From a plasmid, in the sequence record NZ_CP044080.1: 64,000 nt of DNA, one strand, 5' to 3'. Position numbers and translations under genes: made by a program. Shown piece by piece: positions 1 to 64,000 of the stretch (within the stretch, counting starts at the first letter, position 1; each line of letters opens with the position of its first letter). The notes below the pieces were generated by a model, which did not search any database, was not told the origin of the DNA, and saw only the letters and a program-made list of their open reading frames with translations.

Positions 1-1
1 G

Positions 2-1096
2 AAATGGTTCAGCCTCGAGGACGTGTTGCGCCTGCGCGACCATTTCGCGGCCGAGGGCGCGGCGGGTCGCGAATACCGCCCCTGGCGCCCCGAGGGGCTG
101 CCGGCCAAGATCCTGGCGGTCGCGAACTTCAAGGGCGGCGTCGGCAAGACCTCGACCGCCGCCCATATCGCCATGTCGGCCGCGCTCGACGGCTACCGGG
201 TGCTGGTCGTGGATCTGGACAGCCAGGGCAGCATGACCTCGATCATGGGGGGCAAGGTGGCCGACGAATGGTCGACCGCCTTTCCGCTGATGGCCAAGGA
301 TTATGCCATGGCGCTTCGGGACGAAAACCAGGTCCGCGAGGCGGCGGGCCAAGCCCCCCTGCCCTTCGACGAGACCCTGACCGAGGCCCTGACCATCTCG
401 GCCCAGGACCTGATCCAGCCCACGCATTGGCCGAACATCGACCTGCTCGGGGCGCAGCTGAACCTCTACTGGGCCGAATTCCAGGTTCCGGTCTGGCGCA
501 TGGGCCTGCGCAGCTGGCCGTTGTGGGACGCGCTTGGCAATGCACTGGTCAACGACGGCATCGTCGACCGCTACGACATCATCATCCTGGATACGCCGCC
601 GGCGCTAGGTTACCTGACGATCAACGCCCTGGCCGCCGCCGACATCCTGCTGGTGCCGCTGGGCGCGTCCTTCCTTGAATTCGACTCGACGGGGCGGTTC
701 TTCGACATGCTCTATTCGACCTTCGCCAGCGTCGAAGAGGGCGAGAACGCCGCCCGCCGGCGCGAGGGCCTGCCCGAGATGCGCTTCGAATGGGATGCGG
801 TGCGCGCCATCATCACCCGCTTCGACGCCGCCCAGCAGACCGACCTGGCCAATGTGATTCAGGCGTATTTCGGCGATTTCATGACCACCTATCGCCAGGA
901 GCTGACCGCCATGGTTGGTCAAGCCGGCGAGCAGGTGAACGGCATCTACGAGGCCGACTACCGCGAGTTCAACCGCGACACCTATGTCCGAGGCCGCGAG
1001 ACCTTCGACCGCACCTGGGCCGAGGTCAAGGAGCTGATCCTGGGCACCTGGTGGCGCGACCTGCAGATGAACGAGAAGGAGCAGGCCAATGGCTAA
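2..1096 (+). CDS. parA: Plasmid-type partition ATPase ParA/RepA, 5' partial (the reading frame is open to the window start)
   Basis: Deviant Walker A motif KGGVGKTS, ParA-family length and motifs; frame continues upstream of the first ATG. Confidence 0.85.
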   Translation, partial: KWFSLEDVLRLRDHFAAEGAAGREYRPWRPEGLPAKILAVANFKGGVGKTSTAAHIAMSAALDGYRVLVVDLDSQGSMTSIMGGKVADEWSTAFPLMAKDYAMALRDENQVREAAGQAPLPFDETLTEALTISAQDLIQPTHWPNIDLLGAQLNLYWAEFQVPVWRMGLRSWPLWDALGNALVNDGIVDRYDIIILDTPPALGYLTINALAAADILLVPLGASFLEFDSTGRFFDMLYSTFASVEEGENAARRREGLPEMRFEWDAVRAIITRFDAAQQTDLANVIQAYFGDFMTTYRQELTAMVGQAGEQVNGIYEADYREFNRDTYVRGRETFDRTWAEVKELILGTWWRDLQMNEKEQANG

Positions 1097-2192
1097 GCGC
1101 AGGCGTCTGGAAACCCCGAGCAGCGCCGATCTGAGCCGGATCGAAGAGCAGTTTCGCAGCGAAACCTCACTGCCGAGCCTTGGGCGGGGGATTGCCCCGA
1201 TTGCCCAGGTGGCGGCGGAAAGCGCCGCCGTCGCTAGCCCGGAAAGCGCCGCCGCGCGGGCGGCACGGGCCAAGGCCGAGGCCGATGCGGCCCGCCTGCA
1301 GGAGGCCGAAACGCGCGGTCTGCTGATCGCCGAACTGCCGATCGACCAGATCGACGAGGCCGCGATGATCCGCGACCGCATGGTCATGACCGAGGAGGAT
1401 ATGCAGGAACTGCGCTTGTCCATCGCCGCCCATGGCCTGCGGCTGCCGATCGAGGTGTTCGAGACGGGCGAGGGTACGCCGCCGCGCTATGGGCTGCTCT
1501 CGGGCTATCGCCGGCTGCACGCCGTCCGGGCGCTCCATGCGCTGACCGGCGACGACCGCTATGCCCGCATCCGCGCCCTGATCCGCCCCCGGGCCGAGGC
1601 GGACGCCGCCTTCGTCCTGATGGTCGAGGAGAACGAGGTCCGCGAGGAGCTGAGCCATTTCGAACGTGGCCGCATCGCCGTCATCGCCGCGAACCAGGGC
1701 GCCTTCGCTAACACCGAGGACGCGGTCAACAAGCTTTTCGCCAGCGGCTCGAAGGCCAAGCGATCGAAGGTCCGCTCCTTCGCGCTGATCTTCGAGGAGC
1801 TGGGCGACATGCTGCGATTCCCCGAGGCGCTGACCGAACGCCGGGGGCTGCGCCTGTCGACGGCCCTGCGCGGCGGGGCCGAGACCCGCATCCGCCAGGC
1901 CCTGTCCGTGGCCGACCCCGAGGATGCCGAGGAGGAATGGCAGCTGATCGAGGCGGTGCTGGAGGCGGCCGAGGTCCGGCCGCGCGATCCGTCCCGCGGC
2001 GGCCGGCCCAAGGCGCGCGTCCCGCCGCAGGTCGGCTGGCTGGACGACGTGACCATCCGCACCACCAGCGGCATTACCATCCGCCGCGGGAAAGAGGGCA
2101 GGGCCCATGTCCTGCGGCTTGAGGGCGAGCCCCTGCACGACGAACTGATGGACATGCTGATGGTTCACATCCGCTCGGTCCTGGAGCGCTGA
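1089..2192 (+). CDS. parB: Partition protein ParB/RepB
   Basis: ParB-like N-terminal domain; 8-bp overlap with parA typical of parAB/repAB operons. Confidence 0.8.
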   Translation: MAKRRRLETPSSADLSRIEEQFRSETSLPSLGRGIAPIAQVAAESAAVASPESAAARAARAKAEADAARLQEAETRGLLIAELPIDQIDEAAMIRDRMVMTEEDMQELRLSIAAHGLRLPIEVFETGEGTPPRYGLLSGYRRLHAVRALHALTGDDRYARIRALIRPRAEADAAFVLMVEENEVREELSHFERGRIAVIAANQGAFANTEDAVNKLFASGSKAKRSKVRSFALIFEELGDMLRFPEALTERRGLRLSTALRGGAETRIRQALSVADPEDAEEEWQLIEAVLEAAEVRPRDPSRGGRPKARVPPQVGWLDDVTIRTTSGITIRRGKEGRAHVLRLEGEPLHDELMDMLMVHIRSVLER

Positions 2193-2209
2193 GGTTTCGC
2201 CGCGAAACC
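2193..2209. other. Perfect palindrome GGTTTCGC-C-GCGAAACC immediately after the parB stop; candidate parS-like centromere site
   Basis: 8-bp inverted arms read directly; resembles the chromosomal parS core GTTTCAC/GTGAAAC. Confidence 0.35.
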
Positions 2210-2308
2210 CTGCGCCCGCCCTGTTTTCCCTTGCGAATCCGGGACGGGCGCTGTCATCTGGGCGGGGCCCGGGCGATTCCCGGGGCAGAAGGACGGAGGG
2301 CTTGGACG

Positions 2309-3391
2309 ATGGCAGCACAAGGCACCAGGACGACCGAGGGCCGAGGCCGGCTTTACGACAGCATCCTGGACACGGTGGGCAACACGCCCGTGGTGCGGAT
2401 CAACAACCTGGCGCCCGAGGGGGTCAGGATTTATGTCAAATGCGAGTTCTTCAACCCGGCCGCCTCGGTCAAGGACCGGCTGGCGCTGAACATCATCGAA
2501 GAGGCCGAACGTTCGGGCGCGCTGAAGCCGGGCCAGACCGTGGTCGAGGCGACCAGCGGCAACACCGGCATCGGGCTGGCCATGGTCTGCGCGCAAAAGG
2601 GCTATCCGCTGGTCGTGACCATGGCCGAGAGCTTTTCGGTCGAGCGTCGGCGGCTGATGCGGATGCTGGGGGCCAAGGTGGTGCTGACGCCTAAGGCCGA
2701 AAAGGGCACCGGCATGTATGCCAAGGCGGTGGAACTGGCCGAGGCGCATGGCTGGTTCCTGGCCCACCAGTTCGAGACACCGGCCAATGCCGATATCCAC
2801 GAGACCACGACCGCACGGGAAATCATCAATGATTTCAAGGATGAAAGGCTCGATTACGTGGTCACGGGCTATGGCACGGGCGGCACGGTCACGGGGCTGG
2901 GCCGGGTCCTGCGCCGCGAGCGCCCCGAAACCCGGATCGTGCTGACCGAGCCCGCGAACGCCGCCCTGGTGTCCAGCGGCACGCCGCAGCAGCGCGGGCC
3001 CGATCATGCGCCGGCCGGAAGCCACCCGGCCTTCGAGCCGCATCCGATCCAGGGCTGGACCCCCGACTTCATTCCCTATGTCCTGCAGGAGACCCTGGAT
3101 TCGGGTACCTATGACACGCTGGTCACGGTGCCGGGGGCCGAGGGTATCGCCTGGGCCAGGCAGCTTGCCGCGCGCGAGGGCATCCTGACCGGCATCTCGG
3201 GCGGGGCGACCTTTGCCGTCGCCATGCGCATCGCCGAAGGGGCCGAGCCGGGCGCAACCATTCTGGCCATGCTGCCCGACACCGGGGAACGCTATCTCTC
3301 GACGCCCCTGTTCCAGGATATCGGCGAGGACATGGACGACGCGGAACGGGCGCTTTCGGAATTGACGCCCGGATACCGCATGGGGGCATAG
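2309..3391 (+). CDS. cysK: Cysteine synthase (O-acetylserine sulfhydrylase), PLP-dependent, with a C-terminal extension of about 35 aa
   Basis: Motifs [11 protein letters not shown] and [10 protein letters not shown]; start chosen at the internal ATG at 2309. Confidence 0.85.
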
Positions 3392-3471
3392 CGCCGGGGC
3401 AGGGCGGTGGAACACGCCTTGGCTTTCTGCTAACCCCGGCCGCGACGGCGACGGCGACGGCAGGGGACGGC

Positions 3472-4143
3472 ATGGACGGGTTCGACGAGATCTTGCGGCG
3501 GCGGCGTTCGTGCCGGGCGTTCCGGCCGGGTGCGGTGCCGCGCGCGACCATCGAGGAGATCCTGCGCCTGGCCCGGACCGCGCCCAGCGGTGCGAACCTG
3601 CAACCGGGCCGCTTCCATGTGCTGGCGGGCGCGGCGCTGGCCGGGCTGGTGGCGGGCCTTGAGGCGGCCATCGCGGCCGGAACCCCTGAAAGCAAGGAAT
3701 ACGGCTGGTTCCCCGAACCGATGCCGCCCGTGCTGAAGGCGCGGCAGCGCGCGGCGGGCCATGCGCTCTATCGTGCGCTGGGGATCGAGCGGCGCGACCT
3801 GGAGGGACGGCGGCGCCAGTTCCGGCGCAACTATGCCTTTTTCGGGGCGCCGGTCGGGGTGGTCGTGACGATCGACCGACGCATGGGCCCAGGCGGATTC
3901 ATGGACCTGGGGATGAGCCTGATGGCGCTGCTGCTGGCGGCCGAGGCGCGGGGTCTGGGCGCGACCGGCATCGGCGCGCTGGCGAATTACGGGCCGCAGG
4001 TCCACGCCCTGCTGGACCTGCCCGAGAATGAGATGGTGGTCTGCGGCGTGGCGCTTGGCTGGCCCGACCGCGACGCGCCGGAAAACGCGCTGCGCACCGA
4101 ACGCGCGGCGCTGGAGGAATACGCCACCTTCCGGGGGCTCTAG
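3472..4143 (+). CDS. Nitroreductase family protein
   Basis: N-terminal RRSCRAF motif typical of NfsB/NfnB-like FMN nitroreductases. Confidence 0.7.
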
Positions 4144-5237
4144 CGCTGCATCACCAGCGCGCTGCCAAGGCCGCCCGCGGCGGCGATGGCGGCAAGGCCG
4201 CGCTGGCCCGGGCGCAGGTCGTGAAACAGCCGCACCGCGTTCACCGCACCCGAGGCGCCGATGGGATGGCCGCGCGCGAGCGCCCCGCCGCCCCGGTTGA
4301 TGCGGTCGGCGGGCAGGCCGGCCAGATCGGCGCAGGCCATGGCCTGGATGGCAAAGGCCTCCATCAGCTCCACGGCGTCAAGGTCGGCGGGCGTCAGTCC
4401 GGCCTGGGCCAGGGCCGCGCGGATCGCGGGGACGGGGGCCAGGCCCGGCCATTCGGGATCGGCCCCGAGGCTGGCCGCGCCGAGGATGCGGGCCCCTTGC
4501 AGGCCCAGGCGGCGGGCGAGGGCGTCCGAGACCAGCAGGCAGAAGGCCGCGCCATCGGCGGCGACAGCGGTGTTGGCGGCGCTGACGCTGCCGGCAAGCG
4601 CCGGCGCGCGGGCGGCGAGGCGCGGGGTCAGGGCGCGGGCATAGGGGTCGCGGGCGACGCCCCCGATGGGCACGAGGCCGGGGCAGGGGGGTGCGGCCCG
4701 GGCGCGGGCGTGGCTGGCCACGGCCCAGGCGTCCTGCGCCGCGCGCGGGATACTGAGGTCGCGGGCGATGGCATGGGCCGCCTCGGCCATGCCGGGGTCG
4801 CGGTCGGGCCAAGGCGTGAAGGGCGGCTGGTCATAGGGCACGGCCGGGCCACCGTCCGGGTCGCCGCGCAGCCGCAGCGGGCGGCGCGAGTAGCTTTCGG
4901 CCCCGCCGGCGATGACGGCCTGATGGCGGCCCGCGCGGATCAGCGCCTCGGCCAGCAGGATCGCGTCGAGCCCGCCGCAGCATTGCCGGTCGATGCTGAG
5001 CCCGCCGACCGTGACCGGCAGCCCGGCGGCGAGGGCGGCCAGGCGCGCGGGATTGCCGCCGCCGCCAAGCGCGTTCGACAGGATCAACTCGTCCACCCCG
5101 TCGGGCGGCAGGCCCGCGTCGGCCAGCAGCGCGGCGACGACCGGGGCGGCGAGATCGTGGGGTTCCAGCCGCGCGAGCGCGCCGCCGCGCGGGGCGACGG
5201 GGCTGCGGCGGGCGGCGACGATCCGCGCGCCGGTCAT
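4140..5237 (-). CDS. Thiolase family protein (acetyl-CoA C-acyltransferase-like), 366 aa
   Basis: C-terminal thiolase signature GHPIGASGA and a catalytic Cys region; the ATGA start overlaps the stop of the upstream ligase. Confidence 0.75.
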
Positions 5238-6379
5238 GGCGCAACGCACAGCCGGGCCAGCGCCGCGAGATCGGGCTTGTCCGAGGCGAGCATCGGCAGG
5301 CTGGCGACAAAGACGATGCGGCGCGGTGCGGCATGATCGCCCAGCGTCTCGCGGCAGGCGCGGCGCAGGCGGGCGGCCAGCGCGTCGTCGGGCGGCCCCT
5401 GGACCACCGCCAGGACCGCCATGCCGCGCCGGGGATCGGGCAGGGCAAGGGCCACCGACAGGGGCGCGCCGTGGGCGGCCAGCACCGCCTCGACATCTTC
5501 CAGCGACAGGGTGCGGTCGAGCGTGGTGATGCGCCGGCTTTGACGGCCGTGCAGGATCAGGTTGCCGTGGGGGTCGAGGGTGCCGAGGTCTCCGGTCGCC
5601 ATGAAGGTGCCGTCGCGGGTCGGGGGCGGCAGGTCGGGTTCGGCATAGCCCTGGGCCAGATAGGGGCTGGCGACCCAGATCGCGCCGTCGGGGTCGATGC
5701 GGATCTGGACGCCGGGATAGGCGCGGCCGACCGAGCCCGGCGGCGTGTCCGCGTCGGCGAGCGCGATGAAGCTGGTTTCGGAGGCGCCGTAGAAGACGCG
5801 CAGCTGCGCCTGCGGGCAAAGGGCGCGGGCGGCGTCGCGCGTGGCGCCGTCCAGCCGGCCGCCGCCGCACAGGATGTGGCGCAGATCGGGCAGGGTGCCG
5901 CCGGCCAGCGCCAGCCGGTGCAGTTGCGCGGGCGTGGCGTAAAGCACCGTCGCCCGGGCCAGCGCGCGCATCTGGGTGCGGGGGCTGTCGCCCGCCAGCA
6001 CCATGAGGCCGGCGCCAAGGTGCAGCGCCTCGATCGCGGCGTAAAGCGACAGGGAGTGGCCGAGGTGACCCAGGGTCGCGTAGCGGTCGCCGGGGGTGAT
6101 GGCGAAGGCGTCTCGGTTGACGCGGAAGCTGGCGATCCAGGACGCCTGGCTGCGCCGGATCGTTTTGACGCGCCCGGTGCTGCCCGAGCTTTGGCAGAAC
6201 AGCATCCCCGGCGGGCCCGGCGCGGGGCGGATCGGCTGGGGGTCTTGGGTCGCAAGGATGGATTGGCCCCGCGTCAAGCCGTCGATCAGCGCGGCGACGA
6301 CCGGGGCGTTCTGGGACCGCGCCCCGGTGCCGATGATCTGGTCGGGCCGGGGTGCGGCAAAGCGGTCGTCGCCGGTCAC
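5234..6379 (-). CDS. Short AMP-dependent synthetase/ligase (acyl-CoA ligase-like, about 381 aa)
   Basis: SSGSTG adenylation motif, TGD motif, C-terminal ligase domain; 4-bp overlaps with both neighbours. Confidence 0.7.
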   Translation of the reverse strand: MTGDDRFAAPRPDQIIGTGARSQNAPVVAALIDGLTRGQSILATQDPQPIRPAPGPPGMLFCQSSGSTGRVKTIRRSQASWIASFRVNRDAFAITPGDRYATLGHLGHSLSLYAAIEALHLGAGLMVLAGDSPRTQMRALARATVLYATPAQLHRLALAGGTLPDLRHILCGGGRLDGATRDAARALCPQAQLRVFYGASETSFIALADADTPPGSVGRAYPGVQIRIDPDGAIWVASPYLAQGYAEPDLPPPTRDGTFMATGDLGTLDPHGNLILHGRQSRRITTLDRTLSLEDVEAVLAAHGAPLSVALALPDPRRGMAVLAVVQGPPDDALAARLRRACRETLGDHAAPRRIVFVASLPMLASDKPDLAALARLCVAP

Positions 6380-6927
6380 GCCGGGCGGTGCCAGGCCAGG
6401 CTTTGCGGCCGGACCCGGGCGATGGCCTGCACGAGCATGCCGCAGATCGCGGCCTTCAAGAGATCGCCCGGGATGAAGACCGCGACCAGCGCGAAGGCCT
6501 GTCCCAGCGGCTTGCCCGTGACCAGCGCAAGGCCGGTGGCGCCCATCAGGTAGAGGACTGCGATGCCGCCGAAGACCGCGCCGAGCCCCGCCGCAAGGCC
6601 GGCCGGGCGCAGGCGCATGCGTTCGACGAAAAGCCCGGTGGCAAAGGCCGCGACCGGAAAGCCGAGCGCGAAGCCCGCGGTGGGCGAGGCAAAAACCCCG
6701 AGCCCGCCGCGCCCGCCCGCGAGCAGCGGCAGGCCGAGCGCGACCAGCAGGATGAAGACCCCCGCCGCCATCGCGCCGCGCCGCGCGCCCAGCACCGCGC
6801 CCGCCAGCATGACGCCCAGCGTCTGCGCGGTGATCGGCACGCCGAAGGCCAGCGTGATCTGCGGGACAAGCCCCAGCGCCGCGATCATGGCGGCGAAAAG
6901 GGCGATATGGGCGGCGTCGCGTTCCAT
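6376..6927 (-). CDS. bioY: Biotin transporter BioY (energy-coupling-factor S component)
   Basis: About 183-aa polytopic membrane protein with a BioY-like sequence; this is the C-terminal part of a spurious 906-aa ORF. Confidence 0.8.
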   Translation of the reverse strand: MERDAAHIALFAAMIAALGLVPQITLAFGVPITAQTLGVMLAGAVLGARRGAMAAGVFILLVALGLPLLAGGRGGLGVFASPTAGFALGFPVAAFATGLFVERMRLRPAGLAAGLGAVFGGIAVLYLMGATGLALVTGKPLGQAFALVAVFIPGDLLKAAICGMLVQAIARVRPQSLAWHRPA

Positions 6928-6989
6928 GCGGGCACTCTCCTGATGCGTTCGCGCGCGATATTGGCGCGGGGCGCGCGGGCCGTCCAGCG

Positions 6990-8003
6990 CTATGGCGGGG
7001 GGGCGGTCGTTTCGCGCAGCATGAGTTCGGGGGCGAGCAGCGTCAGGGGGGCGACGGCGCGTCCCTCGATGCGGTCGAGGATGGTGCGGGCGGCCTGGCG
7101 GCCAAGCTCGCGCTTTGGCTGGCGCACGGTGGTCAGCGCGGGCGCGAGATGCGAGACCAGCTCGATGTCGTCGAAGCCCACGATCGAGACCTGCGCGGGC
7201 ACGGACAGGCCGTGGCGCTGCAACTCGGCGAGGAAGGCGCAGGCCATCTCGTCGGAAAAGGCGAAGACGGCGGCGGGGCGGTTGGCGGGGGCCAGCGCCA
7301 GCCAGGCGCGGGCGGCGGCGCGGCCCGATTGCATCGAGAAATCGCCCGGGAATTCGGTCACGCGCAGGCCGCGCGCCGCTTGCAGCGCGCCGATGCGGCG
7401 GGCGCGGTGCAGGACGTTGTCCGGTGGCCCGCCGACCAGCCCGAGGTCGCGGTGGCCGAGGCCGCGCAGGTGCGCGACCGCCATCGCCGCGCCCTGGCGG
7501 TTGTCCAGCATGATGCGGGGCAGGCTGGCCCCCTTGATCCATTCGCAGGCGGTGACGACCGGGGGCGCATCCGGGTCGGCCAGCGCGTCGAGCGAGACAT
7601 GCCCGTCCAGCAGGATGATCCCGTCGGCGCGCGAGGCGTCCAGATGCCGGGCCAGCGCCCGGTCGCGGCCCTGGCCGTCCAGCGTGTCGGCGACCAGCAG
7701 GTCGTAGCCGGCGCCGGCCAGTTCGCGGCTCATGCCTTCGAGGATCTTGGCGAAGAAGGGGTTGCCGAGGTTCGGGACCAGCGCCACCACGCTGCCGGTG
7801 CGGCCCTTGCGCAGGTTGCGCGCGGCGTGGTTCACCCGGTAGCCGGTCGCGGCGACCGCCGCCATCACCGCATCGCGGGTGGCATGGGCCACCACCTCGG
7901 GGCGCGAGAGCACGCGGCTGACGGTCGAGGCCGAGACCCCCGCAAGCCGCGCCACATCCGCCAGTCTTGCCCGGACGCCCGCCTTGTCCACAGCCTTTTC
8001 CAT
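6990..8003 (-). CDS. LacI family transcriptional regulator
   Basis: N-terminal HTH LADVARLAGVSASTVSRVL and a periplasmic-binding-like sugar domain; start at the internal ATG. Confidence 0.8.
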   Translation of the reverse strand: MEKAVDKAGVRARLADVARLAGVSASTVSRVLSRPEVVAHATRDAVMAAVAATGYRVNHAARNLRKGRTGSVVALVPNLGNPFFAKILEGMSRELAGAGYDLLVADTLDGQGRDRALARHLDASRADGIILLDGHVSLDALADPDAPPVVTACEWIKGASLPRIMLDNRQGAAMAVAHLRGLGHRDLGLVGGPPDNVLHRARRIGALQAARGLRVTEFPGDFSMQSGRAAARAWLALAPANRPAAVFAFSDEMACAFLAELQRHGLSVPAQVSIVGFDDIELVSHLAPALTTVRQPKRELGRQAARTILDRIEGRAVAPLTLLAPELMLRETTAPPP

Positions 8004-8109
8004 CGCGCCACAGTAGGGCCCCGCGCGGGCCCCGGCAAGCCGTCGCAGAGAGCGCTTGCAAACGATTGCAGGGCAGGGCAGGCTGCGTTCCGGGAGAGGG
8101 GAGATTCCG

Positions 8110-9162
8110 ATGCGGACCATCAAGGGGCCTGCGCTGTTCCTGGCGCAGTTCATCGGCGACAGCGCACCGTTCGACAGCTGGGATGGCATCACCCGCTGGG
8201 CGGCCGAGCAGGGCTATCTGGGCGTGCAGGTGCCGACCCATGACGCGCGCATCCTGGACCTGGACCGGGCCGAGGCATCGCAGGATTACCGCGACGAATT
8301 CCTGGGCGTGGCGCAGGCGAACGGCGTTGCCGTGACCGAGCTTTCGACCCATCTGCAAGGCCAGCTGGTCGCCGTGCATCCGGCCTATGACGCGGGCTTC
8401 GACGCCTTTGCGCCAGAGGCCCTGCGCGGCCGGCCGGGCGCGCGGCAGGAATGGGCGGTGGGGCAGGTGGCCCGCGCGATCCGGGTCAGCCGGATGCTGG
8501 GGCTGGACCGGATGGCCACGTTTTCGGGGGCGCTGGCCTGGCCCTATCTGTATCCCTGGCCGCAGCGCGCGCCGGGGCTGGTCGAGGCCGCCTTCGACAC
8601 GCTGGCGGCGCGCTGGCGTCCGCTGCTGGACCTGGCCGAGGAAAACGGCGTCGATGTCTGCTATGAGATCCATCCGGGCGAGGACCTGCACGACGGCGTG
8701 ACCTTCGAGATGTTCCTTGAGCGGGTGGGCGGCCACGCCCGCGCGAACATGCTCTACGACCCCTCGCATTACGTGTTGCAGCAGCTGGATTATCTGGCGA
8801 ACATCGACATTTACCGCGACCGCATCCGCATGTTCCACGTCAAGGATGCCGAGTTCCGGCCTTCGGGGCGGCAGGGCGTTTACGGCGGGTTCCAGAACTG
8901 GGTCGACCGGGCGGGCCGGTTCCGCAGCCCCGGCGACGGGCAGGTGGATTTCGGCGCGGTGTTTTCCAGGCTGACGCAATACGGCTTTGACGGCTGGGCC
9001 GTGGTCGAATGGGAATGTGCGCTGAAGCACCCCGAGGACGGCGCGCGCGAGGGCGCGGCATTCGTGCGCGACCACATCATCCGGGTGACGCCGCATGCCT
9101 TCGACGATTTCGCGGCCAGTGGCGTGGACCGCGCCGCCATCGACCGGGCGCTGGGGCTATGA
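8110..9162 (+). CDS. Sugar phosphate isomerase/epimerase (xylose isomerase-like TIM barrel)
   Basis: Family-like sequence; divergent from the LacI gene. Confidence 0.65.
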   Translation: MRTIKGPALFLAQFIGDSAPFDSWDGITRWAAEQGYLGVQVPTHDARILDLDRAEASQDYRDEFLGVAQANGVAVTELSTHLQGQLVAVHPAYDAGFDAFAPEALRGRPGARQEWAVGQVARAIRVSRMLGLDRMATFSGALAWPYLYPWPQRAPGLVEAAFDTLAARWRPLLDLAEENGVDVCYEIHPGEDLHDGVTFEMFLERVGGHARANMLYDPSHYVLQQLDYLANIDIYRDRIRMFHVKDAEFRPSGRQGVYGGFQNWVDRAGRFRSPGDGQVDFGAVFSRLTQYGFDGWAVVEWECALKHPEDGAREGAAFVRDHIIRVTPHAFDDFAASGVDRAAIDRALGL

Positions 9163-10249
9163 CGCCGATCCGCCTGGGGATGGTCGGCGGCGGCAGCGGG
9201 GCCTTTATCGGCGGGGTCCACCGCATCGCCGCACGCATGGACGGGCATTTCACGCTGGTCGCGGGCGCGCTGAGCAGCGATCCGGGCCGCGCGCAGGCCA
9301 GCGCGGCAGAGCTGGGCATCCGGTCCTATGACGATTTCGCCGAAATGGCGCGGGTCGAGGCGGCGCGCGACGACGGGGTGCAGGCGGTCAGCATCGTGAC
9401 GCCGAACCACATGCACGCGGGCCCCGCCGTGGCCTTCCTGCGCGCGGGCATCCATGTGATCTGCGACAAGCCGCTGGCCGCGACGGCCGAGCAGGCGGCG
9501 GCCATCGCCGAGGCCGCGCAGGCCAGCGGCGCGCGGTTCTTTCTGACGCACAATTACAGCGCCCTGCCCATGGTGCGCGAGGCGCGCGCGCAGGTGGCGG
9601 GGGGCGCGCTGGGGCAGGTCCGGCTGGTGCAGGCGGATTATCTGCAGGGCTGGCTGGCGGACGATCTGAAGAGCAAGCAGGCCGAATGGCGCACCGATCC
9701 GGCGCAGGCCGGGGCGGGCGCGCTTGGCGATATCGGGACGCACGCCTGGCAGCTGGCGGCGTTCGTGACGGGCGAGACACCCGCGCAGGTCTCGGCGCAG
9801 CTGTCCAGCATGGTGCCGGGGCGGCCGATCGACGACGACGCGCGGGTGGCCTTGCGCTATGCCTCGGGCGCGCGGGGCGGGATCTGGGCCAGCCAGGTCG
9901 CTGTGGGCCAGGAAAACGCGCTGTCGCTGCGGGTCTTTGGCACCGAGGGCGGGCTGGAATGGCGGCTCGACGCCAGCGAGCGGCTGGTGATCTGGCCCAA
10001 GGACGGGCCGGCGCGGGTGCTGACGCGGGCGCAGGACCGATCCGGGTCGTTCCGCACCCCGCCCGGCCACCCCGAGGGCTATCTGGAGGGGTTCGCGAAC
10101 CTTTACAGCGACATCGCCGCGATCATCCGCGGCGACGCGGGGCCGCTGGACCGCGTGCCGGGCCTGCGCGACGGGCTGTCGGGCATGGGCTTCATCGCGG
10201 CGGCGCAGGCGTCCTCGGCGCGGGACGGGGCCTGGGTCGAGGTGGCGCC

Positions 10250-10253
<4 letters not shown>
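9159..10253 (+). CDS. Gfo/Idh/MocA family oxidoreductase
   Basis: N-terminal Rossmann motif LGMVGGGSGAFIG; ATGA overlap with the upstream gene. Confidence 0.8.
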
Positions 10254-11727
<1,474 letters not shown>

Positions 11728-11731
<4 letters not shown>

Positions 11732-12693
11732 GGCGCATCGACCTGCACACCCTGGGACCCATCGTCGCGCTGGTCGCGCTGATCGTGCTGGGGGCGCTTT
11801 TGAACCCCGCGTTCCTGGCGCCCGCCAACATCACCAACGTGCTGGCGCGTTCGGCCTTCATCGGGATGATCGCGGTCGGCATGACCTTTGTCATCACCTC
11901 GGGCGGGCTCGATCTGTCGGTGGGGGCGATGGCCGCCTTTCTGGCGGGGCTGGCGATCCTGGCGATGAACGGCGCGCTGCCCCTGACCGGGGCGAACTGG
12001 GGCACGGTCCTTTTGGGCATGGGGGTCGCCATCCTGGGCGGGCTTGCCGCCGGATACCTGAACGGCGCGCTTGTGACCAAGGCGCGGATCGAGCCCTTCA
12101 TCGTCACGCTGGGCACCATGGGGATTTTCCGCAGCCTGGTCACCTGGCTGGCCGACGGCGGTACGCTGTCCTTGGACTACGGGCTGAGGACGCTGTACCG
12201 CCCGGTCTATTACGGCGGCATCGGCTGGCTGACCTGGCCCATCATCACCTTTGCCGTGGTTGCGGTCCTGGGCGAATGGGTCATGCGCCATTCCCGGTTC
12301 GGCCGCCATGTCGAGGCGATCGGATCGAACGACCGGGTGGCGCGCTATTCCGGCATCGACGTGAACCGGGTGCGGCTTTTGACCTATGTGGGCCTCGGCA
12401 TGCTGGTCGGGCTGGCGGTGGTTCTGTATGTGCCGCGCCTGGGCTCGGCCTCGGGCTCGACGGGGGTCCTGTGGGAGCTTGAGGCGATCGCCGCCGTCAT
12501 CATCGGCGGCACCGCGCTGAAGGGCGGGCGCGGCCGGGTCTGGGGCACCGTGGTCGGCGTCCTGATCCTGTCGCTGATCGACAATATCCTGAATCTGGCC
12601 GACCTGGTCAGCCCCTATCTGAACGGGGCGATCCAGGGGGTCATCATCGTCCTGGCTGTCGTCTTGCAGCGGGAAAAGCGGGCCGCCGAATAG
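11728..12693 (+). CDS. ABC transporter permease (RbsC-like)
   Basis: Hydrophobic 321-aa product, 4-bp overlap with the ATPase gene. Confidence 0.85.
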
Positions 12694-12718
12694 CGGCCCT
12701 TATGGGGAGGGGAAAAGG

Positions 12719-13678
12719 ATGCAACGCAGAAACCTGATGAAAGCCGCGGCGCTGGCGGCGGCGCTGGGACTGGCCGGCCCGGTCGCGGCGCAAGAGGGGG
12801 AAAAGACGATCATCGGCGTCTCGATCCCCTCGGCCACGCATGGCTTCATGGGCGGGCTGAACTGGCACGCGCAGGACACCATCAAGCGGCTGGGCGAAAC
12901 CTATCCGAACCTGGAATTCGTGCTCTCCACCGCCGGAGACAGCGCCAAGCAGGTCAACGACATCGAGGACATGATGGCCACGCGCGACATCGACGCGCTG
13001 GTCGTGCTGCCCTTTGAATCCGAACCGCTGACCGCGCCCGTAAAGGCCGTGAAGGACGCCGGCAAGTTCGTGACCGTCGTGGACCGCGGGTTGTCGCAGG
13101 AAGGGATCGAGGACCTTTACGTTGCCGGCGACAACGCCGCCTTCGGCCGCGTCGCGGGCGAGTACTTCAAGGCGAACCTCAAGCCCGGGGCCAAGATCGT
13201 GGTCCTGCGCGGCATCCCGACGACGCTGGACAACGAACGCGTCGAGGCGTTCCAGAAGGCGCTGGAGGGCTCCGAGGTCGAGATCCTCGACATGCAGCAC
13301 GGCAACTGGAACCGCGACGACGCCTTCGCGGTGATGCAGGACTATCTGGCGAAATATCCCCAGATCGACGCGGTCTGGGCCGCCGACGACGATATGGCGA
13401 CCGGCGTCCTGGAGGCGATCTCGGCTGCGAACCGGCAGGACGAGATGTGGGTGGTCGGCGGTGCCGGCATGAAGGAGATCGTCAAGCGCATCATGGACGG
13501 CGACAAGCAGCTTCCGGTGAACGTGACCTATCCGCCGGCGCTGATTTCCTCGGCCATCGAGATGACGGCGCTGCGCTTCGTGTCGAAGGCCCCGATGACC
13601 GGTCGCTTCATCATCGGCTCGGAACTGATCACGCCGGAAAACGCCAGCCAGTTCTACTACCCCGACAGCCCGTTCTGA
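12719..13678 (+). CDS. Periplasmic sugar-binding protein (RbsB-like)
   Basis: Signal peptide followed by a periplasmic-binding-protein fold. Confidence 0.8.
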   Translation: MQRRNLMKAAALAAALGLAGPVAAQEGEKTIIGVSIPSATHGFMGGLNWHAQDTIKRLGETYPNLEFVLSTAGDSAKQVNDIEDMMATRDIDALVVLPFESEPLTAPVKAVKDAGKFVTVVDRGLSQEGIEDLYVAGDNAAFGRVAGEYFKANLKPGAKIVVLRGIPTTLDNERVEAFQKALEGSEVEILDMQHGNWNRDDAFAVMQDYLAKYPQIDAVWAADDDMATGVLEAISAANRQDEMWVVGGAGMKEIVKRIMDGDKQLPVNVTYPPALISSAIEMTALRFVSKAPMTGRFIIGSELITPENASQFYYPDSPF

Positions 13679-14077
13679 GGGCCCCGCCCCCCTGGCGCCG
13701 GCATCGCCCCTGGCGGCTGCCGGTGCCTCCGGCGGGGATATTTGAAACAAGAAAGAAGCCGAGGCGTTCATGCGTCTGTGGCTGCTGAATTCCATTCCGT
13801 TTCCATGGAGACATTGCGGGGATCGGGGCCCACGAAGATTACCGGACGGATGCATTGCAGCGGCCCTGCGGACGACGGCGATTGGTTTGAGGATGGCCGG
13901 AGAGTGGTTCGGCTAGCAAGCCAGCCGAGGGCTTTCCCGACTGTCATGAGCCATGCACACAGATTGAACAAGGTACAATCACCGCGTGAAATCATCGCTG
14001 ATCCCGGATGATCTGAGTTGCTTGCACCGGGGACTTGCGATTTATGCTCGTTGCAGCCAGAGACGAGGGATAACAAG

Positions 14078-15187
14078 ATGAAGAAACTGAACGCTGTTGT
14101 GATCGGCGGGTCCAATACGGTCATGCGCCCCGGTTATCTGCCCGAACTGCCGCGTTGCTTCCATCCGTTCGGAATCGAGCTTCATATCGTGGCCAACCTG
14201 CCTGTCGGGAATACGTCCATCATGATGGGGCTGATGCAGCTCAAGGCCAATGTGGACGCACTTCGTGCTGCCGACGTGCTGTTCATTGAATATACGCTTA
14301 ACGACACGAGCTTCTACACTGGGCCGGATGGCCTGGCAAAATGGTCGCGCGGATACGAGGGCGCAATCCGCTTTGCCCGGACGGTCAACCAGAAGATCAA
14401 GATTGTCCCCATCATCTTTGCAACGCAGACAGGCGTTCACAGGACAGGGATCAATCCTCTTCATGCAGGCGTGCATTATCTGGCGGCCCATTACGGGCTT
14501 GCCGTGGCTGACGTGAATTCTGCGTTCATCCAGAGGTTTGGCGCCGACTTTTTCGAACAGCCGGGCATGTATCAGGACTTTGCGCATTATCAGCGACCGG
14601 TCGTCACCAACCTTGCGGCAGAGGTCGTTGCCGAGCGCACCGCGCCCTATCTGCTGTCGGACCTTGTGCCGGGACCGTTGCCGCCTAAGCTCTGCGCGAC
14701 CGACTATGCCGAGTGCAGCCTTATCCGGCACCCTGACGTTCCCATCCCGACCATTCTGAATTTCAAGAACTATCTTTACGACGTGAATGCGTTCGAAGTG
14801 GCGGGGAACTGCATTACCCTCGAGATCGAGGGCGGCTCCATTGTTGCCGCGCAGTATATCTGCCTTGAGGACGCAGCTCAGCTTTACATCCAGATGAATG
14901 GCGCGTGGTTCCAGTGCCAGACGCTGCAGCCCGGCCTGGTCAAGCCGACATACAAGTTTCTTCTGTCGATGCTCAATTTCGACCTGCCGCCTGCCGAAGG
15001 CATCAATCGCATCACCCTGACGACGCAAAGGCCGGAAGGGGTCGATTTGACCAAGCTCGTGCAAGTCGGAACAAAGCCACCGGTCCGCCCCGAGCGCAGC
15101 TTGCCCATCGCTGGTCTCATGCACACTGGCAAGCTGATCTCGGTCAGGGTCGAGAACATGGCGCAGCCGGAACTGGAAACGGCATAG
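14078..15187 (+). CDS. Hypothetical protein with an N-terminal SGNH/GDSL-hydrolase-like domain; in a low-GC segment
   Basis: Candidate SGNH blocks GGSNT, LND and DFAH; RBS GAGGGA upstream; GC clearly below that of neighbouring genes. Confidence 0.55.
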   Translation: MKKLNAVVIGGSNTVMRPGYLPELPRCFHPFGIELHIVANLPVGNTSIMMGLMQLKANVDALRAADVLFIEYTLNDTSFYTGPDGLAKWSRGYEGAIRFARTVNQKIKIVPIIFATQTGVHRTGINPLHAGVHYLAAHYGLAVADVNSAFIQRFGADFFEQPGMYQDFAHYQRPVVTNLAAEVVAERTAPYLLSDLVPGPLPPKLCATDYAECSLIRHPDVPIPTILNFKNYLYDVNAFEVAGNCITLEIEGGSIVAAQYICLEDAAQLYIQMNGAWFQCQTLQPGLVKPTYKFLLSMLNFDLPPAEGINRITLTTQRPEGVDLTKLVQVGTKPPVRPERSLPIAGLMHTGKLISVRVENMAQPELETA

Positions 15188-15319
15188 CCCTTTTCCGCTT
15201 TTCGACAGCAGCGTGAGCTTTCTCGCCTGAGCGAGGTTTGCCGCCGGATCGGGTTCGGATCAAGCCGGGCGGGGCTGCTGTCGCCAAGTCCGCGTGAGCG
15301 ATCCCTGATGCGAAATCTT

Positions 15320-15346
15320 GCGGCGGGGGCAGTCAGCCCCCGCCGC
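15320..15346 (-). terminator. Hairpin GCGGCGGGGGC-AGTCA-GCCCCCGCCGC downstream of efp
   Basis: Perfect 11-bp stem read directly; lies between the convergent efp and SGNH-like genes. Confidence 0.5.
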
Positions 15347-15363
15347 GTCCCTGGCCGGGCGCG

Positions 15364-15930
15364 TCAGGCCTTGGCGCGTTCGACGTAGGTCAGGTCGGCC
15401 GTGTTGATGATGACCTTGGTGCCGACGCCGATATGGGGCGGCACCATGATGCGCACGCCGTTGTGGGCGACGGCGGGCTTGTAGCTGGACGAGGCGGTCT
15501 GGCCCTTGACCACCGGCTCGGTCTCGACCACCTCGACCGTCACCTTCTGGGGCAGTTCGATGGCGATGGCGACGCCGTTGTGGACCTGCAGGAAGACGCT
15601 GATGCCGTCTTCCAGGAACACCTTGTCGTCGCCGACCACGTCGGGCGACACGGTGACCTGCTCGTAGCTTTCGGGCTCCATGAAGTGGAAGCCTTCGCCG
15701 TCCTCGTAAAGGAAGTTGTAGGCGCGTTCGTCGACATGGGCGCGTTCGACCTGTTCGGTGGTCTTCCAGCGTTCCGACACCTTGTTGCCGTCCGAGATGC
15801 GGCGCAGGTCGACCTGGGTCGTGGGCGTGCCCTTGCCGGGGTGGAAGTTGGTGGCGGTCAGGACGACATAGAGCTTGCCGTCGATTTCGACGACATTGCC
15901 TTTGCGAAGGCTGGAGGCGATGACTTTCAA
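15364..15930 (-). CDS. efp: Elongation factor P, TTG start
   Basis: [22 protein letters not shown]; Lys in the PGKG loop. Confidence 0.9.
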
Positions 15931-16065
15931 GGGCGGTTTCCTTGCGTGCTTTTCAAATACCGAAGGGCCGGCTAAGCCTGCCGGCGGGATGGCGTCCCAT
16001 AGCGTTTTCCGCGGCGCATTGCCAGCCGCAAGCGGGCGGGCGCGCAATCGCAAGGAGTCCGGGCC

Positions 16066-17133
16066 ATGAGGCATCCGCAAGACACCCCGCAGGACACGCC
16101 CTGGTGGGATCCCGACCGCCATGCCGGGCGGCGCCCGCTGCTGCTGGCGCGGGGTCGCATCCGCGACGCGCTTCGGGCCTGGCTCGGGGCGCGCGACTTC
16201 CTGGAGGTGGACCCCGCCGCCCTGGCCGCCAGCCCGGGCAACGAAGCGCATCTGCACGGGTTTGCCACCACGCTGATCGGAAACGACGGCGAGGGCCACC
16301 CGGCCTATCTGCACACCAGTCCCGAATTCGCCATGAAGAAGCTGCTGGCGGCCGGCGAGAAGCGGATCTTTGCCCTGTCCCATGTCTGGCGCAACCGCGA
16401 GCGCACAGCGCTGCACCACCCCGAGTTCACCATGCTGGAATGGTATCGCGTGGCCGAGGATTACCGGGTGCTGTTTCAGGACTGCGCTGCCTTCCTGCGG
16501 CTGGCGGCCGAGGCGGCGGGGGCCGAGGTGCTGCAACACCGGGGGATGCGCTGCGACCCCTTTGCCGCACCCGAGGTGATGAGCGTGGCCGAGGCATTCC
16601 GCGAATTCGCCGGCATCGACCTGCTGGCGACCTGCGAAGGCGCCGAAACGGACGCGGCGGCCTTGCGCGCGCAGGTCCAGGGCATCCGGCTGGCCGAGGA
16701 CGACACCTGGTCCGACATCCTGTCGCGCGTGCTGGTCGAAAAGGTCGAGCCGCATCTGGGCCGGGACCGGCCGCTGATCCTCGACCGCTATCCGGCGGCC
16801 GAGGCGGCGCTGGCGCGGCCCGCCGCCGACCCGCGGGAGGCCGAGCGGTTCGAGCTTTACGCCTGCGGGGTCGAGCTTGCGAACGGTTTCGGCGAGCTGA
16901 CCGACCCGGCCGAGCAGCGGCGGCGCTTTGTTCTGGAGATGGACGAGAAGGCCCGCGTCTATGGCGAGCGCTATCCGCTGGACGAGGATTTCCTGGCGGC
17001 GCTGGAAGTCATGCCCGCCGCCTCGGGCTGCGCTTTGGGGTTCGACCGGCTGGTGATGCTGGCGACCGGCGCGCCGCGCATCGAGGACGTGCTGTGGACG
17101 CCGGTGGTTGATTTTCCGTCCCGAGTGGACTAG
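16066..17133 (+). CDS. epmA: EF-P beta-lysyl ligase EpmA (PoxA/GenX, truncated LysRS paralogue)
   Basis: Class II aaRS catalytic core without an anticodon-binding domain; divergent from efp. Confidence 0.8.
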
Positions 17134-17162
17134 GTTTGGTGGACTAAGTCAGGGGCCAGCCG

Positions 17163-17405
17163 ATGAAGACCGTGAACATCCACGAGGCCAAGACCCATCT
17201 GTCGCGCCTGGTCGAGGCGGCGGCGGCGGGCGAAAGCTTTGTCATCGCCCGCGCCGGCAAGCCCCTGGTCAAGGTCACGCGGCTTGAGGCCGAGACGCCG
17301 CGCCGGCTGGGATTCCTGCAGGGCCAGGCCAGCGTCCCCGAGGATTTCGACAGCATGGGTGCGGACCCCATCCGCGCGCTGTTCGAGGGTGGCGAGCCGT
17401 CTTGA
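17163..17405 (+). CDS. Type II antitoxin, Phd/YefM family
   Basis: 80 aa with MKTVNIHEAKTHLSRLV; 4-bp overlap with the PIN toxin gene. Confidence 0.7.
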   Translation: MKTVNIHEAKTHLSRLVEAAAAGESFVIARAGKPLVKVTRLEAETPRRLGFLQGQASVPEDFDSMGADPIRALFEGGEPS

Positions 17406-17788
17406 ACCTGCTTCTGGACACGCATCTGCTGCTGTGGTCGGCCTTTGCGGTCGAACGCATCCCGCAGGCCACGGTGCGCCGGCTGTCGGATCCGGGCAAT
17501 GCGCTGTGGTTCAGCGCGGCATCCATCTGGGAGGTGGCGATCAAGCGGGCGCTGGACCGGCCCGATTTTCGCGTCGATCCGGGCGTCCTGCGCGCGGGCC
17601 TGCTGGCGAACGGCTATCAGGAACTGCCGGTCGAGGGGCGGCACTGCCTGGGCCTTTCGACCCTGCCGCCGCTGCATGGCGACCCGTTCGACCGCATGCT
17701 GGTGGTGCAGGCCGCGGCCGAGGGCATGGTGCTGCTGACCGCCGACCGCATGGTCGCGGCCTATGGCGGGGCGACCGAGCTGATCTAG
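17402..17788 (+). CDS. vapC: PIN-domain toxin VapC
   Basis: LLDTHLLLW with a conserved acidic PIN motif; 128 aa. Confidence 0.8.
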   Translation: MNLLLDTHLLLWSAFAVERIPQATVRRLSDPGNALWFSAASIWEVAIKRALDRPDFRVDPGVLRAGLLANGYQELPVEGRHCLGLSTLPPLHGDPFDRMLVVQAAAEGMVLLTADRMVAAYGGATELI

Positions 17789-17980
17789 GGCGCAACCGGG
17801 GCGCGATGCCGGGTGGCGGCTATCGCGCATCAGGCCCTGGCTCGTTGCAAAAATGCCAGACGGGCGGGACGGGATGGCCGTCGCGCGGGACCGGCCGCTT
17901 GCCCGCGCGCGCCGGGAAATGGCAAGGTCAACAAAATTGGTCAGGCTTTCCCCCTCGCCTCCGCCCTGAAAGGACCCTTG

Positions 17981-20089
17981 ATGCTTTCCGCCCGTTTCCT
18001 GTTCCTGGCCGGCACCAGCGCGCTTGCCCTGGCGATCCCGGCCGCCGCGCAGACCGCAGACACGACCGACACCGAAACGGTGGTCCTGGACGAGATCGTG
18101 CTGGATGCCACCGCGCCGACGCGCGGCTATGTGGTGCCCACGACCCAGATCGCGACCAAGACCGAGACCAGCGTGCTGGAAACCCAGCAGTCGGTGTCGG
18201 TCGTGACGGGCCAGCAGATCCGCGACCAGGGGGCGACTTCGGTGGGGCAGGCGCTGCGTTACAGCGCGGGCGCGGTGGCCGAGCCCTATGGCGCGACGCC
18301 GGGCTTCGACGAGCCGAACATCCGCGGCTTCGGCAGCAACAACTCGCAATACCTGAACGGGCTGCGCTTTATCCGCAAGTTCGGCGCCCCGTCCTATGAG
18401 CTTTACGGGCTTGAGCGGGTCGAACTGCTGCGCGGGCCGTCCTCGGCGCTGTATGGCGCGGGGTCGCCCGGCGGCATTGTGAACCTGGTCCAGAAGCACG
18501 CCCAGCCCGAGGATTTCGCCGAGGCCGGCGTCGGCTATGGCAGCTTCGGCGATGCCAGCCTGTTCTTCGACGTGAACCGCGCGGCATCCGACGTGCTGGC
18601 GTGGCGCCTGACCGGCCAGATCAGCAAGACCGAGGAGCAGGTCGAGGAGGTCACGAACGACCGCCAGTATCTGGCGACCGCCCTGCGCTGGCAGATGGAC
18701 GAGGTCTCGACCCTGGACCTGCTGCTGTCCTATCAGAAGGACAGCCCGATCTCGCCCGCCGGGGTGCCCTATGCCCTGACGCAGATCGCCGATGGCGATG
18801 ACCTGCGCGAGTTCTATGCGGGCTATCCCGACGAGACCGACAGCGACCGCCGCATGCTGAACCTTGGCGTCGAATACGGCCGCGACCTGGACAACGGCTG
18901 GCGGCTGGAGCAGAGCTTCCGTTACCAGAAGTTCGACTGGGATTATAACATCTTCACGTCGAGCAGGCTGTCGGACGACGGCGGCTCGATCGTCCTGACC
19001 CAGACCGACCAGGAGGAAAGCGGCAATACGCTGAATGCCGATACCCGCTTGACTGGCGAGGTCACGACCGGGGCCGCGACCCACCGGCTGCTGGTCGGCA
19101 TCGACGCCCTGCGCTATAGCTTCGACAATACCACCGTATTCAGCACGCCTCTCAGCACCATCGACTGGCGCGATCCCAACCTTGGCGGCTTTCGACCAGG
19201 CCCCGCCTGGTATACCAAGAACGAGGATCTGACCATCACTCAGGTCGGGATTTATGCCCAGGACGAGATTTCCTGGGACAACTGGCGCATGTCCCTGGGC
19301 CTGCGCCACAGCTGGGTCAAGCAGACTGGCACGGTCACGGTCAACGGCATCGAGTCGGACGGCTATCAAAAGGACAACGCCACCACCGGCCGCATCGGAC
19401 TGTCTTATGTCTTTGACAACGGTGTCGCGCCCTACGTCAGCTATTCGACCTCGTTCGATCCCGAGATCGGGACGGATCGCGCCGGCAACGCATTCGAGCC
19501 GACCGAGGGCAAGCAGTGGGAGGTCGGTGTGAAATACCAGCCGTCCGATGCAATCCTGCTGACGGCCGCCTATTACGATCTCAAGCAGGACAACCTGATC
19601 CGCTATGACGCGGCCGGCCTGCCAGTCCAATCGGGCGAGGTCAGGGCCCGTGGCCTTGAGCTTGAGGCGACGGCGGAACTGGCCCAGGGCTGGGACATCC
19701 GCGCGGCCTATGCCTATACCGACACGCGCCTGAACGGGGACGTCGCGCCGGAAACCGATCCGACGGCTATTCTTTATAATGGCAACCGGGCCGCGAACTC
19801 GCCCTATCACATGGCCAGCCTCTGGTTGGTTCGCGACTTTGACAACGGGTTCCGCCTGGGTGGCGGGGTGCGCTACGTCGGCGAACGCTACGGCGACGAT
19901 GCGAACGACTATCCGCTGGACAGCAATACCCTGGTCGACCTGGGCGCCAGCTATACCCGCGACAACATCGTGGCCTCGCTGAACGTGCTGAACCTGACCG
20001 ACAAGACCTATCTTGCCAGCTGCAGCCAGTTTTATTGCAACTATGGCGAGGGGCGCGAGATCCAGGCGCGGCTGAGCTACAAGTGGTAA
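17981..20089 (+). CDS. TonB-dependent siderophore receptor
   Basis: Signal peptide, plug domain, C-terminal LSYKW. Confidence 0.85.
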   Translation: MLSARFLFLAGTSALALAIPAAAQTADTTDTETVVLDEIVLDATAPTRGYVVPTTQIATKTETSVLETQQSVSVVTGQQIRDQGATSVGQALRYSAGAVAEPYGATPGFDEPNIRGFGSNNSQYLNGLRFIRKFGAPSYELYGLERVELLRGPSSALYGAGSPGGIVNLVQKHAQPEDFAEAGVGYGSFGDASLFFDVNRAASDVLAWRLTGQISKTEEQVEEVTNDRQYLATALRWQMDEVSTLDLLLSYQKDSPISPAGVPYALTQIADGDDLREFYAGYPDETDSDRRMLNLGVEYGRDLDNGWRLEQSFRYQKFDWDYNIFTSSRLSDDGGSIVLTQTDQEESGNTLNADTRLTGEVTTGAATHRLLVGIDALRYSFDNTTVFSTPLSTIDWRDPNLGGFRPGPAWYTKNEDLTITQVGIYAQDEISWDNWRMSLGLRHSWVKQTGTVTVNGIESDGYQKDNATTGRIGLSYVFDNGVAPYVSYSTSFDPEIGTDRAGNAFEPTEGKQWEVGVKYQPSDAILLTAAYYDLKQDNLIRYDAAGLPVQSGEVRARGLELEATAELAQGWDIRAAYAYTDTRLNGDVAPETDPTAILYNGNRAANSPYHMASLWLVRDFDNGFRLGGGVRYVGERYGDDANDYPLDSNTLVDLGASYTRDNIVASLNVLNLTDKTYLASCSQFYCNYGEGREIQARLSYKW

Positions 20090-21003
20090 CAGCACCGGCG
20101 GCGGGCCTGAGGCGGCGCAGCTTTCTGGCCTCGGCTGCCGTCCTTGCGGCGGTCGGCGCGGCGAGGGCGCAGGGGCCCGCCCCCCGCCTTGCCGCCGTCG
20201 ACTGGGCGATGCTGGAAACCGCCGTGGCCATCGGGCACATGCCCGTCGCGGCCTGCGAGCTGATCCGGTTTCGCATCGACGCGGTCGAGCCGGCGATCCC
20301 GCCCGGGGTCATCGACCTGGGGCTGCGCGGCGCCCCGAACTATGAGCTGTTGCAGCTGGCGCGGCCGGACCTGATCCTGAGCTCTCCGTTCTATGTCCAG
20401 CACCGGGCGCGGCTGGAAACCATCGCGCCGGTGCTGTCGGTCGACGTCTATACGCCGGGCGAGCCGCCCCTGCCCAAGGCGCTTGCGGCGCTGGACCGGC
20501 TGGGCGAGGCGGTGGACGACCGGCCCGCCGCCCGCCAGGCCCGCGCGCGCGCCGAGGCGCGACTGGACGCCCTGGCCGCGCGGCTCGGGCGCCATGCCGA
20601 CCGGCCCTTCAGCCTGATCGGCATCGGCGACGCGCGCCACCTGCGGTCCTTCGGCCATGACAGCCTGTTCGGCAGCGTGCTGACCCGGCTGGGGCTGGAA
20701 AACGCCTGGACCGACCGCACGCAGTTCAGCTTTCGCGCGCCCCTGCCCATCGAGCGGCTGGCCGACGCCCCCGAGGCGCGGCTGGTCATCCTGGGCGGCA
20801 TCCCGATCGAGGCGCGGCAGGGCCTGTCGCGCAGCATCCTGTGGCGGGCGCTGCCGCCGGTCGCGGCGGGCCGGGTCTATCACCTGCCCGAGGTCAACGC
20901 CTTCGGCGGCGTGCCGGCGGCGCTGCGCTTTGCCGGGCTGCTGGCCGATGCGCTGGACGCGGGGCCGGGTGCGGGGCCAAGTGCGGAGCCGGAGGCGGCA
21001 TGA
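20083..21003 (+). CDS. Iron-siderophore ABC substrate-binding protein (FhuD-like), Tat signal RRRSFL; GTG start assumed
   Basis: Periplasmic class III binding protein; start uncertain. Confidence 0.65.
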   Translation: MVTAPAAGLRRRSFLASAAVLAAVGAARAQGPAPRLAAVDWAMLETAVAIGHMPVAACELIRFRIDAVEPAIPPGVIDLGLRGAPNYELLQLARPDLILSSPFYVQHRARLETIAPVLSVDVYTPGEPPLPKALAALDRLGEAVDDRPAARQARARAEARLDALAARLGRHADRPFSLIGIGDARHLRSFGHDSLFGSVLTRLGLENAWTDRTQFSFRAPLPIERLADAPEARLVILGGIPIEARQGLSRSILWRALPPVAAGRVYHLPEVNAFGGVPAALRFAGLLADALDAGPGAGPSAEPEAA

Positions 21004-22970
21004 CGGGGCGGGCGCTTGTGCTGGCCGGGGCGGCGGGCCTGGCCCTGGGCCTGTGGTGGCTGGCCGCGATCCGGCTGCTGCCCGCGGGCTGGCCCTCCTG
21101 GCCCTTCGATCCCGCTGCCATGGACCTGCGCCAGATCCTGCTGGCCTTCGGCCTGATGCCGCGCGGCGTCATCGCGCTGGTCGCGGGCGCGGCGCTGGGA
21201 CTGTCGGGCGCGCTGCTGCAGGCGGTGCTGCGCAACCCGGTGGCCGACCCGACGACGCTGGGCATCTCGACCGGCGCGCAGCTGGCGCTGGTCATGACGA
21301 CGATCCTGGCCCCCGGGCTGCTGGAGCACGGCCGCTGGCCCGTGGCCCTGGCGGGCGCCGGGGCGGCGGCCGCGCTGGTCATGGCCATCGGCGCGCGGCG
21401 GGCCTTTGCGCCGGTGACGATGGTGATCGCGGGGATGCTGGTCGGCATGACCGCATCGGCCATCGCCACGGCGGTCACGCTGGCACGGGGCGAATACCTG
21501 CTGTCGCTGGTGATCTGGAACGGCGGCTCTCTGGTCCAGCAGGACTGGAGCGGGGTGCGCATTCTGGTGCTGGTGCTGGCGCTGGGGGCCCTGGCCTCGG
21601 CCCTGCTGGCGCGGCCCTTGCGGGTGCTGTCGCTGGGGGCTGCGGGGGCGGCGGGTCTGGGCATGAACGTGGCGCTGGTGCGCGCGGCGGGGGTCGCGGT
21701 GGCAGTCGGGCTGGCCGCCGCCGTCTCGGCCGAACTGGGGCTGATCGGCTTTGTCGGGCTGGCCGCGCCGGCGCTGGCCCGGACCTTGGGCGCGCGGACC
21801 ATGGCGCAGGTGCTGGCCCTGGCGCCGCTGATCGGCGCGCTGATCCTGTCGATCTGCGACGGGGTGGTGCTGGCCCTGGCCGGCGCCGGCGGCGAGATGT
21901 TTCCGACCGGCGCGCTGACCGGGCTGATCGGCGGGCCGCTGCTGCTGTGGCTGCTGCCGCGCCTGCGCGGATCGACCCCGCCCGGGACCGAGGCCGCCGA
22001 GGGGCCCGCGCCGCGCCTGTCGCGGCCCGCCCCGGTGCTGGCGGGGCTGGCGCTGGCGGTGGTGGCGCTGGCGCTGGTGCTGGTCTGGGTCGGGCGGCTG
22101 CCGGGGGGCTGGGCGGTGCTCGACTGGGACAGTTTCCGTGCCTTTCTGCCGCTGCGGCTGCCGCGCTTGGTCGCGGCGGGGGCGGCGGGGGCGGCCCTGG
22201 CCCTGGCCGGGGCGGTGCTGCAACGGCTGACGGCGAACCCCTTGGCCTCGCCCGAGGTGCTGGGCGTGTCGGGCGGCGCCTCGATCGGCTATGCGGCGGT
22301 GCTGTTTCTGGTGGCGGCCCCGGGGCAGGGGGTGCTGGCGCTTGGCACCATGCTGGGCGCGGCGCTGGCACTGGCGCTGGTCGCCGCCTATGCGCGGCGG
22401 CGCGAGATGCCGGCCGAGCGCGTGCTGCTGGCCGGGATCGCCGTCAGCAGCATGGCGGCGGCGGTCCTGTCGGCGATCATGGCGACGGGCAGCGCGCAGG
22501 CCTGGCAGGTGCTGGCCTGGCTGAGCGGGTCGTCGAGCAAGGTCGGACCGCTTGCGGCGGCGGCCTTGGCGGGGCTTGCGGCCATGGTCGGGGCCTTGGG
22601 CTGGCTGACGCGGCGCTGGCTGGCGCTGCTGCCCCTGGGCCCCGAGGTCGCGGGCGGGCTGGGCCTGCCGCTGGCGGCTGCGCGGGTCGGGCTGATCGCG
22701 CTGGCGGGGATCGCCACGGGGGCTGCGACCGTGCTGGTCGGGCCGCTCAGCTTCGTCGGGCTGATGGCGCCGCATCTGGCGCGGCGCATCGGGCTTGCGC
22801 GCGCGCAGGACCATCTGACGGGCGCGGCGCTGATCGGCTGCCTGCTGATGATCGCCGCCGATTTCGGCGCGCGCATGGCGGGCTTTCCCTATGAACTGCC
22901 GCTGGGGCTGTTCGCCTCGCTTCTGGGCGCGCCCTGGCTGCTTTGGCTGATGATGAGGACAAGGCGATGA
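21000..22970 (+). CDS. fhuB: Fused two-domain FecCD-type siderophore permease (FhuB-like)
   Basis: About 656 aa with two tandem permease domains; ATGA overlap with the upstream gene. Confidence 0.8.
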   Translation: MTGRALVLAGAAGLALGLWWLAAIRLLPAGWPSWPFDPAAMDLRQILLAFGLMPRGVIALVAGAALGLSGALLQAVLRNPVADPTTLGISTGAQLALVMTTILAPGLLEHGRWPVALAGAGAAAALVMAIGARRAFAPVTMVIAGMLVGMTASAIATAVTLARGEYLLSLVIWNGGSLVQQDWSGVRILVLVLALGALASALLARPLRVLSLGAAGAAGLGMNVALVRAAGVAVAVGLAAAVSAELGLIGFVGLAAPALARTLGARTMAQVLALAPLIGALILSICDGVVLALAGAGGEMFPTGALTGLIGGPLLLWLLPRLRGSTPPGTEAAEGPAPRLSRPAPVLAGLALAVVALALVLVWVGRLPGGWAVLDWDSFRAFLPLRLPRLVAAGAAGAALALAGAVLQRLTANPLASPEVLGVSGGASIGYAAVLFLVAAPGQGVLALGTMLGAALALALVAAYARRREMPAERVLLAGIAVSSMAAAVLSAIMATGSAQAWQVLAWLSGSSSKVGPLAAAALAGLAAMVGALGWLTRRWLALLPLGPEVAGGLGLPLAAARVGLIALAGIATGAATVLVGPLSFVGLMAPHLARRIGLARAQDHLTGAALIGCLLMIAADFGARMAGFPYELPLGLFASLLGAPWLLWLMMRTRR

Positions 22971-23743
22971 CCGAGCCGCTGTTTTCCCTGTCGGGCCTGT
23001 GCGTGGACGTGCCGGGTCGCCGGCTGATCCACGACCTGGACCTGGACCTGCCCCGGGGGCAGGTGATCGCGCTGATCGGGCACAACGGGTCGGGCAAGTC
23101 GACGCTGCTGAAGGTGCTGGCGCGGCAGGTCGCCCCGTCGGCCGGGCGGGTCGCGTTCGAGGGGCGCGCCATCGCCGCGCGCTCGGCGCGGGACCATGCG
23201 CGCGCGCTGGCCTTCCTGCCCCAGACCACGCCCCCGGCCGAGGGCATGACGGTGCGCGAGCTGGTCGCGCTGGGGCGCTATCCCTGGCACGGCGCGCTTG
23301 GCCGCTTTGGCCCGCGCGACCATGCCGCCGTCGATGCCGCGCTGGCCGAATGCGGCGTCGAGGGGTTCGCGGACCGGCTGGTCGATACCCTGTCGGGGGG
23401 CGAGCGCCAGCGCGCCTGGCTGGCGATGATGGTCGCGCAGGAGGCCGGGACGCTGCTTCTGGACGAGCCGATCAGCGCGCTCGACATCGCCCATGCCGTC
23501 GAGGTGCTTTCGCTTGTCCGCCGCATGTGCCATGAGCAGGCGCGCAGCGCCATCGTCGTGCTGCACGAGGTCAACATGGCGGCGCGGTTCTGCGACCATG
23601 TCGTCGCCATGAAGGCGGGCCGGCTGGCCATGCAGGGCACGCCCGCCGACCTGATGCGCCCCGAGGTTCTGGGGCAGATCTATGGCCTGCCGATGCAGGT
23701 CCTGCGGCGCGAGGATGGCGGCATGGTGGCCGTCCCCGCCTGA
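22967..23743 (+). CDS. fhuC: Iron-siderophore ABC ATPase (FhuC-like)
   Basis: Walker A GHNGSGKST; alternative TTG start at 22943. Confidence 0.8.
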   Translation: MTEPLFSLSGLCVDVPGRRLIHDLDLDLPRGQVIALIGHNGSGKSTLLKVLARQVAPSAGRVAFEGRAIAARSARDHARALAFLPQTTPPAEGMTVRELVALGRYPWHGALGRFGPRDHAAVDAALAECGVEGFADRLVDTLSGGERQRAWLAMMVAQEAGTLLLDEPISALDIAHAVEVLSLVRRMCHEQARSAIVVLHEVNMAARFCDHVVAMKAGRLAMQGTPADLMRPEVLGQIYGLPMQVLRREDGGMVAVPA

Positions 23744-23758
23744 CGAAGGGGGACGACC

Positions 23759-25459
23759 ATGCTGCGCGACTTCTTTGCCTATTACCGGCCCTGGATGGGG
23801 CTGTTCTGGCTGGACTTCGGCTGCGCCGTCCTGTCGGGCCTGCTGGAGCTGGCCTTCCCGCTGGCGATCACCGCCTTCATCGACCACCTTCTGCCGCAGG
23901 GCAACTGGACGCTGACGGTCGCCGCCGCGGTGGGCCTGCTGGTGCTTTACCTGGTGAACTCGGGGCTGATGGCCATCGTGATCTACTGGGGCCACAAGCT
24001 GGGCATCAACATCGAGACCGAGATGCGCGCCCGCGCCTTCGACCACCTGACGCGGCTGTCCTGGCGCTGGTATGACCGCGCCCGTACTGGCAAGCTGGTC
24101 GCCCGCGTGACCCGAGACCTGGAAGAGATCGGCGAGGTCGCCCATCACGGCCCCGAGGATGCCGTCATCGCGCTGATGACCTTTATCGGGGCCTTCCTGC
24201 TGATGTTCCTGATCCATCCTCAGCTGGCCTATATCGTGGCGCTGATCGTGCCGGCCATGCTGGCGCTGATCGTCATCTATGGCGGAAGGATGACCCAGAC
24301 CTGGCGGGCGATCTATTCCCGCGTCGGCGATTTCAACGTCCGGCTTGAGGAAGCCCTGGGCGGCGTCCGCGTCGTCCAGGCGTTTGGCAACGAAAGCCAC
24401 GAGAGCGAACTTTTCGCTACCGACAACCAACGCTATCGCGCGACCAAGCTGGAGGCCTACAAGGTCATGGCGACGGTCTCGGCCTTACAATACATGGGGC
24501 TGCGGCTGGTGCAGGTAGTGGTCATGGTGGTGGGCGCCTGGTTTGTGCTGCAAGGCTCGCTGACCACGGGCGGCTTCGTGGGCTTTCTGGTGCTGGTCGG
24601 CGTCTTCTATCGCCCGCTGGAAAAGATCGCCGCCGTGATCGAGACCTATCCGCGCGGCATCGCCGGTTTCCGCCGCTATCAGGAGCTGCTGGCGACCGAC
24701 CCCGAGATCGCGGATGCGCCCGACGCCATCCCCGCGCCGGCGCTGCGCGGCGACATCCGCTTCGAGGGCGTGGGCTTTGCCTATGACAGCGGCCGTCCCA
24801 TCCTGTCGAACATCGACCTGGAGATCCGCGCCGGCGAGACGGTGGCCTTCGTCGGTCCCTCGGGCGCGGGCAAGACCACGCTGCTGGCGCTGCTGCCGCG
24901 CTTCTACGAACCGACCTCGGGGCGCATCACCGTGGACGGCATCGCGCTGGACCGGATGCAGCTGCACAGTCTGCGCCGCCAGATCGGGCTGGTCAGCCAG
25001 GACGTGTTCCTGTTCGGCGGCACGCTGCGCGAGAACATCGCCTATGGACGCCTGGGCGCCTCGGAGGAGGAGATCATGCAAGCGGCGCGGCAGGCCCAGC
25101 TGGGGCCGCTGATCGAAAGCCTGCCCGAGGGTCTGGAGACGCTGGTCGGCGAACGCGGCGTCATGCTGTCGGGCGGCCAGAAGCAGCGCGTCGCCATCGC
25201 CCGCGCCTTCCTGAAGAACCCGCCGATCCTGATCCTGGACGAGGCGACCAGCGCGCTGGACAGCCAGACCGAGCGCGAGATCCAGGCCGCGCTGGACGCC
25301 CTGGCCGTGGGGCGCACGACGCTGGTCATCGCCCACCGGCTGGGCACGATCCGGCATGCCGACCGCATCGTGGTGATGGCGGGCGGGCGCATCGTCGAGA
25401 CGGGCGAGCATGGCGCGCTGATCGCGCAGGGCGGGATCTATGCCCGGCTGTCGGGCTGA
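23759..25459 (+). CDS. ABC transporter with fused transmembrane and ATPase domains (exporter-type fold)
   Basis: Six-TM N-terminal domain, Walker A GPSGAGKT, LSGGQKQR signature. Confidence 0.8.
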   Translation: MLRDFFAYYRPWMGLFWLDFGCAVLSGLLELAFPLAITAFIDHLLPQGNWTLTVAAAVGLLVLYLVNSGLMAIVIYWGHKLGINIETEMRARAFDHLTRLSWRWYDRARTGKLVARVTRDLEEIGEVAHHGPEDAVIALMTFIGAFLLMFLIHPQLAYIVALIVPAMLALIVIYGGRMTQTWRAIYSRVGDFNVRLEEALGGVRVVQAFGNESHESELFATDNQRYRATKLEAYKVMATVSALQYMGLRLVQVVVMVVGAWFVLQGSLTTGGFVGFLVLVGVFYRPLEKIAAVIETYPRGIAGFRRYQELLATDPEIADAPDAIPAPALRGDIRFEGVGFAYDSGRPILSNIDLEIRAGETVAFVGPSGAGKTTLLALLPRFYEPTSGRITVDGIALDRMQLHSLRRQIGLVSQDVFLFGGTLRENIAYGRLGASEEEIMQAARQAQLGPLIESLPEGLETLVGERGVMLSGGQKQRVAIARAFLKNPPILILDEATSALDSQTEREIQAALDALAVGRTTLVIAHRLGTIRHADRIVVMAGGRIVETGEHGALIAQGGIYARLSG

Positions 25460-26427
25460 CCCCAATAGGCGGCTGCGGTGAACTGGCGTTTGTTCACCCC
25501 GAACACGGTCAGGAATTGGCGCGCGCGCCGCGCCTCGGTCGCCGGGCCGGCGAACCAGACGTGATCGTCGGGGCCGGGGTCGATGGTGGCAAGCTGGGCC
25601 AGCAGGTCCGGGCAGGCGGTGACGCGCGGATCGTCGGCCAGGGGGCCCAGGTCCTCGGGCGCGCAGCGCAGATGGGCGCGCACCTCGCCCCGGGCCAGGT
25701 CCAGCATCCGCGCGATGGCGGGCAGCGCGGTCTCGTCGCCGAACAGCCACAGCCGCGGCGCTTCGGGGCACCAGCCGCCGCCGGGGCCGATCACGCCCAC
25801 GGTGTCGCCGGGGCGCGCGGCCTCGGCCCAGTCGCAGGTCGGGCTGCCGTCGTGGCGAAAGATGTCGAAGTCCAGCCAGTCGTCCTGCTGGGCGGCCACG
25901 GTATAGACCGGGCGATGCAGCGCATCCGCGCCCTCGGGCCAGCGGGTGCGGCCGTTCGCGGCAACGCGGGGCCATTGCGGCGCGCGGCCCGCCGGCGCCA
26001 GCAGCAGGCGGAAATGCAGGCTGCCCTGGCCAAAGCGCGTGGCCTCGGGGCCGGTCAGCCGCACGCGGATGAAGCCGGGCGTGCGGCGGGCGACGCTGGC
26101 CACGCGCATCAGCGCAAGGCCGGGGGCCAGCGCGCCTTCGTCCACATGGTCCCAGGCGATCTGCATGCCGTGGCTTTCGAAAAGCTCGGTCGCGCTGTCC
26201 TGCAGGGTGCCGATCAGCCGCGCCTCGGGGGCGGAAAGCTCGATCCGCACGGCGCCGCCTTCGGGGATCAGGGCCAGCGTGCTGCCCCAGACGTGCAGGG
26301 TCAAGCTGTCGGGCGTCTCGATCAGCTCGACCTCCCATTCGGCGGCGCGGGCGCGCAGGACGGCTGCCGCCGCCCCCGAGGCTGTCGCAAGGGACCCGGT
26401 GCTGCGATGCGGGCGGATCGGAAACAT
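25438..26427 (-). CDS. Siderophore-interacting protein (SIP/ViuB-like FAD reductase)
   Basis: Domain order consistent with FAD_binding_9 followed by SIP; convergent with the exporter gene. Confidence 0.7.
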   Translation of the reverse strand: MFPIRPHRSTGSLATASGAAAAVLRARAAEWEVELIETPDSLTLHVWGSTLALIPEGGAVRIELSAPEARLIGTLQDSATELFESHGMQIAWDHVDEGALAPGLALMRVASVARRTPGFIRVRLTGPEATRFGQGSLHFRLLLAPAGRAPQWPRVAANGRTRWPEGADALHRPVYTVAAQQDDWLDFDIFRHDGSPTCDWAEAARPGDTVGVIGPGGGWCPEAPRLWLFGDETALPAIARMLDLARGEVRAHLRCAPEDLGPLADDPRVTACPDLLAQLATIDPGPDDHVWFAGPATEARRARQFLTVFGVNKRQFTAAAYWGQPDSRA

Positions 26428-26578
26428 GGCGCGCTCCTGTCGTTGTCGAGGCGACCCTACAACCAAGCGAAACCCTCAACAATTCAACTTTGCATTTGCG
26501 CGATTAGTTTTCGCTGCCATCTTGCCCCGGCGCATGGGGTTTGCGATAGGGTTTGCGGGTTTTCAGAGGCGTTGACCG

Positions 26579-27160
26579 ATGCAGATTGAGAAGACCGCTT
26601 TGCCAGGCGTGCTGATCCTTGTCCCGCCGCGGCACGGTGATTCGCGCGGTTTCTTCGCGGAAAGCTGGAACCGGCGGACGCTGCGCGAGGCCGGGCTGGA
26701 CCTGCCCGAATTCGTGCAGGACAACCACTCGCTGTCGGCGGCCGTGGGCACGCTGCGGGGCCTGCATTTCCAGGCGCCGCCCCATGCCCAGGGCAAGCTG
26801 GTGCGCTGCGGGCGCGGCCGGCTGCTGGATGTCGCCGTGGACGTGCGCCGGGGCAGCCCGTCCTATGGCCGCTGGGTGGCCGAGGAACTGTCCTTCGAGA
26901 ACGGCCGCCAGCTTTGGATCCCGGCCGGGTTCTTGCACGGCTTCGTCACGCGCGAGCCCGACACCGAGATCTGCTACAAATGCACCGACCATTACGCGCC
27001 GGACTGCGACGGCGGGGTCGCCTGGGACAGCGTCGGCATCGACTGGGGCCTGGACGGCGCGCCGGTGCTGAGCGCCAAGGACGCGGCCGCGCCCGCGCTG
27101 GCCGATTTCGACAGTCCCTTTTCCTATGACGGACCCTTCGACTACGAGGCCAAACTATGA
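26579..27160 (+). CDS. rfbC: dTDP-4-dehydrorhamnose 3,5-epimerase
   Basis: RmlC cupin motifs. Confidence 0.85.
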
Positions 27161-28194
27161 AGATCCTGGTAACCGGCGGGGCCGGGTTCATCGGCTCGGC
27201 CGTGGTGCGGCTGGCGGTGCGGCGCGGGCATCAGGTGGTGAACTTGGACGCGCTGACCTATGCCGCGAACCTGGAAAACGTGGCCTCGGTGTCGAACAGC
27301 CCGCTTTACGCCTTCGAACAGGCCGATCTGCGCGACCGCGCGGCGCTGGACCGGGTGCTGGCGGACCACAAGCCCGACGCCATCATGCACCTGGCGGCGG
27401 AAAGCCATGTCGACCGCTCGATCGACGGGCCGGGCGATTTCATCGAGACGAACATCACCGGCACCTACAACCTGCTCGAGGCGGCGCGGGCCTATTGGGT
27501 CGGGCAGGGCCGGCCCGAGGGGTTCCGCTTCCACCACATCTCGACCGACGAGGTGTTCGGGTCCCTGGGCGAGACCGGGCAGTTCACCGAGGATACGCCC
27601 TATGATCCGCGCAGCCCCTATTCGGCCAGCAAGGCCGCGTCCGACCATCTGGTCCGCGCCTGGCACGAGACCTATGGCCTGCCGGTGGTGCTGACGAACT
27701 GTTCCAACAATTACGGGCCGTTCCATTTCCCGGAAAAGCTGGTGCCGGTGGTGATCCTGAACGCGCTGCACGGCCGGCCGATCCCAGTCTATGGCGACGG
27801 CGGCAATGTCCGCGACTGGCTTTACGTCGAGGATCATGCCGACGCGCTGCTGCTGGTCCTGGACAAGGGCGAACTGGGCCGCAGCTACAACATCGGCGGC
27901 GAGAACGAGGCCAGGAACATCGACCTGGTGCGCACGATCTGCGCGCATATGGACCGGCTGCGGCCCGATGCCGCGCCGCACGACCGGCTGATCACCTTTG
28001 TCACCGACCGACCCGGCCACGACCGCCGCTATGCCATCGACCCGACCCGCATCCGCGAGGAACTGGGCTGGCGCCCTTCGGTCACGGTCGAGGAGGGGCT
28101 GGCGAAAACCGTCGAATGGTACCTTGAGAACGAGGACTGGTGGCGCCCGCTGCTGACCCGGCAGGGCGTGGGCCAGCGGCTGGGCACGGCATGA
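27157..28194 (+). CDS. rfbB: dTDP-glucose 4,6-dehydratase
   Basis: [14 protein letters not shown]. Confidence 0.9.
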
Positions 28195-29042
28195 GCGGGC
28201 TTCTGGTCTTTGGCCGTTCGGGGCAGGTCGCGACGGAACTGGCGCGGCTGGCGCCCAAGGCGACCTTCCTGGACCGCGCCCGGGCCGACCTGTCCGACCC
28301 CGAAGCCTGCGCCGCCGCGATCCGCGACGCGCGGCCCGCGGGCATCATCAACGCCGCCGCCTATACCGCCGTCGACCGGGCCGAGTCGGAACCGGACCTG
28401 GCGCGCGCCGTCAATGCCGAGGCCCCGGCCGCCATGGCGCGGGCGGCGGCCGAACTGGGCGTGCCCTTTGTCCATGTCTCGACCGATTACGTCTTTGACG
28501 GCTCGGGCGACCGGCCCTGGCGGGAATCCGATCCGACCGGGCCCCTGGGCGTCTATGGCGCGACCAAGCTTGCCGGAGAACAGGGCATTGCCGCGGCGGG
28601 CGGGCAATGGGCGGTCATGCGCACATCCTGGGTGTTTTCGGCGCATGGGGCGAATTTCGTCAAGACCATGCTGCGGCTGGGGGCCGAGCGCGAGGTGCTG
28701 CGCGTGGTCGCCGACCAGCACGGCGGGCCGACGCCCGCCGCCGACATCGCGCGCGACTGCCTGACCATGCTGGGCGCGATGCAGGCGGACCGCGCCCGGG
28801 GCGGGGTCTATCACATGGCCGGCGCGCCCGACACGACCTGGGCGGATTTCGCCCGCGCCATCATGGAACAGGGCCGGCTGTCCTGCCGGATCGAGGATAT
28901 CGCCAGCAGCGACTATCCGACCCCGGCGCGGCGGCCCGGCAATTCGCGGCTGGATTGCAGCGCGATCGAACGCGATTTCGGCATCCTGCGCCCCGACTGG
29001 CGCGTGGGACTGGCACAAGTCATTACGGAGCTTCAGGCATGA
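28191..29042 (+). CDS. rfbD: dTDP-4-dehydrorhamnose reductase
   Basis: RmlD-like; ATGA overlap with the upstream gene. Confidence 0.85.
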
Positions 29043-29929
29043 CCACGGGAACCGCACGCAAGGGGATCATTCTGGCCGGCGGCTCGGGCACGCGGCTTTA
29101 TCCCATCACCATGGGCGTGTCGAAGCAGCTTCTGCCGGTCTATGACAAGCCGATGATCTATTACCCGATCTCGGTCCTGATGCTGGCCGGCATCCGCGAG
29201 ATCGCGGTCATCACCACGCCCGAGGACCAGGGCCAGTTCCAGCGCCTGATGGGCGACGGCAGCCAATGGGGCCTGCGGTTCGAATACATCGTCCAGCCCT
29301 CGCCCGACGGGCTGGCGCAGGCCTATATCCTGGCCGAGGATTTCCTGGCCGGTGCGGCATCGGCCATGGTCCTGGGCGACAACATCTTTTTCGGCCACGG
29401 CCTGCCCGAGTTGCTGAACGCGGCGGATGCGCGCGCCTCGGGCGGCACGGTCTTCGGCTATCGCGTGCATGACCCGGAACGCTATGGCGTGGTCGGGTTC
29501 GACGAGGCGGGCAACGTGCGCGAGATCATCGAGAAGCCGCCGGTGCCGCCGTCGGACTATGCGGTGACGGGGCTGTATTTCCTGGACGGCACGGCGCCGG
29601 CCCGCGCGCGGGCGGTCAAGCCCTCGGCCCGCGGCGAGATCGAGATCACCACGCTTCTCGAAAGCTATCTGCACGAAGGCAGCCTGACCGTCGAACGCAT
29701 GGGCCGGGGCTTTGCCTGGCTGGATACCGGCACCCACGGCAGCCTGCTGGACGCCGGCAACTTCGTGCGCACGCTGGAGCAGCGCCAGGGCCTGCAGACC
29801 GGCTGCCCCGAGGAGATCGCCTTCGCCCAGGGCTGGATCGACGCCGAGGCGCTGCGCGCCCAAGGCGCCCGCTTTGCCAAGAACGACTACGGCAAGTATC
29901 TGGCCCGGCTGGCCCGGGAAAGCGCCTGA
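29039..29929 (+). CDS. rfbA: Glucose-1-phosphate thymidylyltransferase
   Basis: [14 protein letters not shown]. Confidence 0.9.
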
Positions 29930-29930
29930 A

Positions 29931-30041
29931 AAGCCAGCGGCGGGCCCGTTCGGCTGGGAACCGCGCATCGGCCTGCGCGAGGGGATTGCGGAAATGGTGG
30001 CCCAGTTGCAAAGCAGTCGGGACGGAAATTTCACGAGCTGA
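29931..30041 (+). pseudogene. Orphan C-terminal remnant of an NAD-dependent epimerase/dehydratase (...GPFGWEPRIGLREGI...)
   Basis: The motif is typical of the last 30 aa of RfbB/GalE-like enzymes, but there is no upstream body. Confidence 0.4.
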
Positions 30042-30062
30042 TTCCCCGCTGATGCGCAAGGT

Positions 30063-30989
30063 TTGCCAGTGACCACGGTTCTGATCCTGATGGCGACGCA
30101 CAACGGCGGCAGCTTTCTGGCCGAGCAGCTGGACAGCATCGCGGCGCAAAGCCATGCGGACTGGCGGCTGATGGTGTCGGACGATGCGTCGTCGGACAAC
30201 ACGCCTGCGGTCTTGCAGGCGTTTCGCGACGCGCGCCCGGCGGGACAGGTCATGCTGGTGTCGGGTCCGGGACGGGGGGCGGCCGCCAATTTCCGCAGCC
30301 TGATCCGGCAGGCGCGGCTTTCGGGCGAATGCCTGGCCTTCTGCGACCAGGACGATGTCTGGCACCCCGAGCATCTGGCGCGCGGCCTTGAGGCGCTGGC
30401 GGGCATCGCCAATCCCCTGGCGCTTTACGGCAGCCGGGTGCAGGTTTGCGACGCCGGCCTCAACCCGGTCGGCCTGTCGCCGCTGCCGTCGCGGCCGCTG
30501 TGCTTTCGCAATGCGCTGGTCCAGAACGTGATCAGCGGGAACACCCAGATCATGAGCCCTGCCGCCGCCGCGCTGCTGCAGGCGGCCGAGCGGGACGGCG
30601 GGCCGATGATCGTCCATGACTGGTGGGCCTATCAGATCATCACCGGCGCGGGCGGGCAGGCGGTCATGGACCCCCGACCCGGCCTGCTTTATCGCCAGCA
30701 TGGAGCCAATGTGATCGGCGCTAACCGCGGCCTGCGCAGCCTGCACCGCCGCCTGGGCCGCTATCTGACGGGCACGCATGGACGCTGGGCGCGGCAGAAC
30801 TGCGCGGGGCTCGCGGCCTCGCAAGCCCGCTTCACGCCGGAAAACCGCGGGCGGCTGCAGGATTTCGCGGCCGCCCTGCGCCAGCCGCTGCCGATGCGGC
30901 TGGGGGGTATGCTGCGCTCGGGCGTGTATCACCAGCGCAACCGCGCGAGGGCGGGGTTCTGGCTGTCGGTCCTGCTGGGCACATACTGA
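30063..30989 (+). CDS. Family 2 glycosyltransferase (rhamnosyltransferase-like)
   Basis: GT2 N-terminal fold with DDASSD and DQDD motifs; TTG or GTG start. Confidence 0.7.
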   Translation: MPVTTVLILMATHNGGSFLAEQLDSIAAQSHADWRLMVSDDASSDNTPAVLQAFRDARPAGQVMLVSGPGRGAAANFRSLIRQARLSGECLAFCDQDDVWHPEHLARGLEALAGIANPLALYGSRVQVCDAGLNPVGLSPLPSRPLCFRNALVQNVISGNTQIMSPAAAALLQAAERDGGPMIVHDWWAYQIITGAGGQAVMDPRPGLLYRQHGANVIGANRGLRSLHRRLGRYLTGTHGRWARQNCAGLAASQARFTPENRGRLQDFAAALRQPLPMRLGGMLRSGVYHQRNRARAGFWLSVLLGTY

Positions 30990-30994
30990 TCCCA

Positions 30995-31468
30995 TCAGCG
31001 TCGGCGCGTGTCCACCGGATAGGCGGTGGTAAATCGGATCCGCTCCATCGAGAAATGCGAGGTCACGTTCTTGATGGGTACCGCGTCCGTCAGGCGCTTG
31101 TAGAACTGGTCGAATGCCTCCATGTCGGGCACGGCCACCAGCAGCAGGTAATCCATATGCCCGGCCATGCGGTGGCACTGCATGATTTCCGGCATGGCGT
31201 CCACGGCGGCGGTAAAGTCGCGGCGCCATTCGGCGGAGTGATTCGGCGCCTCGATTTCCACGAAGACGATGATGCCGAAGCCCAGCTGCGCCGGATCGGC
31301 CAAGGCGACGCGTCCGGTCAGGACCCCGTTGGCCTCGAGCTTCTGGATGCGCTTCCAGCACGGGGTCTGCGAAAGCCCCACCTTCTCGGCGATCTGGGCA
31401 ATCGGAAGGGTCGCGTCGCGCATCAGTTCCGCGACGATCTTGCGGTCGATCAGGTCAAGGTCGGACAT
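30995..31468 (-). CDS. Lrp/AsnC family transcriptional regulator
   Basis: HTH followed by a RAM domain. Confidence 0.8.
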   Translation of the reverse strand: MSDLDLIDRKIVAELMRDATLPIAQIAEKVGLSQTPCWKRIQKLEANGVLTGRVALADPAQLGFGIIVFVEIEAPNHSAEWRRDFTAAVDAMPEIMQCHRMAGHMDYLLLVAVPDMEAFDQFYKRLTDAVPIKNVTSHFSMERIRFTTAYPVDTRRR

Positions 31469-31584
31469 CTCGCTGCCTTGGCAAAGGAATGGTCTTTTCT
31501 TTTTGTCGCGCAAATAAACAGTATTGTCTAGCGTGTAACTCGTGTATTATCGTCCCATTCCACGGGACAGCCGACGGAGCCGAG

Positions 31585-31815
31585 ATGAGCCAGGAAAACA
31601 CCGCCTTGGAGCACGACGACGGGCCTATGTTCGCGGTCCGGCTGATCGACCGCCGCACCGGTGAGGTGCCGCGCGTGAACGGCAATCCGCTGAGCCTGCT
31701 GACCCGGTCGCCCCGGCGCGCGGTGGCGGAGCTGCTGCGCGGGCGCAGCGGCCCGCACTGGCAGACCCAGGTCGAGCCGCTGGAACAGGCCCCGCGTCCC
31801 CGGCGCCCGCGCTAG
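31585..31815 (+). CDS. Small hypothetical protein (76 aa), divergent from the lrp gene
   Basis: ORF only; weak. Confidence 0.2.
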   Translation: MSQENTALEHDDGPMFAVRLIDRRTGEVPRVNGNPLSLLTRSPRRAVAELLRGRSGPHWQTQVEPLEQAPRPRRPR

Positions 31816-31824
31816 GGGCCCCGC

Positions 31825-32958
31825 TTAGTCGAGATCCAGGCGGAATTCCTCGATCAGGTGCATGACGACGGCGCGCAGCGCCTCGTCGCGCGAGGCGCCG
31901 GCGGCCAGCGCCGCGGCATGGACCCGGCGCTGGCGCTGGGTCGAATTGCCCTCGGCCAGGATGCCGCGCAGGCGGGCGGTGGCGGGCTGGCTGTCCAGCG
32001 CATCCGCGTCCTCGGAAATCAGCGCGAGCCATTCCTCGGCCGCCTCGGTCTGCGGCCGGATCGTGCGGTGGCCAAAGTCGATCAACCCTTCGGTCACGCC
32101 ATAGCGGGCGGCGCGCCAGCGGTTTTCGGCCAGCAGGAAGTTGTCGTATTGCCGCCAGCGGATGTTGCGCCGCGCCAGGCGCCACAGCATCCGTAGCGTC
32201 GCCTGGATCAGGGCGGCCATGGTCAGCGCGTCGCGCAGGCGCGGGCAGGCGTCGCAGATCCGGGTTTCCAGCGTCGGGAATTTCGACGACGGGCGCAGGT
32301 CCCACCAGATCTTGCTGCTGTCCTCGATGATGTCCAGATCGATCAGGGCGCCGACCATGCGGTCGTATTCCTCCCATCCCGTCAACTGGGGCGGCAGGCC
32401 GGTGCGGGGATAGCCGCCAAAGACCGTCGTTCGATACGAGGCCATGCCGCTGTCCTGCCCTTGCCAGAACGGGCTTGATGCCGAGAGGGCCAGCAGATGC
32501 GGCAGGAAATAGGTCATCTGGTTCATCAGGTCGATGCGCAGGGCCTGGTCGGGAATGCCGACATGGACATGCATGCCGCAAATCAGCATGCGCCGGGCCA
32601 TGCCTGCCATTTCCTGTGACAGCTGGTTGTAGCGGTCCTTGTCGGTATGGACCTGGTCGCGCCAGTCCGCCGCCGGGTGGCAGCCGGCCGAGATCGGTGC
32701 CAGCCCGAATTCCGCCGCATGATCCGCGATCGAGCGGCGCAGCCGCGCCAGGTGGTCGCGCGCCTCGGCGATATTGGCGGAGACGGGGGTACCGATCTCG
32801 ATCTGGCAGCGCAGGTATTCGGGGCTGACCTGATCCTTGAGATCCTGCTTGCAGGCGGCCATCAGCGCATCCGGGGCCGAGGCCAGGGCGCCGGTTTCGG
32901 CATCGACCAGCAGATATTCCTCTTCGATCCCAAGCGAAAACGGTATGTCGTCGTCCAT
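31825..32958 (-). CDS. Carboxylate-amine ligase, YbdK/GCS2 family
   Basis: [11 protein letters not shown] start and GCS2-like body. Confidence 0.8.
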
Positions 32959-33091
32959 CGGTCTGCCTTTCTGCATGTCGCGGGGGAAACCCGCGGGCGG
33001 GCCGCGCCGTTCCGCACGGCTGATTGACAGTATACTTACTAATAGTATACTTATCAATTGCGGCCTCGTGCCGATTCCTTGGGAGGATGCG

Positions 33092-34966
33092 ATGCAATTT
33101 CACCTGAACGGCTTTCGCGCCGGCGATCCGGCGATTCATGACCTCGTCCCCGCTGCCGGTGGCAGCGATGTCGATGTGCTGATCGTGGGCTGCGGCCCGG
33201 CTGGCCTGACCCTTGCCGCCCAGCTTGCGGCATTCCCCGAGATCCGCACCCGGATCGTCGAGCAGAAGGCCGGGCCCCTGGCCCTGGGCCAGGCCGACGG
33301 CATCGCCTGCCGCACGATGGAGATGTTCAACGCCTTCGGCTTCGCCGACCGTGTCGAACGCGAGGCCTATTGGGTGAACGAGACGACCTTCTGGAAGCCG
33401 GACGCCGACCGCCGCATCGTCCGCCACGGCCGCATTCCCGACACCGAGGAGGGGCTGTCGGAATTTCCCCATGTCATCCTGAACCAGGCCCGGGTGCATG
33501 ACTTCTACCTTAAGCGGATGCGGAACGCGCCGACCCGGCTGGAACCCGGCTACGGCCTGCGACTGCTCGACCTGACCGTTCCCGAGGACCCCTCGGCGCC
33601 GGTGACGGTGCGCCTGCAACCTGTGGACGCGACCGGCGACGAGGGGATCCAGACCGTTCGCGCGCGCTATGTCGTCGGTTGCGACGGCGCCCGCAGCAAT
33701 GTCCGCCGCGCCATCGGCCGCGAGTTGCAGGGCGATTCGGCCAACCAGGCCTGGGGCGTCATGGATGTCCTGGCCTATACCGACTTTCCCGACATCCGCC
33801 TGAAAAGCGCGATCCATTCCGCCAATGACGGCAATATTCTGATCATTCCGCGCGAGGGCGGCTATCTGGTGCGGCTGTATGTCGAACTGGACAAGCTGGC
33901 CGCCGACGAGCGCGTGGCCTCGAAAAACATCACCATCGAACAGCTGATCGCCGCCGCGCAGCGCATCCTGCACCCCTATGTGCTGGAGGTGCGCGAGGTC
34001 GCCTGGTGGTCCGTCTACGAGATCGGCCAGCGCCTGACCGACAAGTTCGACGACGTGCCCGAGGGGCTTGAGGCCGAGCGGCTGCCGCGCGTCTTCATCG
34101 CCGGGGATGCCTGCCACACCCACAGCCCCAAGGCGGGGCAGGGGATGAACGTGTCGATGCAGGACACGTTCAACCTGGGCTGGAAGCTGGCCGCCGTGCT
34201 GCGCGGACTGGCCGAGCCCGGCCTGTTGCACAGCTATTCCGCCGAGCGCCGCGCCATTGCGCAGGAGCTGATCGACTTCGACCGCGAATTCGCCAAGATG
34301 TTCAGCGCCAAGCCCAAGACCGACGCGGACCCGGACGGTGTCGACCCGGCCGAATTCCAGCGCTATTTCATCAAGCAGGGCCGCTTTACGGCGGGCACCG
34401 CGACGCGCTATCGGCCCTCGGTGCTGACCGGCGACGGGGCGCATCAGGACCTGGCGCGGGGCTTCCCGGTCGGCATGCGGTTCCATTCCGCGCCGGTGAT
34501 CCGGCTGGCCGACGCCAAGCCCATGCATCTGGGCCATGTGCACGAGGCCGATGGCCGCTGGCGGCTATATCTGTTCGCCGGAGAGGATGGGCTGGGCGGC
34601 GAATTCGCGCGTCTGTGCGACTGGCTTGCGGGGCCGGACAGCCCGGTTGCGCGCCATACCCCCCAGGGCGCGGACCGGGACGCCGTGCTGGATATCCGCG
34701 CCGTGCTGCAGCAATCGCACCAGTCCCTGTCGATGGACGACCTGCCTGCCATCCTGTGGCCGGAAAAGGGCCGCTATGGGCTGAAGGATTATGAAAAGGC
34801 TTTTTGCGCGGACCCGGCGGCGGACATCCATGCCATGCGCGGCATCGACCGGGCACGGGGCTGCATGGTGCTGGTCCGTCCCGACCAGTATGTCGCGCAG
34901 GTCCTGCCGCTGGACGCCCGCGCCGCGCTGTCGGATTACTGTGCGGGGGTGATGCGTGCGGTTTGA
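33092..34966 (+). CDS. FAD-dependent aromatic monooxygenase (phenol 2-monooxygenase-like, with a C-terminal thioredoxin-like domain)
   Basis: [14 protein letters not shown] motif, 625 aa, RBS GGGAGGA. Confidence 0.8.
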
Positions 34967-34976
34967 CCCTTGAGTC

Positions 34977-34992
34977 GGCCCTGCGCGGGGCC
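34977..34992 (+). terminator. Weak hairpin GGCCC-TGCGCG-GGGCC followed by TTAT
   Basis: Read directly; only a 5-bp stem. Confidence 0.25.
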
Positions 34993-35006
34993 TTATCACC
35001 AAGGGC

Positions 35007-35483
35007 ATGAGCGATCTTCACACCATGCCGGGCCACCTGATCCGGCGGCTGCACCAGATCTCGGTCTCGCTGTTTGCCGCCCGCATGGCCGAGGCGGGAC
35101 TGGACCTGACCTCGGTGCAATATGCCGCACTGGTGACGGTCCGGGAAAACCCCGGGCTCGATCAGGCGACCCTGGCGGGGCTGATCGCCTATGACCGGGT
35201 GACCATCGGCGGCGTGGTCGAGCGGTTGGTGCAGAAGGGCCTGCTGCGGCGCGAGGTCAGCCCCCAGGACCGCCGCGCCCGGGTGCTGACGCTGACTCCG
35301 GCCGGTCAGGCCGTGCTTGAGACGGCCGACCCCTGGGTTGGGCGCGTGCAGGCCGATATCCTGTCGGACCTGACCGAATCCGAGCGGGCGATCTTTACCG
35401 AACTGCTGCGGAAATCGACCGAGGCCGGCAATGACAAAAGCCGCGCTCCGCTGCGTCCAGCACGCGGCGGGGGCGAATCCTGA
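35007..35483 (+). CDS. MarR family transcriptional regulator
   Basis: Winged-helix MarR motifs. Confidence 0.8.
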   Translation: MSDLHTMPGHLIRRLHQISVSLFAARMAEAGLDLTSVQYAALVTVRENPGLDQATLAGLIAYDRVTIGGVVERLVQKGLLRREVSPQDRRARVLTLTPAGQAVLETADPWVGRVQADILSDLTESERAIFTELLRKSTEAGNDKSRAPLRPARGGGES

Positions 35484-35606
35484 GCGAGAAAGCCGTCTAG
35501 TTTCATCAAGCTAAGACCAGGAAAGCCCTCCGAGAAAACACGTCTTGATTTATCGTGTTTTTGTGCCACTCTGGCCCCGTATCGCGGCGAAGAGGAGGCA
35601 GAGCCG

Positions 35607-36335
35607 ATGCAGCGACAGTTTCCCCGGTTGCGCGTCACGGGTCCGCAGGATTGCGCGGTGGCGCAAGGCGCCCGGCTTGCCCTGGCCCTGCGCGGCTGGC
35701 CGACCGGCGCCGCCGGGCAGGCCCAGGCCACGCGCCTGCTGGTCGAATCCCAGCCCGACGTGATCCTGACGATCGAGGACCCCGCCGCGATGATCGAGCT
35801 GATCGAGGATCTGCACCCCGGCCATCCCCTGCACCCCCGCGACCCCGCCGCCCGGGCGCGGCACCGCGAGTTGATCGCGCTGGTCGGCGCGGCGCGGGCC
35901 GAGTTGGGGCGGGTGACGGCGGCGCGGAACCTGCGCGATCTCGACATCGCGGTCTTTGCGCTGCGCGAGACGCTGGCGCGGCTGGACCGGGGGATCGCGG
36001 GCGAGACCGGGGTCGCGCTGACCAACCTCGACCTGGTGCTGGCGCCGGTGCTGTGGCGCGCGGCGATCCTGGACCGGCGCTTCGGCCTGCATCTGGGCGA
36101 CGGGCTGGCCGCCTGCCGGACGCGCATCGCGCAGGCCTATGGGCAGCCGCCGGTGCGGGCGATGCTGGACCGCGCGGCGGGGCGGCGCTTTCTGGACGGG
36201 TTGGACCCGCGGGCGGCGCTGTTCGATCTGGCGGGGGCCGCGGCGGAATGGCAGCGCGCCTTTGCCGACCTGCGCGCGCGCGTCCTGCCCTTTGCCCCGC
36301 CAGCCCCGCCCGCCCGCGCCGGGCGGCGCGGCTGA
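35607..36335 (+). CDS. Glutathione S-transferase-like protein
   Basis: Thioredoxin-like N-terminus followed by a GST C-terminal-type helix (LHPRDPAARARHRELI). Confidence 0.45.
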   Translation: MQRQFPRLRVTGPQDCAVAQGARLALALRGWPTGAAGQAQATRLLVESQPDVILTIEDPAAMIELIEDLHPGHPLHPRDPAARARHRELIALVGAARAELGRVTAARNLRDLDIAVFALRETLARLDRGIAGETGVALTNLDLVLAPVLWRAAILDRRFGLHLGDGLAACRTRIAQAYGQPPVRAMLDRAAGRRFLDGLDPRAALFDLAGAAAEWQRAFADLRARVLPFAPPAPPARAGRRG

Positions 36336-36360
36336 GCCGCCCTTGGCACGACAGCCGCCG

Positions 36361-37287
36361 ATGGACGGCCTGCCCCCGCGCGACGCACCCGAGGACCTGG
36401 ACCTGGGCCAGGTTGCCGAACAGCTGCGCCTGCTGCGGCTGGTGTCCCAGCAGCGCCGCTATGCCGGGCGCCCGGTCCCGCGCCTGCCGGTCCGGGCCGA
36501 GATCACCGACCTGCTGGCCGGCCTGATCGCGGCGCTTTACCCGCGCCACTACGGCCCCTCGGGACTGCCGCCCGATCGCACCGACGGCTATGTGGTGGCC
36601 TTGCTGCCGGCGCTGCGCGAACGCTTGGCCCGGCAGGTCGAACTGGAATTCCTGCTGACCGTCGATGCCGAGCCCGCCGACTGCCATGACCGCGCCCGCC
36701 AGACAGCCGACCGGGTGATGGGCGCCCTGCCGCGCATCCGCGACCTGCACGACACCGACATCGCTGCCGCCTATGCCGGCGATCCCTCGGCCAAAAGCCT
36801 GGACGAGATCGTGTTCTGCTATCCCGGGGTCGCCGCCGCCTTGCGGCACCGCATCGCGCACGAACTGTACGGAGCCGGGGCGACCATGATCGCCCGCATC
36901 ATGGCCGAGCATTCCCATTCCGTGACCGGCATCGACATCCATCCCGGCGCGCGGATCGGTCCGGCCTGCTTCATCGACCATGGCACCGGGGTCGTCATCG
37001 GGGAAACGGCGGTGATCGGGCGGAACGTACGGCTTTACCAGCAGGTGACGCTGGGTGCGAAGCGCTTCGAGGAGGCGGGCGACGGCTCGCTGGTCAAGGG
37101 CCAGCCGCGCCATCCGGTGATCGGCGACGATGTGGTGATCTATGCGGGCGCGACGATCCTGGGCCGCATCACCATCGGCCGGGGCGCGGTGATCGGGGGC
37201 GGGGTCTGGCTGACCCAGTCGGTCGCGCCGGGAACCGTGGTGACGCAGGCGCGCCCCAAGCTGGACAGCCTGCCCGCGCCGGACTGA
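36361..37287 (+). CDS. cysE: Serine O-acetyltransferase with an N-terminal extension
   Basis: Hexapeptide-repeat domain DIHPGARIG...GTGVVIGETAVIG. Confidence 0.8.
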   Translation: MDGLPPRDAPEDLDLGQVAEQLRLLRLVSQQRRYAGRPVPRLPVRAEITDLLAGLIAALYPRHYGPSGLPPDRTDGYVVALLPALRERLARQVELEFLLTVDAEPADCHDRARQTADRVMGALPRIRDLHDTDIAAAYAGDPSAKSLDEIVFCYPGVAAALRHRIAHELYGAGATMIARIMAEHSHSVTGIDIHPGARIGPACFIDHGTGVVIGETAVIGRNVRLYQQVTLGAKRFEEAGDGSLVKGQPRHPVIGDDVVIYAGATILGRITIGRGAVIGGGVWLTQSVAPGTVVTQARPKLDSLPAPD

Positions 37288-37668
37288 CGGGGCGGGCGAT
37301 AGAACGAGCCTTCTCAACGCCGTCGCAAAAGGCAAGGGAACTGCTGTCGCGGCGCACGATATAAAACGACCTTAGCTATCGTGATTTGGCGGCGGCTGAT
37401 AGGATTTCCTGGTCCGAACCCTTCGACCAGGAAAGGCAAGACCATGATCCGCGCCCTTTTCAGCCCGCTGCGCCTTGCCCCCCTGCCGTCGCGGCAGGCC
37501 GGAGCCCCGAAACCCCGCGAAGGGATGCCCTCGGGCCTGTGGACCCCGGCCGAGGCGCGCCCCGCCCTTTGGCCCGAGGCCGGGCTGCTTGCCGACCGCC
37601 ACCGCCCGCTTCCCCGCCACGCCGAACGCCGCCATTGGCTGTAGGCCCGCACAGGAAAGGTTTCGACG

Positions 37669-38853
37669 ATGAACCGCATTTCCGAAATCCTGCATGACGA
37701 GGGCCTGGCCGGGATCTATTCGCGGCTGCGCTATCCCAAGGGCCGCACGGCGACGCATGACCTGCCCCCCATCGCGGCACGGGTGCAGGTGATCGGCGGC
37801 GACGCGACGCTGGCCGCCAGCCTGCGGCAGATGCTGCGCATGGCCGGTCGGCCCACGCTGCCCGAAGGGCCGGCGCCGGGCACGACGCGGTTCCACATCG
37901 ACCCCGATTTCACCGCCGCAAGCCGGCATGACGAACGCGACGTGCTGATCCTGACCTCGCGCACGCGGGCGGATCTGGCGCAGGTGATCCTGCACGGCCG
38001 GGGCTGCCACGCGCTGATCGACACGGTGCCGACGCGGCTGGATGCGCTGATCGCCTCGGGCCTGCCGGCCGAGCGGCTGTTCCTGGCGGCCGAGGATGTC
38101 ACCGGCTTTCGCCGCGGCCTGTTCCGCTTTCTGGTGGCGGGCCGGGCGGTCGACCCCGATGCCATCGACTGGCGCAGCGTGATGCCGGAAATCGCCCCGG
38201 CGACGGTGCCGCGCCTGTGCCTTGGCCTGCCCGAGACGCCGGCCCGGCGCGCCTCGTTCCAGCGCCAGCCGGTGCAGGGGTTCCGCGTCTTCGACGGGCT
38301 GCGCTATGATCCCGGCTGGATCGGCGCGGCGCTGAGCTTTCGCACCATGGCGCGGGCCTGCCTGGACGCCGGCGCGCCCTGGGCCATCTTTTGCGAGGAC
38401 GACATGCTGGCCGCCCCGGAGTTCGAGGCCCGGCTGCAGGTCGTGCAGGATTATCTGCGCGGGGTCGAATGGGACGTGTTCTCGGGGCTCTCGACGCATG
38501 TGCGCGACGACTATGCCCTGCAAGGCGTGGCACGGTTCGGGAGCGAGACCTTCCTGCACCTGGACCGCACGGCGGGGATGGTCTTCAACATCTTCAACCG
38601 CCGCGCGCTGGAGTGGCTGGCGGACTGGCGCATGGACGACCACGGCGCCCGGCGCGTGACCATCGACCGCCACCTTGAGGCGATGCCCGGGATGCGGGTC
38701 GTGACCACGCGCGATTTCCTGGTCGATCACAGCGACCTCTTGTCCTCGACGGCCTGGGGGTTCAGCAACCGGCGCTATCGGTCGCTGATCGCGGCCAGCC
38801 AGCGGCGGTTGCAGGCCAAGGCGAAGCAGGCGCCGGAGGGCGCCATCGCCTAG
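37669..38853 (+). CDS. Hypothetical protein; the C-terminal half resembles family 25 glycosyltransferases
   Basis: FCEDDM motif region; convergent with kpsM, 4-bp overlap. Confidence 0.45.
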   Translation: MNRISEILHDEGLAGIYSRLRYPKGRTATHDLPPIAARVQVIGGDATLAASLRQMLRMAGRPTLPEGPAPGTTRFHIDPDFTAASRHDERDVLILTSRTRADLAQVILHGRGCHALIDTVPTRLDALIASGLPAERLFLAAEDVTGFRRGLFRFLVAGRAVDPDAIDWRSVMPEIAPATVPRLCLGLPETPARRASFQRQPVQGFRVFDGLRYDPGWIGAALSFRTMARACLDAGAPWAIFCEDDMLAAPEFEARLQVVQDYLRGVEWDVFSGLSTHVRDDYALQGVARFGSETFLHLDRTAGMVFNIFNRRALEWLADWRMDDHGARRVTIDRHLEAMPGMRVVTTRDFLVDHSDLLSSTAWGFSNRRYRSLIAASQRRLQAKAKQAPEGAIA

Positions 38854-39641
38854 CGCAGCGCCAGGTCGCGGTGCCAGCGGTAAAGCAGCGCCAGACCGAC
38901 CTGGAACAGCACCGCCGCGACCAGCGCGACATAGACCGGCTGGACATATTCCGCGCGGTAGGTCGCATAGACCCCCGCGCGGTTCATGCCGATGATGTGG
39001 ACGATGGGGTTGAACCACAGCACGTTCGCAAAGCTCTGCGGCAGCGCGTCGAACGGGATGAAGACGCAGGACAGCAGGAACAGCGGCCGCGTCGCGATGG
39101 ACCAGACATTCGCCCACAGCGGAAAGCGCCGCATCAGGAAGCAGTTGGTGCAGCCGAGCCCCAGGCCCAGCCCCGCCGCCATGCAGAAGGCCGTGACGAT
39201 GCGGGGCAGGTCCATGATCGGCTCGACATTGTCGTAAAGGATGATGCCGGTCAGCACGATGGCAAAGACCAGCGCATGGACGACGCAGGCCAGCACGAAG
39301 CGCGCCGCGATGGCATCGACGAAGGTGACGCCGGGATAGAACAGCAGCTGCCTGGAAAAGCTCAGCGACTGGGCGATCTTGCGGCTGATGTCGAGCACCA
39401 TCAGGAACGGCAGCAGGCCCGTCGCATAGAACAGCGCAAAGCTGGACCCCATCGGCGGCACCCGCACCGCCAGCGAAAAGATCAGCGTCAGCAGCGCGAT
39501 GCCGCCCACCGGCTCCAGCACCGTCCACAGGAACCCGCCGGGCGAGCGGCCATGGGTGGTCGCCATCTCGCGAAAGACCAGCGCGGTGACGGTGCGCAGG
39601 CCGGGCGTACGGCCCAGGGGGTGGCGGCGCTCAGTCGTCAT
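38850..39641 (-). CDS. kpsM: Capsule polysaccharide export ABC-2 permease
   Basis: ABC-2 permease fold. Confidence 0.8.
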   Translation of the reverse strand: MTTERRHPLGRTPGLRTVTALVFREMATTHGRSPGGFLWTVLEPVGGIALLTLIFSLAVRVPPMGSSFALFYATGLLPFLMVLDISRKIAQSLSFSRQLLFYPGVTFVDAIAARFVLACVVHALVFAIVLTGIILYDNVEPIMDLPRIVTAFCMAAGLGLGLGCTNCFLMRRFPLWANVWSIATRPLFLLSCVFIPFDALPQSFANVLWFNPIVHIIGMNRAGVYATYRAEYVQPVYVALVAAVLFQVGLALLYRWHRDLALR

Positions 39642-40312
39642 CGTCGTCCCCGGGCGCGGTGCCCATGTTGGCCTGGTGGACGGCGATGGCCTCGTTCACG
39701 TCGCTGTAATAGGTCAGCCGCCCCTGGTGCAGCACCGCGGCCGAGGTGCACAGCGCCCGCACCATGCTCATGGAATGGGACACCATGATGGCGCCGCTGT
39801 TCAGCAGGCGGTTGCGGAAGTAGGCCTTGCTTTTTTCCCGGAAATAGCCGTCGCCGACGCTGGTCACCTCGTCCACCAGATAGGTGTCGAAATGGATGCC
39901 CATCGAGACGCCGAAGGCCAGCCGCGACCGCATCCCCGAGGAATAATTGCGAAACGGCAGGTGCAGGTGGTGGCCCAGGTCGGAAAACCCGGCGACGAAA
40001 TCCAAGAGCGCCTCGGCATCCACGTCATAGACGCGGGCGATGAAGCGGGTGTTCTGCGCCCCGGTCAGGTCGGGATGGAAGCTGCCCGAAAAGCCCACCG
40101 GCCAGGACACGCTGCCGGTGGTCGCGACCCGGCCCCGGTCGGGGCGCACCACGCCGGCGATCATTCGCAGCAGGGTGGACTTGCCCGCGCCGTTGTGGCC
40201 CAGCAGCGCGATGGATTCCCGGCTGGGAAAGGTCACGGTCACGTCGCGCGCGACGATCGTGGTGCGGCCCTTGACCGTGAAGCTTTTCGACAGGTTCTCA
40301 AGCCGGATCATG
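39631..40312 (-). CDS. kpsT: Capsule polysaccharide export ATP-binding protein
   Basis: Walker A GHNGAGKST, signature YSSGMRSRL. Confidence 0.85.
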
Positions 40313-41483
40313 CCGTCCGGTCCCGGTTGCTGAGCGCGATCAGCACGGCGCTGAGCCAGGCGATGAAGATGAAGCAGGCCGCCAGTCCGATGATCATGGC
40401 ACGCCGCGGCCGGGTCGCGGTCTGCGGCAGGCCGGGCTGCACGAAGGTCGCAAGATAGCGGTTGTCCTGTTCGGCCTTCGAGCGCGCCGCCTCGACCCCC
40501 GCCAGCGCCAGGCTGTAGCTTTTCTCGGCCAGTTCCAGGTCCAGTTGCAGCTTGGTATAGCCGTCCAGCACCGCGCTGAAGCTGACGTCGCCCTTGGCGC
40601 CGGCGACATAGCCCTGGCGTTCCTCCTCGATCCGGCGGCGCAGCACGTCCACGCGCTTTTGCGCCTGGGTCAGGCGCACGTCGGCGGTGCCCTGTTCGCG
40701 CATGGTTTCCAGTTGCAGGATTGCCTCGGTCAGGTCCTGCGACAGGCTGGCCATCACCGCCGAGTTGATGTTGACGGCGGCCTGGGCGTCGATCAGCCGG
40801 TTTTCGTCGCGAAAGCGGGCGATGGCCAGGCGGGCCCGGGTCAGGCGCTGCTCCATCTCGGCCAGGTCGCGTTCGGCGTGCCGCAGGCTGTTTTCGCGCG
40901 CCTCGTCCGAGACTGTGTTGACCAGACGCCCCGCCGCCTGGTGGATGGCCTGCGCGATGCGCTGCGCATCGGCGGCGGCGAAGGCCCGCGCCTCGATGCC
41001 GATCATGCCGGTGGCGCTGTCCACGCTGATCGTGACCATGCGCCGCCAATAGGCGACCAGATCCTCAAGCGTGGCGCCGTCCTTCAGCGCAAAGACCGGA
41101 TCGCCCGGCCGCGCAAAGATCGCGCGCAGGTCCAGCTCTGCGTCGATCATGCGCACGAAGCCGGGGCTGCGCAGATATTCGTAGAGCATCTTGGCGTCGG
41201 TCGTGGTGTTGCCGACCGAGGACAGGCCCAGACCCGCCAGCATGCCCATGTTCGGCGATTCGTCGTCGCGCACCACGAACGAGACTTCGGACACATACTG
41301 GTCGCGCGCGATGGCGACCATGTAGCCCCCGACCAGCAGCGTCGGCAGCAGGAACCCCAGCAGGAAGCTGGCCAGCACCAGGCTGTGCCCGCGCGTCCAG
41401 CGCGCCCGCGCGACCGGGGGCGGGATGCGCGGATTGGCCGAGCGGACCCGCGCGGGCGGGGCTGGCGCCTCGAGGTCCTTCAC
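40308..41483 (-). CDS. kpsE: Capsule export inner-membrane protein (PCP-3 family)
   Basis: N- and C-terminal TM helices around a coiled-coil periplasmic domain. Confidence 0.75.
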   Translation of the reverse strand: MKDLEAPAPPARVRSANPRIPPPVARARWTRGHSLVLASFLLGFLLPTLLVGGYMVAIARDQYVSEVSFVVRDDESPNMGMLAGLGLSSVGNTTTDAKMLYEYLRSPGFVRMIDAELDLRAIFARPGDPVFALKDGATLEDLVAYWRRMVTISVDSATGMIGIEARAFAAADAQRIAQAIHQAAGRLVNTVSDEARENSLRHAERDLAEMEQRLTRARLAIARFRDENRLIDAQAAVNINSAVMASLSQDLTEAILQLETMREQGTADVRLTQAQKRVDVLRRRIEEERQGYVAGAKGDVSFSAVLDGYTKLQLDLELAEKSYSLALAGVEAARSKAEQDNRYLATFVQPGLPQTATRPRRAMIIGLAACFIFIAWLSAVLIALSNRDRTA

Positions 41484-43324
41484 GATGCCGCCGCGACCCT
41501 GCCGCGCCCCCGGCCCCCGACCCGTTCCTGCGCGCGGTCGAAGGCGGCGGCGGCATCGGCTAGGGCAGAGGCCACATCGTCGACGATGCCCTGTGGCACG
41601 CGGTCGTGTTCCACCAGATCCTCGAGCCGGCGATGCCGCAGGTCCAGGCCCACCGGCACCGGCAGGTGTTCGGGGACCAGCGCCCCGGCGGCATAGTCGC
41701 GATACTTGATGCGGTCGCCGTGGACCGCGTCCTCGTGCCCTTCAAAGGTGATCAGCCCGACCGGAATCCCATAAGCCTGGCAGGTGATGTGGACATGCAT
41801 GGCGCTGGTCAGAACCGCGTCATAGCCGGCCAGGCGCTGGATCAGGTCCAGGATCTCGGCCCGGCCGGCGCGCAGGATCGACAGCTCGTCCACCGGCTCG
41901 GGCAGGCGCAGCGGGATCGAGCGGTGGGCGAAATGGCGCACCAGCGCCAGCCGCCCGTTGGTCGAGGCCGGGCGCGGAACCGGAAACAGCCGCGGCAGCA
42001 CCACCGCCGGGTCGCCGAAGCGTTCGATCCGGGGCCCGCCGGCCAGTGCCACCGCCTGCGCGGTATGCGGCCCCCGGACCGAAATGTATTGCGCATCGGG
42101 CGGAAGCGCCGTGTCGGCGCGGCTGATGCCGGTGCCCACGACGATGGTCGATCCCTGTGCGAACCGCCCGACCGAGCCGACGGCCATCAGATGGGGCGCT
42201 GCGCCGGGTTCGTCGTGGCGCTGGTGGACGACGGGCCGGCCGGTCGCCGTGGCCAGGATCAGGGGCGACAGCCAGTCGCCATAATTGCCGGGATAGGGCT
42301 TGTCCCACCAGTGCAGCCGCAGCGGCGCGCCCGGGCCGGCGCCATAGTCCAGGAAGGCCTGCGCCGCCCCGATCACCGCCTGGTCCGCGGGCCCGAGCAG
42401 GCGGCGTGCGCTGGCGGCCGCGATGCGCGTCCGGACCTGGGCGGCGTCCCCTTCGCGCGCGTCATGGATGATGCGGTAGATGCTGCCTGGGGACAGGCCC
42501 TGCGGCCGGGGCTGGCTGGGCGAGAGGTATTCGGTAAAGCCGATCCGGTCCGACAGCCGGCGCAGCGGCACCGAAAGCCCGTCGGGCAGGGCGCCCTGCA
42601 CCTGCCTGGCCGTTTCCAGGGCCAGCGCGCGCATTCCGCGCGACCGCGCCTGCCGGGCGGGCGTCGCGCGTGCGCCCGGCTGCCGGCTGTGCTGCGCGGC
42701 CTTGCCCTTGAAAGCCGCCACATTGCCGCTGGCGCCGAAGCAGAAGAACGGCCGCTGCCCCGCCTCGGCCGCGCGTCCGACCACCATGGTTGCGGGGATC
42801 ATCTGAAAGCTCAGCCGGTCGGCGTTCTTGCGCCAGGCTTCCTCGAAGAAATAATCGTCGGTCGCGCGCAGGGAAATGCTTTCGCAGGCCAAGTTGGCGT
42901 CGTGGATATAGGCGCGCGCGGCGGGCGTCGCGTTGATCCCCCAGAAGCACGGTTCCCAGAACCGGGCGCTGTTGGCATAGCCGATCCGCATGGGATGGCC
43001 GAAGCCGCGCTGAAAGCCGATGATGTCGGCCGAAAAGCCCGCGACGAAGCCGGGCAGATAGTCGATATCGCAGTCCACGTCGATCCAGAACACGCGGCTG
43101 CCGGGATTGTCCTGGCAGACCCCGTGCAGGAAGGGGATCTTGCGGCGGCAGATCTCCAGCCACTCCTCGCCCTCGGCCTTTTCGACGCGGGCGATGTGGT
43201 GGCGGATGCCCAGCCGGTCCAGCGATTGGCGCAGCCGGTCGGCCGCCCCCGCATAATAGTCGTCCGGCGTGTGGAACGAGCAGAACAGGACATCCGTCCC
43301 GGTGGTTTCCTGATGATCGCGCAA
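41480..43324 (-). CDS. Two-domain capsule biosynthesis protein: N-terminal nucleotide-sugar transferase-like domain and C-terminal polysaccharide pyruvyl transferase domain
   Basis: DVDCD DxD motif; C-terminal WWDKPYPGNYGDWLSPLI pyruvyl-transferase-type motif. Confidence 0.55.
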   Translation of the reverse strand: MRDHQETTGTDVLFCSFHTPDDYYAGAADRLRQSLDRLGIRHHIARVEKAEGEEWLEICRRKIPFLHGVCQDNPGSRVFWIDVDCDIDYLPGFVAGFSADIIGFQRGFGHPMRIGYANSARFWEPCFWGINATPAARAYIHDANLACESISLRATDDYFFEEAWRKNADRLSFQMIPATMVVGRAAEAGQRPFFCFGASGNVAAFKGKAAQHSRQPGARATPARQARSRGMRALALETARQVQGALPDGLSVPLRRLSDRIGFTEYLSPSQPRPQGLSPGSIYRIIHDAREGDAAQVRTRIAAASARRLLGPADQAVIGAAQAFLDYGAGPGAPLRLHWWDKPYPGNYGDWLSPLILATATGRPVVHQRHDEPGAAPHLMAVGSVGRFAQGSTIVVGTGISRADTALPPDAQYISVRGPHTAQAVALAGGPRIERFGDPAVVLPRLFPVPRPASTNGRLALVRHFAHRSIPLRLPEPVDELSILRAGRAEILDLIQRLAGYDAVLTSAMHVHITCQAYGIPVGLITFEGHEDAVHGDRIKYRDYAAGALVPEHLPVPVGLDLRHRRLEDLVEHDRVPQGIVDDVASALADAAAAFDRAQERVGGRGRGRVAAAS

Positions 43325-43456
43325 CTGGCGTGCTCCTGCCCGGATGGTCTTCAGGGCAGACTATCCCCCCAAGCCGGGGCGGCGGGCCATTCCAAACTGG
43401 CGCCTCGCGGGGGAAGGGCCGCGCTGCGCCACCCCCGCGAAAGGGAAGCAGATTCC

Positions 43457-43900
43457 CTATTCGCGGGGAATGATGCTGATGGCGCCGCTGACCTCAAGCA
43501 CCGCAGCCTCGATCTGGTCCAGCCGGGCCAGTCCATGCGTGATGCGCCCCGCCTCGAGGATGTCGCCCAGGCTGACGCGCGCCCGGCGCAGCGCCTCGTG
43601 GTCGATCCGCCCCTGGGAGATCAGCACGGTCGGATTGCCGTCCAGCCACAGCCCCAGCCGGCGCGACCGCATCTTGGCCAGCGACAGCGCCACGTCGGTG
43701 GCAAACAGCGTCACGATCAGCAAGAAGGCGTTTATCAGCGAAAAGTCGTCGCCCAGCAGCGCCTGCTGCGTGGTCTCGGCGATGATGAGCAGCAGGACGA
43801 AGTCAAAGGGGGTCATCTGCGCCATGGTGCGCCGGCCCGTCAGGCGGGTCAGGACCATCAGGATCAGATAGATGGCGACGCCTCGGATGACAGAGTCCAT
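43457..43900 (-). CDS. DUF421/YetF-like membrane protein
   Basis: Family-like sequence. Confidence 0.55.
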   Translation of the reverse strand: MDSVIRGVAIYLILMVLTRLTGRRTMAQMTPFDFVLLLIIAETTQQALLGDDFSLINAFLLIVTLFATDVALSLAKMRSRRLGLWLDGNPTVLISQGRIDHEALRRARVSLGDILEAGRITHGLARLDQIEAAVLEVSGAISIIPRE

Positions 43901-43908
43901 GATCGGTC

Positions 43909-44418
43909 CTATGGCAGGATGACGGTGGTGACGCGGCGCTGCTCGTCCCCGACGCGCAGGTCGAAGCGGGTCACGCCATAGTGCATGGGGCTGACGTCGA
44001 TGACGACGGTATGGGGCGGTGGACCGCCGGTGTCGAAGTCCAGCAGCAGCCCGCCCGAGGCCATGCGGCTCGACGCGGGCTCGGGCTGGATGCCGTCGAC
44101 GGCAAAGCGGTCCAGGAATTCATGCCCCAGCCAGAGGCTGTGGCGGTCCGCCGCGTTGTCAAAGCGCAGCATGAATCGGTCGCTGCCCTCCCACCGACTG
44201 ATGCGGGGGACCTGCGCCTCGGCCCCGGCAAAGGCGATCCGCTGGCTTTGCCACAGCCCGCCGCTGCCCGTCAGGCCCAGCAGGGCGGCCACGCAGATCA
44301 GCAGGTAGCATACCCAGGCGATCCGCTGGGCACGCCAGAGCCGGCGCTGAAAGGCGCGGTCCTCGTGCAACTGCAGCCCGTCTTTTCTGACCGGAGGACA
44401 AGGCGTTGTCTCATGCAT
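43909..44418 (-). CDS. Hypothetical membrane-anchored protein
   Basis: ORF with one predicted TM helix; start at the internal ATG. Confidence 0.35.
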   Translation of the reverse strand: MHETTPCPPVRKDGLQLHEDRAFQRRLWRAQRIAWVCYLLICVAALLGLTGSGGLWQSQRIAFAGAEAQVPRISRWEGSDRFMLRFDNAADRHSLWLGHEFLDRFAVDGIQPEPASSRMASGGLLLDFDTGGPPPHTVVIDVSPMHYGVTRFDLRVGDEQRRVTTVILP

Positions 44419-44817
44419 GGCAGGTTCCTCCCTCTGGGGCCAAACCCGCGGAGAAAGGCCGGGTTCCCGGGCAAGGCGTGCTGCGGTCACGCGGAAGTGA
44501 TGTCTGCCGCGGTCGACTGCCGTGGGGCAGGGGGCAATCCCTTGATTCCGTTGGACCGGCGTGGTCCGGCCTTCTGCGGGCCTGCGCCGCGCCGGGACCA
44601 AGCGAAAGGAAATCAAAGGATTGGACGTTCATCCCGTGGCTTTTCCAGCCACGCCTGATCGGCGGTGGGGCGGGCACGAACCCGCCGACAGCCGCCGGCT
44701 TTTGTCTGGGCCTGGGAATCGTCATGGACGCAGGCGCCTTCACGCATTAGGGAGAATTGGAAAAACCCTGCGCGCCTGACACCCGCCTGCGCGCACAAGA
44801 ACCGGACAGAGTCGAGC

Positions 44818-45597
44818 GTGCAAGCACAAGGACCAAGGGAAAACGCGGCCTCGCGTGTCGCGACCGTCAGGCCACTTCAGATCAGGGGTCGCTTTTTCAC
44901 GGCGATCGCGCTGCAACCCGCGGGGCCGGTCGACGACCGCTTTCTTGAGGCGCTGGACGCCAAGCTGCGCGAGACGCCGGCCTTTTTCGAGAACGCCCCG
45001 CTGGTCATCGACCTGGAACAGTCCCACGGCCTGGACGACCCACGCGAGCTGATGCTGCTGGCGCAGGAATTGCGGGCGCGCAAGCTGTCGGTCTTTGGCA
45101 TCCAGCATGGCACGCCCCAGCAGGTGGCGGCCGCGGCCTCGGCCGGGCTGATCGCCCTGCCGGGCGGGCGCAGCGTTCCCGTCGAACAGGTGGCGGCGCG
45201 TGCCGAAAGCCGTGGCCGGAAAGCCGGGCAGGGGGGACGCGATGCTCCGGGCGAGGCCCCGGCCCCCGCGCCGGCCAAGATGATCACCCAGCCCGTGCGC
45301 TCGGGCCAGACGGTGCTGGCCGAGCAGGGCGATCTGGTCATCGTGGGCCCGGTCAGTTCCGGGGCCGAGGTCATCGCTGCGGGCAACATCCACATCTATG
45401 GCCGGCTGCGCGGCCGGGCGCTGGCGGGCGTCATGGGCGACACCACCGCCCGCATCTTCTGCCACGCGCTCGACGCCGAGCTGCTGGCCATCGCCGGGCT
45501 TTACCTGACCAGCGAGAATCTGGCGGCGGACGTGCCGCGTCACTATGTGCAGGCGTTCCTGGACGGCGAAAGCCTGCGTGTCGAAGCCCTCAAGTAA
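44818..45597 (+). CDS. minC: Septum site-determining protein MinC (GTG start assumed)
   Basis: C-terminal beta-helix MinC domain; start uncertain. Confidence 0.75.
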
Positions 45598-45618
45598 CAC
45601 AGGATAAGGAATCGTTTC

Positions 45619-46437
45619 GTGAGCAAGGTCATCGTAGTCACATCGGGCAAGGGCGGCGTCGGCAAGACGACCTCCTCCGCTGCCATCAGCGCAGGGCTCG
45701 CGATGCGCGGGCACAAGACGGTCGTGATCGATTTCGACGTGGGCCTGCGCAACCTGGACATGATCATGGGCTGCGAACGCCGCGTGGTGTTCGATTTCAT
45801 CAATGTGATCCAGGGCGACGCCAAGCTGAAACAGGCCCTGATCAAGGACCGCCGGCTGGAAAACCTGTATGTCCTGCCGACCTCGCAGACCCGCGACAAG
45901 GACGCCCTGACCCAGGAAGGCGTCAAGGCCGTGCTGGACGAGCTGCGCGAGGACTTCGACTATATCGTCTGCGACAGCCCCGCCGGGATCGAGCGCGGCG
46001 CCCATCTGGCGATGTATTACGCCGACGAGGCTGTGGTCGTGACCAATCCCGAGGTCTCCTCGGTGCGCGACAGCGACCGGGTACTGGGGCTGCTGAACTC
46101 CAAGACCTTCGTGGCCGAAAAGGGCGATGGCAGCGCGGTCAAGGCGCAGCTTCTGCTGACCCGCTTCGACCCCGCCCGCTCGGCCAAGGGCGAGATGATG
46201 AGCGTCGAGGACGTCCTGGAGATCCTGGCCATCCCGCTTTTGGGCATCATCCCGGAAAGCACCACCGTGCTGAAGGCCTCGAACGAGGGCACGCCGGTCA
46301 TCATGGATGAGACCTCGGCCGCGGCCAAGGCCTATGCCGATGCCGTGGGCCGGCTGGTCGGCGAACAGATCGCGCTGCGCACCAGCCCGGAACAGCGGCG
46401 CGGCTTCTTCCAGCGGCTGCTGGGGCGGACGGCCTGA
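45619..46437 (+). CDS. minD: Septum site-determining ATPase MinD
   Basis: KGGVGKTT. Confidence 0.9.
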   Translation: MSKVIVVTSGKGGVGKTTSSAAISAGLAMRGHKTVVIDFDVGLRNLDMIMGCERRVVFDFINVIQGDAKLKQALIKDRRLENLYVLPTSQTRDKDALTQEGVKAVLDELREDFDYIVCDSPAGIERGAHLAMYYADEAVVVTNPEVSSVRDSDRVLGLLNSKTFVAEKGDGSAVKAQLLLTRFDPARSAKGEMMSVEDVLEILAIPLLGIIPESTTVLKASNEGTPVIMDETSAAAKAYADAVGRLVGEQIALRTSPEQRRGFFQRLLGRTA

Positions 46438-46438
46438 C

Positions 46439-46708
46439 ATGTTCGGTTCGCTTTTCCGCCAACGCAAGCCCGGCTCGGCCCAGACCGCCAAGGAGCGCCT
46501 GCAGATCCTGCTGGCCCATGAGCGCGCCATCGGCGGCTCGAGCCCCGATTTCCTGCCGCTGCTGCAACGCGACATCCTCGAGGTCGTGCGCCGCCACCTC
46601 GAGATCGACAGCGACGCCGTCGACGTCAAGCTCGAGCGCAGCGACGATCTGTCGAGCCTGGAGATCAACATCGAACTGCCCGGATCGAAGTCCCGGTCAG
46701 CCGTCTGA
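46439..46708 (+). CDS. minE: Cell division topological specificity factor MinE
   Basis: MFGSLFRQRK... Confidence 0.85.
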   Translation: MFGSLFRQRKPGSAQTAKERLQILLAHERAIGGSSPDFLPLLQRDILEVVRRHLEIDSDAVDVKLERSDDLSSLEINIELPGSKSRSAV

Positions 46709-46858
46709 CTGCCATCCCCGTGGTGTTTGAGGCGCCGCATCCCAGGCCGGGGCGCGGCGCCTTTGTCGTGCCGCGTGCCGCACGGTTGGCGGCCCTGCAA
46801 ATTCTGCCGCCAAGCCCCTTGCATTCCCCGCGTCGCCGGGTTACCTGCCCCCCACGGT

Positions 46859-46935
46859 CGGAGCGTAGCGCAGCCTGGTAGCGCACCTGCTTCGGGAGCA
46901 GGGGGTCGGAGGTTCGAATCCTCTCGCTCCGACCA
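46859..46935 (+). tRNA. tRNA-Pro, anticodon CGG
   Basis: Manual cloverleaf: acceptor stem CGGAGCG/CGCTCCG, anticodon loop TTCGGGA, T loop TTCGAAT, encoded CCA. Confidence 0.85.
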
Positions 46936-47182
46936 GTTTTGCGGTGTTCTGTGGCACATAGTTCTGCCTTTTCTGTCGGGCAGTCTGCCTCTCGGGCTTC
47001 TCAGCGTAACGAAAGCGGACGGTCAACGGTCGGCGCAACGGCGACGCGAAGAGCCCTTAGCGGACGGTCGCAAAGCGACAAACAATCGCCCCATAACGGT
47101 CTCTACTCGATGCCGTCGAGTTTCCGCGTCAGGGCCTCCTGTGAACCGCCCCGGGTTTACCGGAGAGTTTCTGGTTCAATGA

Positions 47183-48124
47183 TTAGGCTGCTTTTGCGGC
47201 GGCGTTCAAGCTTGTGTAGAATTCCTCCTCTGCTTCGTTCGGTGTGACGTAACCGATGGCGCTGTGCAGGCGCGTCTTGTTATACCAGTCGACCCACTTC
47301 AGGGTTTCCCACTCGACTTGACCCACGGATTTCCAAGGGCCGAGGAACTTGATGACCTCGGTCTTGAACAGGCCGATGATGCTTTCAGCCAGAGCGTTGT
47401 CATAGGAATCACCGACGCTGCCGACCGAGGTGTCGATGCCCGCCTCGGCCAGCCGCTCGGTATATCGGATCGAGAGATATTGGCTGCCCCGGTCGCTGTG
47501 ATGGATCAGCTTGTCAGCCTCGGACGGCGCGCGCTGGCAGATGGCCTGATTCAGAGCGTCGAGGACGAAACCGGTGGTCATCGAAGTCGAGACGCGCCAG
47601 CCGACGATCTTGCGGGCGAAGACGTCGATCACGAAGGCCACATAAACCATGCCCTGCCAACTTGAGACGTAGGTGAAATCGCTGACCCACAGCTGGTTCG
47701 GCATGTCTGCCACGAAGACCCGGTTCACCTTGTCGTCCGGACAGGGTTGGGCCGCATCGGGGTTGGTCGTGACGACCTTCTTGCCGCGCACAACGCCTTG
47801 CAACCCCATGACCTTCATCAGCCGCTCCACTGTGCAACGGGCGATGTCGCACCCTTCGCGGCGCAACTGGTGCCAAACCTTACGCGCGCCATATCGGCCT
47901 CTGCTGCCGTCGAATATCTGCTTGATGGCAGTCATGTCCTTCTGGTCCTGCCTGGCCCGATCCGATGCCAGGGTGGGATCACGCTCCACAGCCTTGAAAC
48001 TGTAGAACGTCGATGGTGCGATCCCCAGAACCCGGCAGATCGGCCCGACACCAAAGACGCCACGGTGATCGTCGAGAAACGCGATCATTTGCGGAACGGG
48101 CGGTCGAGTATCCGTCTTGGTCAA
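47183..48124 (-). CDS. IS3 transposase OrfB (DDE integrase core); the N-terminal 5 codons read into the IS110 insert
   Basis: rve-type core, identical to 58844-59749. Confidence 0.85.
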   Translation of the reverse strand: MTKTDTRPPVPQMIAFLDDHRGVFGVGPICRVLGIAPSTFYSFKAVERDPTLASDRARQDQKDMTAIKQIFDGSRGRYGARKVWHQLRREGCDIARCTVERLMKVMGLQGVVRGKKVVTTNPDAAQPCPDDKVNRVFVADMPNQLWVSDFTYVSSWQGMVYVAFVIDVFARKIVGWRVSTSMTTGFVLDALNQAICQRAPSEADKLIHHSDRGSQYLSIRYTERLAEAGIDTSVGSVGDSYDNALAESIIGLFKTEVIKFLGPWKSVGQVEWETLKWVDWYNKTRLHSAIGYVTPNEAEEEFYTSLNAAAKAA

Positions 48125-49059
48125 GGGCGGTCAGGCAGCCAATCTCGCCTCTCGCGCAGCAAGGTGTTTGCAAGGATGATGATGCGCCGCATGATGGCGG
48201 TAATGGCGACTTTCTTCGCTTTGCCGGCCTTTAGCAGCTGCTGATACTTGTCGTGGAGGTCCCGGTTGAAACGAATGGCGACAAGTGCGGGCATGTAGAT
48301 CGCGCGCCGAATTGATGACCGACCGCCGGTGATCCGCTCCTTGCCCTGCCACTTTCCAGATTGCTGCGTCATGGGCGCAAGCCCGGCGAGAGCGGTGATC
48401 TTCTTGCCCTCGAGGTGCCCAAGTTCCGGCATGTCGATCAGCATGGTGGTCGCGGTCAGACGACCAATCCCCGGAATGGTCATCAAACGGCGGATGCGCT
48501 CTTCAAGGGTGCCTCGCTGCCTGGCGATCTGCGCGATGACCTCATCAAGCGCTTGGATATCGGCACCAATGTCCTCAATGCGGCGACCAAGCTGTTCTCG
48601 CACGAGCGGGTTCAGTGCAGTAGCAAGCCGCGTCTTCGCGGTCACCTGATCTTTGATCAAAGCGCGGCGGGCAGTCAGCAACTCTCTGAGATCATGAACA
48701 TCTTCGCCTTCAACGACTTGAGGCGTCAGGTCAAGCACAACGCCCATGCGCGCCAGCATTCTGGCGTCGACGCTATCAGTCTTTGCCAATCGTCCGATTG
48801 CTTGCGCAAAGCGCCGCGCCTGCTTTGGATTGACTTTGATGAAAGGCAGCCCCGCCAGACCCAGATGCCGCTCAAGCCCCCGGTGATAGGCGCCGGTCGC
48901 CTCGAAGACGATGAGAACGTCTTCCTCCTTTCCCAGCCAGGCGCACAATTGCCCGAAACCTTCAGGCGTATTGGGCAGGCAGCACGCCTCCGTCCGGGAA
49001 TGCCAGAATGCGTCAAGACGGTCTTTCGACACGTCAATGCCGATGGTATCCTTGGCCAT
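48121..49059 (-). CDS. IS110-family transposase (DEDD RuvC-like)
   Basis: MAKDTIGIDVSKD... Confidence 0.85.
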   Translation of the reverse strand: MAKDTIGIDVSKDRLDAFWHSRTEACCLPNTPEGFGQLCAWLGKEEDVLIVFEATGAYHRGLERHLGLAGLPFIKVNPKQARRFAQAIGRLAKTDSVDARMLARMGVVLDLTPQVVEGEDVHDLRELLTARRALIKDQVTAKTRLATALNPLVREQLGRRIEDIGADIQALDEVIAQIARQRGTLEERIRRLMTIPGIGRLTATTMLIDMPELGHLEGKKITALAGLAPMTQQSGKWQGKERITGGRSSIRRAIYMPALVAIRFNRDLHDKYQQLLKAGKAKKVAITAIMRRIIILANTLLRERRDWLPDRP

Positions 49060-49264
49060 CTTTTCTTCCTACCTATGCTTGTCGTTCGGGCCCGCAGCCC
49101 ACGTATCCGTTCAGGTCGTTAGAAAAGACGGGGGCTCGTCAAACTCGACCGCGGTCCTTCAAGACCAAGCTCCGCACGGCGCCACCCCCGCCGCTGCCCC
49201 GCAGTTTGCGGTGCTGGGCAGCGGCTCCCTTTTGCCTCAGGAGCCTCAAATCTCATAAGACAAG
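49060..49264 (-). ncRNA. IS110 5' non-coding left end; expected location of the bridge (seeker) RNA
   Basis: Assigned by position only, using knowledge of IS110 biology. Confidence 0.3.
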
Positions 49265-49582
49265 CTCCGCCGCAGCGAAATATGCGCTGGCCTTCTTCAG
49301 GATCTCATTGGCGGTGCGAAGCTCCCGCACCTCGCGTTCCAGTTCCTTGATCCGGTCCTTCTCCGCGCTCGTCAGCCCGCCGCGCTCTCCGCGGTCACGC
49401 TCCGCCTGCTGGCACCAGACGCGCAGACTGTCGGGAGAGCAGCCAAGCTTCGGCGCGATCGCCTTGTAGGCCGCACTGTCGCTGGCGTAGTCGCCGCGGT
49501 TCTCGCGGAAAAGCCGAACACCGCGTTCGCGCAGTTCGGCCGGATAGGCGGGGGTGAATCTTTGCTTCGTCATAGGGCTCAT
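49253..49582 (-). CDS. IS3 OrfA (HTH), C-terminus altered by the IS110 insertion
   Basis: Identical to copy 2 OrfA up to the insertion point. Confidence 0.75.
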   Translation of the reverse strand: MSPMTKQRFTPAYPAELRERGVRLFRENRGDYASDSAAYKAIAPKLGCSPDSLRVWCQQAERDRGERGGLTSAEKDRIKELEREVRELRTANEILKKASAYFAAAELVL

Positions 49583-50066
49583 CCTTTGAGTGCTCTACTC
49601 TCCGGTAAACCCGGGGCGGTTCAAACCCGCGGAACGAAAGCACAAGTCCGTTGAAGGGAACGTTCTGCAATGTAGACAATGAAGAGTTTCTGGCCGTAAC
49701 GGGCGTGAATTCCGTTGTGAGCCACTACACGACCGGACAATATGCGCCTCAGGCGAGTTCGGGCATCTCGCCAGACAACGCGTTTAATCTGACCAGAACC
49801 AATGCGGAGCGGGTTGGCGGCGCGATCACGGTGCCGAATGGCTTCGATAGCTGCCTGATCGCGGTCGATACATTCATGTCCAACAAATATGCAAAGGCCC
49901 GGCTGTTTCCGATATCTCTGTATCTTCGCTTCCTGGGGGGAGATTTGAACTACACCGGCACGGCAAATGCCTGGAATTGAGGCGTAAAGACGGAGGTTTC
50001 TCACGGTTGCCGACCGGCTTTCGACCAAGGAGGGTGCGTGAGCTTTTGCGAGGAGACGGCGGCCTG

Positions 50067-50474
50067 TTACCCATGATGATCCGGATCAATATATCGCCGG
50101 AATGCGATGAGGATTGCCGCGTCATTTTTCCCGAATCGGTCAGCGGGAGCGCCGTCGAAATCGACGTGAGCGCGGGTCAGCCAATAGCAGAGCCTCAGGT
50201 TGCTGATGCGAGCCGGTCTGAGCCTCAGGATGTCACGGACGATATCAAAGACACCGCCGTTCGCCGTGTCGAACTGGAACAGTGGCAACCTGATCTCACC
50301 ATTCTGGACCAGGGTGATGACGGTATCGTCTCGGGCCATGGCCTGGATGGCGGCTTCCGGGTCATCCGTTTCGATGCGCAAGAGCGCGCAGGCCTGCGAC
50401 GCATCGATCAGGTCGATGCTGGCGAGAAGGCGTTCCTCGACACCGGGCTTGTCGGTGGAATTTTCCGGCGGCAT
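50067..50474 (-). CDS. Hypothetical protein (135 aa), last gene of the cassette
   Basis: ORF with a GGGGA RBS; its start lies 1 nt after the stop of the upstream gene. Confidence 0.4.
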   Translation of the reverse strand: MPPENSTDKPGVEERLLASIDLIDASQACALLRIETDDPEAAIQAMARDDTVITLVQNGEIRLPLFQFDTANGGVFDIVRDILRLRPARISNLRLCYWLTRAHVDFDGAPADRFGKNDAAILIAFRRYIDPDHHG

Positions 50475-50475
50475 T

Positions 50476-51295
50476 CTATTTCCCCTTCGAAACGGCTCGG
50501 TTCCGCATCTCATCGAACGTAAATCCGGCGGGCAGCGTGACCTCGCTGACGGAGAGGTAGCCGCCAATGCATTCCGGGCAGACATGCCGGCCCTCCGGCA
50601 GCCATTTGCGCACGGCCTCTCCTATGGTGACAATTGTCTCGTTCGTCGCAGCTACGACAATCCGCCCGTTGCGCACCACGGCCTGCCCCGAGACCAAGGC
50701 CGGATCGAGGATCCGGCCGCAGCCCGCGCACAGCACCGTGGGCCAGGCGCGGCCCGGTTCCACCTGATCCCAATGCGCATTCACCGGGAGTCTGGCGGCG
50801 CGGCGCAAGATTTCCGGCAGCATTACCGGCCGGAAATCCCAGACATCCGCACCGACGTTGACGGAGTTACGGCTGCCCTGCCAGTTCTGGTGGAACATGC
50901 CCGAAAAGTTGCAAACCTTGGTGCCGTGCGCCGGGCCAGGTGATCATGGGATAGTGGCAGAGAAACAGCCGCCGCTTGTCGACGACGATGTCGGCAGTTT
51001 CCGCGACGCTGTCCCAGGGCAGGTCGCAGACCCAGTCGTCGTCATGGTTGCCCCGGATCAGGTGCCTGCGGCCCGGCAAGGCATGGAAGATGCCGCGAAC
51101 CTCGCGCCGTTGCGCATCGGTGGCCCTTCCCGCGGTGAAATCTCCCAGGATCCACAGATCGTCATCGGGTCCAACCCGGGCCCGGCACTCGGCCAGCTGG
51201 TGGGCGTTCATCGTGGCCACCTCCGGGAACGGGCGGTCGCAGAAGCGGATGATATTGCCGTGCGAATAGTGCGGATCGGCGGTGAACCAATGCAT
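50476..51295 (-). pseudogene. Calcineurin-like metallophosphoesterase with a C-terminal Cys4 zinc-ribbon; frameshifted by one extra C
   Basis: Track ORFs 50867-51295 and 50476-50898 join into one protein (...LFGH(V)HQNWQGSRN...) if a single C near 50890 is removed. Confidence 0.6.
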
Positions 51296-51296
51296 G

Positions 51297-51770
51297 TCAG
51301 CCCTCCCTTCCGGAGGCGGTCCGGTCCGCCGCGTCGATCTCGCGCACCCACGTGATATATTCGGTCAGGAGCTTCTGAAGCAGTTCCGGATCATCGTTGT
51401 TGGTGAATCCGGGAAGAGTGAACCGGATGGCGGCGGCTTCGGCTTTCTTCCCGTTCAGGGATTCCGCCAGTTCCGCTGCGAGCGCGTCGATGGACCGGCC
51501 GAGCCGATACCAGCGCGATGCGGTCCGGGCCCAGCCGGCTTCGGGATCGATGGCGATGAGCTGCGAGGTGTGGATGCTTGCATTGCCGAGAAGCGGGTGA
51601 TCGGTCACCTCGCCCCAAAGCATCGTATGCCTGTCCGGCGAAATTGCCGCTTTCCAGTTGGACAGGACCGGCGCTTGCGCGAGGTCCGCCTCGGACGGCC
51701 CGGCCTCGGCGGCGGCGATGGCGCGCAGCACCTTGTCGAACCAAGCGCGGTCGCTGGGCGAGAGTTTCAT
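51297..51770 (-). CDS. Hypothetical protein (157 aa)
   Basis: ORF; 1-nt gap to the downstream gene. Confidence 0.4.
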   Translation of the reverse strand: MKLSPSDRAWFDKVLRAIAAAEAGPSEADLAQAPVLSNWKAAISPDRHTMLWGEVTDHPLLGNASIHTSQLIAIDPEAGWARTASRWYRLGRSIDALAAELAESLNGKKAEAAAIRFTLPGFTNNDDPELLQKLLTEYITWVREIDAADRTASGREG

Positions 51771-51865
51771 GATGGTTTCTCCGGTTTGATGGCATGAAGG
51801 GGGCGGCTACGGCGATGCCGCAGGCGCGTCGGATTCCGGGAGGTATGAAAAAGGGAGGGGCCGGC

Positions 51866-52975
51866 TCAGTGGAGCGTCGGCCCCTGTTCCAGATCGGCGG
51901 CGCGTTGCAGCATGCGGGCCGCGACCCGAAGGCTGGGCTGATGCTGCCGCAGGGAGGGATGGCAGAGGATCTCGCAGATCGCCTCGATGGAGGTCGCGGA
52001 CAGGTTGCGCTTTTCGCCCTCGCGGCGCACGAAGGCCGTCAGTTCGGCGAGGGTGAGATAACGCAGCCGGATCGGCGGGCAGCGGCTCAGCAGCGGTTCC
52101 GGCAGCAGCCGATAGTCGTTGGATGTCAGCACCCAGATCACCCAGCTCATGTCGAACTTCACCTGGTAATAGGGGCAGCTCCAGCGCTGCGCGGTCAGCG
52201 GCTCCAATAGCGGCAGCAGCGCCTCGGCCAGACCGAAGGCCTGCCCGCTCGTGGATGTGGCCCGACCGGCCTTTTCGATCTCGTCCACAATCATGACCGG
52301 ATTGGCGATGCGGCTTTGCAGGACGGTTTCGATCAGTCGACCGGGGTAGGACCCACCCCAGCCACGTTGCGAACCGACAATGCCGAATGAGGCATTCTCG
52401 CCGGTGGCCTCGATCACCGTGGTTGACGTGGCCAGAAGTTCGCCAAGACGGCGGGCATAGCGGCTTTTGCCAATGCCGGGCGGGCCGTCGAGCAGGAGCG
52501 GCGGCATCCGAAACCCCGGCCAGCCCTCGCGCACCGAGCGGCGCATCGCGTGCCAGACCACCTCGGTGGCCGGGGCCATCCAGGACATGTCCCCGTGCAG
52601 GCCCGCGGCCAGTTCGTCGGCGTGATGCTCGTTCCGGATCCGGATCAGCCGGGCGCCGTCTTTCAGAACTTCAAGCCGCTCGCGATCATCGCGCTTCAGA
52701 TGTTCGAGGCCGGAAGCCGCCTTGCGGCGCTCCAGGAGCCGTTTGACCCGGCGCTTGATGCGGGCCTCGTCGTCATCGCTGAACCTGATGATACCCATCA
52801 GATCCGCGTCCGAGATATTGCTTGGCGCGCCGGCTTCGTCGGGCGGGGCCGGAAGATCCGGAGGGATCCTCCTGCAGCGCAGCTTGCGCAGATGCCGCAT
52901 GAAGCGGGTTTCGAGTTCAATGCGGCCCTCGTTCGGGCTGAAGAAACGGGCTTCTATGAAGGGGATGGTAGACAT
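51866..52975 (-). CDS. Lon-family AAA+ ATPase module without a protease domain (369 aa), with a unique 140-aa N-terminal region
   Basis: GPPGIGKS, DEIEK, and a Lon-like sensor region that aligns block-by-block with the Lon ATPase core. Confidence 0.7.
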   Translation of the reverse strand: MSTIPFIEARFFSPNEGRIELETRFMRHLRKLRCRRIPPDLPAPPDEAGAPSNISDADLMGIIRFSDDDEARIKRRVKRLLERRKAASGLEHLKRDDRERLEVLKDGARLIRIRNEHHADELAAGLHGDMSWMAPATEVVWHAMRRSVREGWPGFRMPPLLLDGPPGIGKSRYARRLGELLATSTTVIEATGENASFGIVGSQRGWGGSYPGRLIETVLQSRIANPVMIVDEIEKAGRATSTSGQAFGLAEALLPLLEPLTAQRWSCPYYQVKFDMSWVIWVLTSNDYRLLPEPLLSRCPPIRLRYLTLAELTAFVRREGEKRNLSATSIEAICEILCHPSLRQHQPSLRVAARMLQRAADLEQGPTLH

Positions 52976-53050
52976 GGGATTACTCCGGACATGTGGGGAC
53001 TATCGGCTGGGAGGGGCCCGGCCGGGGAAGACGCGTTGGGAGAATGGCGA

Positions 53051-53839
53051 TCAGGCGCCGGGGAAGATCAGGCCGCGCAGCAGCAGTTCTGCCTCACCGC
53101 CCTCGGGCACCTCGTCGGGATAGCCGAGAGAGACGTTGACAACCGGCGCGCCGCGGATGCGGGCCGAGAGCGGCCGGTGGGTATGGCCGAAGAACCAGTA
53201 ATCAGGTCGGTGCGCCTCGATCCAGCCGTCAAGATCCGAGGCGAAGGCCGGACTGATGCCGGAGATCGGACCGGAGACCGCCGGGCTTGGGGCGTGATGG
53301 GTGATGACAATGGTCTGTCCGCGCCAGGGCTTGGCCATCTCCCGCGTCAGCCAGTCGAGGTGATCGCGGTGGATCTCGACGGTATCCTCGGGGCGGATGA
53401 GCCTGCCCTCCGCCCGGCAGATCCGGGCGTAGTCCAGCATCCCCATCCCGGCGTGGGCCATGGCCGCCTCCGGATCGCCGGTCAGTGCGAAGTCGGTCCA
53501 GAGCGTGCAGCACAGCAGGCGGCAGCTGCCGAAGGTCAAAACCTGCTTCTGGGCAAGGCTCGCCCCGGCCTCCGTTACGATCCGGACCAGAACATTGTCG
53601 TCGAGCGTGGCGCCGTAATAGTCATGGTTACCGGGAATGACCCAGATCCGGGCGGGCGAGACCAGCCGCCCGAGCCGGGACAGTGCCAGGGGCCAGCTCC
53701 GCCGCGGATCATTGGCCAAGTCGCCCGCGATGATCAGCGCGTCTAGGTCGCGCAGCACGGGCACGATGCCGGCGAATGGATCGCGCCCGGCGTCGGCCCA
53801 GAGGTCGAGATGCAGGTCGGCGGTGATCAGGATGTTCAT
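53051..53839 (-). CDS. Calcineurin-like metallophosphoesterase
   Basis: DLHLD, GDL, GNHDYY, GHTH motifs. Confidence 0.75.
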   Translation of the reverse strand: MNILITADLHLDLWADAGRDPFAGIVPVLRDLDALIIAGDLANDPRRSWPLALSRLGRLVSPARIWVIPGNHDYYGATLDDNVLVRIVTEAGASLAQKQVLTFGSCRLLCCTLWTDFALTGDPEAAMAHAGMGMLDYARICRAEGRLIRPEDTVEIHRDHLDWLTREMAKPWRGQTIVITHHAPSPAVSGPISGISPAFASDLDGWIEAHRPDYWFFGHTHRPLSARIRGAPVVNVSLGYPDEVPEGGEAELLLRGLIFPGA

Positions 53840-54071
53840 TGGATGCGCACCTCTGCGGCGAGAATGGGGTTGGGCGCACCGTGCCCGGCTATAGCGTGGC
53901 CGGCTTTGGCCGGCGGGATGATGGAGAGCGGAACAACAACCTGGTCGCGCGAATGTCCTGAAAGCATGGATATATCCCTTGAAAGCAGGCATGATGGATC
54001 GGAGCCGTGGCACGACATGCCCGGCGCTGTGCGGGTGAAAGCCGGAAGGACGATTCCGGTCCGTGGGTTGG

Positions 54072-54422
54072 TCAGAGGAACGAGGGTTTGCGCACCGAGG
54101 CCCCCGTCACGGCGCGCCAGTCGATCCCCTCGAACAGCGCATCGAACTGCACCTTGCTCAGCACCACCGGCCCGGCCTGCGGCTTCGGCCAGGTGAACCG
54201 CCCGCCGTTCAGGCGCTTCATGGTCAGCACCAGCCCGGTGCCGTCCCAGACCAGCAGTTTCAGCCGGTCGGCGCGACGGGAGCGAAACACGTAGATGGCG
54301 CCATCGAAGGGATCGAGCTCGAAATGGTTGGCGACATGCGCCGCCAACCCGTCCATCCCCTTGCGAAAATCGACCGGTTCGGAGGCGAGGAAAATGCGGT
54401 AACTGCCGGCGGGGGAAATCAC
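54072..54422 (-). CDS. IS66-family accessory protein TnpB (Orf2); orphan, no transposase gene follows
   Basis: VDFRKGMDGLA...KLLVWDGTG. Confidence 0.8.
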   Translation of the reverse strand: MISPAGSYRIFLASEPVDFRKGMDGLAAHVANHFELDPFDGAIYVFRSRRADRLKLLVWDGTGLVLTMKRLNGGRFTWPKPQAGPVVLSKVQFDALFEGIDWRAVTGASVRKPSFL

Positions 54423-55006
54423 TGCGAAGCCCTCAAGAGGGTAGGGCGTGGCCGGCAGGCATGCATCAGGCGAACAGTCCGAGCAAATTCCGAAAGCAGA
54501 CTTTCCAGCATCCTTGGGTCGATGGGCATATAGCCTGCGGCCTCGATCATGCCTATCTGGCTTGCGATGCCGTTCAAATGCGAGGGTGCCCGTGACCGTT
54601 GCTGGGCGAAGGGAAGTCCCAGACGGATCAAGCCCTGCAAGCTGCGGGCCCAGCCGTCGGATCGCTCAATCGCCAGCAGTCGCGGTGTCAACACGGAGCG
54701 GCACCCGAGGCGGGGATCATCCATCAGAACTCCCCAAAGCGCAGGAAACCCTTGCATGGAAAGGCAGGGCTGCCAGGCCTCAAGGACGATCGCGTGTGCG
54801 AGATCGTTGGGGCAGGGCGGGTCCGCGCAAAGCAAGGCAAGAATGCGCCCGAAATGCGTTTCGGTAATCGACTCGGGGGCTGTTGTGACCTTTGAGTGGC
54901 CTTGAAGGGATGGCGAAAGTTGCTCGGCAGCCGGAGCGCGTGAGTTGATAGAACAGGACAGCATCTTCAGCGGACCTTTCAGCATAACCTGCTGTTCAGG
55001 GAACAA
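54419..55006 (-). CDS. Hypothetical protein upstream of the IS66 tnpB
   Basis: ORF only. Confidence 0.25.
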   Translation of the reverse strand: MFPEQQVMLKGPLKMLSCSINSRAPAAEQLSPSLQGHSKVTTAPESITETHFGRILALLCADPPCPNDLAHAIVLEAWQPCLSMQGFPALWGVLMDDPRLGCRSVLTPRLLAIERSDGWARSLQGLIRLGLPFAQQRSRAPSHLNGIASQIGMIEAAGYMPIDPRMLESLLSEFARTVRLMHACRPRPTLLRASQ

Positions 55007-56169
55007 AGGTTCTCCGACGCAGCAGCGACGACATTGTAGCTGGCCAGCCAGTGCTCGGAGGCTATCGCTGGTCAGTGCCTAAGGTGTTGCTGAAATGTTC
55101 CCGCGGCGTCAATCGGGCCGAACGAGTATCGCAGTGGCCTCGGCCTCTGGTTGGAAGGGAAAGCGAGAAAGTCGGTCTTGACTGTAAGAGATTGAAATAT
55201 ACCAACATCGATCAGGTCGACGGTCCAATGGTAAACATTTGGCCAACCAATGGTCGCCGAAACGGGCCAAATGGCTTCTTTTTGGCCGTCGGTTCACAAA
55301 TGCCCATGATAGATCGGTATTGTCTGTGAATCAACCCATGAGTATCACGATAGAAATAATGAAGATTATGTAAATAACATTGCTTTGCACCTCTTCGTCT
55401 CAACTAACGAAGCGAGCATCATGCTGTGGAGCGACCCGCATTCTAGTATCAGCCTGGGCTGCCCGCAGCGCAATGGATTGTCATCGGCATCGGTGTAGTT
55501 CTGCCTGCTCTCCGGCTCGTCGATGTAGCCCGACCGGATGTGGTTCCCGTTAAACTCGATGGTGTCGCCGTGGATCATCGATCCGGGCCACTGAACGGTC
55601 TGGTCGCGCCATCGGAAGGAGGGCAGGACGATCGCGATCTGCCAGGGCGATCGGCGGATTTAGCGAGGGAAATAGCCCTCTGGCCCGCAGGCCGTTGCTC
55701 ATACAATTCGCAGCGTACTGCTCAGTCCCAAAAAGTCATCTTCGAGAGCGGCCCGTTTGCGACCTCGTTCTTTTACGCCTTAACGGAGGAAAGGCTGCCG
55801 CGATCTGCCTCGAGGCGTCACGCTCAGAAGATACTCAGCAATGCCCCTGAAATTTCAGGCATGCGCGGGATCGAGCCAGGCCCTCTGATCAGGCGGCCAT
55901 AGCCATGGTCGCAGGCACGGACCTCAACCGTATGCGGCGGCTGCGCCCCATTCGTCGCTTGCGCGCTCAGCGTGCTCTCGGCCACGTTCGAGAGATTCAG
56001 CGCGCCGAGATAGTCAGGCGGCGTATGTGAGTGCTGGCCGTAATCTCCCCAAAACGGCTGGATGAAAAATCCCCATTCCGGCGCTTTTGCCGATGATCCG
56101 GGGGGCATGCCCCCCGGATCATCGGAAGCGCAGAATTCCCCCTGCTGATGCCATGGGAAAGGCGCGCAG

Positions 56170-57428
56170 GTGGTTCGATTGAGGGAGATTGTGATGATCT
56201 TGGAGTTGAGGCGGCAAGGGCTTGGAGTCAGCGCGATTGCGCGACAGACCGGGCTCGATCGCAAGACGGTCCGGAAGTATCTCGCCCAGGGGCTCGAGGC
56301 GCCGGTCTATGGCCCGCGCGCCCGGGGTGAACGACTGGCGGAGCAATTCAGGGCCTATCTTTCCGAACGAGTCGAGGCCTTTTCGGGTCTCTCGGCGCGC
56401 AGGCTGCATCGAGAGGTCCGGGCGATGGCTATAAGGGCGCCTATTCCTCGCTGACGGAATATCTGCGGCTGATCCGGCCCGCCGCCCCAAGGCAATTCGA
56501 GCGGCGCTTCGAGACGGCGCCGGGCCAACAGGCGCAGGTCGATTTTGCCGAGTTCCAGGTGGAATTCGCCGTCGAGCCGGGCATCCTGCGCAAGGTCTGG
56601 CTGTTCAGCATGGTGCTCGGGCACAGCCGCTGGCTCTGGGGACGGTTCTGCCCGAACCAGACGCTGGAAACGGTGATGCGCTGCCACATCGCCGCATTCG
56701 ACGCCATGGGCGGGGTCTGTCGCGAGATACTCTATGATCGGATGAAGACCGCCGTCATCGGCGAAGATGCTGCGGGGGTGGTGACCTACAACGCGTCCCT
56801 GGTGGCCTTGCTGGGGCATTACGGTTCGGCGCCCCGGGCCTGCCAGCCCTACCGGGCCAAAACCAAGGGCAAGGTCGAGCGGCCCTTCCGCTATGTGCGG
56901 CAGGACTTCTTCCTCGGCCGCAGCTTCCAGGATCTCGACGATCTGAACGCCCAATTCGATGAATGGCGCCTGACCATCGCCAATCCCCGTCTGCATGCCA
57001 CGACCCAGAAGATCGTGGACGCGCATTTTGAGGAAGAACGCCCCCAGCTGCTGCCCCTGCCGCCCCGTCCCTATGAGGCGGTTCTGACCGTCGAGCGGCG
57101 GATCAGCCAGGAAGGCATGGTCGCCGTGGGCGGCAACCAATACAGCGTTCCCGACACCACCCGGCGGCGCATCGTCGAGGTCCAGAACCACCCTGCCGAG
57201 GTCAGGATCTTCGAGGATGGCGCATTGATCGCCAGCCACCCGGTGCTGGAAGGCAAGAACCAGCGCCGGGTCGATCCCAGCCATCGCAAGCCGGTCCTGA
57301 CCGCGCAGCGCGCCCTGCAACTGCCATCCGTGACCGAGGCTGCGGTCGCCCGCCGACCCTTGGCCTTCTACGAGGCAGTCGGCAGCGTTTGGCAGGCGCG
57401 CCGGAGCATCGCCCATGATCCCGGTCAT
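56170..57428 (+). pseudogene. istA: IS21-family transposase IstA, frameshifted (HTH part 56170-56454; core from 56559)
   Basis: The frame changes near 56420-56435 (...REVRA | GYKGAYSSLTEYL...); the C-terminus also reads through into istB. Confidence 0.7.
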
Positions 57429-58260
57429 CGAGAGGATCCGCCAGAGCCTGGTCTGCCTTCACATGGCCCGCGCCCTCGAGACGCTGGATCAGATCCTCAG
57501 CCGGCTGGAGAAAGGCGAGATCAGCGCCATCGAGGCCATCGACGAACTCCTGGCCGAGGAACTGAGCCTGCGCGAAGGTCGCCGCATCGGCGTTGCCCTG
57601 CGCACCGCCCGCCTGATGCCGATCAAGACGATGGAAAGCTTCGACTTCTCCTTCCAGCCGTCGCTTGACCGGAACCGCATCATGGCACTCGCTCAGCTCG
57701 AGTTCATCCGCCGTGCGGAGGTCCTGCACTTCCTCGGTCCGCCTGGGACGGGGAAATCCCACCTTGCCACAGCCATCGGCGTTGCCGCCGTGAAGGCCGG
57801 GCGAAGCGTCTATCGCTGCACCCTCGCAGAGCTGATCGAGGCCTTGGCCAAGGCCGAGCGAGAGGGACGTCTCCCCGAAAAAATCCGCTTCTATGCCCGG
57901 GCCTCCCTGCTGATCGTCGACGAGATCGGATACCTGCCCATCACCACGGGCGGGGCCAACCTGTTCTTCCAACTCGTCAATGCCCGCTATGAAAAGGGTG
58001 CCATGATCCTGACCTCCAATCGCGGCTTTGCCGAATGGGGCGAGATCTTCGGGGATCCCGTGGTCGCGACCGCACTTCTGGATCGGCTGCTGCATCACGC
58101 TGTCGTCATCCAGATCGAAGGGGCCAGCTACCGCCTGCGGGCGCATGCCGATCTGATCCCGGAACACACCCGCTCACATGCCGCAATCACTCCGCCGCCG
58201 CCGCCAAAGCGCCGTGGTCGGCCGCCCAGAAATGGAGGCGCCCATCACCTGCAAGGCTGA
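57415..58260 (+). CDS. istB: IS21-family ATPase IstB
   Basis: GPPGTGKSHLA, DEIGYLP. Confidence 0.85.
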   Translation: MIPVIERIRQSLVCLHMARALETLDQILSRLEKGEISAIEAIDELLAEELSLREGRRIGVALRTARLMPIKTMESFDFSFQPSLDRNRIMALAQLEFIRRAEVLHFLGPPGTGKSHLATAIGVAAVKAGRSVYRCTLAELIEALAKAEREGRLPEKIRFYARASLLIVDEIGYLPITTGGANLFFQLVNARYEKGAMILTSNRGFAEWGEIFGDPVVATALLDRLLHHAVVIQIEGASYRLRAHADLIPEHTRSHAAITPPPPPKRRGRPPRNGGAHHLQG

Positions 58261-58561
58261 TCGCCAAACCCGTAAAGTGGGGAATTTTGCGCCAGCACTT
58301 CTGGGGAAAGTTGATCCAGCATTTACAGACGAGGTCATTGTGAGGCGATGGTCTGCTTTGCATGGGCCCAAGGCATCAAGGCGTCGATGTCCTTGGCCAA
58401 GTGTCCGTAAGCAAGACGGGTGAACAGGTCGCGCAGGTAGGCGTAGGGTTCGACGCCGTTCATCTTGCAGGTGCCGATCAGGCTGACCTGTTGATTTCCA
58501 CCGAGACGTGACCCGGTTTTTCCACCGAGAACTGACCCACCTTGAGATTATGCGAAGTGGG

Positions 58562-58802
58562 TCATGGCTGGGTCAAGACATTGCTGGCCTCCTTCTTTTT
58601 TCGGGCGGCGGCTTCGATGCTGGCCTTGAAGCGGAAGCTGTCGTTTCCAGTTTCCAGGATGTGGCAGCGGTGGGTGAGGCGGTCGAGGAGCGCCGTGGTC
58701 ATCTTGGCGTCGCCGAAGACCGTGGCCCATTCGCTGAAGCTGAGATTGGTGGTGATGATGACGCTGGTGCGCTCGTAAAGCTTGCTCAGAAGATGGAAGA
58801 GC
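58562..58802 (-). pseudogene. istB: istB C-terminal fragment of the second IS21 element
   Basis: ...[18 protein letters not shown]...[12 protein letters not shown]. Confidence 0.7.
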
Positions 58803-58843
58803 TGAACCGCCCCGGGTTTACCGGAGAGTTTCTGGTTCAATGA

Positions 58844-59749
58844 TTAGGCTGCTTTTGCGGCGGCGTTCAAGCTTGTGTAGAATTCCTCCTCTGCTTCGTT
58901 CGGTGTGACGTAACCGATGGCGCTGTGCAGGCGCGTCTTGTTATACCAGTCGACCCACTTCAGGGTTTCCCACTCGACTTGACCCACGGATTTCCAAGGG
59001 CCGAGGAACTTGATGACCTCGGTCTTGAACAGGCCGATGATGCTTTCAGCCAGAGCGTTGTCATAGGAATCACCGACGCTGCCGACCGAGGTGTCGATGC
59101 CCGCCTCGGCCAGCCGCTCGGTATATCGGATCGAGAGATATTGGCTGCCCCGGTCGCTGTGATGGATCAGCTTGTCAGCCTCGGACGGCGCGCGCTGGCA
59201 GATGGCCTGATTCAGAGCGTCGAGGACGAAACCGGTGGTCATCGAAGTCGAGACGCGCCAGCCGACGATCTTGCGGGCGAAGACGTCGATCACGAAGGCC
59301 ACATAAACCATGCCCTGCCAACTTGAGACGTAGGTGAAATCGCTGACCCACAGCTGGTTCGGCATGTCTGCCACGAAGACCCGGTTCACCTTGTCGTCCG
59401 GACAGGGTTGGGCCGCATCGGGGTTGGTCGTGACGACCTTCTTGCCGCGCACAACGCCTTGCAACCCCATGACCTTCATCAGCCGCTCCACTGTGCAACG
59501 GGCGATGTCGCACCCTTCGCGGCGCAACTGGTGCCAAACCTTACGCGCGCCATATCGGCCTCTGCTGCCGTCGAATATCTGCTTGATGGCAGTCATGTCC
59601 TTCTGGTCCTGCCTGGCCCGATCCGATGCCAGGGTGGGATCACGCTCCACAGCCTTGAAACTGTAGAACGTCGATGGTGCGATCCCCAGAACCCGGCAGA
59701 TCGGCCCGACACCAAAGACGCCACGGTGATCGTCGAGAAACGCGATCAT
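58844..59749 (-). CDS. IS3 transposase OrfB
   Basis: Identical to copy 1. Confidence 0.85.
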   Translation of the reverse strand: MIAFLDDHRGVFGVGPICRVLGIAPSTFYSFKAVERDPTLASDRARQDQKDMTAIKQIFDGSRGRYGARKVWHQLRREGCDIARCTVERLMKVMGLQGVVRGKKVVTTNPDAAQPCPDDKVNRVFVADMPNQLWVSDFTYVSSWQGMVYVAFVIDVFARKIVGWRVSTSMTTGFVLDALNQAICQRAPSEADKLIHHSDRGSQYLSIRYTERLAEAGIDTSVGSVGDSYDNALAESIIGLFKTEVIKFLGPWKSVGQVEWETLKWVDWYNKTRLHSAIGYVTPNEAEEEFYTSLNAAAKAA

Positions 59750-60087
59750 TTGCGGAACGGGCGGTCGAGCTCCGCCGCAGCGAAATATGCGCTGGCCTTC
59801 TTCAGGATCTCATTGGCGGTGCGAAGCTCCCGCACCTCGCGTTCCAGTTCCTTGATCCGGTCCTTCTCCGCGCTCGTCAGCCCGCCGCGCTCTCCGCGGT
59901 CACGCTCCGCCTGCTGGCACCAGACGCGCAGACTGTCGGGAGAGCAGCCAAGCTTCGGCGCGATCGCCTTGTAGGCCGCACTGTCGCTGGCGTAGTCGCC
60001 GCGGTTCTCGCGGAAAAGCCGAACACCGCGTTCGCGCAGTTCGGCCGGATAGGCGGGGGTGAATCTTTGCTTCGTCATAGGGCTCAT
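59746..60087 (-). CDS. IS3 OrfA
   Basis: HTH transposase N-terminal part. Confidence 0.8.
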   Translation of the reverse strand: MSPMTKQRFTPAYPAELRERGVRLFRENRGDYASDSAAYKAIAPKLGCSPDSLRVWCQQAERDRGERGGLTSAEKDRIKELEREVRELRTANEILKKASAYFAAAELDRPFRK

Positions 60088-60128
60088 CCTTTGAGTGCTC
60101 TACTCTCCGGTAAACCCGGGGCGGTTCA

Positions 60129-60471
60129 TTCCGGTGCCGGGCCCACCGATCAGAACGATGTTCTGCGCCCCGTCCATGAACTCGCCACGATGGAGTTGGC
60201 GCACCGTGGCCTCGTTCATCTCGCAGTTCGAGAAGTCAAAGCCGGACAGATCCTTGTAGGCCGGGAAGCGTGCCGCCTTCATGTGATAAGCGATTGACCG
60301 GACTTCTCGTTCTGCCGTCTCGGCCTTCAACAACTGGGTCAGGACTGGCACTGCGGCTTCGAATGCCGGTGCGCCCTGTTCGATCAGGTCGGTCACCGCT
60401 TGTGCCATGCCATGCATCTTGAGGCTGCGGAGCATGATGATGACGGCGCCGCTGGCGGGATCATGACGCAT
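60129..60471 (-). pseudogene. istB: istB N-terminal fragment (ends at Walker A GGPGTG) of the second IS21 element
   Basis: MLRSLKMHGMAQA...LIGGPGTG, then the IS3 end. Confidence 0.65.
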
Positions 60472-61990
60472 GACGGCCTCCGGTTTTACGGGCGCGCAGA
60501 TCGTCGTAGCGCCCGACATTGGCCGTGGGCTCACGGCGCAGCAACAACGCCTGCGGTGTGTCGATCAGCGGCCCGTCATTGGTTTTGCCGTCGATCAGGC
60601 GGTGGAGAATGTTCAACACATGGGTCTTGGTAGCGACCCCTTCGGCCAGCGCCAGTTCTACGGCCGTCAGCACCGCCTGTTCGTCGTGATGCAGGACCAG
60701 CGCAAGGATATCGACCAGCTCGCGATCCCCACCGGGCCGCCGCAGCATCTGCTCCTGCAACTGCCTGAACCCTGTCGGCAGTTCAGCAAACGGTGCGCCA
60801 TTTCGAAGGGCACCGGGCTTGCGTTGAATAACGGCCAGATAATGCCGCCAGTCGTAGATCGTTCGTGGCAGTTGGTGAGAGCGATCAATATGACGCGTAT
60901 GCTCGCAAAGGATTTGCCCCTCTGCGGCGATGACAAGCCGGTCGGGATAAACACGCAGGCTGACAGGACGGTTCGCGAACGACGCCGGCACGCTGTATCG
61001 ATTGCGTTCGAAGCTGATCAGGCAGGTGGGTGAGACGCGCTTGCTTTGCTCGACGAAGCCGTCGAAGGCAGGTGGCACTGGCATCAGGGCGGCCTGCTCC
61101 TCGGCCCAGGTATCCGCAACGCTCCCGGCCAGGCGACCGTGCGGGATCTCTTGCCATATCTCTCTGCAGCGTCGCTCCAGCCAGGTGTTCAGCGTCGCGA
61201 GATCGGGGAAGTTCGGCATCGGTTGCCACAGGCGTGGCCGTGCATCTTGCACGTTCTTCTCGACCTGACCCTTCTCCCAACCTGCGGCGGGGTTGCAGAA
61301 CTCCGGCTCGAAGACGTAGTGGTTTGCCATGGCAAGGAAGCGCATGTTGACCTGACGCTCCTTGCCGCGCCCGATCCGATCCACGGCTGTCCGCATATTA
61401 TCGTAGATGCCCCGTTCCGGAACACCGCCGAGCACGCGGAAGCCGTGCCAATGGGCATCGAACAGCATCTCGTGGGTCTGAAGCAAATAGGCCCGCACAA
61501 GAAAGGCCCGGCTGTGCGACAGCTTGATATGGGCCACCTGCAGCTTCGTGCGCTCGCCGCCCAGGACGGCATAATCTTCGCTCCAGTCGAACTGGAAGGC
61601 TTCGCCCGGGCGGAAAGTCAGTGGCACGTAGCTGCCGCGTCCCGTGGTCTGTTGTTCGCGCTGACGGTCTTCGCGCCATGCCCGGGCAAAAGCCGCGACC
61701 CTGCCATATGAACCGGTGAAGCCGAGTGCTACGAGATCGGCGTGAATGCGCGTGAGCGGACGGCGCTGTTTGCGCGACTTCGACGTCTCGGTCTTCAGCC
61801 ACGCTGCAAGCTTGTCTGCGTAGGGATCGAGCTTGCTCGGGCGCTCCGGCACGACGAACTTCGGCTCAACCGTGCCAGCGTTAAGATACTTCTTGATGGT
61901 GTTGCGCGACAGACCAGTCCGGCGAGCAATCTCGCGGATCGGAAGCTTCTCTCGCAGCGCCATTCGGCGGATGACATTCAAAAGTCCCAT
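60461..61990 (-). CDS. istA: IS21-family transposase IstA (second element)
   Basis: HTH IREIARRTGLSRNTIKKYL followed by a DDE core. Confidence 0.8.
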   Translation of the reverse strand: MGLLNVIRRMALREKLPIREIARRTGLSRNTIKKYLNAGTVEPKFVVPERPSKLDPYADKLAAWLKTETSKSRKQRRPLTRIHADLVALGFTGSYGRVAAFARAWREDRQREQQTTGRGSYVPLTFRPGEAFQFDWSEDYAVLGGERTKLQVAHIKLSHSRAFLVRAYLLQTHEMLFDAHWHGFRVLGGVPERGIYDNMRTAVDRIGRGKERQVNMRFLAMANHYVFEPEFCNPAAGWEKGQVEKNVQDARPRLWQPMPNFPDLATLNTWLERRCREIWQEIPHGRLAGSVADTWAEEQAALMPVPPAFDGFVEQSKRVSPTCLISFERNRYSVPASFANRPVSLRVYPDRLVIAAEGQILCEHTRHIDRSHQLPRTIYDWRHYLAVIQRKPGALRNGAPFAELPTGFRQLQEQMLRRPGGDRELVDILALVLHHDEQAVLTAVELALAEGVATKTHVLNILHRLIDGKTNDGPLIDTPQALLLRREPTANVGRYDDLRARKTGGRHAS

Positions 61991-62242
61991 GTGGATCACT
62001 CCTTGGCCCCCCGTCGCTCGCCGCGTTGGGGGAAGGGTCACATGGGTCAACTCTCAATGGAAATTATCGCCCGAACCGGATCACGTCTCGGTGGAAATCA
62101 ACACAAATGGGGAACAGACTCGGCAATGCCTTGCAGAAAATCACCCTGATCGTGCTTTGGCAGAAGCTCGGACAGGTCCACGTTGGTCTTGGCCAGTGAA
62201 CACACGATTGCGGCTAGACCGGAGCCACAGACCCCTCCCCGA

Positions 62243-62839
62243 TCACCCGGGACAGGCGGCTCCGGTGTCGATCCAGGCCCGCGTCAGCTGGCCGAAGATC
62301 TCCTGGCTGCCGGGGGCGGGCTCGCGGCCTGCGCCGGGGTGCCAGCCCCAGCCGACCAGGCCGTCATGGGCGTTGTGTTCGTGAAGCTCTTCCAGCGTCT
62401 TGCCGCCGTTGCGCTCGGGATCCTTGATCTGCTGGCAGATCTCGCCCAGGGACAGGCCGACCCAGCCCATGCTGACCGGGGCCAGCGACCAGGGCTCGTG
62501 CCCCGGAATGCTGCCCTGGCCGCCGGTCAGGGTGACATTCTCGGCCCCGTGGCAGGTGTTGCAGGTCATCCCCGGCGCGCCGAAATCGGCCTCTCCGCGC
62601 ACCACGGGCGGATCGTGGGGATGCATGTCGTCGCCCTGCGTCGGCCCGCCGGTGACCGGGTGGCAGTTCAGGCAGCGCGGATGGGTAAGCACCTTGCCCA
62701 TCTCCTGGAACAGGGCGGCGGACCTTTGGGCCTTGTCGGCGATGGCGTCGAAAGCATCTGGGGTTTGCAGGTCGTCCTGCGCCCAAAGCGGCGCGGCGCA
62801 GAACAGCGCCGGGACAAGAACGGCCGTGACTGATCTCAT
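62243..62839 (-). CDS. Dihaem c-type cytochrome subunit associated with a molybdopterin oxidoreductase
   Basis: Signal peptide and two CXXCH motifs (CLNCH, CNTCH); ATGA overlap with the upstream gene. Confidence 0.6.
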   Translation of the reverse strand: MRSVTAVLVPALFCAAPLWAQDDLQTPDAFDAIADKAQRSAALFQEMGKVLTHPRCLNCHPVTGGPTQGDDMHPHDPPVVRGEADFGAPGMTCNTCHGAENVTLTGGQGSIPGHEPWSLAPVSMGWVGLSLGEICQQIKDPERNGGKTLEELHEHNAHDGLVGWGWHPGAGREPAPGSQEIFGQLTRAWIDTGAACPG

Positions 62840-64000
62840 GAAATCGCTCCGCCGAAAGGAAGCTGGTATTGCCGGGCGCCGTTCAAGGCGCGCCAGGCAT
62901 TGGCCATCGCCGGGGCCAGCGGCGGCACGCCCGGTTCGCCGACGCCGGTCGGATCCGCGGCGCTGCGGATGATCGAGACCTCGACCGCCGGCATCTCTGC
63001 GATCCGCAGCATCGGATAGTCGTGGAAATTCGACTGTTCCACCGTGCCGCCCGGCGCCAGGGTGATGCGGCTGTGCAGCGCGGCGGACAGCGCATAGCCG
63101 ATGCCGCCCTCCATCTGCGCGCGGATCACGTTGGGATTGACGGCGATGCCGCAATCGATGGCGCACCAGACGCGGGTGACGCGCGGGGTGCCGCCGCGAT
63201 CCTCGACCTCGACCACCTCGGCGACATAGGTGCCGAAGCTTTTCGCATAGGCGATGCCATAGCCCTTGCCGTCGCGGCGCGGTCCCTGCCAACCGGCCAT
63301 GCGGGCGGCCTCGGCGATCACGGCGCGTTCGCGCGCGGCCTCGGGCGGCAGCAGGTCCAGGCGGCCCTGCACGGGATCCTTTCCGGCGGCCTCCAGAACC
63401 TCGTCCAGGAAGGTCTCGACCGCATAGGTGGTGTGGGTATGCCCCACCGACCGCCACCACAGCACGCTGACAGGGCTTTCCATCCGCGCCCAGCCGATGC
63501 GCCGCGCGCCCAGGCGGTAGGGCAGGCCGGTGGAGCCTTCGAACGAGCTGTTGTCCGGGCCGCCCTTCAGCATCGCCTCCATCGGCGTTCCTGCCATGAT
63601 CGACTGGTTCGCGACGACGTTTTCCCACCCGATGATGGTGCCGTCCGCATCCAGGCCGGCGCGCAGGCGGTGGACGGTCATCGGGCGGTAATAGCCGCCC
63701 TTCACGTCGTCCTCTCGGGTCCAGACCAGCTTGAAGGCGCCGTCTCGCCCGGCGGCCTTGGCGATTTCGCCCACCTCGGCCGCCAGATGGGCCGAGCCCT
63801 GCGCCCGCCGACCGAAGGATCCGCCCGCCATCAGCACGTTGATCGTCACGTCCTCGGGCGCGATGCCCAGGGCGCCCGCGATGGTGGGCTTGTCAAAGGA
63901 CGGGAACTGGCTGCCGAACCACAGCTCGGCCTTGCCGCCCTTGGTCTCGATCACCGCATCCAGGGGTTCCATCGGCGCATGGGCCAGATAGGGGAAACGG
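62836..64000 (-). CDS. Molybdopterin-binding oxidoreductase large subunit (xanthine dehydrogenase / IorB / aldehyde oxidase family), 3' portion; continues beyond the window
   Basis: MoCo-binding domain-like sequence. Confidence 0.7.
   Translation of the reverse strand, partial: RFPYLAHAPMEPLDAVIETKGGKAELWFGSQFPSFDKPTIAGALGIAPEDVTINVLMAGGSFGRRAQGSAHLAAEVGEIAKAAGRDGAFKLVWTREDDVKGGYYRPMTVHRLRAGLDADGTIIGWENVVANQSIMAGTPMEAMLKGGPDNSSFEGSTGLPYRLGARRIGWARMESPVSVLWWRSVGHTHTTYAVETFLDEVLEAAGKDPVQGRLDLLPPEAARERAVIAEAARMAGWQGPRRDGKGYGIAYAKSFGTYVAEVVEVEDRGGTPRVTRVWCAIDCGIAVNPNVIRAQMEGGIGYALSAALHSRITLAPGGTVEQSNFHDYPMLRIAEMPAVEVSIIRSAADPTGVGEPGVPPLAPAMANAWRALNGARQYQLPFGGAIS

Follow-up and report, generated by a model that had tools for sequence, protein, structure and literature searches.

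The DNA analysed here, called the window throughout, is a stretch of 64,000 nucleotides from a plasmid (sequence record NZ_CP044080.1). An earlier note, made from the sequence alone, had singled out in it a five-gene cassette that encodes a Lon-type ATPase, two phosphoesterases and two small proteins. These genes are real and conserved and, as that note had said, co-oriented, with every ORF on the minus strand and a coding-like GC3, but the extent given to the cassette was too small. Its five genes are the distal ones in a unit of seven, at window positions 55300-49932 on the minus strand, and this anatomy is well supported. The order of genes in the unit is a DUF6634 paralogue, IS66 tnpB, the metallophosphoesterase MPE1, the Lon-type AAA+ ATPase, DUF6634, the metallophosphoesterase MPE2 with a zinc ribbon, and a 135-aa protein (Table 1). 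Three tight junctions had been claimed; 1-nt gaps were found at only two of them, DUF6634/MPE2 and MPE2/last gene, whereas MPE1 and the ATPase gene are separated by 75 nt and the ATPase and DUF6634 genes by 95 nt. At the proximal end, the stop codon of the DUF6634 paralogue overlaps the start of tnpB (ATGA).

Table 1. Features of the seven-gene unit, listed in the direction of transcription (window coordinates)
Feature	Position	Strand	Remarks
Conserved upstream leader	55007..55300	-	Left boundary of unit at ~55296-55307
Upstream DUF6634 paralogue, 195 aa	54419..55006	-	PF20339, 1.5e-14
IS66-family accessory gene tnpB, 116 aa	54072..54422	-	PF05717, 1e-37
MPE1, calcineurin-like metallophosphoesterase, 262 aa	53051..53839	-	PF00149 (Pfam Metallophos), 6e-17; phrog_1649, 3e-27
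Lon-type AAA+ ATPase, 369 aa, family hub gene	51866..52975	-	PF00004; Walker A GPPGIGKS; Walker B DEIEK
DUF6634 protein, 157 aa	51297..51770	-	DUF6634 match, 6e-88
MPE2, N-terminal fragment, 142 aa	50867..51295	-	Frameshifted gene; PF00149, 1.4e-4
One-base (C) insertion splitting MPE2	50892..50893	-	Inside GHVH motif
MPE2, C-terminal fragment, 140-aa ORF, Cys4 zinc ribbon	50476..50898	-	C189, C192, C239, C242
Last gene, 135 aa	50067..50474	-	No family match
Non-coding tail	49932..50066	-	Common only to window copy and Ketogulonicigenium pYP12

The boundaries of the unit were defined by nucleotide homology with five other genomes, which has a sharp onset at 55296-55307 and ends at 50064-49932. 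At the left edge, GAACCGACGGCCAAAAAG, homology to loci L001, L011, L085 and L016 begins at the same point, and the DNA beyond is unrelated. The leader behind this edge contains no IS66 end and has no match in Pfam or Rfam. On the other side, the similarity with all relatives except pYP12 goes no further than the stop codon of the last gene. Ketogulonicigenium pYP12 has the identical seven-gene order, with 86% nucleotide identity over 5.4 kb, and the five-gene block is intact in at least nine other genomes (L001, L008, L010, L012, L015, L017, L018, L020 and L025). The dN/dS values were 0.10-0.48 across all seven genes and 0.10-0.37 for the five of the cassette; all seven genes are under purifying selection. 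The comparison of gene neighbourhoods proposed in the earlier note thus returned a conserved, selected block.

In the window, the flanks are as first described, with an IS3 copy downstream of the cassette and the IS66 tnpB upstream. A tRNA-Pro(CGG) gene lies at 46859-46935, and the island (46.9-62.1 kb) consists of IS3 (two copies), IS110, IS21 (two copies) and the unit, and nothing else. The proposed address in a defence island beside tRNA-Pro therefore holds as far as the tRNA gene and the richness in insertion sequences are concerned, but an integrase is absent from the island, as is any other defence gene.

The ATPase is the hub across the 77 related loci of the family set. Its family profile matches the AAA modules of LonA in the PDB (1.5e-20, residues 156-342), and TIGR00763 matches it at 3e-23, although the 82 bits fall short of the cut-off of 608. 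The residues K170, D231, E232, W206 (pore loop), N286 (sensor-1) and R298 are invariant. We could confirm that this is a Lon-type ATPase devoid of protease, since at 369 aa it stops at the AAA lid and leaves no room for the S16 domain with its Ser-Lys dyad; Pfam Lon_C gave no match. Its AAA+ core is homologous to that of LonA in the E. coli, Meiothermus and human LONP1 structures, with Walker A/B, sensors and aromatic pore loop at the same places. Because core, sensors and pore loop are arranged as in LonA, the ATPase probably works as a hexameric protein translocase. It differs from LonA in the missing S16 domain, in a pore-loop Trp instead of Tyr, and in a helical N-domain of ~150 aa that replaces the Lon N-terminal substrate-binding domain PF02190. 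These N-terminal 152 residues are all-helical and specific to the family; a search for structural relatives of the N-domain found none, and none of the solved structures explains the unit.

The description of two small unknown proteins holds for the 135-aa product of the last gene, which has no match in Pfam, NCBIfam, PHROGs, PADLOC or PDB sequences, but the 157-aa protein belongs to DUF6634, for which no structural relative was found. In 24 of the 77 loci the Lon-like AAA gene has a DUF6634 gene as its neighbour, in three different arrangements, and in locus L118, where the same slot is occupied by an FtsH-like AAA+ protease, two such genes accompany it. The upstream DUF6634 paralogue (dN/dS 0.35-0.48) occupies the position of IS66 tnpA in most relatives, and copies 86-90% identical to it were found at the same position in L001, L011 and L016. 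The 135-aa gene (dN/dS 0.22-0.37) was found in 10 loci, each time behind MPE2 and nowhere else.

With regard to the phosphoesterases, the calcineurin-like pattern (DxH, GD, GNH(D/E), H and GHxH, together with PF00149) is complete in MPE1, in the form of DLH, GDL, GNHD and GHTH; MPE2 matches it too, with its GHVH cut by a frameshift in the window. The fusion of one phosphoesterase to a Cys4 zinc ribbon was therefore only partly correct: the ribbon is real and its four cysteines are invariant (7 sequences), but in the window the two parts are not one ORF, owing to the extra C. When this base was removed, a 272-aa protein was obtained that is collinear with intact homologues, which have LFGHVHQNW at the split site, and that matches phrog_547 (2e-37) continuously over residues 1-167. 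Since the identical split recurs in four independent metagenome contigs (L091-L094), the frameshift is a real mutation of the lineage. The C-terminal half showed dN/dS values of 0.15-0.22, and both halves compared with relatives 0.05-0.22, low values that mostly reflect the history before the frameshift. There is a weak similarity of MPE2 to PdeM, the ligase-associated phosphoesterase (4.7e-7, with 29 bits where the cut-off is 150), and both MPE1 and MPE2 match phage phosphoesterase PHROGs. Phosphoesterases are present in only 24 of the 77 loci. Like DUF6634, they are frequent but optional partners of the ATPase.

The tnpB gene (dN/dS 0.11-0.18) had been regarded as an orphan. Our comparison placed it within the unit, as the most consistent partner of the ATPase. 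Among tnpB homologues of 69-94% identity whose context was seen, all six are followed by the AAA gene and none directly by tnpC. In 24 of the 77 loci the AAA gene, or MPE1 and then the AAA gene, comes directly after tnpB, usually with tnpA and a canonical IS66 left end ahead of tnpB, and in none of the 77 does tnpC directly follow tnpB. The spacing between tnpB and the AAA gene is ~80 bp where MPE1 is absent, and AAA and TnpB are correlated in their pairwise identities (r = 0.81). The left end, GTAAGCGGTGCA..., lies ~95 bp upstream of tnpA in 31 loci, and in pairwise comparisons of 11 loci the homology between genera begins exactly at this end. A right end and a target duplication were seen for one element only (L097-L099): its right end, 4.3 kb away from the left one, is an exact inverted match of 12 nt, and both flanks show the 8-bp direct repeat CCAAAAAC. 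In L028, a remnant of the tnpC C-terminus persists after the AAA gene.

The window copy has neither terminal inverted repeats of the GTAAGCG type nor an 8-bp target duplication. Its unit contains no tnpA, the DUF6634 paralogue standing in the place where relatives have it, and downstream of tnpB it has MPE1 and the AAA gene instead of tnpC (PF03050). Apart from a short TnpC-like fragment that lies outside the unit, at 58338-58547, the window has no trace of TnpC.

Passenger genes are carried by 'transporter' IS and mobile insertion cassettes, as these are defined in ISfinder. The minimal form of the present family, comprising IS66 left end, tnpA, tnpB and AAA gene, is well supported, as is its identification as an IS66-family element with a passenger gene in the usual place of tnpC. 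What it has in common with IS66-family insertion sequences is tnpB (PF05717), to which relatives add tnpA, the GTAAGCG... terminal repeat and the 8-bp target duplication. It differs from them in that a passenger rather than the DDE transposase tnpC follows tnpB, and in that most copies show the left end only. It is likewise well supported that the window unit is one elaborated form, which lost the IS66 end and tnpA, has a broken MPE2 and is surrounded by other insertion sequences. Sister tnpA-tnpB units carry different genes: in one of them HsdM-HsdS-Fic comes next (type I restriction-modification, in agreement with PADLOC), in one a FitA-like RHH gene stands ahead of an intact tnpC, and in another an antitoxin-like gene occupies the same position.

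In order to compare the unit with named systems, PADLOC-DB 2.0 was employed. There was no full-length system match and no model explains the unit, in keeping with the view that the gene combination is no named system. Only P-loop-level or partial matches were obtained (PDC-M37B, 9e-7 over ~80 residues of the P-loop region; PDC-S10, 4e-5 over 50 residues), and the other five unit proteins had none. A housekeeping module of a phage or ICE had been named as a competing possibility; no close phage homologues were found, the ATPase having only 5 weak partial matches in 50,697 phage records and DUF6634 none. The logic of SbcCD or Mre11-Rad50 had been suggested on the grounds that an ATPase adjoins a calcineurin-like phosphoesterase. 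It does not describe the core of the unit, because Rad50/SbcC are ABC/SMC proteins with a coiled coil whereas this ATPase is AAA+ of the Lon type, the phosphoesterases are optional in its family, and MPE1 matches an SbcD-like PHROG only at E 0.085. BREX similarly encodes a Lon-related ATPase (BrxL) together with a metal-dependent phosphoesterase (PglZ) on mobile DNA. However, a domain like that of the Lon protease is retained in BrxL, PglZ is a member of the alkaline-phosphatase superfamily and not calcineurin-like, and the unit is without PglX, BrxC, BrxA and BrxB and without a BREX match in PADLOC. IetAS and CBASS TRIP13/HORMA resemble it in pairing a single-ring AAA+ remodeller with a small or effector partner. 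The AAA domain of the FtsH-like protein that takes the place of the Lon-like ATPase in L118 matches IetA models (1.8e-27); a small partner with a HORMA fold, as in the CBASS-type pair, is not present in the unit.

Relatives were found by the family scan in the genomes of only ~70 species, mostly Rhodobacterales, and many of the ATPase copies are plasmid-borne. In some relatives the AAA gene is followed by a helicase+DUF2290 pair (1.8e-132) or a DrmD fragment (7e-104), or adjoined by an HsdR gene. In 17 of the 77 loci the ATPase has no recognised partner.

We therefore regard the unit as a candidate conflict module, a Rhodobacterales operon of a protease-less Lon-type ATPase that an IS66-type element without transposase carries along as its passenger. 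The best explanation at present, with a probability of about 0.45, is a conflict module that rides as passenger and has an AAA+ unfoldase as its basis. On the basis of the solid anatomy we infer the following mechanism. The ATPase would form a Lon-like hexamer that, driven by ATP, threads protein through its pore, where the invariant W206 forms the lining, and its output would be unfolding or remodelling rather than degradation, because it has no protease. DUF6634, whose genes are known only beside AAA+ genes, may be its dedicated adaptor or substrate; this role is a guess, because both DUF6634 and the N-domain of the ATPase are without structural relatives. The two phosphoesterases could be effectors that are optional to the system and cleave the phosphoester bonds of nucleic acid or nucleotides, and the last protein, also optional, would probably be a DNA-binding or regulatory part. 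As a whole, the unit would act in defence, directed at phage or other mobile DNA, or in addiction, to the benefit of the carrier element, like the restriction-modification and antitoxin-like passengers in the slot of the sister elements. The defence role we infer from context, that is, from the conflict genes near relatives and in sister units. Against this explanation stand the weak and partial PADLOC matches, the absence of another defence gene from the window island, and the loci in which the ATPase is without partner or downstream of nrdJ (11 loci). If MPE2 is needed, the full system is inactive in the window strain, because MPE2 is broken there.

The first position after tnpB, at a fixed distance, also fits a role of the ATPase in the biology of the element itself. 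As a transposition factor rather than cargo, the unfoldase could, for example, capture, stabilise or recycle TnpC supplied in trans by full-length IS66 copies, by analogy with ClpX remodelling the Mu transpososome. It might couple to TnpB via its conserved N-terminal MSxIPFIEARFF motif, and DUF6634, the phosphoesterases and the last protein would be later passengers. Besides position and spacing, this idea draws on the AAA-TnpB correlation, the AAA genes behind the close tnpB relatives, the purifying selection on tnpA and tnpB without tnpC, and the one element whose ends and 8-bp duplication show that it has transposed. Copies linked to TnpA/TnpB are, moreover, scattered over the whole AAA tree, and the first 15 residues of the ATPase are common to the FtsH-like protein in the same slot. 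This common motif could, however, simply mark a recombination junction, and MPE1 can intervene between tnpB and the AAA gene. The unrelated passengers of sister units indicate that the slot after tnpB is generic, intact AAA genes survive where there is no tnpA/tnpB, as in the copies downstream of nrdJ or next to Tn7-like genes, and multi-copy, recently transposed AAA elements were not seen within one genome. We thus consider a transposition factor unlikely.

Copies near nrdJ point in another direction, to a chromosomal accessory gene of the host that would act in nucleotide or DNA metabolism with this class II ribonucleotide reductase or, together with the PdeM-like phosphoesterase, in DNA repair; the mobile copies would be captures of it. 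The nrdJ gene is directly upstream and co-oriented in the 11 loci, with a spacing of ~330 bp throughout the Defluviimonas/Thioclava/Ostreiculturibacter clade, and in L010 and L012 a fragment of the AAA 5' end is retained upstream of MPE1, as if a resident AAA locus had undergone allelic replacement. However, the narrow occurrence of the family marks an accessory and not a core gene, many copies are on plasmids, and the PdeM score is far below its cut-off. The nrdJ-linked copies fall into several separate clades of the AAA tree, where a landing-pad effect fits better than a functional link, and the window copy is nowhere near nrdJ; a host gene of this kind is accordingly improbable. With its IS66 end, tnpA and tnpC missing in cis, its MPE2 frameshift fixed in the lineage and five insertion-sequence copies hemming it in, the window copy could also be a decaying remnant, immobilised, partly inactivated and contributing nothing to the cell. 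Six of its seven genes are nevertheless intact, the MPE2 halves retain low dN/dS (mostly from before the frameshift), and the same haplotype occurs in several independent samples, so that decay appears rather unlikely.

We tentatively propose, as a possibility well short of even odds, that a Rhodobacterales IS66 lineage keeps the position directly behind tnpB for cargo. The most frequent occupant of this position, a protease-less Lon-type unfoldase with DUF6634 and with or without metallophosphoesterases, would be an undescribed conflict system, or else a transposase-hijacking factor that allows a tnpC-less element to move. If this is true, in either case the function of IS66 tnpA and tnpB would be separable from tnpC, and the ATPase gene itself would be a landing pad for Tn7-like transposons.

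The reading frames around the Lon-type ATPase gene show the GC3 bias of genes and all lie on the minus strand, in agreement with the co-oriented cassette of five described in the earlier note. The five genes are real, but they are not the full extent: together with an IS66 tnpB and a second DUF6634 gene they make up a seven-gene unit. Plasmid pYP12 of Ketogulonicigenium vulgare carries the identical seven genes in the identical order, at 86% identity to window 55300-49932. A sharp left boundary at 55296-55307 is common to five genomes, and the stop codon of the last gene is the exact divergence point for most relatives. Purifying selection acts on all seven genes (dN/dS 0.10-0.48; tnpB 0.11-0.18). 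Relative to pYP12, the DUF6634-tnpB part shows three-fold less synonymous divergence than the rest of the unit, which is therefore a mosaic. The second DUF6634 gene is joined to the start of tnpB by an ATGA overlap. Three junctions had been described as 1-nt gaps or shared codons, but 1-nt gaps occur at two only, and 75 nt separate the first phosphoesterase gene (MPE1) from the ATPase gene and 95 nt the latter from DUF6634. Promoter, terminator and Rfam scans across the unit gave nothing above chance, with no RNA family and no clear promoter or terminator. At window 53836-54018, a small minus-strand ORF (60 aa when counted from its first ATG) runs into the start codon of MPE1. A 43-aa form was called in L091 and L092 as well, both independent contigs; the ORF may encode a leader peptide or be an artefact of high GC.

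Coordinates of the unit's genes in the window and of related features in other genomes (L-numbers denote the compared loci; AAA, ATPase gene)
Feature	Location	Strand	Evidence or remark
Second DUF6634 gene	55006-54419	-	1.5e-14
IS66 tnpB	54422-54072	-	1e-37
MPE1, calcineurin-like phosphoesterase, 262 aa	53839-53051	-	PF00149 6e-17; phrog_1649 3e-27
AAA+ ATPase, 369 aa	52975-51866	-	family profile vs PDB
DUF6634 protein, 157 aa	51770-51297	-	6e-88
Last protein, 135 aa	50474-50067	-	without any match
4.3-kb element	L097:3527-7828 (same in L098, L099)		IS66 ends and 8-bp duplication
Tn7-like operon loci	L041, L042, L044, L046, L050, L053, L058, L059		AAA ~8001-9100; tns from ~9400
nrdJ loci	L010, L013, L025, L047, L048, L052, L054, L056, L063, L075, L077		nrdJ end ~330-570 bp before AAA

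The second phosphoesterase (MPE2) had been taken for a single gene fused to a zinc ribbon. This does not hold in the window, where two ORFs are present and the GHVH motif is broken by an extra C at 50893/50892. With this C taken out, MPE2 has 272 aa, matches phrog_547 continuously (2e-37, residues 1-167) and aligns gap-free with unbroken homologues, all of which keep the four Cys. The split is also called in four independent metagenome contigs and is therefore a real, fixed mutation; sequencing error was ruled out, since the four independent assemblies show the identical split.

The description of the ATPase as a protease-less Lon type was borne out. A 13-sequence family profile matched the LonA AAA modules in the PDB at 1.5e-20 (residues 156-342), and a protease domain is missing because the protein ends at the AAA lid. 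Against TIGR00763, the Lon equivalog, it scores 82 bits, with a cut-off of 608. Residues K170, D231/E232, N286, R298 and W206 are invariant, and W206 is aligned with the Tyr of the RRTYIGAMPG stretch of Lon, the pore-loop aromatic of that protease. The N-domain (residues 1-152) is helical in the predicted structure (pLDDT 79); known DNA-binding and Lon-N folds were considered for it and rejected, as no informative match and no relative were found. No sequence relatives of TnpB, DUF6634 or the last protein were detected among solved structures. The DUF6634 protein of the window shows 100% identity to a Paracoccus yeei protein, which points to this species or a near relative as the source of the DNA. 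For the beta-sheet core of the DUF6634 model (window 51300-51770), Foldseek gave matches to small uncharacterised proteins, among them ones from Caulobacter phage phiCbK and from a Rhizobium phage (E 2e-5 to 6e-4, ~20% identity).

Searches detected 593 relatives of the ATPase, almost all from Rhodobacterales and many of them plasmid-borne. A scan taking one genome per species yielded 80 loci, and partners were mapped in these by tblastn and by HMMs built from alignments made in this analysis. In the core family, which has 77 loci, the gene directly upstream of the ATPase is tnpB in 24 and nrdJ in 11. DUF6634 lies within 1.5 kb in 24/77 and a phosphoesterase within 3 kb in 24/77, 18 of these with DUF6634 too; the last gene is found in 10, each time behind MPE2. 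Tn7-like genes occur within 4 kb in 18 loci, and in 17 the ATPase has no recognised partner. These counts make the ATPase the hub and the phosphoesterases optional partners. In L058 and L059 the genes for DUF6634 and both phosphoesterases point away from the ATPase gene, and DUF6634 is upstream of it in L060, L073 and L117; thus the linkage outlasts rearrangement. In L010 and L012 a 5' fragment of the ATPase gene is kept before MPE1, as if one cassette had replaced another through recombination at a resident ATPase locus.

Where tnpA, tnpB and the ATPase gene follow one another, inter-genus nucleotide homology starts at one point, ~106 bp upstream of the tnpA match, and that point bears the canonical IS66 end GTAAGCGGTGCAAAGACCCCATG (16 loci in the first set, 31 overall). 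The distance from tnpB to the ATPase gene is ~80 bp where MPE1 is absent, pairwise identities of tnpB and ATPase correlate (r = 0.81, 23 loci), and tnpA/tnpB-linked copies are scattered over the whole ATPase tree. L097-L099 have a second, inverted copy of the left end, exact over 12 nt, at a distance of 4.3 kb downstream, and the 8-bp repeat CCAAAAAC stands on both flanks. IS66 elements make 8-bp duplications, and this element is therefore a transposed, tnpC-less IS66 derivative. It carries tnpA, tnpB, the ATPase gene, a 106-aa ORF and the N-terminal half of a DISARM DrmD-like helicase (PADLOC 7e-104). For the first 16 loci with a left end, a search of 8 kb downstream of the ATPase gene that allowed up to 7/30 mismatches gave no right-hand IS66 end, and none followed the tnpC of L055. 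A wider scan recovered one in L097-L099 alone and a degenerate candidate in L028, where a C-terminal fragment of tnpC and the degenerate end are kept after the ATPase gene. The window copy has lost both the left end and tnpA, and its tnpB is preceded by the DUF6634 paralogue. A short TnpC-like IS66 fragment (58338-58547, minus strand) lies upstream of the unit at a distance of ~3 kb, with IS21 and IS3 copies on either side; its position relative to tnpB is not canonical. Our literature search returned no paper on DUF6634 and none tying IS66 tnpB to an AAA+ gene.

The position after tnpB, where tnpC normally sits, was inspected in TnpB relatives found by a search with TnpB. The ATPase gene comes next in all homologues at 76, 75, 73 and 70% identity, and tnpC in none. 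At 69% a FitA-like RHH gene follows, with an intact tnpC 2.2 kb on; at 65% a type I methylase, a specificity subunit and Fic (PADLOC-confirmed); and at 60-64% IS21 (64%), a small antitoxin-like gene (61%) or small unnamed ORFs (60%). Among the compared loci, L109-L111 (3112-7351), L113 (3589-8379) and L115/L116 (4001-4614) have a tnpA-tnpB pair close to the window tnpB without tnpC directly after it; their cargo is HsdM-HsdS-Fic, the FitA-like RHH gene with tnpC 2.2 kb on, or antitoxin-like, which points to a cargo slot behind tnpB. Most simply read, these elements form an IS66 lineage that accepts a passenger between tnpB and tnpC, most commonly the ATPase, and from which tnpC and the right end have often been lost. 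The tnpC-less tnpA-tnpB-ATPase element is the most solid new aspect of our analysis.

In L118 the slot holds an FtsH-like AAA+ M41 protease of 749 aa followed by two DUF6634 genes (L118:2027-5489), and its first 15 residues are in common with the Lon-like ATPase (MSxIPFxxARF). DUF6634 therefore accompanies AAA+ machines of two classes. A general association of DUF6634 with FtsH-like plasmid ATPases was rejected: it was seen only in L118, and the four loci L119-L122 are without DUF6634. Distant Lon-like or FtsH-like 'AAA family ATPase' genes are also present on the small Rhodobacterales plasmids pMARC5 of Paracoccus marcusii (L090) and p5 of Thioclava (L122); these plasmids are rich in defence genes, with DarT/DarG-like, ThiF/DUF6527, DUF1998 and SAVED plus nucleotidyltransferase neighbours.

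The surroundings of the unit had been described as IS-rich and as a typical address of defence islands. Apart from the unit, the region at 46.9-62.1 kb contains only insertion sequences (two IS3, one IS110, two IS21), with no integrase and no other defence gene. One IS3 copy (47183-49582; orfA 49253-49582, orfB 47183-48124) is split by the inserted IS110 (48121-49059) and has a frameshift pseudoknot at 48014-48129 (Rfam ALIL, 9e-17); the second lies at 58844-60099. Elsewhere in the family, a Tn7-like tnsA-tnsB-tnsC/tniB-tniQ operon is directly downstream of the ATPase gene and co-oriented with it in at least eight species. This geometry mirrors glmS with the right end of Tn7 behind it, so Tn7-like elements may use the 3' end of the ATPase gene as an attachment site. 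Terminal repeats of the L058 element were not found, and nucleotide comparison of the Tn7-linked loci is too diverged to give boundaries. The nrdJ gene (class II ribonucleotide reductase) recurs in several clades of the ATPase tree. NrdJ at L048:5156-7666, and likewise in L075 and L063, has 796-836 aa against ~754 aa elsewhere, and the inserted segment reads like an XRE-type helix-turn-helix domain (…LTLANIAEKVGYSVPHLSQLESG…).

As the earlier note had supposed, no named system accounts for the unit: no PADLOC model fits it, and the window proteins gave partial matches only (PDC-M37B 9e-7, PDC-S10 4e-5). Nor is it a phage housekeeping module, the case that would have spoken against the claim. 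Beyond the slot, the ATPase gene adjoins hsdR in L101, is followed by a helicase-DUF2290 pair in L102 (1.8e-132), and has a type I restriction-modification system and HipA nearby in pYP12. Together with the restriction-modification and antitoxin-like passengers of sister slots, these neighbours favour a role in conflict. We therefore favour, on this indirect support from context, the reading of the unit as a passenger conflict module, in which the Lon-like unfoldase would remodel a target, DUF6634 would act as its adaptor or substrate, and the phosphoesterases would be optional effectors.

In the chief competing explanation, the ATPase would work for the element itself by handling the transposase. 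Its fixed position after tnpB is what such a role would predict; however, the slot is generic, and ATPase copies exist without tnpB. A tie of the ATPase to nrdJ or DNA repair is weaker still, and the window copy may be partly inactive. Collectively, our results show that the finding is real, larger and more structured than first described; the unit corresponds to no known system and is a candidate for defence.

If the ATPase-DUF6634-phosphoesterase set proves to act in defence or addiction, it would add an unfoldase-based mechanism and two new folds. The analysis also indicates a cargo slot by which restriction, antitoxin-like and unexplained modules are carried between Rhodobacterales plasmids and chromosomes. 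To our knowledge, the roles of IS66 TnpA and TnpB have had no explanation ever since the family was described. Here tnpA and tnpB have long been under selection beside a Lon-type unfoldase and without tnpC, and transposition has occurred in at least one element of this kind, which provides a concrete system for asking what TnpA and TnpB do.
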